Shown here: positions 1-7,914 of the stretch, piece after piece | Layout of the letters: each line of letters opens with the position of its first letter | Position numbering within the stretch: position 1 is the stretch's first letter | IMG/VR virus record: IMGVR_UViG_3300029095_000093 | Strand: one strand, 5' to 3' | Origin: a virus | Lineage: Duplodnaviria; Heunggongvirae; Uroviricota; Caudoviricetes | DNA: 7,914 nt | Notes under the pieces: generated by a model | The model's input: the letters and a program-made list of their open reading frames with translations, nothing else | Database searches by the model: none | Told to the model about the DNA's origin: nothing | Made by a program: the position numbers and the translations under genes

Positions 1-125
1 TGCTCATTACAGAAAAAATAACGTTCACCACCGACCTCTGTCAGATCGATTTCCCAGAGCACCACCTGGGCTGACTGAGTGAGGCGTGTCGTCTCATGAT
101 GTGTTTCCTGTGGAATATCCTGCAT
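1..125 (-). CDS. Minor tail protein L (lambda gpL-like), N-terminal 41 codons only; gene runs off the window at position 1
   Basis: Minus-strand ATG at 125-123, preceded by AGGAGG (plus 131-136) that overlaps the stop of the upstream gene. Translation MQDIPQETHHETTRLTQSAQVVLWEIDLTEVGGERYFFCNE matches my memory of the lambda gpL N-terminus (VVLWEIDLTEVGGERYFFCNE). Absent from the supplied ORF track because it is truncated. Confidence 0.8.
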   Translation of the reverse strand, partial: MQDIPQETHHETTRLTQSAQVVLWEIDLTEVGGERYFFCNE

Positions 126-134
126 CAGAGCCTC

Positions 135-464
135 CTATGCCACGACCTGTTCAAAATCTGCCGTTATGGTTACCCACAACGCCCCCACGCTTGCCGACCA
201 TTTACGACAAACCACCCTGATCGGCTTCCAGTCATAAGGTGGCGTCCACTGAAATGCGCGGACGCCACCGTGCCGTTCCAGAAAGGCTTTTAAAGATGGG
301 TGTTCACATTTACGAACACGTATCGTCACGCTGTAAGTCGACAACTGGTTATTCAGTCCCGCCGCACGACGCTGTTCATAACCATCGCCCAGCTTCACTG
401 TCACCACTTTCGGCTCTGATACCACATTCATATCCGGGCGCACTTTCCAGTGAAACGTCTCCAT
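135..464 (-). CDS. Minor tail protein M (lambda gpM-like), 109 aa
   Basis: ATG at 464-462, TAG stop at 137-135. Same length as lambda gpM and the same motif pattern (F-W-K-V-P, FGDGY-QR, TYSVT, FLE-HGG, WTPPY-W, C-KW, FEQVV). SD-like GTGGAG about 10 nt upstream. Immediately followed by the gpL start, as in lambda. Confidence 0.85.
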   Translation of the reverse strand: METFHWKVRPDMNVVSEPKVVTVKLGDGYEQRRAAGLNNQLSTYSVTIRVRKCEHPSLKAFLERHGGVRAFQWTPPYDWKPIRVVCRKWSASVGALWVTITADFEQVVA

Positions 465-2215
465 TACCGATATGCTCCACTTAACCGACCACCATCACGG
501 GCCTGCTGTTGCATAAAGTCCGCTGCCGCTTTTTTCCCAAGGTCATAAACCACCTTCAGGGCAGCAGGACCTATCTGCCCGTTCGTGCCATCGTTATTGA
601 TCTCGATGTTGTACTGCGGGGCAAACATCGCCATACCTGAACCACCAATACCAAGGCCATCACGACGGCAACGACGCCAGAATTTATAGGCATTATCAGT
701 GACCCCGTCTTCACCGCCGGAGTCCACCGCCATTGCCATCAGTCGCATTTGTTGAGAAGGATCGGAGGCCAGCGGCCAGCTTTTATGAAAAACATCCGTC
801 AGCAGGACATCCCAGTCTTCCGGATAACTGGCCGGATCAATTCGCTGGCTCTCCCCGTCGCTGTCACCGCGCAATGACTGCGTGATGTTGTAACGATCAA
901 TAATCCAGCGTTCGCCACGGCTGCCATAGCCCGTTACCTGAACCACAAAACGGCGATGACGTCCCGCCTGCACATCCACTGTCGCCACAAGGAAATTAAC
1001 GCCATCCGGCACACTGCGGGAAGGAACTGGCTCTGCCCGCTGCTCAAGCAGTTCACTTTTTCGTTGCTCCATGCTGGCGCGGGGAAGATAAGGTAATCCC
1101 CAGTCGGTATTGATAACCGTCTTGAGTGTTTCTTCACTTCCGGTTGTCTCGTATTCCTGTTCTGCAGTAAGCAGTTTGTAAACGAGTTGCGAGAGTGTCT
1201 GGTAAGCAGCTGCCGGACCCTCCATCCAGAATGACGCAATACGTGAGCGTCGGGGATCACCATAACGACTGCCATCCGCATTGATGGATTCACCATCCCG
1301 CAGCCAGACCCCACGTCCGTTCAGCTCACGTTTTTGTTCAGGCATAATCCGTCCTGAACAGGAAGGACACTGAATATAAGCCGCCTCACTTGCCAGCACG
1401 GGATCGGCAATATCACGGAAACCAGCAACCACATCGCCGCAGGGCTGAAAATACTCACCACAGTGTGGACAGGGCCAGTACCAGCGACGGCGATCGCCAC
1501 GGTTATAGAGCGACAGTATCCCAGTGGTTGGTGGAGCCTCATGCGGTGAAGTCCGTCGCCATTTCACATCCTTCACATCCCTGCCGGGGGAACTCTCCAC
1601 CAGCGTCATACCACTGGACATAAATGTTGTGGTACGTTTTGAGGCAAGAGAGAAAGCATCCCCCTCGCCATCAATATCTTCCGGAAAACGGTCATAATCC
1701 GTCAGCGCGACGCATTTATAATCTGATGAGGACATGATATTGACTGACGGCCAGCCGATTTTCAGGTAGTTGCCAGCAAGGAATGTTCTGTCATAAACGT
1801 TGTTGTCATTTTTGTTCGGACTCAGGCGACTGACCACTTCCGGGCTGACGCGAAACGTTCTGGCGAGTCGTTTTTTGGAGTGTTCGCGGGCTTTTTCCTC
1901 CGTCATCTGAATGATCAGCATATCCGCAGGGTCGCAAATCACGTTGTAAATCACCCAGCCGTCAATCAGGCCGATAGTCTTGCCGGTTCGTGCCGGGCCA
2001 ACAAATATCACTGCGTCGTATTCACGCGAGGCCAGGCAGTTCATCGGCTCAATAACATACGGTGCCACCAGCGGATCCCACGGGACTGAGTTCCCTGCCC
2101 CCATGGGCACCCGCATATACTGAGCAACGGCATCAGCAACCCGCATTCGTCTCGGTGCGCGAAGGATATAACCTGAATCGGTTCGTGCTGCCTTTGCGGT
2201 TTCCTGATTCAGCAT
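464..2215 (-). CDS. Terminase large subunit (GpA family), 583 aa; the C-terminal ~60 aa may derive from a different gene (see findings)
   Basis: ATG at 2215-2213 overlaps the TAA of the upstream small-subunit gene (TAATG coupling), with AGGAGGAG just upstream. Walker-A-like VFVGPARTGKT and a Cys/His cluster WYWPCPHCGEYF...CPSC resemble the lambda gpA ATPase and zinc motifs. Shorter than lambda gpA (641 aa as I recall); the stop overlaps the gpM start. Confidence 0.8.
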   Translation of the reverse strand: MLNQETAKAARTDSGYILRAPRRMRVADAVAQYMRVPMGAGNSVPWDPLVAPYVIEPMNCLASREYDAVIFVGPARTGKTIGLIDGWVIYNVICDPADMLIIQMTEEKAREHSKKRLARTFRVSPEVVSRLSPNKNDNNVYDRTFLAGNYLKIGWPSVNIMSSSDYKCVALTDYDRFPEDIDGEGDAFSLASKRTTTFMSSGMTLVESSPGRDVKDVKWRRTSPHEAPPTTGILSLYNRGDRRRWYWPCPHCGEYFQPCGDVVAGFRDIADPVLASEAAYIQCPSCSGRIMPEQKRELNGRGVWLRDGESINADGSRYGDPRRSRIASFWMEGPAAAYQTLSQLVYKLLTAEQEYETTGSEETLKTVINTDWGLPYLPRASMEQRKSELLEQRAEPVPSRSVPDGVNFLVATVDVQAGRHRRFVVQVTGYGSRGERWIIDRYNITQSLRGDSDGESQRIDPASYPEDWDVLLTDVFHKSWPLASDPSQQMRLMAMAVDSGGEDGVTDNAYKFWRRCRRDGLGIGGSGMAMFAPQYNIEINNDGTNGQIGPAALKVVYDLGKKAAADFMQQQARDGGRLSGAYR

Positions 2216-2706
2216 TACTCCTCCTGCTGTAATTCCTCCTCATCATCCGCACCTGCTTCGGTCACCCGCAGGGCTATCTGATCGCGCAGATCATCAATAA
2301 TGGACTGAACACGGCTCACAGCGGCAGGCTGCAGGCCGCAGTCACGTTCCAGAATATCCGGTAATGTCTCCAGCACCTGCACGACCGCTTTTGCCCAGAT
2401 GGCAAACTCCCGTCTGACATCACTGGCCGGAATGAGTTGTGCCGTTTCCTGTTCGAACTTAAGACGCTCACGTTCAGACTGATACCAGGCTTTGCGTTCA
2501 TGTGGATCCATTTCGCCCTCAGCAACCGGCGGTGGTAACCCCATAAATTCAGTCAGAATATCGGTCAACCGGTATAGCTTGAGTTTGTCATGTCCACCAG
2601 CGGGACGAATGTTTTTCAGTCTTGCCACGACAGTCTGGCGGTGCAGACCAGATAAAGCCGCCAGTTGATTAATATTCAGCACCAGGTTTTTCAACTCATG
2701 ATCCAT
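2215..2706 (-). CDS. Terminase small subunit (Nu1-like DNA-recognition subunit), 163 aa
   Basis: ATG at 2706-2704 with a strong SD GGAGGA (rc of 2711-2720). N-terminal HTH-like segment LNINQLAALSGLHRQTVVARL and an acidic C-terminus DDEEELQQEE. Position directly upstream of, and translationally coupled to, the large subunit. Resembles the Nu1-homolog proteins of E. coli cryptic prophages, from memory. Confidence 0.8.
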   Translation of the reverse strand: MDHELKNLVLNINQLAALSGLHRQTVVARLKNIRPAGGHDKLKLYRLTDILTEFMGLPPPVAEGEMDPHERKAWYQSERERLKFEQETAQLIPASDVRREFAIWAKAVVQVLETLPDILERDCGLQPAAVSRVQSIIDDLRDQIALRVTEAGADDEEELQQEE

Positions 2707-2760
2707 ATTTCCTCCGGAGAGCTTTAAACATGCATCGTGCGAACAACTTTAAGAAAACGC

Positions 2761-2795
2761 GTTCGATGTCGAACAAAAAACACTCAATTCGACAT
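2761..2795. repeat. Candidate cosB-type terminase-binding repeats: near-palindrome GTTCGAtgTCGAAC plus a further TTCGACAT copy, flanked by A-tracts
   Basis: Seen directly: GTTCGA (2761-2766) / TCGAAC (2769-2774) inverted repeat; ATGTCGAA (2766-2773) and TTCGACAT (2788-2795) are reverse-complementary copies about 15 bp apart. A-tracts (aacaaaaaac, caaaaaacaaa) lie between and beyond. Location between the cosN candidate and the small-terminase start is where lambda has R3/I1/R2/R1. Confidence 0.35.
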
Positions 2796-2880
2796 GCAAA
2801 AAACAAATAACCATTAATAATCAATAAGATGCAAAGATGATGGTGGCCAATAAAAATGCAAAAACTAGCCTTTTTCCGCG

Positions 2881-2892
2881 ACGCTCCCGCCC
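2881..2892 (-). other. Candidate cosN (cohesive-end site)
   Basis: Minus strand reads GGGCGGGAGCGT followed by CGCGG. Lambda's left end, from memory, is GGGCGGCGACCT followed by CGCGG, giving 8 of 12 identities with identical flanks. It lies about 175-185 nt upstream of the small-terminase ATG, close to the lambda cosN-to-Nu1 spacing. Confidence 0.35.
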
Positions 2893-3121
2893 CGTGGCAG
2901 GCCACCCCACCGGGAGGACCCGTCAGCCTGAAAGCCATGACGAACGTCTGATACAGCCCTTGCATAAATGGCATCGGGATAATCCAGAAAGGAATAGCAT
3001 CGACCCACAAGAATCTGTGTGAGTGTCCTGTTTCTTCCACCCCCGCACAGGACTGGTGAGCATGAGGGACAAACCCGCGAATCATTAGCGCGGTAAAAAC
3101 CCGGTGTGCATCGTTTTTGAT

Positions 3122-3186
3122 TATTCCCGCACACTCGCGCAGAAGGAGTTCCCCGTCGGGCTACGGTCATGGTTAATGCGGGAATA
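3122..3186. repeat. 9-bp perfect inverted repeat (TATTCCCGC ... GCGGGAATA) with a 47-nt spacer, inside a block resembling the lambda bor-upstream region
   Basis: Arms at 3122-3130 and 3178-3186, seen directly. The surrounding ~110 nt (AAACCCGGTGTGCATCGTTTTTGATTATTCCCGCACACTC...GTTAATGCGGGAATACA) closely matches what I recall upstream of lambda bor, where the arms read ATTCCCGGA / TCCGGGAAT. The difference is a paired substitution that keeps the stem intact. Confidence 0.5.
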
Positions 3187-3520
3187 CAGCGACGATACAG
3201 CGCATGATGTGTCAGGCTTGAATACCTTTATCCGTTAAAAGGGATATCAGTTAAGTTATCCCGTGTAGGGTATAAGCCATTATCAAAGCCACTCTGTAGG
3301 GAGTGGCTTTCGTAATGGCAATAAAAAAGCCCCGCGAATGCGAGGCTAAATCCAGGTATTTTTAATGACTGGCTCTTATCTCAACGCAGCCCCTTACCGC
3401 GCGCCAGATGCTCAATATCAAGCATCAGCAATGAGATGTTTAACCATGATTCACTCCAGAAGTGAGCACCACCCTGTCTACAGAGCCAGATGTGAAGGAT
3501 GATGAGTAAAATTATCGCTA

Positions 3521-3988
3521 TCATCGAAGGCATTGCGTCCTGATGTATTCCTGAAGCGTTCTCAGTGCTGTTTGGTCGCGGATAATTCCGTCCCGGATAC
3601 CGAGAACGTTTCGTCCAGCAACTGGAGAGAGTTCGATGGTGGCATCATTGCCCATGCCGGAGGCGCTGGAGGTTTCGGCTGAGGATGGCACAGGGCATTT
3701 TCCTTTGACGAACACCCGACCACCATTATCAAGCTTGCGCCGAAGAGCATCATTTTTAGCTTTCGCATCAGCTAACTCCTTCGTGTATTTAGCATCGAGT
3801 GCATCAGCAGCACGCTGGCGCTGCTGCATGTCAGTAATGGTGGCGGTCGCCTGCTTCAGCTCACTGACTTTTTTATCACGCTGTTCTTTATAGGCGATGG
3901 CGTTATCACGATAATGATTGACCGCCCACGACAGGCAGACGATGATGCAGATAACCAGAGCATAAATAATCGCGGCGACTCTGCTCAC
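3521..3988 (-). CDS. Rz i-spanin (inner-membrane spanin subunit), ~155 aa from a GTG start
   Basis: The ORF track starts at TTG 4003, but GTG at 3988-3986 gives [31 protein letters not shown]..., matching the lambda Rz N-terminus (MSRVTAIISALVIC...) and overlapping the endolysin stop (GTGA). N-terminal TMD, coiled-coil region ([21 protein letters not shown]) and C-terminal Cys. Confidence 0.85.
3562..3768 (-). CDS. Rz1 o-spanin (outer-membrane lipoprotein), 68 aa, fully embedded in Rz in the +1 frame
   Basis: ATG at 3768-3766. Signal peptide [19 protein letters not shown] with lipobox VVGC, then a proline-rich mature segment ([18 protein letters not shown]) with a second Cys. Nested arrangement as in lambda Rz/Rz1. 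Confidence 0.8.
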
Positions 3989-4518
3989 TGATCTATCCCC
4001 CAACAGGCTAATGCGCTTTCCTGGTCACGACGAATAACTTGCCCATAGCAGTTATTTGAACGTATGCGGCAATCGCGCCCACCATCTTTTATCCACCAAC
4101 GAATCGCCTCGCATGCCCCCTTACGATCACCGGCATTCAGCCGCTTATAAAACGTCGACGGGAAACACTTACCGGGGCCAATGTTATAGGGACAAAATGA
4201 CGCGATACCCGCTTTCTGGGGTTCGGTCAGCGGCACTTTAATATTGCGCTCCACCCATGCCAGCGCCTTATCCCGTTCAATGGCATTAACCTGGTCGCAT
4301 TTTTCCTTCGACAGCTTCATTCCCGGTATGACGGGCTTACCATCCACCATTGTGGCACCACGACAGATGGTCCATATACCGGAACCATCGCGGTATGCCG
4401 TAGTGTGGTTACCCTCTTTTTCATCCAGAAACTGGTCAAGTATTTGAGGAGCAGACGCGCCTGCAGCAATCAGCGCCAGAACAGCAGCTGACAGGCCGTA
4501 TTTGATTTTTGCGCTCAT
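3985..4518 (-). CDS. SAR endolysin (T4-lysozyme-like muramidase with signal-arrest-release N-terminus), 177 aa
   Basis: ATG at 4518-4516. N-terminal weakly hydrophobic Gly/Ala-rich SAR segment [17 protein letters not shown]. Catalytic E-x8-D-x5-T signature ([16 protein letters not shown]). Resembles the phage 21 R / Qin-prophage lysozyme family, from memory. Confidence 0.9.
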
Positions 4519-4573
4519 GGATATTTATCAGGCTGCTACCAATGAAAGATACTGGAAAGCCAACTGCAAAAAG

Positions 4574-4888
4574 CTAACAACCCGTAATCGAGTTATCAGA
4601 ACTGTTAATTTTTATGGTATACCGCGCCTTTGAACAGGGTCGCGTTTCTGGCAACAGCTCGTCCCCTTCACATAACCCGGCAGCAACATCCAGGAAGACC
4701 TGTCTGATGCTCCTTCTGGCTGCTGCCTCATAAAACTCCAGCGCGGCACCTTCAACACGGTCCAGCGAGATGTCCAGGTCAAAAATTTCACCGTCAAAGC
4801 GTTTTTTGTCCCGTAACGCTAAAGTTACCGTAACTTTATTCTCAAAATTGCGGATCCCTTTCACAATCAGTTCATAGTTTTGAGTCAT
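4574..4888 (-). CDS. Conserved hypothetical protein between holin and endolysin (DUF1327 / Qin YdfR-like), 104 aa
   Basis: ATG at 4888-4886, 4 nt after the holin stop, using an SD (GGAGAG) inside the holin 3' end. The N-terminal ~65 aa (MTQNYELIVKGIRNFENKVTVTLALRDKKRFDGEIFDLD...EGAALEFYEAAARRS) resemble the DUF1327 protein at the same position in the Qin lysis cassette, from memory. C-terminal half not recognised. Confidence 0.6.
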   Translation of the reverse strand: MTQNYELIVKGIRNFENKVTVTLALRDKKRFDGEIFDLDISLDRVEGAALEFYEAAARRSIRQVFLDVAAGLCEGDELLPETRPCSKARYTIKINSSDNSITGC

Positions 4889-4892
4889 TGAA

Positions 4893-5108
4893 TTACTCTC
4901 CCCGTGCAGCCTTACGCTTGTCTTCTTTAATCTTGAAATAAAGGTTTGTCAGATACGTCAGCAAGCCAAATACCAGACTACCCAGCACACCTATTGCCGC
5001 CCACTGTGAGGGCGTGACTTTATCGAGCAACTGTAAAAACCAGTACCCGGCACTACCTGCTGAGGTGCCATAGGCGACACCCGTTGTTAACTTATCCATG
5101 GATTTCAT
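4893..5108 (-). CDS. Class II holin, phage 21 S-like pinholin, 71 aa with dual-start motif (Met1/Met4)
   Basis: The track ORF starts upstream at 5171, but ATG at 5108-5106 has an SD (GAGGTGGGG) and gives [71 protein letters not shown], near-identical in pattern to S21 as I recall it. Two TMDs and a charged C-terminus; MKSM is the holin/antiholin dual start. Confidence 0.85.
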
Positions 5109-5141
5109 AACCCCACCTCGCAGATGCGGGTGCTGTGTAAT

Positions 5142-5169
5142 GGAAATAAAAAGGCCACCTGACGTGGCC
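5142..5169 (-). terminator. Rho-independent terminator just downstream of the methyltransferase gene (minus strand)
   Basis: Stem GGCCAC (5153-5158) / GTGGCC (5164-5169) with a 5-nt loop. On the minus strand the hairpin is followed by TTTTTATTTCC (rc of 5142-5152). Begins 7 nt after the methyltransferase stop and about 35 nt before the holin start. Confidence 0.6.
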
Positions 5170-5175
5170 ACCAGA

Positions 5176-6228
5176 TTATTTCCCCACCAGCTCGTTTATC
5201 TCTTTCACTGTCTGGTTAAACCGCTCTGACTCAAGCTCAACACCTAAGGCCCGACGCCCCAGCGCCATTGCTGCTTTTATTGTGGAACCGGATCCCATAA
5301 AAAAATCAGCAACCAGATCACCTGGTCGACTACTGGCATTGATTATTTGCCTGAGCATATCCGCCGGTTTCTCACACGGATGTTTCCCCGGGTAGAACTG
5401 AACGGGTTTATGCATCCAGACATCGGTATAAGGCACGGAGACTGATACGGAGAAATAGCGCCGGAGAGATTTAAACTCATCCAGCAATTCAGAATATTTG
5501 CGATTCAGTGAATCATAAGATGCCACCAGCTGGTGGTGTGGTTGTTCCAGTTGTTGTTCCTGAAACTTCTCTGCCGCTATACGGGAAAACAGTGCCTGTA
5601 ACTTCCGATAGTCAGCCTCATTCGGCAACTGCCACTGACTGGCACCAAACCAGTGGGAAACCATATTTTTCTTACCTGTGGCTTCGGCAATTTGTTTTGC
5701 CGTTATACCCAGTTCGGCACGAGCATCCCTGAAATACGATATCAGCGGTGCCATTATGTGCTGTTTGAGTTCCCTTTCTTTTGCCGCATAGCCGTCACTT
5801 TTGCCGCGATATGGCCCCTGGTAATGTTCAGCAAACAGAACGCGCTCTGTGGCAGGAAAATATGCACGCAGACTTTCTTTATTACACCCATTCCAACGTC
5901 CGGACGGCTTCGCCCAGATGATATGGTTAAGCACGTTGAAACGTTCACGCATCATGATCTCAATATCAGATGCCAGGCGATGCCCACAGAACAGGTAAAG
6001 GCTTCCGGCAGGTTTTAACACCCGCCAGAACTGGGTCAGACAGTGGTCCAGCCACTTAAGGTAATCTTCGTCCCCTTTCCACTGATTGTCCCAGCCGTTG
6101 GGTTTCACCTTGAAGTACGGCGGATCGGTAACAATCAGGTCAATGGAATCATCAGGCAGGGACTGAATAAAATGCAGGCAATCAGCGTTGATTAAATCAA
6201 CACTGTTTATTTTTACAGTATTTTTCAT
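5176..6228 (-). CDS. Orphan DNA methyltransferase, beta-class, probably N6-adenine, 350 aa
   Basis: ATG at 6228-6226, TAA at 5178-5176. Motif [12 protein letters not shown] near the N-terminus and motif [10 protein letters not shown] near the C-terminus (IV before I indicates beta class); DPPY rather than SPPY favours N6-adenine. HPCEKP motif as in YhdJ-type enzymes. A ~120 aa insert between the catalytic motifs contains an HTH-like stretch ([20 protein letters not shown]). No restriction endonuclease gene in the window. Confidence 0.85.
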
Positions 6229-6378
6229 GGATCAGTAAGCGTAACTCTGGTAGGCTCACTCTGCTTTTGCGCTAAAGCAGTGGGCCGTGGTTCGCTTGTG
6301 ACCAGTAAGCATGAGCGAATGGCTGGCAGGTGCTACCAACACCCACCAGCCGCCCATTTTCACAGCAGGAAACCGCCA

Positions 6379-6582
6379 TTACTGGCAGCGTCTGAATTTA
6401 TTCCCGTACCCGCCGTTATCCTTCGCCAGACCCGCCAGAACTAACTGAGTCAGTATTAACTGGCACCGGGCTTCGCTTACTCCGGTAGTTCTCGTCATCA
6501 TGCGTGGCGTTACCCACTTGTCAGCAGGTAAGAAATGAAGGACTGCGGCGGCGGTTTCTGTCATATCTTGCTGTTTTAGCAT
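6379..6582 (-). CDS. Small hypothetical protein, possible winged-helix DNA-binding regulator (~67 aa from the second ATG; track start at 6606 gives 75 aa)
   Basis: The first ATG (6606) has no SD; the ATG at 6582-6580 has AGAAGGGA 8-15 nt upstream. Sequence ...AAAVLHFLPADKWVTPRMMTRTTGVSEARCQLILTQLVLAGLAKDNGG has the spacing of a small wHTH (FaeA/PapI-like or MarR-like helix-turn-helix-wing). This is only a pattern-level resemblance. Confidence 0.45.
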   Translation of the reverse strand: MLKQQDMTETAAAVLHFLPADKWVTPRMMTRTTGVSEARCQLILTQLVLAGLAKDNGGYGNKFRRCQ

Positions 6583-6704
6583 GTCTTTTTCCCTTCTGGT
6601 TAACATGACATACCAATAACTCTTGTCTAAAAAGCCAGCAAGATAAAAAGTCAGTATTCACGACCACCAGCGTGTTTACTGTACTGCACCAAGTTTACAG
6701 GTAC

Positions 6705-6730
6705 AAAAAAAACCGCTCAGCGGCGGGTTT
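6705..6730 (-). terminator. Weak terminator-like element: short GC stem followed by a U8 tract on the minus strand
   Basis: Plus strand AAAAAAAACCGCTCAGCGGCGGGTTT. On the minus strand this is a CCGC/GCGG 4-bp stem with a 3-nt loop followed by eight T. The stem is short, so it is marginal. Sits in the divergent intergenic region between the small ORF and the lipoprotein gene. Confidence 0.3.
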
Positions 6731-6853
6731 AAGTTGTGTGGCGAAGTAACCACTCTTAACAGCATATTTGATTTTTTACGATTGTAAACGGTTGATTATT
6801 CATCTCCAATAAAAATAATTGTGTGGGTATACCCTTAGCAATGGATAAGAAAC

Positions 6854-7300
6854 ATGAATAAAATGACTGTACTATTACTTAGCGCAACTATCATTTCAGG
6901 TTGTACTTCTTCCGTACCATTGATAAAGAAAACTCAATCAGGAAAACCTGAGGGGGTTTATCAAAATACGACAAAAGATAAAGTCAAAGATGCCCTTGTG
7001 AATTACTGCAATAGTAGAGGGTTGATAATTTACAACGCGGATAACAGCAGTGTTATATGTGGTAAAGAACTGGAAGGCGGCTCTGCTGTTTTTGGACAAA
7101 TGTTAATCGGAAATGCCTATTCAACAACCCCGGTATCAAAAGTCAGATTTACTATCGCTCAAGTTAATAACGATACAAAAGTGTGGGCCGATATGTGGAT
7201 GGAAACTCAAATGGCAATGGGACAAGTACAACAAATGGCTATAACAGACAACGCAAGCAAAAACACTATCCAACAACGTCTTGATGAATTAAAACCTTAA
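6854..7300 (+). CDS. Predicted lipoprotein of unknown function, 148 aa, AT-rich moron on the strand opposite to all other phage genes
   Basis: ATG at 6854, TAA at 7298-7300. Signal peptide MNKMTVLLLSATIISGC with lipobox ISGC; Thr at +2 suggests outer-membrane sorting. Composition is visibly AT-rich compared with flanking genes (about 35-40% GC by eye, not computed). Weak SD. I do not recognise the mature sequence. Confidence 0.7.
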   Translation: MNKMTVLLLSATIISGCTSSVPLIKKTQSGKPEGVYQNTTKDKVKDALVNYCNSRGLIIYNADNSSVICGKELEGGSAVFGQMLIGNAYSTTPVSKVRFTIAQVNNDTKVWADMWMETQMAMGQVQQMAITDNASKNTIQQRLDELKP

Positions 7301-7342
7301 GTAAACTAATTAAATAAAATGGGGAGAATAAATCGACTCCCC
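7301..7342 (-). terminator. Intrinsic terminator between the convergent Q and lipoprotein genes (stronger for the minus-strand Q transcript)
   Basis: Stem GGGGAG (7321-7326) / CTCCCC (7337-7342) with a 10-nt loop. On the minus strand it is followed by ATTTTATTTAATT; on the plus strand by ACACATTAAA, which is not U-rich. Lies 43 nt after the Q stop and 21 nt after the lipoprotein stop. Confidence 0.55.
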
Positions 7343-7384
7343 ACACATTAAACTGATTCAATTACCCCCTCAATAAGAGGTCTT

Positions 7385-7750
7385 CTAACGATCCATCTCT
7401 AGCTCAATTTCTAACATCATTAACATGCCATCAACTACACCTTCAGCCTTTTGCAATAAACGCCCAACCCAGCAATCAGAACGCCCATGTTTACGGGCAA
7501 GCGCCATAAACGTCATACCACCTACATAATAATCCACTAATAAATCGTGCAAATCGCTGTTGTTCTTTTTCAGGCGAGCCATGCACCCACAAATGATCAT
7601 CGCGTCATCGTCACAACATTGCGGGCGGGATTTTACTTTTGAAGGGATTAGTCCTTTAAATCCTGCAGCAATAGACGACCAGGTGACATCCTCGTGATTA
7701 TTTGCCACCCATGCCCCCCAACGTTCAAGAACCATTTGAATATCACGCAT
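7385..7750 (-). CDS. Late-gene antitermination protein Q (small phage 82/21-type Q, DLP12 QuuD-like), ~121 aa
   Basis: The track ORF begins at TTG 7765; the first ATG is at 7750-7748, giving [64 protein letters not shown]..., which matches my memory of the DLP12 Q protein. Cys cluster CCDDD...CGC is consistent with a zinc-binding Q. TAG stop at 7387-7385. Confidence 0.8.
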
Positions 7751-7767
7751 CAACTTTCTCCACAAAA

Positions 7768-7914
7768 TCAGGCCAGCACGCCAATTGCCAGCGCACGATC
7801 GATAAAACGAAATATCAGCTCCAGTTGGGAGCCATACTTCTCTTCAAATGCCACGGTATCCGCATGCAGCTCGTCGTGATGCTTTCTGCACAAAGGCAAC
7901 ACAAAGAGGTCATG
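7768..7914 (-). CDS. C-terminal 48 codons of an upstream phage protein with a Cys/His motif (CRKHHDELH); continues beyond the window end
   Basis: This is the only open minus-strand frame through 7914-7771; TGA at 7770-7768, 17 nt before the Q start. Translation ...[48 protein letters not shown]. Possibly the gene that precedes Q in Nin-region-type prophages, but identity is unverified. Confidence 0.45.

Follow-up and report, generated by a model that had tools for sequence, protein, structure and literature searches.

A recent 10.3-kb deletion very probably fused the large terminase gene in frame to the end of the tape-measure gene in a lambdoid E. coli prophage

The window (the whole stretch of 7,914 nucleotides that we analysed) contains intact genes for Q, a DNA methyltransferase, holin, a DUF1327 protein, lysozyme, Rz/Rz1, TerS and the tail protein M, together with the start of the tail gene L (Table 1). 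Between TerS and M lies a single minus-strand open reading frame (ORF) that encodes 583 amino acids followed by a TAA stop. A cosN-like sequence lies ~175 bp upstream of the TerS gene; in context (2875–2896) it reads ACG/GGGCGGGAGCGT/CGCGG against ACG GGGCGGCGACCT CGCGG in lambda, and the element seems to have kept its packaging site. The mEp460 record begins at window ~2731, but we rejected this position as the cos site, since the record just happens to begin near TerS.

Table 1. Features of the fusion locus and of four other deletions of the same block; positions in the last four rows refer to loci in the genomes named
Feature	Position	Strand	Basis or description
Minor tail gene L, 5' part, leaves the window at its end	1..125	-	Mapping onto PhiR40_1 L; gene call on second contig
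Tail-tip assembly gene M, 109 aa, intact	135..464	-	Pfam Phage_min_tail, full length, E = 1e-39
Chimeric ORF TerL(1-522)::gpH(958-1018)	464..2215	-	ORF call, Pfam, PHROGs, PhiR40_1 protein alignment
H-derived part, last 61 codons (gpH 958-1018)	467..649	-	PHROGs, alignment, PDB sequence match
Deletion junction, 2-bp microhomology TA	649..650	-	Comparison with PhiR40_1 and SCU-484 prophage
TerL-derived part, codons 1-522	650..2215	-	Pfam; DNA homology to intact phages/prophages ends at window 649
TerS, intact (DUF1441, phrog_141)	2215..2706	-	Pfam, PHROGs; stop overlaps fusion start
cosN-like GGGCGGGAGCGT	2881..2892	-	By-eye comparison with left end of lambda
CAVP819 (USA) deletion	L004 9380-9700		TerL codon ~463 joined to last 20 nt of H at TA
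EC27 (China) deletion	L007		Remnant lengths and spacing identical to CAVP819
E1620 deletion	L003 9464-11207		900-bp internal TerL remnant beside 846-bp H remnant
TUM1887 deletion	L006 6288-8587		679-aa TerL ORF extends 45 nt into 306-bp H remnant, other frame

The methyltransferase is an N6/N4 enzyme of 350 amino acids (5176–6228, minus strand) encoded between Q and the holin gene of the late operon; PADLOC classes it as a type II methyltransferase (E = 5e-152), and no restriction partner is visible within the window. Between Q and the methylase gene, and opposite in direction to the late operon, is a 148-amino-acid ORF (6854–7300, plus strand) with a lipoprotein-type signal (…LLSATIISGC), located in an island of 37–38% GC compared with ~50% around it. 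The product belongs to PHROG 3152 (unknown function), is unmatched in Pfam and PADLOC and is conserved in phage PhiR40_1 and in a prophage of strain SCU-484; the gene looks like a moron. The spanin pair consists of Rz (3521–4003, minus strand) and Rz1 (3562–3768, minus strand; PF06085), the latter lying wholly within the former but in a different frame. Rz probably starts downstream of its listed TTG, since JGI calls a product of 155 amino acids. Approximately 100 bp between the DUF1327 and lysozyme genes (4533–4636) are unmatched in PhiR40_1, with flanks that are 98–99% identical, and form a small mosaic patch. Neither an Rfam scan nor a tRNA scan gave any hit in the window.

The 583-amino-acid protein is made of two parts. 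Pfam identifies a complete GpA ATPase domain (PF05876; amino acids 41–304, profile positions 2–247 of 247, E = 6e-72) and a partial GpA nuclease domain (PF20454; amino acids 326–519, profile positions 1–169 of 294), from which 125 of the 294 profile positions (~43%) are absent. In PHROGs, amino acids 1–517 are assigned to the large terminase family phrog_15, and amino acids 522–583 align with the extreme C termini of three tape-measure families: phrog_6747 (positions 331–390 of 390, E = 1e-34, matched by the last 60–62 amino acids), phrog_1716 (867–929 of 943) and phrog_24 (986–1056 of 1151). The protein as a whole is not a tape measure; full-length members have ~850–1,020 amino acids, of which the fusion has only the last 61 of 1,018. 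Alignment with PhiR40_1 resolves both parts to the residue. Residues 1–522 are identical to residues 1–522 of its 700-amino-acid TerL (522/522), and residues 523–583 are identical to residues 958–1018 of its tape-measure protein gpH (61/61). The H-derived part carries the conserved motif INNDGTNGQIGPAALK, common to lambda gpH. In a search of PDB sequences, the TerL part had no solved relative and the gpH tail alone was matched, to the lambda tape-measure protein (TMP).

The earlier note on this DNA, made from the letters alone, had remarked that the terminase is followed directly by gpM, that the ORF falls short of lambda gpA in length and that its last ~60 amino acids do not look terminase-like; it proposed that an in-frame deletion had brought terminase and the 3' part of the tape-measure gene together. 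All of this is supported by our comparisons. The downstream ORF is a full-length Phage_min_tail protein, and the fusion (583 amino acids) is shorter than both lambda gpA (641) and the intact homologue (700). On the minus strand the fusion ends in …GCA TAT CGG TAA TGG AGA CG, in which the last A of the TAA (466–464) is also the first base of the gpM ATG (464–462). This one-base overlap is the native arrangement of H and M in PhiR40_1 and has been kept in the window.

The phage records closest to the terminase/M region in megablast searches are PhiR40_1 (PV340560), PhiR55_1 and PhiR47_1 (99.3–99.5% identity) and mEp460 (96%). These phages and the SCU-484 prophage (NZ_CP051744) have 98–100% DNA identity to the window on both sides of the junction and share its gene order (Q, reverse-strand ORF, methylase, holin, DUF1327, lysozyme, Rz/Rz1, TerS, TerL…H, M, L). 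They carry a block of 10.27–10.29 kb, a 700-amino-acid TerL and a 1,018-amino-acid H; in the window, the block is absent and the 583-amino-acid chimera stands in place of both proteins. In PhiR40_1 the order is TerL, a 213-bp gene, portal, protease/scaffold (Nu3), two small connectors, Z, U, V, G, T, H, M and L; in SCU-484 the counterpart of the protease/scaffold gene bears the annotation ClpP-like protease/major capsid fusion. The SCU-484 prophage, which is adjacent to dusA, has the same arrangement and aligns with window positions 1–650 at 100% and with positions 649–7914 at 99.1%. More distantly, the TerL part is homologous to lambda gpA (27% identity, with the Walker A, D401-type and DxGG motifs conserved), and the last ~45 amino acids of the fusion are ~70% identical to the C terminus of lambda gpH. 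In lambda, gpA and gpH are separate proteins encoded ~8 kb apart, whereas here they are fused; the chimera has no equivalent of gpA past approximately residue 484 or of gpH before its last 61 residues.

Base-by-base comparison places the junction precisely. The TerL-side parent reads …CTTGGTA/AACG (in longer form …GATGGCCTTGGTA/AACGT…), the H-side parent reads …GCGGATA/TTGG (…GGCGGATA/TTGGTGGTTCAGG…) and the window reads …GATGGCCTTGGTATTGGTGGTTCAGG… across the join; the only bases common to both parents at this point are TA (2 bp). Because the A at window position 649 opens both codon 523 of TerL and codon 958 of H, the fusion is in frame. A breakpoint around plus coordinates 640–680 had been predicted, and it lies at 649/650. 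The missing DNA amounts to 10,285 bp relative to PhiR40_1 and ~10,273 bp relative to the SCU-484 prophage, in both of which the intact flanks are ~10.27–10.29 kb apart. The deletion has taken away 178 amino acids from the C terminus of TerL, the small gene in the W position, the portal gene, a ClpP-like protease/major capsid gene, both connector genes, Z, U, V, G and T, and 94% of H. The loss of the head-gene block, as the earlier note had it, is supported by the intact relatives, which carry that block between the same flanks. The deletion extends beyond what had been claimed, as the tail-shaft genes Z, U, V, G and T and most of H are also gone. With head and tail-shaft genes both lost, neither capsids nor tails could form.

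We searched for the junction in other genomes. The terminase/M region matched 52 of 50,697 phage records by megablast. Adjacency of terminase and M occurs in none of the 50,697 records, no intact terminase was found that aligns across the C terminus of the fusion, and all terminase matches end at the same base, window position 649. Among 5,426 complete E. coli genomes, matches to the right part start at position 649 and matches to the left part end at position 650, and the junction is present in none. A 39-mer and a 25-mer spanning the junction are absent from the scanned genome and metagenome contig collections, and the 39-mer is absent from the viral contig collection. A literature search for earlier terminase/tape-measure fusions found nothing specific. 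The exact 583-amino-acid protein is on record only in two JGI metagenome contigs, of 7,914 bp (equal in length to the window) and 7,828 bp (sample 3300029079). The second contig differs from window positions 1–7817 by seven mismatches and has an identical junction; both contigs end within phage genes (L and a DUF968 gene). Five of the seven differences fall within 160 bp (window 67–226) around the M/L boundary, close to the end of the contig, and both contigs end at nearly the same places, which would fit assembly breaks and consensus mixing where several prophages share sequence.

Four complete E. coli genomes (CAVP819, EC27, E1620 and TUM1887) have lost the same block through three other types of junction, leaving a terminase remnant beside an H remnant or M (Table 1). 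In CAVP819 the junction also has TA microhomology but leads to an immediate TAA stop. EC27 probably has the same junction, the sequence of which was read in CAVP819. In E1620 the 5' end of TerL has also been lost. The breakpoints in all four genomes differ from those in the window, and none has a comparable in-frame fusion. Thus, the TerL-to-H block has repeatedly been lost in this phage family through independent events. One of the four junction types is in frame, in line with the one in three expected by chance, which argues against selection for the fusion protein.

Many database entries named 'large terminase, partial', of 469–524 amino acids, are N-terminal fragments of the same TerL and fall into the 90% cluster of the chimera, which mixes truncations, fusions and fragments under one name. 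We considered whether these entries mark a hot spot for deletion or mosaicism at TerL codons ~470–525 and rejected this; the partial proteins end without foreign tails, as cuts at contig ends would leave them, and their length range is also set by the coverage rule of the clustering. They most likely stop there because their contigs end.

The flanks of the fusion are collinear with those of one functional phage, essential genes are gone and both breakpoints lie within genes, as expected of a defective prophage. We conclude, with a probability of about 0.9, that one recent deletion of ~10.3 kb made an accidental in-frame TerL::gpH fusion in a lambdoid E. coli prophage of the mEp460/PhiR40 type. 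The event would have been a single illegitimate recombination at the 2 bp (TA) common to both ends, with one endpoint within the TerL gene, past codon 522 of 700, and the other within the tape-measure gene H, ahead of codon 958 of 1,018. The two frames would have coincided by chance (prior of one in three), giving the 583-amino-acid chimera. The full-length arrangement is the working one, given that ΦR40.1, ΦR47.1 and ΦR55.1 serve as plaque-forming temperate relatives of lambda in bioRxiv 10.1101/2025.11.03.685801. The window shows a derived form, and a recent one, because its fusion ORF has not diverged from PhiR40_1 by a single amino acid.

What the chimera could still do can be judged from its alignment with lambda gpA, in which the cut falls at approximately residue 484 of 641. 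The Walker A motif (GPARTGKT, compared with 76-KSARVGYS-83 in lambda), the D401-type motif (TVDVQ, compared with GIDSQ) and the DxGG motif are all kept. In lambda gpA, K497 and E586 are important for nuclease function. The cut lies upstream of both, whose positions were verified in the lambda sequence; the region equivalent to that around K497 is missing from the fusion, and the NEAFD motif, which corresponds to lambda NEALD (E586), lies within the deleted 178 amino acids. By both Pfam and the gpA alignment, the fusion has no complete C-terminal endonuclease domain, and the C-terminal segment that binds the prohead (portal) is gone together with TerL residues 523–700. In large terminase subunits the ATPase resides in the N-terminal domain and the endonuclease in the C-terminal domain, and taking just five residues off the C-terminal end of lambda TerL (Aam42) is enough to abolish prohead docking (PMC4856287). 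With ~43% of the nuclease profile and the portal-docking C terminus gone, the chimera is very probably inactive as a terminase and would support neither DNA maturation nor packaging.

From its gene content, the element should be unable to build a virion, having lost the portal, capsid, tail-tube, chaperone and tape-measure genes. The earlier note had likewise expected a prophage that makes no capsids while keeping its lysis, packaging-recognition and tail-tip genes, and the genes in the window agree with this. We infer that, if the early region outside the window works, induction would lyse the cell without releasing virions. The late transcript probably still yields the chimera, as an accidental by-product rather than an evolved protein.

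Three other readings deserve to be weighed against a recent accidental deletion. The join could have been produced in assembly or library preparation from the terminase and tail-tip regions of an intact prophage, so that no such molecule exists in cells. The junction is known from two short metagenome contigs only and is missing from complete E. coli genomes and the other collections that we scanned, as an artefact would be. However, the parents share just 2 bp, and a k-mer graph could not make such a join without reads that span it, for which reason we rate this reading as very unlikely; the same junction also recurs in a second contig that differs by seven single-nucleotide polymorphisms, and comparable deletions are real in finished genomes. 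Alternatively, the element could be an evolved, helper-dependent, satellite-like entity, a streamlined lambdoid genome that obtains heads, tails and terminase from a co-resident relative. Its cos-like site, TerS, Q and lysis genes are intact, and packaging in trans by a helper from its own family is conceivable. However, both breakpoints lie within ORFs, and at the protein level the flanking parts show 100% identity to a functional phage, a sign of a very recent accident rather than of an adapted architecture. The 7.9 kb examined contain no genes of satellite type for capsid-size or packaging redirection and none of defence type, and the junction has not spread to any complete E. coli genome or phage record. 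By arithmetic, the remaining genome would be ~32 kb of ~42 kb, or roughly 76%, a size that does not exceed, and may fall short of, the minimum that a cos phage such as lambda can package. A satellite origin is highly improbable.

The in-frame chimera could also have acquired a function, either as a dominant-negative terminase subunit or as an ATPase recruited to the tail-tip complex by way of the C-terminal gpH segment. It keeps the full ATPase domain and the region expected to bind TerS, and its open frame has translational coupling to both neighbours. The part of gpH that is kept matches residues 800–851 of lambda gpH in PDB entry 8IYK and a 32-residue TMP fragment in 9E7M; the search output gives chain names only, and we take both entries to be lambda tail-tip structures. 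This segment of the tape measure may accordingly be the one that sits in the tip complex, and the chimera might conceivably dock onto complexes of M, L and J. Against an acquired function, one in three random deletions is expected to be in frame, the other junctions are out of frame or meet an immediate stop, neither divergence nor spread points to selection, and PADLOC finds no match of the chimera to a defence system. That the chimera is expressed from the late operon with an activity of its own, whether dominant-negative or carried into M/L/J tip complexes, is extremely doubtful, and that it has been recruited to a new function is hardly credible. The dominant-negative version is the more plausible of the two and, if real, would bind TerS and cos DNA without cutting or docking and would hamper packaging by superinfecting phages that use the same terminase.

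A recent accidental deletion is thus the reading that we retain. Inactivation of a prophage by internal deletion is a known kind of event, here in the form of ordinary prophage decay, and what is new is this allele. For annotation, the 583-amino-acid 'terminase' is a fusion pseudogene. Automated pipelines will name such chimeras 'large terminase', and the region may consequently be scored as a viable phage. For the biology of the family, the locus offers a clean and datable case of prophage inactivation, in which one microhomology-mediated step would have produced a fusion ORF without amino-acid divergence from a live phage and left a defective prophage for which lysis may still be possible and virions would not be.

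Follow-up and report, generated by a model that had tools for sequence, protein, structure and literature searches.

The 104-aa open reading frame lying between the pinholin and endolysin genes of the window (the whole stretch of 7,914 nucleotides analysed here) is an ordinary, intact and correctly identified ydfR gene, which constitutes an insertion placed exactly at the junction of the holin (S) and endolysin (R) genes, present in some cassettes of this kind and absent from others. Purifying selection acts on the frame, the C-terminus of which is a module acquired by exchange. Family, gene and position have all been described and annotated before; as to function, we tentatively favour, at somewhat less than an even chance, a reading in which the window's ydfR encodes an accessory protein that is expressed late, stays in the cytoplasm and acts on RNase E or RNA. 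What is added here is the logic of the insertion at the S/R junction, the modular tail, the sites of homologues outside lysis cassettes, a recurrent convergent partner gene and the scar that this partner has left in the window.

The minus strand of the window carries, in order, a Q antiterminator (7385-7765), an ORF of 75 aa, an N6/N4 DNA methylase (5176-6228, between the 75-aa ORF and the holin), the holin, ydfR, a lysozyme, Rz/Rz1, a DUF1441 small terminase and a gpA-type large terminase. The YdfR-family (DUF1327) frame occupies 4574..4888 (minus), starts with ATG at 4888-4886, stops with TAG at 4576-4574 and encodes a protein of 104 aa, 11.7 kDa and pI 5.2 with no transmembrane domain (TMD). 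Immediately upstream lies an S21-type pinholin gene (4893..5108, minus; PF04971, Phage_holin_2_1 'P21 holin S', E 2e-35) with the dual start MKSM and products of 71/68 aa, the TAA stop of which (4895-4893) is followed by the four nucleotides TTCA and then by the ATG of ydfR. The Shine-Dalgarno sequence (SD) that serves ydfR, GGGGAGAG, is embedded within the final holin codons (4896..4903, minus), with an SD:anti-SD dG of -8.5 kcal/mol. A preliminary description of this DNA had placed a 104-aa ORF at these coordinates, 4 nt from the holin and with its SD inside the holin 3' end; the coordinates and the dG bear this out, and the gap together with the embedded SD confirms the translational coupling to the holin that it proposed. 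It gave no strand, which is minus. Downstream, a spacer of 55 nt separates ydfR from the lysozyme-family endolysin R (3985..4518, minus; 177 aa, SAR-like N-terminus; PF00959, E 1e-24; phrog_7), and Rz/Rz1 lie downstream of R. Just 5' of the endolysin ATG the spacer holds a conserved leader, TGATAAATATCC (4519..4530, minus), which makes a weak ribosome-binding site (RBS; dG -2.8). A scan for promoter-like sites around ydfR gave none above shuffled expectation, and the one candidate from a terminator scan was a weak, G-T-rich hairpin where the gene ends (4599-4574). A strong terminator-like hairpin, GGCCACGTCAGGTGGCC followed by TTTTTATTT, was observed at 5153-5169 (minus), between the methylase stop and the holin start, so that Q-mediated read-through would be needed for holin expression; the 92-aa holin ORF listed from a GTG at 5171 is probably over-extended through this hairpin.

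The product is a member of DUF1327 (PF07041; 132.3 bits against a cut-off of 25, E 7e-39, residues 1-96) and matches phrog_2735 (1.6e-54, spanning 1-104 of 105), in agreement with the identification as DUF1327/YdfR that had been made from the sequence. The statement that the position recurs in Qin-type prophages was likewise correct, K-12 ydfR (Qin) lying directly after the S21-type holin gene essQ. In phage mEp460, the S-ydfR-R-Rz stretch, upstream methylase included, shares 98.4% DNA identity with the window, and the counterpart of the ORF is gp55, a 'YdfR family protein' (YP_007112129). PADLOC and NCBIfam profiles gave no match to the ydfR product. A megablast of the ORF found matches in 4247 of 5426 complete E. 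coli genomes, at up to 8 places per genome. A HMMER scan of 1.84 billion protein representatives returned 77 family members only, essentially from phages of Escherichia, Shigella and Salmonella plus a few uncultured lambda-like phages, and a scan of one genome per species placed ydfR in Escherichia and Shigella only, apart from two suspect MAG contigs. These two contigs, L011 and L013, come from MAGs that bear the labels Veillonella parvula and Bacillota and have Qin-like S-ydfR-R loci, and the L011 tail is that of an Escherichia ruysiae locus (L012) and one residue off K-12; both loci are almost certainly Escherichia contamination of the bins. Genes of the family also occur in Stx-converting phages, where they adjoin the toxin-releasing lysis genes, and yet a single functional study exists.

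The related loci compared, about 95 in number, were drawn from K-12, phage records, 80 IMG/VR contigs and species-representative genomes. Where upstream sequence is available, ydfR is in nearly every case preceded immediately by an S21-type holin, 4 nt away; the exceptions are L062, with an IS insertion, and two loci in which the gap measures 3 and -8 nt. At L062 an IS-type transposase gene (2225-2899) replaces the holin directly upstream of ydfR, and this is the sole holin-less locus sampled. The distance from ydfR to the endolysin, on the other hand, varies, being -4 nt in K-12 (an ATGA overlap with rrrQ), 50-63 nt or 319-452 nt. In phiSTEC1575-Stx2k (L006 2281-4299) an S21-type holin and ydfR are followed not by the lysozyme but by another lysis set, complete and unrelated to the first, of two holin-family genes and an M15 metallopeptidase; thus the pinholin-ydfR pair has been kept although the endolysin module was swapped, and it persists as a unit.

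S21-type holins are found in 438 phage records and the YdfR domain in 101 (about 23%). PA28, a 933W-like phage, has the identical holin 3' end, GGGGAGAGTAA, then 4 nt and then the endolysin ATG, without ydfR, so that the S-embedded SD (dG -8.5) drives R directly. Similarly, in ev099 R begins directly after S, without ydfR. The view that the slot is empty in plain S21-type cassettes therefore holds in both phages. Insertion of ydfR captures the S-embedded SD and leaves R with the weak RBS (dG -2.8) behind a 55-nt spacer. The GC content of ydfR is 0.467, against 0.519 for R.

The conserved N-terminal domain comprises codons 1-74 (4667..4888, minus) and was delimited with AF2 on a deep alignment (A5, 28 sequences, reaching down to 25% identity). 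Residues 1-78 were modelled with a pLDDT of 85.8 as antiparallel strands at 5-14, 18-27 and 34-43 followed by a long helix at 50-73, and AF2 confidence is low for the tail. Across the 28 sequences of the alignment Y53, E54 and A57 are invariant, and Y5, L7 and G47 nearly so. Sequence analysis found no TMD, signal peptide or amphipathic membrane segment in the product, the highest 19-residue Kyte-Doolittle mean being 0.75 with a GRAVY of -0.27 and a pI of 5.2. Searches of the PDB by sequence and by profile gave no match, and a structure search of BFVD with the model gave a best E of 0.016. The sole structural neighbours are generic beta3-alpha units at weak scores (Z <= 7.0), many of which bind nucleic acids; that such units recur among weak matches to a predicted fold is a lead only and does not establish homology.

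The last part of the gene is a C-terminal tail of type A, ending in CEGDELLPETRPCSKARYTIKINSSDNSITGC and the stop codon (4574..4666, minus), which comparisons of dS and dN identified as exchangeable. Over residues 1-72 the window and K-12 proteins are identical at 59 of 72 positions, and the final ~30 residues diverge. The divergence is also seen in the DNA, with an indel of 18 nt (6 codons) and a different 3' end, but the frame is kept and a short tail motif is still visible (YTIKINS versus YSFKIEN). It had been noted beforehand that the C-terminal half differs from K-12; the tail is indeed divergent, but the difference is confined to those last ~30 residues. The accompanying concern that the C-terminus might be frameshifted and the gene a pseudogene did not stand, as the alignments to K-12 and mEp460 are in frame and dN/dS is about 0.25. 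By the Nei-Gojobori method dN/dS was 0.22-0.25 for the N-domain and 0.27 for tail A, the latter against a diverged tail-A allele (L107). At L086 the N-domain is identical (dS 0.02) and the tail unrelated (dS 1.2), and this jump indicates a recombination breakpoint near codon 78. Tail A is the commonest type in the sample of ~95 loci, the cluster carrying the window's tail variant (P0004) has 594 member sequences, and a Salmonella homologue (P0106) keeps tail A with substitutions. In a further set of relatives, namely phage 86 (L004), L005, L009, L013 and P0132, the YdfR N-domain is fused to C-terminal extensions to give 183-287 aa in total; these long extensions belong to at least three unrelated modules with zero Pfam matches. 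The phage 86 fusion is annotated as topoisomerase-like, an annotation not reproduced here.

As to function, the literature search on ydfR/DUF1327 found one functional study, conducted with the K-12 protein (Göpel et al., RNA Biol 2026, PMC13232886). A two-hybrid screen that used RNase G as bait yielded residues 1-72 of K-12 YdfR three times, the two-hybrid signals were stronger with residues 1-597 of RNase E, and Strep-YdfR co-eluted from lysates with Rne 1-598 and DNase-resistant nucleic acid (PMC13232886). Because these lysates were prepared without nuclease treatment, the contact between YdfR and RNase E may be RNA-bridged. Overproduction of K-12 YdfR left growth unimpaired and changed few transcripts (PMC13232886). 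Elsewhere, ydfR overexpression appears as a screening candidate with a threefold increase in streptomycin MIC (PMC12924614). The search found no report of a phage phenotype and no published test of lysis timing after ydfR removal; in most of the papers matched, the name YDFR denotes a melanoma cell line.

For the window copy, an action on RNase E or RNA is what we infer from the K-12 homologue, and its role in the phage likewise; the RNase E-interacting fragment is the very stretch in which 59 of 72 residues are shared, binding having been reported for K-12 YdfR only. A Q-dependent late transcript would yield YdfR together with the pinholin, the two being made side by side because the ribosome-binding site of ydfR is the SD in the 3' end of the holin gene. 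As a small, soluble, acidic and cytoplasmic protein, YdfR would stand outside the holin-endolysin-spanin machinery, and its N-domain would most likely bind RNA, the catalytic N-terminal half of RNase E, or the two together. In this way it could adjust how RNA is turned over once infection is advanced or a prophage has been induced. The gene would then be a portable, 'moron-like' late accessory gene at the S/R junction of Escherichia lambdoid phages. Its C-terminal tail is exchangeable, in many relatives being swapped along with a small convergent partner gene; this partner is deleted in the window, which makes the window's ydfR a 'solo' copy. If the RNase E link is real, it would give temperate coliphages a very widespread route by which to touch host RNA decay late. 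Several points weigh against it, however. The link comes from one study of a homologue that is 66% identical in sequence; overproduction of that homologue had almost no effect on the transcriptome (PMC13232886); an acidic protein is unusual for an RNA binder; and the near-constant linkage to S21 holins in Escherichia could reflect a functional tie and not mere linkage.

A trace of the convergent partner lies in the spacer between ydfR and R. Alignment with L026, which has tail A and an intact 79-aa partner, identified 43 nt of the window (4531..4573, plus) as what is left of such a gene (79-aa family, phrog_21218), namely its 3' end; relative to L026 the window lacks about 315 bp and then continues with TGATAAATATCC-ATG of R. 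Among the 5426 complete E. coli genomes the deleted ('solo') junction was found in 343 and the partner gene in 102. About a quarter of the Escherichia loci have a reverse ORF that adjoins the 3' end of ydfR or overlaps it, the overlap reaching 53 nt, and a reverse ORF of 79-104 aa (phrog_21218, 2411, 2572, 1853) is found in the loci where ydfR and R are far apart.

The same arrangement was met away from lysis cassettes. The 77 family members include stand-alone DUF1327 homologues of 71-94 aa, in which the N-domain stands by itself or carries a short extension, and nine distant homologues were placed on contigs of uncultured lambda-like siphophages. Two are flanked by tail genes M and L, one by L and K, and two follow tail gene I (one of them I/J); a sixth precedes an unrelated holin pair, and for the other three the contig is too short to show the position. 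With five of the nine between tail genes, the domain is not tied to lysis cassettes outside Escherichia. All nine have a reverse-strand ORF immediately 3', in operons that are otherwise unidirectional. A 72-aa DUF1327 subfamily and a partner family of 99-101 aa co-occur after tail M, after tail I and before the holin pair, an indication that DUF1327 gene and partner move as a unit.

These observations raise an alternative, which we regard as unlikely but worth weighing, that the window's ydfR is the orphan half of a mobile two-gene cassette in which DUF1327 is coupled to a convergent small gene and the product or transcript of one controls the other; for example, a partner that the lysogen expresses could be neutralised by DUF1327 protein made late, or by antisense RNA from late read-through. 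Having lost its partner, the copy in the window may then be partly redundant. The invariable reverse ORF of the distant homologues, the joint occurrence of the 72-aa subfamily and its partner at three sites, the reverse ORFs of a quarter of the Escherichia loci and the relic of an F2 partner in the window spacer all speak for such a cassette, as does the purifying selection acting on the partner ORFs (dN/dS 0.12-0.44). Some of the partner families also show weak similarity (F2-F6, Smith-Waterman z 5.4; F2 matches phrog_6806 of F6 at E 0.017). The partners, on the other hand, make up at least three families without detectable mutual similarity, none of which matches Pfam or a defence family, PADLOC giving one weak match only (the L114 partner, E 0.027), and a simple scan of L026 and L009 placed no partner promoter above shuffled expectation. 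Moreover, solo copies are commoner than paired ones among tail-A genomes (343 versus 102) and are still under purifying selection, so that YdfR must have a function of its own, and the ydfR 3' end may merely be a hot spot for reverse-oriented cargo. A single superfamily of partners was also considered and was partly supported only, the F2, F4, F5, F6 and L110 partners being weakly alike and F1, F3, F7 and F8 showing no similarity.

The orphan-cassette reading does not exclude the action on RNase E or RNA, and the two could be combined. DUF1327 would then be the constant half of an undescribed mobile cassette, made up of a beta3-alpha protein that engages RNase E or RNA and a fast-evolving partner placed tail to tail, the two controlling each other, a proposal we consider rather improbable as it stands. 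Were it true, control could be exerted through protein or through an antisense RNA handled by RNase E, and the cassette would hop among the lambdoid late-operon junctions S/R, M/L, L/K and I/J, the window holding a solo copy with a 43-nt scar.

The preliminary description had suggested instead that the gene modulates lysis timing or endolysin release. YdfR, or the mere presence of its ORF, would on this account tune the pinholin/SAR-endolysin pair, either through contact with S21 or R or in cis, the ORF separating R from the strong S-embedded SD and so lowering the R:S ratio. We find this account quite unlikely to be correct. The near-invariant 4-nt S21-ydfR junction across Escherichia loci and the retention of the pair in phiSTEC1575 despite a replaced endolysin cassette are compatible with it, and the version in cis can draw on the RBS of R, at dG -8.5 in the ydfR-less PA28 versus -2.8 plus the 55-nt gap in the window, and on the coupling of R to ydfR through the ATGA overlap in K-12. 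The Keio deletion of ydfR also appears in hit lists for envelope permeability (PMC3879167 supplement), which a polar effect on rrrQ could explain. In contrast, the protein has no TMD, signal peptide or amphipathic membrane segment, overproduction of the K-12 homologue was non-toxic (PMC13232886), three quarters of the phages with S21-type holins do without ydfR, and five of the nine distant homologues reside in tail operons and adjoin no lysis gene. Purifying selection on the protein further argues against a pure spacer role. No positive evidence for a modulator of lysis was obtained, and the solubility of the protein, the lack of toxicity of its K-12 homologue, its carriage in about 23% of the phage records with an S21-type holin and the homologues in tail operons oppose it. 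A decaying or functionless ORF, frameshifted or a fused remnant and retained through linkage to the lysis genes, might be suspected from the defective state of the window prophage (its terL has been joined to the tape-measure end), the tail unlike that of K-12 and the clearly fused or truncated members in databases, but is effectively refuted, and in our estimation highly improbable, given in-frame alignments, the full-length match to phrog_2735, the near-identical gene of the viable phage mEp460, dN/dS of 0.22-0.27 in domain and tail, and the tail kept in Salmonella P0106.

Returning to the preferred reading, an accessory protein acting on RNase E or RNA, several known systems offer points of comparison. 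K-12 YdfR (b1555, Qin) resembles the window protein in following S21-type essQ directly, with the same 4-nt gap and the same embedded SD, but differs in having tail C in place of tail A, with the 6-codon indel, and its gene overlaps rrrQ by ATGA where the window has the 55-nt spacer with the partner relic. In mEp460, gp55 and its cassette are essentially the same as those of the window; mEp460 is a complete phage, whereas the window prophage has lost the genes from portal to tape measure. Small phage proteins that target the host's main endoribonuclease include Dip/gp37 of phiKZ, gp0.7 of T7 and Srd of T4, and these modulators of RNase E present a possible functional analogy to YdfR. Like ydfR, the genes for the S21-71 antiholin, the Mu gp25 releasin and P1 LydB lie in or near lysis cassettes and are expressed along with the holin. 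The membrane is the site of action of the S21-71 antiholin and of Mu gp25. YdfR, unlike such membrane regulators of lysis, lacks a TMD, and most S21-type cassettes do without it; it shows neither the constant presence with a cognate holin nor the membrane segment by which an antiholin is recognised. A closer likeness is to the lambdoid morons (bor, lom, and ant between R and Rz of Stx phages), which, like ydfR, are present or absent at a fixed junction. The family is also moron-like in occupying several late-operon junctions and in a GC content slightly below that of its flanks. Classical morons, however, bring their own promoter and terminator, whereas ydfR borrows the holin SD and the late transcript.

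The surroundings of the cassette show that the prophage in the window is defective. Positions 1-650, which are 99% identical to mEp460-like phages, run from the last part of the tape-measure gene H through gpM into the beginning of gpL. The terL gene (from 649 to 2215) breaks off in its nuclease domain (at about aa 519) and is joined, in frame, to the end of the tape-measure gene, from which we conclude that the portal, head and tail-tube genes have been deleted. Between Q and the methylase lie two ORFs, one of 148 aa on the plus strand (6854-7300) with a lipoprotein-like N-terminus (…LLSATIISGC) and the one of 75 aa on the minus strand (6379-6606); searches of Pfam, NCBIfam and PADLOC gave no significant match to either, and both look like typical moron cargo downstream of Q.

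Follow-up and report, generated by a model that had tools for sequence, protein, structure and literature searches.

An M.EcoGII-family adenine methylase gene in the late operon of a defective lambdoid prophage and the conserved structured RNA leader in front of it

The window, by which we mean the whole 7,914-nt stretch of viral DNA analysed here, carries a gene for a 350-aa beta-class N6-adenine methyltransferase (5176..6228; this and all other features are on the minus strand unless stated otherwise). Judged by its sequence, this methylase is a member of the M.EcoGII family, a known kind of enzyme. Our main reading, to which we give a probability of roughly 0.8, is that it is an any-context methylase, is encoded by an early cistron of a lambdoid late operon, and acts through the steps proposed below. 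Directly in front of the methylase gene lies a conserved structured RNA leader that looks new. A preliminary description of this DNA had called the enzyme an orphan, phage-borne, beta-class adenine methyltransferase, and that reading was correct.

Methylase family and expected specificity

The methylase matched the Pfam family N6_N4_Mtase (PF01555) with E=3e-42 and PHROG 67 (DNA methyltransferase) with E=4.5e-102. Because its residues 29-341 align to positions 1-220 of the 221-position Pfam profile, the enzyme has about 90 extra residues between its motif blocks. The DPPY motif (D35-P36-P37-Y38; nt 6115-6126) is N-terminal and corresponds to motif IV, and F310-x-G312-x-G314 is C-terminal and corresponds to motif I; the latter reads FMGSG over residues 310-314 (nt 5287-5301) and FMGSGS, in the form FxGxGS, over residues 310-315 (nt 5284-5301). 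These motif positions and the PF01555 match bear out the beta-class order proposed earlier. In alignments of relatives down to 49% identity, DPPY and FxGxG were both invariant. Neither the window nor 19.6 kb from an intact relative contains an endonuclease gene, in agreement with the orphan status, and the methylase was the only match returned by PADLOC.

Over its full length and without large gaps, through the catalytic core, the target-recognition domain and the charged linker, the window methylase is 80% identical to M.EcoGII, and it is 89% and 86% identical to the reconstructed ancestors Anc291 and Anc289, respectively, while SUPREM (Anc284) is 72-76% identical to close relatives of the window methylase; the source of the M.EcoGII and ancestor sequences was the SUPREM supplementary table as read by OCR, in which slips are visible in M.EcoGII (e.g., NHHIW and GRRRAIG), and these identities are good to about 1%. 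M.EcoGII is a sequence-non-specific adenine methylase (PMC5778455), and both Anc291 and SUPREM were shown to be non-site-specific in assays (PMC11551740). By identity, the window methylase is nearer to Anc291 and on a sub-branch different from that of M.EcoGII. In the dimer-interface segments defined previously (residues 97-110 and 116-140; PMC11551740), it shows two conservative differences from M.EcoGII, N98S and V129I. By homology, the window allele would be expected to form N6-methyladenine in essentially any context; the 20% divergence from M.EcoGII might in principle alter this specificity. Because the M.EcoGII family is non-specific, asking for a likely target, as the preliminary description did, is the wrong question.

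It is conceivable that the methylase is instead a sequence-specific orphan, similar to Dam or CcrM, which sets a defined epigenetic mark and whose HTH reads a site. HTH domains are usually sequence-reading, NCBI names homologues of the methylase "site-specific DNA-methyltransferase," and sub-threshold NCBIfam matches were found to the YhdJ-type model PRK11524 (109 bits, cut-off 292) and to CcrM models. However, these scores are far under the cut-offs and cover the catalytic halves only, and the 80-89% identity to experimentally non-specific enzymes also covers their recognition domain and charged linker. M.PflMI, the nearest site-specific relative, shares only 27% identity with M.EcoGII and is without the charged linker (PMC11551740). 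The enzyme of Serratia phage OS31, which is 58% identical to the non-specific ARM81ld_p56, also showed relaxed specificity in restriction-protection assays (PMC7556043). The phiP27 and Morganella-phage proteins are listed as its homologues at 67% and 66% identity (PMC7556043), values that concern homologues of the window methylase and not the window methylase itself, which is 82% and 64% identical to these two proteins, respectively. We regard a sequence-specific enzyme as very unlikely.

The preliminary description had also pointed to an HTH-containing insert between the catalytic motifs. The HTH segment was found, but it is not an insertion: this region (around nt 5455-5793) is the target-recognition domain plus linker that every family member carries. 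A published model places an HTH-containing four-helix bundle at residues 160-237, in addition to a long charged helical linker (PMC11551740), and the helices in our AlphaFold2 model of the methylase (residues 146-173, 177-184, 189-193, 204-223 and 238-258) match the published helix positions. The pLDDT of the model was moderate overall (67), 69-88 in ten-residue blocks over residues 151-250, and below 50 in residues 99-146 and 256-286. The alignment with M.EcoGII is gap-free over residues 140-262. The central helical segment is best explained as a non-specific nucleic-acid-binding domain rather than as a regulatory add-on.

Position in the late operon and proposed action

A gene for a Q-family late antiterminator is located at 7385..7750 (longest ORF to 7765; Pfam PF06530 Phage_antitermQ, E=2e-51), and RefSeq annotates an antiterminator Q family protein at this position in a 99.9%-identical locus. 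Next comes a pR'-like late promoter (6761..6788) found by consensus scan and homology, TTTACA-16-TATGCT, which aligns with the annotated -35/-10 of N15 and the equivalent regions of PY54, SfV and phiP27 and is followed by TAAGAG, a candidate -10-like pause element. A terminator-like match at 6702..6727, CCGCCGCUGAGCGG then U8, represents a tR'-like intrinsic terminator and is homologous to the SfV and N15 terminators annotated directly after the late promoter. The order then continues with the winged-helix gene, the leader, the methylase, a terminator-like hairpin between the methylase stop and the holin start (5143..5169), and the S21-type holin gene essD (4893..5108; PF04971, E=4e-35), the first gene of the lysis cassette, which RefSeq also has at the corresponding coordinates. 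The order Q, promoter/terminator, small ORF (in some cases), leader, methylase, terminator, and lysis genes or stx is common to SfV, phiP27, Stx2a, Stx2c, Morganella, Providencia and Citrobacter phages, N15 and PY54.

The promoter, pause site and terminators were assigned from consensus matches and homology to annotated features. Q and the proposed promoter are about 600 nt apart, with an opposite-strand gene between them and a terminator-like hairpin directly after Q (7315-7342), and thus the true late promoter could be elsewhere. The intervening gene (6854..7300, plus strand) is a low-GC moron (GC 0.37-0.39; flanks about 0.50) that encodes a lipoprotein-like product of 148 aa with a signal peptide and a lipobox-like LSATIISGC, and this product matches PHROG 3152, a group of unknown function, with E=1e-104. 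The terminator that the preliminary description had placed after the methylase was confirmed as a hairpin, GGCCAC-GUCAG-GUGGCC then UUUUUAUUU (-12.2 kcal/mol, z = -2.5), and at the same place the SfV record has a terminator and the N15 record a stem-loop. Because this terminator lies inside a Q-antiterminated late operon, it does not make the methylase an independent unit.

Given its position in a lambdoid late operon, the methylase is probably not expressed in the lysogen and would be produced only once Q antitermination sets in. In the lysogen, transcription from the pR'-like promoter, with a predicted start near 6752-6754, would end at tR', near 6703. Upon induction, Q would turn RNA polymerase terminator-resistant, and the polymerase would then transcribe the winged-helix gene, the leader and the methylase gene and read through the 5143-5169 hairpin to reach the genes for holin, lysozyme and spanin and, in relatives that are intact, those for packaging. 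The methylase would hypermethylate replicating phage DNA ahead of packaging, and the progeny genomes would resist, in new hosts, many restriction systems that are blocked by adenine methylation. Such protection of phage DNA against restriction is the most likely role of the methylase. M.EcoGII is reported not to be expressed in the lysogen and to be deleterious if constitutively expressed (PMC5778455). Since constitutive expression of such a methylase is harmful, a second layer of control is expected, and the folded leader before an ATG without a Shine-Dalgarno sequence would gate methylase translation.

Another possibility is that the methylase acts mainly on host DNA or RNA, in late takeover or toxicity, rather than in protection of phage DNA. 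M.EcoGII methylates RNA, ssDNA and DNA:RNA hybrids and harms cells when expressed (PMC5778455), and phages of unrelated types, among them the P2-like phiO18P, have the methylase gene beside the lysis cassette. However, the RNA activity of M.EcoGII is about 100-fold below its DNA activity (11.12 vs 0.12; Table S3 of the SUPREM paper), and the window methylase, as M.EcoGII, has Q179 and not the E179 linked to higher RNA activity. Late expression before packaging fits self-protection, as with Mu Mom and Hia5/Hin1523, and host nucleic acids are, in our judgment, improbable as the main target.

The prophage in the window is defective, having lost roughly 10 kb that held head and tail genes, so that it cannot make progeny alone and its methylase may never serve productive infection. 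While this loss would fit a methylase that is a decaying remnant, functionless in this strain, the ORF is full length with all motifs intact and is 99.7% identical to the methylase of phage cdtI, and the best-matching complete E. coli genomes have the region at 99.8-99.9% identity, with 645 records at 99% identity or more; decay is highly improbable. The region is present in 1473 of the 5426 complete E. coli genomes, and the module was found in 95 phage records. In several Shiga-toxin phages, the methylase gene immediately precedes stx2. A scan of viral contigs gave almost only near-identical loci, and diversity was obtained through queries with Vibrio-phage and N15 proteins.

The small winged-helix gene and the structured leader

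The small wHTH-like ORF noticed upstream of the methylase on the same strand proved to be a real gene (6379..6582) for a 67-aa winged-helix protein (PHROG 331, E=3e-26); it is the first ORF after tR' and is 150 nt from the methylase. Its codon-position entropy over 55 distinct DNA sequences (0.94/0.70/1.43) is a coding pattern. The start is a conserved ATG at 6582 (MLKQQDMT, with AAGGGA before it) and not at 6606, and RefSeq uses 6564. AlphaFold2 predicted a canonical winged helix (H1-H2-H3-beta-hairpin; pLDDT 86.7, pTM 0.75), in which the predicted recognition helix RCQLILTQL is invariant. The top Foldseek matches were the winged helices of Zalpha, TrmBL2 and IclR (TM 0.63-0.83), with a best E of 2.2e-3 and none at E≤0.001. 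No Pfam family matched the small protein at E≤0.01; a relaxed cut-off gave weak matches to MarR_2 (E=0.045), DnaD_N (0.12) and TrmB (0.12) and none to the Xre-type HTH_3. NCBI names some homologues TrmB-family regulators.

The small protein and the methylase had been suggested, speculatively, to form a controller/methylase pair or a methylation-sensitive switch. Binding of the small protein to the intergenic DNA would then time or autoregulate methylase transcription. Consistent with this, 53 of 78 enterobacterial genome loci have the small gene next to the methylase gene, in the same orientation and at a constant distance of about 150 nt, the recognition helix and the 5' part of the intergenic element are invariant, and the winged helix is a nucleic-acid-binding fold. 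However, the small gene preceded the methylase in only 24 of 73 loci of a second set and in none of the 77 Vibrio-type loci. Each gene also occurs alone: the small gene stands without the methylase in phage PhiR5_1 (locus L010), and N15, PY54 and all 77 Vibrio-type loci have the methylase but no small gene. Relative to the window, SfV has a 98% identical methylase and a 51% identical small ORF, and an Stx2c phage has an 85% identical methylase and a 98.5% identical small ORF; the two genes therefore recombine independently. No restriction gene is present, the small protein differs in type from C proteins, which are of the Xre/HTH_3 kind, and the intergenic element appears to act as RNA and is found also without the small gene. 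The pairing was thus not supported, and a switch of this kind is unlikely. The winged-helix gene often neighbors the methylase but is dispensable, and its product is a candidate accessory factor, not an obligatory one.

The intergenic element is a conserved structured leader RNA of 145 nt (6226..6370) that ends at the methylase ATG, and its conservation exceeds that of the flanking genes. It comprises P1 (UGGGC/GCCCA; 6352-6356 with 6281-6285), the P2 hairpin (6321-6351), which contains a Chi at 6343-6350, the P3 hairpin (6291-6319), the P4 hairpin (6263-6278), and a possible pseudoknot (6299-6303 with 6230-6234). The leader shows strong covariation. In a MAFFT alignment, 92.7% of cells were paired, compared with 31-45% with slid partners, and 14 pairs had changed on both sides, compared with 6.1±1.5 in shuffles; among 89 diverse sequences, 26 of the 28 pairs showed both-side changes. 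Compensatory changes maintain the pairing, and the many G-U pairs occur on the sense strand alone. P1 fits with P3 and shows a few compensatory changes, and rival pairings are possible for it. The covariance model (R1) gave one sense-strand match per locus, adjoining the methylase, and the leader was found before M.EcoGII-family methylases of enterobacterial, N15/PY54-like and Vibrio phages. Because the pairing is compensatory and the leader is present where the small gene is absent, it appears to be an RNA that works without the small protein.

Rfam gave no match at E≤1 in the window over 4800-7914 and none over the leader in the N15, PY54, Vibrio, Morganella and L222 loci. Weak Rfam isrK/isrJ matches (E=0.12-0.88) were outside the leader and were taken as chance or distant promoter-terminator similarity. 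The leader is apparently an undescribed RNA. Two other explanations of its 5' end were rejected. For a leader peptide starting at the invariant 5' AUGGGC, the in-frame stop comes after 3 to 42 codons or is missing in the 90 sequences compared, so that this frame is not coding, and no single fold accounts for the 5' AUGGGCG, for which CGCUCAU, GCCCA, GCCUA or CCAUG are all possible, mutually exclusive partners.

From the position of the leader and the missing Shine-Dalgarno sequence, we infer that it gates methylase translation. Tentatively, and at somewhat less than even odds, the leader may further represent a new class of cis-regulatory RNA that holds the toxic methylase untranslated until a late-lytic signal. 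Such an RNA could form a three-way junction with a further hairpin and a possible pseudoknot reaching the start-codon region, and the signal could be a small molecule of the SAM/SAH type, the winged-helix protein (in Vibrio phages, the zinc-ribbon protein), or methylation of the leader by the methylase itself.

Comparison with known systems and implications

The closest known system is M.EcoGII, which, together with M.EcoGI, is encoded by prophages of E. coli O104:H4 C227-11 (Murray et al. 2018, PMC5778455). Like the window methylase, it is prophage-borne and beta-class, and the two enzymes (349-350 aa) have a common recognition domain and charged linker, although 20% of their residues differ and they belong to different sub-branches. 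Phage Stx2a_WGPS2 carries a 93% identical relative of M.EcoGII in the same module of small ORF, leader and methylase as the window. PhiOS31_p25 of Serratia phage OS31 and ARM81ld_p56 of an Aeromonas plasmid-prophage belong to the same family and are non-specific, and the OS31 gene, like that in the window, is directly before the lysis cassette (PMC7556043); these enzymes stand further away, with 58-67% identity to one another, and their hosts are different.

Hia5, Hin1523 and Nma1821 are non-specific adenine methylases encoded where mom would lie in Mu-like prophages; like Mu com-mom, they provide harmful, broad, late modification enzymes, preceded by a small regulatory gene and an mRNA structure that controls translation (Drozdz et al. 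2012, PMC3299994). The window arrangement resembles these systems in its small upstream gene and its structured leader, but its methylase is in a lambdoid Q-dependent late operon, unlike the Mu mom operon. In the Vibrio-phage relatives, a 38-aa CxxC...CxxC ORF lies between the leader and the methylase; it matched Pfam Zn_ribbon_Com with E=0.28 only, and a zinc-ribbon at this position was found only in Vibrio-type loci. An analogy between Com and the small protein of the window was rejected, because the latter has a winged-helix fold instead of a zinc finger and only two cysteines. C proteins of type II restriction-modification systems are likewise small proteins with a DNA-binding fold encoded upstream of, and co-oriented with, a methyltransferase; this analogy was also rejected, as there is no endonuclease, the winged helix is not an Xre-type HTH, and the pairing is facultative.

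The IsrK-orf45-anrP locus of Gifsy-1, like other pR'-tR' short RNAs, occupies the same place, with Q, a late promoter, a short terminated RNA and a small ORF; further along, its read-through transcript carries a gene that is translationally silent, in a position matching that of the window methylase (PMC4825925). Its cargo is an anti-repressor, whereas that of the window is a methylase. Rfam isrK matched the promoter-terminator segment of PY54 weakly (21.7 bits, E=0.88) and gave no match in the window. When the short pR'-tR' RNA was compared by eye with the leader downstream of it, no complementarity was seen to be conserved. An IsrK-like pairing with the ribosome-binding region of the small ORF was rejected, since UGGUUA/UAACCA occurs in the window and is absent in SfV (by eye).

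M.EcoGII-family enzymes are sold as a reagent and are widely used for chromatin and RNA footprinting. The window methylase itself adds little, being another allele of a characterised family. These methylases are toxic and widespread, with the region present in about a quarter of the complete E. coli genomes, and the leader at the start codon together with the recurrent small nucleic-acid-binding protein offers a testable handle on how they are controlled. Should the leader prove to respond to a ligand or protein, it would count as a new regulatory RNA of phages and might be put to use where toxic genes have to be expressed under tight control.

The methylase and its prophage

The window holds the late region of an E. 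coli lambdoid prophage. ORF calling and a Pfam search placed all informative genes on the - strand, in the late order Q-family antiterminator (7385-7750), small ORF (6379-6606), adenine methyltransferase (5176-6228), S21-type holin (4893-5108), DUF1327 gene, lysozyme, Rz spanin, and small and large terminase subunits, and the annotated context in strain SCU-484 confirmed this gene order. The segment 5100-6700 was found in 1473 of 5426 complete E. coli genomes and showed 99.8-99.9% identity to the best-matching chromosomes. The prophage is defective. In SCU-484, an intact relative, approximately 10.3 kb separates positions 1-650, which encode the tape-measure C-terminus and the minor tail genes M and L, from the terminase region at 649-3290; the window lacks this stretch, which leaves the tape-measure tail fused with the large terminase ORF, the junction being at about 640-660. 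Only two genomes cover at least 80% of positions 1-1100, the stretch containing this junction.

The methylase ORF is intact (350 aa) and matched Pfam N6_N4_Mtase with an E value of 3e-42. Since the 220-position profile is spread across residues 29-341, the protein has roughly 90 extra central residues. As described previously, the motifs occur in beta-class order, with DPPY (residues 35-38) preceding FMGSG (310-314), and both are invariant among relatives down to 49% identity. The methylase shares 80% identity with M.EcoGII along its entire length and 89% identity with Anc291, an ancestral sequence reconstructed for the M.EcoGII clade. M.EcoGII is a prophage-borne enzyme whose adenine methylation is independent of sequence context and extends to dsDNA, ssDNA, hybrids, and RNA; it is not expressed in normal growth, and its constitutive expression is harmful (PMC5778455). 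All six ancestors reconstructed on the way to the last common ancestor shared with M.PflMI were able to methylate both DNA and RNA, and nanopore RNA sequencing of the three enzymes examined (M.EcoGII, Anc291, and SUPREM) revealed no sequence motif; among site-specific enzymes M.PflMI is the nearest, at only 27% identity to M.EcoGII (PMC11551740). Relaxed specificity was also shown for the Serratia phage OS31 enzyme, of which phiP27 and Morganella-phage proteins were named as homologues, and Aeromonas ARM81ld_p56 was cited as non-specific (PMC7556043); the window methylase shares 82% identity with the phiP27 protein and 64% with the Morganella-phage protein. The expected "target" of the methylase would thus be any adenine.

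The preliminary description had noted an HTH-containing insert between the catalytic motifs. An HTH-like central segment does exist, and a moderate-confidence model predicted helices at residues 146-258. However, the methylase aligned with M.EcoGII without gaps through the central region described in PMC11551740, and this alignment, together with the published domain description, identifies the supposed insert as the known nucleic-acid-binding domain of the family. The absence of a partner endonuclease was borne out: ORF, Pfam, and annotation analyses found no endonuclease gene in the window or the intact relative, and PADLOC recognized the methylase alone. On sequence grounds, the methylase belongs to a known, well-characterized family, of which it is an ordinary representative. 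A second, unrelated gene annotated as "phage N-6-adenine-methyltransferase" is present in the early (nin-like) region of the intact relative (L001, 14204-14857), so such phages encode two adenine methylases.

The small winged-helix gene

The small ORF upstream of the methylase is a genuine gene belonging to PHROG 331. Its length is conserved across 47-100% amino-acid identity, and the entropies at codon positions 1, 2, and 3 were 0.94, 0.70, and 1.43 (55 distinct sequences). The wHTH-like character proposed earlier agrees with an AlphaFold2 model, a canonical winged helix with a pLDDT of 86.7, while the conserved start is ATG 6582 rather than 6606; the first reading of this region is correct apart from this start codon and the word "insert". 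In Foldseek searches, the model superposed on Zalpha, TrmBL2, and IclR winged helices with TM scores of 0.63-0.83, with no match at E<=0.001. Two main variants of the gene are distinguished by their helices 1-2; the N-terminus and third helix are invariant, and no variation occurs in the predicted recognition helix, RCQLILTQL.

When the 900 nt preceding each methylase were searched with a profile in three locus sets, the small gene was detected in 53 of 78 enterobacterial genome loci, in 24 of the 73 loci that the N15 protein had retrieved, and in none of the 77 that the Vibrio protein had retrieved. Phage PhiR5_1 carries it after Q without any methylase. The winged-helix gene is therefore a frequent yet facultative neighbor of the methylase. 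The two genes recombine independently, and mosaicism runs inside the module: relative to the window, the SfV methylase is 98% identical and its small ORF 51% identical, whereas the corresponding values in an Stx2c phage are 85% and 98.5%. The speculated controller/methylase analogy fails, as Pfam searches ruled out an Xre-type controller as the identity of the small protein, the pairing is facultative, and the genes recombine independently.

Predicted late promoter and terminators

A promoter-like site, TTTACA-16-TATGCT (6761-6788, - strand), lies downstream of an oppositely oriented lipoprotein-like gene (6854-7300, + strand; 148 aa; PHROG 3152, unknown function; GC 0.37-0.39) inserted between Q and the late promoter. 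In Stx2a_WGPS2, the same slot holds two unrelated reverse-oriented genes. The promoter-like site is followed by TAAGAG and a terminator-like CCGCCGCUGAGCGG-U8 (6702-6727, - strand); in alignments, this segment coincides with annotated features of two phages, the -35/-10 signals and terminator of N15 and the terminator that follows Q in SfV. The layout corresponds to pR'-tR', an established feature of lambdoid late control. It also corresponds to that of the Gifsy-1 antQ-IsrK locus (PMC4825925). Beyond the methylase, the terminator noted earlier was recovered by a terminator-like scan and folding as a GC-rich 6-bp hairpin followed by UUUUUAUUU (5143-5169, - strand), and the SfV and N15 records annotate a terminator or stem-loop at this position.

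The order Q, promoter and terminator, small ORF, about 150 nt, methylase, and terminator recurred in the nine phages examined, with differing Q types, and was followed by lysis genes or by tRNAs and stx2. Methylase relatives in N15, PY54, a Vibrio phage, and P2-like phiO18P also adjoin the lysis cassette. From this predicted layout, we infer that methylase expression would be Q-dependent and late, in agreement with the silence of M.EcoGII reported in lysogens. Sub-threshold Rfam matches to isrK (E=0.88; L012 from PY54, 2287-2362, in the late promoter-terminator segment) and isrJ (E=0.12; L013 from the Vibrio phage, 2093-2160, upstream of the leader) may be due to chance; the two RNAs belong to the late-leader locus antQ-isrK-orf45-anrP-isrJ of Gifsy-1 (PMC4825925).

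The window also contains eight Chi octamers (GCTGGTGG), while the chance expectation is 0.28. Seven share the orientation of late transcription (1597, 2065, 2594, 5184, 5523, 6343, and 6664, - strand) and one is on the + strand (5529). By our reading, RecBCD would recognize the prevailing orientation when it enters from the side of the presumed cos region on which the lysis genes lie. One octamer forms the invariant 5' arm of hairpin P2 of the leader RNA.

A structured leader RNA at the methylase start codon

Conservation across the 150 nt that separate the small ORF from the methylase ATG exceeds that of either gene, and this interval contains a 145-nt structured RNA directly 5' of the ATG (6226-6370, - strand). 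The element stands before family methylases in N15/PY54-like and Vibrio phages as well as in enterobacterial ones. Its helix sequences are different in N15 and PY54, where it directly follows the late terminator without an intervening small ORF; in a Vibrio phage, a 38-aa zinc-ribbon ORF comes between it and the methylase. The structure was proposed on a MAFFT alignment of 65 distinct leaders and comprises P1 (UGGGC/GCCCA), which closes a three-way junction, the 12-bp hairpin P2, the hairpin P3, and the downstream hairpin P4. In this unfitted alignment, 92.7% of cells pair compared with 31-45% with slid partners, and 14 pairs show two-sided changes compared with 6.1+/-1.5 in shuffles, the observed value being reached in 0 of 500.

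We searched the window and about 250 loci (approximately 1.2 Mb of distinct sequence, both strands) with a covariance model from this alignment, at thresholds of E<=1 for phage-record and genome loci and E<=0.01 for viral loci. Each positive locus gave one significant match, always on the methylase-sense strand, and several matched families were outside the training set. Nearly all full-length matches stop at the methylase ATG or no more than about 50 nt away from it, or else at the zinc-ribbon ORF, and the sole other match was marginal (E=0.076). Covariation was strong among 89 distinct, diverse matches: although this alignment was fitted to the model and leans towards the proposed structure, 26 of 28 pairs show two-sided changes (17.8+/-1.5 in shuffles), as do 415 cells (127+/-11), and the covariation score was 0.42 compared with 0.14 in shuffles and <=0.085 with slid partners. 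Many positions form G-U pairs on the sense strand, which argues for an RNA and against a DNA element. The leaders of the window and of the N15, PY54, Vibrio, Morganella, and L222 loci had no Rfam match, no conserved leader peptide was found, and the searchable literature yielded no description of the element. Photorhabdus and Xenorhabdus loci (L067-L094), which retain the small winged-helix gene, have a shortened leader about 85-100 nt upstream of the methylase that keeps the AAUGG..GGCUGGUGG hairpin without the GCCCA/P4 part and was undetected by the model.

The methylase ATG is not preceded by a Shine-Dalgarno sequence, and in nearly every full-length match the end of the leader falls at or near the start codon of the ORF that follows. 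In a proposed pseudoknot, UGAUC immediately before the ATG can serve as the pairing partner of a conserved GGUCA from the P3 loop; in the Vibrio phage, GUCAUA can correspondingly pair with UAUGAC, a sequence containing the start codon. The invariant 5' AUGGGCG has the alternative partners CGCUCAU (in competition with P3), GCCCA, GCCUA, and the start-codon CCAUG. A GATC (Dam site) at 6230-6233, 3 nt before the ATG (columns 152-155 of alignment A3), overlaps the UGAUC partner; it is conserved in nearly all enterobacterial leaders and absent in N15 and PY54. The CxxC...CxxC zinc-ribbon ORF between leader and methylase was found in Vibrio-type phages, at L013 (2362-2478) and 18 IMG/VR loci (e.g. 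L175, 1356-1478). It is similar to Mu Com in size and position, although it matched Pfam Zn_ribbon_Com only at E=0.28. The alternative pairings and the position at the start codon suggest that the leader may act as a translational gate with alternative folds, for which Mu com-mom and the com-linked non-specific methylases Hin1523 and Hia5 (PMC3299994) offer precedent. The leader RNA, and possibly the winged-helix protein, merit experimental follow-up.

Follow-up and report, generated by a model that had tools for sequence, protein, structure and literature searches.

The window analyzed here, a stretch of 7,914 nucleotides of a tailed phage, belongs to a lambda-like prophage of E. coli and carries two ORFs back to back between its antiterminator gene Q and its lysis genes, a lipoprotein gene (6854-7300) and a small ORF (6379-6582). 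Do these ORFs form one divergent unit of cargo, as an earlier note on this DNA had supposed, and what could the lipoprotein do for the phage or for the cell that carries it? Both ORFs are real genes, but they do not form a pair. The one for the lipoprotein is uncharacterized; the small DNA-binding gene is ordinary phage backbone and not the partner of the lipoprotein.

The cargo cassette and the late control region

A comparison by blastn with a locus that carries nmpC/ompC-type cargo (L002) delimits what has been exchanged. The two sequences share 99% identity through position 6789 and 88% identity from position 7391, and no match was found between these points. The swapped AT-rich segment (6790-7390, 601 bp, not assigned to a strand) is bordered by the stop codon of Q and by the -35 hexamer of the late promoter, and contains a promoter-like site, the lipoprotein gene and a hairpin. 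Its GC content is 0.368 versus 0.488 and 0.462 for the flanks; values of 0.34-0.39 extend over 6600-7350, the whole window having about 0.49. Among 5426 complete E. coli genomes, the cassette is present as one block in 185, with intact lipoprotein copies that are 95-99% identical. The backbone around the slot is present in about 1435 of these genomes, where the slot is occupied by other cargo or empty. An ompC/nmpC-type porin gene or other genes lie in the same slot in other E. coli prophages, as expected from the earlier description of the Q-to-lysis interval as a cargo slot. Close relatives of the phage lack the lipoprotein gene, which is thus dispensable. Presence or absence between collinear relatives and a base composition unlike that of the neighboring phage genes (0.37 versus 0.46-0.49) are both marks of a moron. 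The segment is very probably a self-contained moron cassette, inserted in reverse orientation between the Q gene and the late promoter pR', with the winged-helix ORF belonging to the backbone as leader of the late operon. Of the AT-rich insert proposed before, the low GC and the presence/absence pattern are borne out, but the insert is limited to 6790-7390 and leaves out the small ORF, which lies in backbone DNA of 50-53% GC.

About 10 kb of head and tail genes are missing from the prophage, yet the cassette is intact; its retention without these morphogenesis genes is consistent with a benefit for the host. The strains that carry it come from healthy humans, pigs, poultry, water and wild animals, and an enrichment in pathogens is not obvious; extra-intestinal pathogenic carriers include UTI89 and NU14.

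The right border of the slot is the antiterminator gene itself (7385-7765, minus strand), of the Q21 family (PF06530, E 2e-51; Q21 structures 6P18 and 6JNX, E 7e-9). On the other side of the cassette, the minus strand from 6788 to 6705 is about 80% identical to the pR'-qut-tR' region of 933W over the promoter hexamers, qut and the terminator. The late promoter pR' (6761-6788, minus strand), detected by this alignment and by a promoter scan, has the -35 hexamer TTTACA at 6788-6783 and the -10 hexamer TATGCT at 6766-6761, and aligns with the annotated pR' of 933W (TTTACG ... TATCAT). The initially transcribed region (6728-6760, minus strand) includes at 6751-6744 a qut-like element, GGTTACTT, that aligns with the annotated 933W qut (GGTTACAT). 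Next is the intrinsic terminator tR' (6705-6727, minus strand), with the stem GCCGC-TGA-GCGG(T) followed by T8, found by a terminator scan as well as by the 933W alignment and kept in each of the four E. coli loci under comparison. The pR' region is common to two loci with a Q21-family Q (L002 and L003) and not to a locus with a ydfT-type Q (L004); likewise, the qut-like segment is kept in the former two and replaced in the latter. Homology to the 933W features, the detected terminator and a Q-specific segment that co-varies with the type of Q point together to a lambdoid late control region. In 933W, however, promoter and Q overlap at the 3' end of the gene, whereas here the 601-bp cassette separates them. 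We also considered a pR' located directly after Q, inside the cassette. The scan revealed no promoter-like site there, and this placement is also ruled out by L003, in which only 14 bp lie between cargo and Q, and by the 933W-homologous pR' on the far side of the cassette.

This anatomy refines the position that had been assigned to the cargo. The cassette does lie between Q and the lysis genes, but upstream of pR', so that the lipoprotein gene is outside the Q-dependent late transcript in which stx sits. Since neither the Q-modified late polymerase nor the early operon reads it in the sense direction, the gene would have to use a promoter of its own, as is usual for genes that a lysogen expresses. 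A candidate is the sigma-70 promoter-like site TTGATT-16-AATAAT at 6792-6819 on the plus strand (9 of 12 consensus matches). It is a candidate by consensus only, in a region where the scan gave six promoter-like sites versus 2.9 expected. This site stands back to back with the late promoter, the cassette edge (6789/6790) falling between the two -35 hexamers. At the other end, a G+C-rich hairpin with a 7-bp GGGGAG(U) stem (7320-7343, no strand assigned) separates the lipoprotein and Q genes, which converge on it. It folds with an energy of -11.2 kcal/mol on the plus strand (z -2.8 versus shuffles) and -16.9 kcal/mol on the minus strand (z -3.6). The lipoprotein gene had been credited with a terminator of its own at 7321-7342. 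The hairpin is there, but the run of T needed for an intrinsic terminator is found on the minus (Q) strand; the lipoprotein strand continues after the stem with ACACAUU, and the terminator scan called it on the minus strand only (7342 to 7323).

The cargo between Q and S would thus be of two kinds. One, represented by stx, lies downstream of pR' and is turned on by induction. The other, represented by nmpC and by this lipoprotein gene, is inserted in the opposite direction ahead of pR', where late transcription does not reach it and the lysogen is free to express it. This distinction is useful whatever the function of the lipoprotein.

The winged-helix protein and the lipoprotein

The small ORF (6379-6582, minus strand) encodes 67 residues and heads the late operon. 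Its likeliest start is, as the earlier note had it, the ATG at 6582, preceded by the ribosome binding site GAAGGG, and its homologs all begin with MLKQQDMT. It belongs to phrog_331 (E 3e-26) and has 89 homolog clusters, some of them named TrmB, IscR or DprA-WH in their sources. The AF2 model (pLDDT 86.6) has helices at 7-17, 26-33 and 37-49 and strands at 53-55 and 63-65, in an H-H-H-beta-beta layout. The top Foldseek matches are all winged-helix proteins with TM scores up to 0.81, among them Zalpha domains (TM about 0.8) and the winged helices of IclR, TrmB, Rrf2 and DprA. The DNA-binding character suspected earlier therefore takes the form of a predicted canonical winged helix, a bare one without flanking dimerization helices. 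Membership of the MarR/TrmB group is not indicated, MarR_2 scoring 14 bits versus a cutoff of 27, and in PADLOC-DB 2.0 the only match was SoFic at E 0.049, which is noise.

In about 1435 of the 5426 E. coli genomes, and in Salmonella, this ORF is the first after pR'-qut-tR'. It occurs with at least four types of Q and with or without the lipoprotein, the latter being the case in seven loci (L002-L004 and L046-L049). These observations bear on the model implied by the earlier note, in which the winged-helix ORF and the lipoprotein gene would be regulator and effector of a single divergent module. The two genes are indeed adjacent and divergent, and promoter-like sites occur in the 271 bp that separate them. 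But they do not travel together: the winged-helix ORF is far more widespread than the cassette (about 1435 versus 185 genomes), is identical in loci with other cargo, and is missing from all 11 homolog loci of other genera, where none was found within 6 kb of the lipoprotein gene. Moreover, the intergenic space is occupied by pR'-qut-tR', which would drive the winged-helix ORF as a late gene. On these comparative data we regard the divergent module as already refuted, with hardly any probability left to it. The best explanation is a conserved leader module of the late operon, pR'-qut-tR'-wHTH, after which an N6/N4 DNA methyltransferase gene often comes. The winged-helix protein of this module would be made late under the control of Q without a specific link to the lipoprotein. 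A role as controller (C) protein of a restriction-modification system with the adjacent methyltransferase was rejected as a general explanation, because C proteins are Xre-type helix-turn-helix proteins and the ORF also occurs without a downstream methylase.

The ORF at 6854-7300 is the sole convincing plus-strand gene of the window, so that its orientation opposite to the other genes, noticed before, stands. It encodes a 148-residue precursor with the N-terminus MNKMTVLLLSATIISG ahead of Cys17, from which a mature protein of 132 residues is predicted. The lipobox ISGC (residues 14-17) conforms to the pattern [LVI][ASTVI][GAS]C, and the Cys is invariant in 63 homologs, mostly as L-[SAT]-[GA]-C, which upholds the lipoprotein assignment. 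The +2 residue is Thr here and A, V, S, T, G or M in the 63 homologs, never Asp. Absence of Asp at +2 is the rule for outer-membrane sorting in Enterobacteriaceae, and the mature lipoprotein is predicted to be anchored in the outer membrane facing the periplasm. Cys52 and Cys69 are kept in 62 of the 63 homologs, and two loops, GN(A/S)YSTTP and W-x-ETQMA-x-GQ, are strongly conserved. From the AF2 model (pLDDT 85.8), the fold is predicted to be a helix-grip-like domain, which the two Cys residues would stabilize by a disulfide. The gene is annotated merely as a hypothetical protein and has no known domain, as might be expected of a decaying or non-functional remnant. This explanation is effectively excluded by dN/dS ratios of 0.07-0.24 wherever dS is unsaturated, by 823 family representatives with conserved motifs, by the confident fold prediction and by the intact copies of the 185 genomes. 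By these ratios, the gene is under purifying selection.

The earlier remark that neither protein was recognized as a known family has to be divided: the small ORF is a winged helix, and for the lipoprotein the remark holds. The latter falls into phrog_3152 (E 1e-104), labeled "unknown function" in PHROGs. Pfam gave only noise up to E 0.1 (SapB_1, SUR7), with no match to the Bor and TraT families, and no match was obtained in NCBIfam or among the PADLOC-DB 2.0 defense profiles. Against PDB sequences, searches with the single sequence and with the 63-sequence profile returned noise or lipoprotein signal peptides. In viral structures (BFVD), Foldseek found nothing at E < 1e-3 and the TM scores did not reach 0.45; in 50,697 phage records, tblastn found PhiR40_1 and PhiR55_1 only, two near-identical prophage-derived phages. 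Literature searches by accession and by prophage-lipoprotein phrases returned no paper on the family. Structural look-alikes are Flpp3/DUF3568, the N-domain of BamC, DUF4468 and KA1 (helix-grip or TBP-like folds), at 6-10% identity and without a sequence-profile match; the fold is a common one that does not imply function. A Xenorhabdus homolog bears the UniRef name "Type IV secretion system putative lipoprotein virB7", but this name reflects the lipid-attachment site only, not true homology. With 823 representative clusters and no Pfam model, such a large protein family merits the definition of a domain.

Homologs in other phages and the possible role of the lipoprotein

Homologs of 43-72% identity are phage-borne, and in all 15 loci the GC content of the gene is below that of both flanks. 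In other bacteria the homologs are AT-rich phage inserts throughout, most of them in tail-tip modules of siphoviruses. The lipoprotein gene moves between phages. In ten independent siphovirus cases the homolog is placed in the tail-tip module: between the tape measure and gpM genes (L007, L013, L016, L019, L020, L022 and L023), between gpK and gpI-gpJ (L005 and L006), or just ahead of gpJ (L018). In Haemophilus, Rha and Bro genes adjoin the lipoprotein gene. The family also reaches beyond phages, some members being chromosomal fusions to PDZ, SHOCT or TPR domains, and the conserved loops persist in alpha-, beta- and gamma-proteobacterial homologs. The tip of gpJ in E. coli is similar to its counterpart in long-tailed Stx phages.

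The repeated presence of homologs in tail-tip modules makes a role in phage entry or exclusion more plausible than it would be from the window alone. Our best guess, which we put forward tentatively, is that the lipoprotein acts as a block to superinfecting phages at the level of the cell envelope. On the periplasmic side of the outer membrane, it may bind an envelope component required by incoming siphophages, and thereby block either the channel opening triggered by adsorption or the DNA passage mediated by the tape measure. The outcome would be superinfection exclusion, which would also spare the progeny wasteful binding to debris. The working principle would be like that of Cor, Llp, the Lpp proteins of mEp phages and Ltp, to which the lipoprotein is unrelated in sequence and size. 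HK97 gp15, Cor and Llp are exclusion morons or lipoproteins that lie in comparable places. The mEp Lpp lipoproteins, encoded in the structural cluster, exclude OmpA- and LamB-dependent phages (PMC11893012). Several points speak against exclusion. PADLOC has no match and no annotation ties the family to phage exclusion. Tail-module junctions are general moron hot spots, as the Rha and Bro neighbors in Haemophilus illustrate, so that location is weak evidence, and the candidate promoter is a match to a consensus only. Nor are homologs linked to one type of receptor-binding protein, being found near gpJ or the tape measure. The carrier phages have no gpJ C-terminus in common, E. coli and other hosts sharing at most 36% identity over less than 100 residues, and hence, unlike for Cor and Llp, there is no sign of matching to one receptor. 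The deeply conserved loops and the chromosomal PDZ, SHOCT and TPR fusions suggest that the partner is a conserved part of the envelope and not a phage receptor that evolves fast, and they allow for functions unrelated to phages.

The lipoprotein could also be a lysogenic-conversion factor like Bor/Iss or TraT, serving host fitness through resistance to serum or complement, tolerance of antimicrobial peptides or bile, or vesiculation, with no effect on phages. This would fit a gene outside the late operon with its own promoter-like site, in a slot shared with the nmpC/ompC porin, a classic envelope-conversion cargo. Carriage by UTI89 and NU14, preservation of the gene in a prophage stripped of morphogenesis genes, the chromosomal non-phage relatives and a fold reminiscent of the Francisella virulence lipoprotein Flpp3 would agree with it as well. 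We nevertheless find conversion somewhat doubtful, since the Bor and TraT families of Pfam gave no match, the carriers come from many sources, and the recurrent tail-tip placement in phages of many genera would be left unexplained. Alternatively, the lipoprotein might serve the lytic cycle of the phage rather than the lysogen. It might mask receptors on lysing cells and debris and so save progeny from being lost, modulate peptidoglycan or outer-membrane steps at entry or lysis, or inhibit a tail-associated hydrolase as T4 Spackle does. In most homolog loci the gene lies within the run of late tail genes and points the same way, so that late transcription is expected, and its neighbors are tape-measure and gpK (NlpC/P60) genes. 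The Llp protein of T5 reportedly has such a dual role, exclusion and the masking of receptors on debris. The E. coli gene, however, is reversed and upstream of pR' and so escapes late transcription; it is kept in a prophage unable to make particles, and it is dispensable, being missing from closely related phages. We therefore consider a lytic role unlikely.

We also offer a wider proposal, which we judge improbable as a whole. The lipoprotein would be the founding phage-borne member of an undescribed, widespread proteobacterial family of envelope domains, whose loops bind a conserved periplasmic or outer-membrane machine and not a variable receptor. Temperate siphophages would have captured the gene repeatedly beside the tape measure as a receptor-independent, broad-spectrum block to genome passage.

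Should the lipoprotein prove to block phage entry, it would represent a new, larger and differently folded family among the few exclusion lipoproteins of Gram-negative bacteria. Phage therapy would then be affected as well for about 3% of E. coli, UTI89 and other ST95-type uropathogens among them.

Comparison with known systems

Bor/Iss of lambda and TraT of F-type plasmids are, like the present protein, lipoproteins of mobile elements expressed in the carrier cell. They differ in fold class, and the lipoprotein is not recognized by their family profiles. In lambda, Bor is encoded downstream of the lysis genes and not at the Q-pR' junction. HK97 gp15 and Ltp of Streptococcus phage TP-J34 are morons in or near the tail module, and homologs of the present gene come directly after the tape-measure gene. 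Both gp15 and Ltp stop genome entry of siphophages at the tape-measure step. The first is an inner-membrane protein and the second a Gram-positive surface lipoprotein with helix-turn-helix repeats; neither is homologous to the present lipoprotein.

Cor (phi80, N15, HK022, mEp167), Llp (T5) and Lpp021 and Lpp010 (mEpimmI phages) share with it the status of phage outer-membrane lipoproteins encoded by small accessory genes that frequently neighbor tail or receptor-binding genes (PMC11893012). They have about 60-80 residues versus the 132 of the mature lipoprotein here, and detectable sequence similarity, which would indicate a family relationship, was not found. Unlike these receptor-specific proteins, the family described here includes chromosomal relatives, and its motifs are deeply conserved. 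Homologs of the present protein are placed in a similar way, and the likeness is proposed as a working analogy. The Lpp of mEp021 (gp81) was considered as a relative and rejected, being a 72-residue protein encoded downstream of gpJ and unrelated in size. The nmpC/ompC-type porin moron of DLP12-like prophages encodes a 16-stranded porin, with no sequence relation to the lipoprotein. It occupies the same slot, between a Q21-family Q and the pR'-tR'-wHTH-methylase-holin backbone, and it is likewise an outer-membrane cargo carried in reverse orientation.

The cassette between Q and its late promoter

The window comes from a defective E. coli lambdoid prophage in which all convincing genes but one are on the minus strand: the large terminase (464-2215), a DUF1441 small terminase (2215-2706), Rz/Rz1 (3521-4003), a lysozyme (3985-4518), a DUF1327 protein (4574-4888), a P21-type holin (4893-5171), an N6/N4 DNA methyltransferase of 350 aa (5176-6228), a small winged-helix ORF (ending at 6379), the antiterminator Q (7385-7765) and, beyond Q, the end part of a DUF968 gene. 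Q belongs to the Q21 family (PF06530, E 2e-51) and matches the Q21 structures 6P18 and 6JNX. The lipoprotein ORF (6854-7300) is the sole convincing plus-strand gene of the window, in agreement with the opposite orientation reported for it in the earlier note. In the intact temperate phage PhiR40_1, the counterpart of positions 1-650 is gpM with the tape-measure 3' end, and that of 649 onward is terL. Relative to this phage, about 10.3 kb is deleted (terL 3' end, portal, head genes, tail tube genes and most of gpH), producing a terL'-'gpH fusion ORF (464-2215); the ORF at 135-464 resembles lambda gpM. A short patch around the DUF1327 gene (4532-4637) is non-homologous to PhiR40_1, and the roughly 800 bp from the small terminase to Rz (2707-3520) hold no convincing gene and are partly low in GC (0.42 at 2551-2850).

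When compared with L002, the prophage locus of strain A20, the window is homologous up to 6789 and again from 7391, 3 bp past the Q stop codon (7385-7387). This puts the exchanged cassette at 6790-7390 (601 bp, GC 0.368). The AT-rich insert noticed earlier is indeed present (GC 0.34-0.39 across about 6600-7350). Searched alone, the cassette is found as a whole unit in 185 of 5426 E. coli genomes, including UTI89 and NU14, every copy being chromosomal and 95-99% identical. In genomes without it, other cargo fills the gap from the conserved segment to Q: a reverse-oriented ompC/nmpC-type porin gene in A20 (L002 3061-4710), a reverse-oriented 339-aa ORF with a faint gpJ FNIII-A match in ECONIH1 (L003 3033-4207), and a co-oriented 141-aa ORF alongside a different Q of the ydfT type in YA-1 (L004 3001-3783). 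The Q-pR' junction in E. coli prophages is a multi-allelic cargo slot.

The late promoter pR' (6788-6761, minus strand; TTTACA-16 nt-TATGCT) is located just left of the cassette. Downstream of its hexamers come GTTAAGAGTGGTTACTTCGCCAC... and the hairpin GCCGCTGAGCGG(T) with T8 (6724-6705, minus). A qut-like GGTTACTT is found within this complete late control region (6705-6788, minus), which comprises the pR' -35/-10, the qut-like element and the tR' hairpin plus T8. The pR'-to-terminator stretch matches 376 phage records, and is about 80% identical to the region of the Stx phage 933W annotated as pR', qut and rho-independent terminator. The tR' terminator is common to all four E. coli loci compared; the initially transcribed qut-like part (6760-6730) is common only to the loci with a Q21-family Q and is replaced in the ydfT-Q locus, a pattern of conservation that fits a late control region. 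A late promoter between cargo gene and Q was ruled out for L003, as this gap is only 14 bp. The arrangement of these elements indicates that the reverse-oriented cassette separates Q from its late promoter and is not part of the Q-dependent late transcript; relative to early-operon read-through from Q it is antisense. The cassette pushes the late control region about 600 bp away from Q. A candidate plus-strand promoter (TTGATT-16-AATAAT, 6792-6819), which is a consensus match only, stands back to back with pR', and the two -35 hexamers lie on either side of the cassette boundary; in this region 6 promoter-like sites were seen versus 2.9 expected. The terminator hairpin formerly attributed to the lipoprotein gene can be retained only as a structure: the 7-bp stem is real (7320-7343, z -2.8 and -3.6), but the T-run is on the minus strand (AUUUUAUUUAAUU), and ACACAUU follows the stem on the lipoprotein strand. 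This hairpin looks more like a terminator of transcripts leaving Q, or at best like one that works in both directions. Nothing in the cassette anatomy is unexpected for a lambdoid prophage.

The small winged-helix ORF

The small minus-strand ORF is real, with ATG 6582 as its most probable start given a GAAGGG ribosome-binding site and an MLKQQDMT opening in all homologues. Its proposed wHTH-like nature was upheld by an AlphaFold model of a minimal winged helix (pLDDT 86.6) and by top Foldseek matches that are all winged-helix domains (Zalpha at TM about 0.8, then IclR, TrmB, Rrf2 and DprA); the Pfam MarR_2 match, at 14 bits, falls far short of the threshold of 27. This stand-alone 67-aa winged helix is the first ORF after tR' and would thus be a late gene dependent on Q. 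The ORF is mosaic: in the alignment of its homologues (A4) the N-terminus and the recognition-type third helix (RCQLILTQLVLAGLA) do not vary, and helices 1-2 and the wing occur in two distinct allelic forms. Many database entries start it too far upstream, so that it covers the tR' region and is given as 94-128 aa. An N6/N4 methyltransferase is often, not always, found downstream. That of the window, a late-operon gene flanked by the winged-helix ORF and the holin gene, has an inserted stretch that is weakly HTH_3-like; the same arrangement is repeated in Salmonella prophages (L046-L048) having different Q and lysis genes.

The 6229-7384 interval is 99-99.9% identical to chromosomal prophages in many E. 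coli strains, and is also matched by PhiR40_1 and a second sequenced temperate phage, PhiR55_1. The earlier note took the lipoprotein and the small ORF as a unit, and the latter as cargo. Neither proposal held. After megablast of this interval against 5426 complete E. coli genomes, the entire interval was found in 162 of them versus about 1435 for its left 500-550 bases alone (the small ORF, up to 6729-6789). The small ORF is 100% identical beside the other cargo of L002, L003 and L004, and was found within 6 kb of a lipoprotein homologue in 0 of 11 loci from other genera. A Salmonella copy, 53% identical, has a different Q type on one side and a methyltransferase of the same kind on the other, and in an EHEC-type prophage the ORF comes after yet another Q type and before a nanS-p esterase gene. 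The small ORF is phage backbone, not cargo. The model of a regulator-effector pair is refuted by these comparative data. Overall, what the earlier note observed is partly confirmed, and its interpretation is partly supported.

A widespread family of moron-encoded lipoproteins

The lipoprotein ORF was correctly called as a real gene, its product starting with MNKMTVLLLSATIISG/C. Residues -3 to -1 of the lipobox fit L/I-[SAT]-[GA]. Across an alignment of 63 members the lipobox Cys never changes. The +2 residue is Asp in none of them, which by the Enterobacteriaceae sorting rule points to a predicted place in the outer membrane. Cys52 and Cys69, each kept in 62 of the 63 sequences, are as expected for a putative periplasmic disulfide. 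Other conserved motifs are SG-x-PE directly behind the lipid anchor, GN(A/S)YSTTP and W-x-ETQMA-x-GQ. Purifying selection is evident from dN/dS values of 0.07-0.24 where dS is unsaturated, and the UTI89 allele differs from that of the window by one residue. Selection and conservation together rule out a junk ORF.

A word-indexed search gave only about 30 clusters, all from Enterobacterales; an exhaustive profile search raised this to 823 representative clusters with E <= 1e-3, or 408 with E <= 1e-10. In a scan of species genomes, members turned up in Photorhabdus, Proteus, Enterobacter, Haemophilus, Rhodoferax, Stenotrophomonas, Caulobacter, sphingomonads and others, and some distant chromosomal relatives have C-terminal PDZ, SHOCT or TPR/YfiO-like domains. 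No Pfam model covers the domain, and the libraries searched gave no named family for it. Public annotation already lists the gene as 'hypothetical protein' and as phrog_3152 of 'unknown function', and our literature search found no paper mentioning it. Fold matches include DUF4468 and SRPBCC proteins; as identity is 6-12% throughout, they tell the fold of the lipoprotein, not its function. The viral structure library gave nothing useful. A Xenorhabdus bovienii homologue (P0012) is named 'Type IV secretion system putative lipoprotein virB7' in UniRef; backed solely by the lipid-attachment signal, this name is likely to mislead automated annotation.

Of the new evidence, the location of the homologues is the most telling. 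Homologues with 70-72% identity in Salmonella and Jejubacter are encoded between gpK and gpI-gpJ of lambda-like tails. The order tape measure, lipoprotein gene, gpM is found in Citrobacter, Enterobacter, an Enterobacteriaceae MAG, three Logan contigs and two Haemophilus species. The gene follows a split tape-measure gene in Photorhabdus and directly precedes gpJ in Proteus. Elsewhere the gene occurs in a P1-like element carrying DarA/DdrB genes, in the nin region of a Phytobacter prophage, beside integrases or a portal gene, and in the vicinity of pdxB and icd. GC is below both flanks in 15/15 loci. Judged from these placements and the lower GC, the family behaves as a mobile moron, apparently captured repeatedly by temperate phages, mostly in the tail-tip module. 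The Haemophilus island also holds Rha- and Bro-type genes; in a Haemophilus paraphrohaemolyticus prophage (L022 5224-7402) the homologue is accompanied by Rha-type and Bro-N-type genes between tape measure and gpM. This junction gathers several unrelated accessory genes. The window gene encodes a moron-borne, predicted outer-membrane lipoprotein of a sizeable family.

Possible roles of the lipoprotein

The analysis shows that the gene encodes a product with lipoprotein features, behaves as a moron, is insulated in E. coli from late transcription, is under purifying selection and, across its family, is linked repeatedly to tail modules; it is also kept in a prophage having lost about 10 kb of morphogenesis genes. 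By analogy, the protein could have an exclusion activity. Made in the lysogen, anchored in the outer membrane and facing the periplasm, it would impair the entry of superinfecting siphophages, either by receptor masking or by stopping tape-measure-mediated genome passage. This is our preferred reading, held tentatively, as falling somewhat short of an even chance. Against exclusion, tail-module junctions are generic moron sites, and no gpJ receptor-binding tip is common to the carrier phages. Also against it, the loops conserved across Proteobacteria and the chromosomal multidomain relatives suggest a conserved envelope partner, which leaves space for non-phage roles. Of the rival readings, a host-fitness envelope factor of the Bor/TraT kind is rather unlikely in our estimation. 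A helper of the lytic cycle appears more doubtful still.

For the exclusion of superinfecting phages, Cor, Llp and HK97 gp15 provide precedents for the analogy, and the Ltp study reportedly provides another. A further precedent is the mEpimmI Lpp lipoproteins, which are in the structural cluster and were shown to exclude OmpA- or LamB-dependent phages (PMC11893012). As to position, the stx genes of 933W are annotated downstream of pR'/tR', whereas the window cassette would be outside the late transcript.
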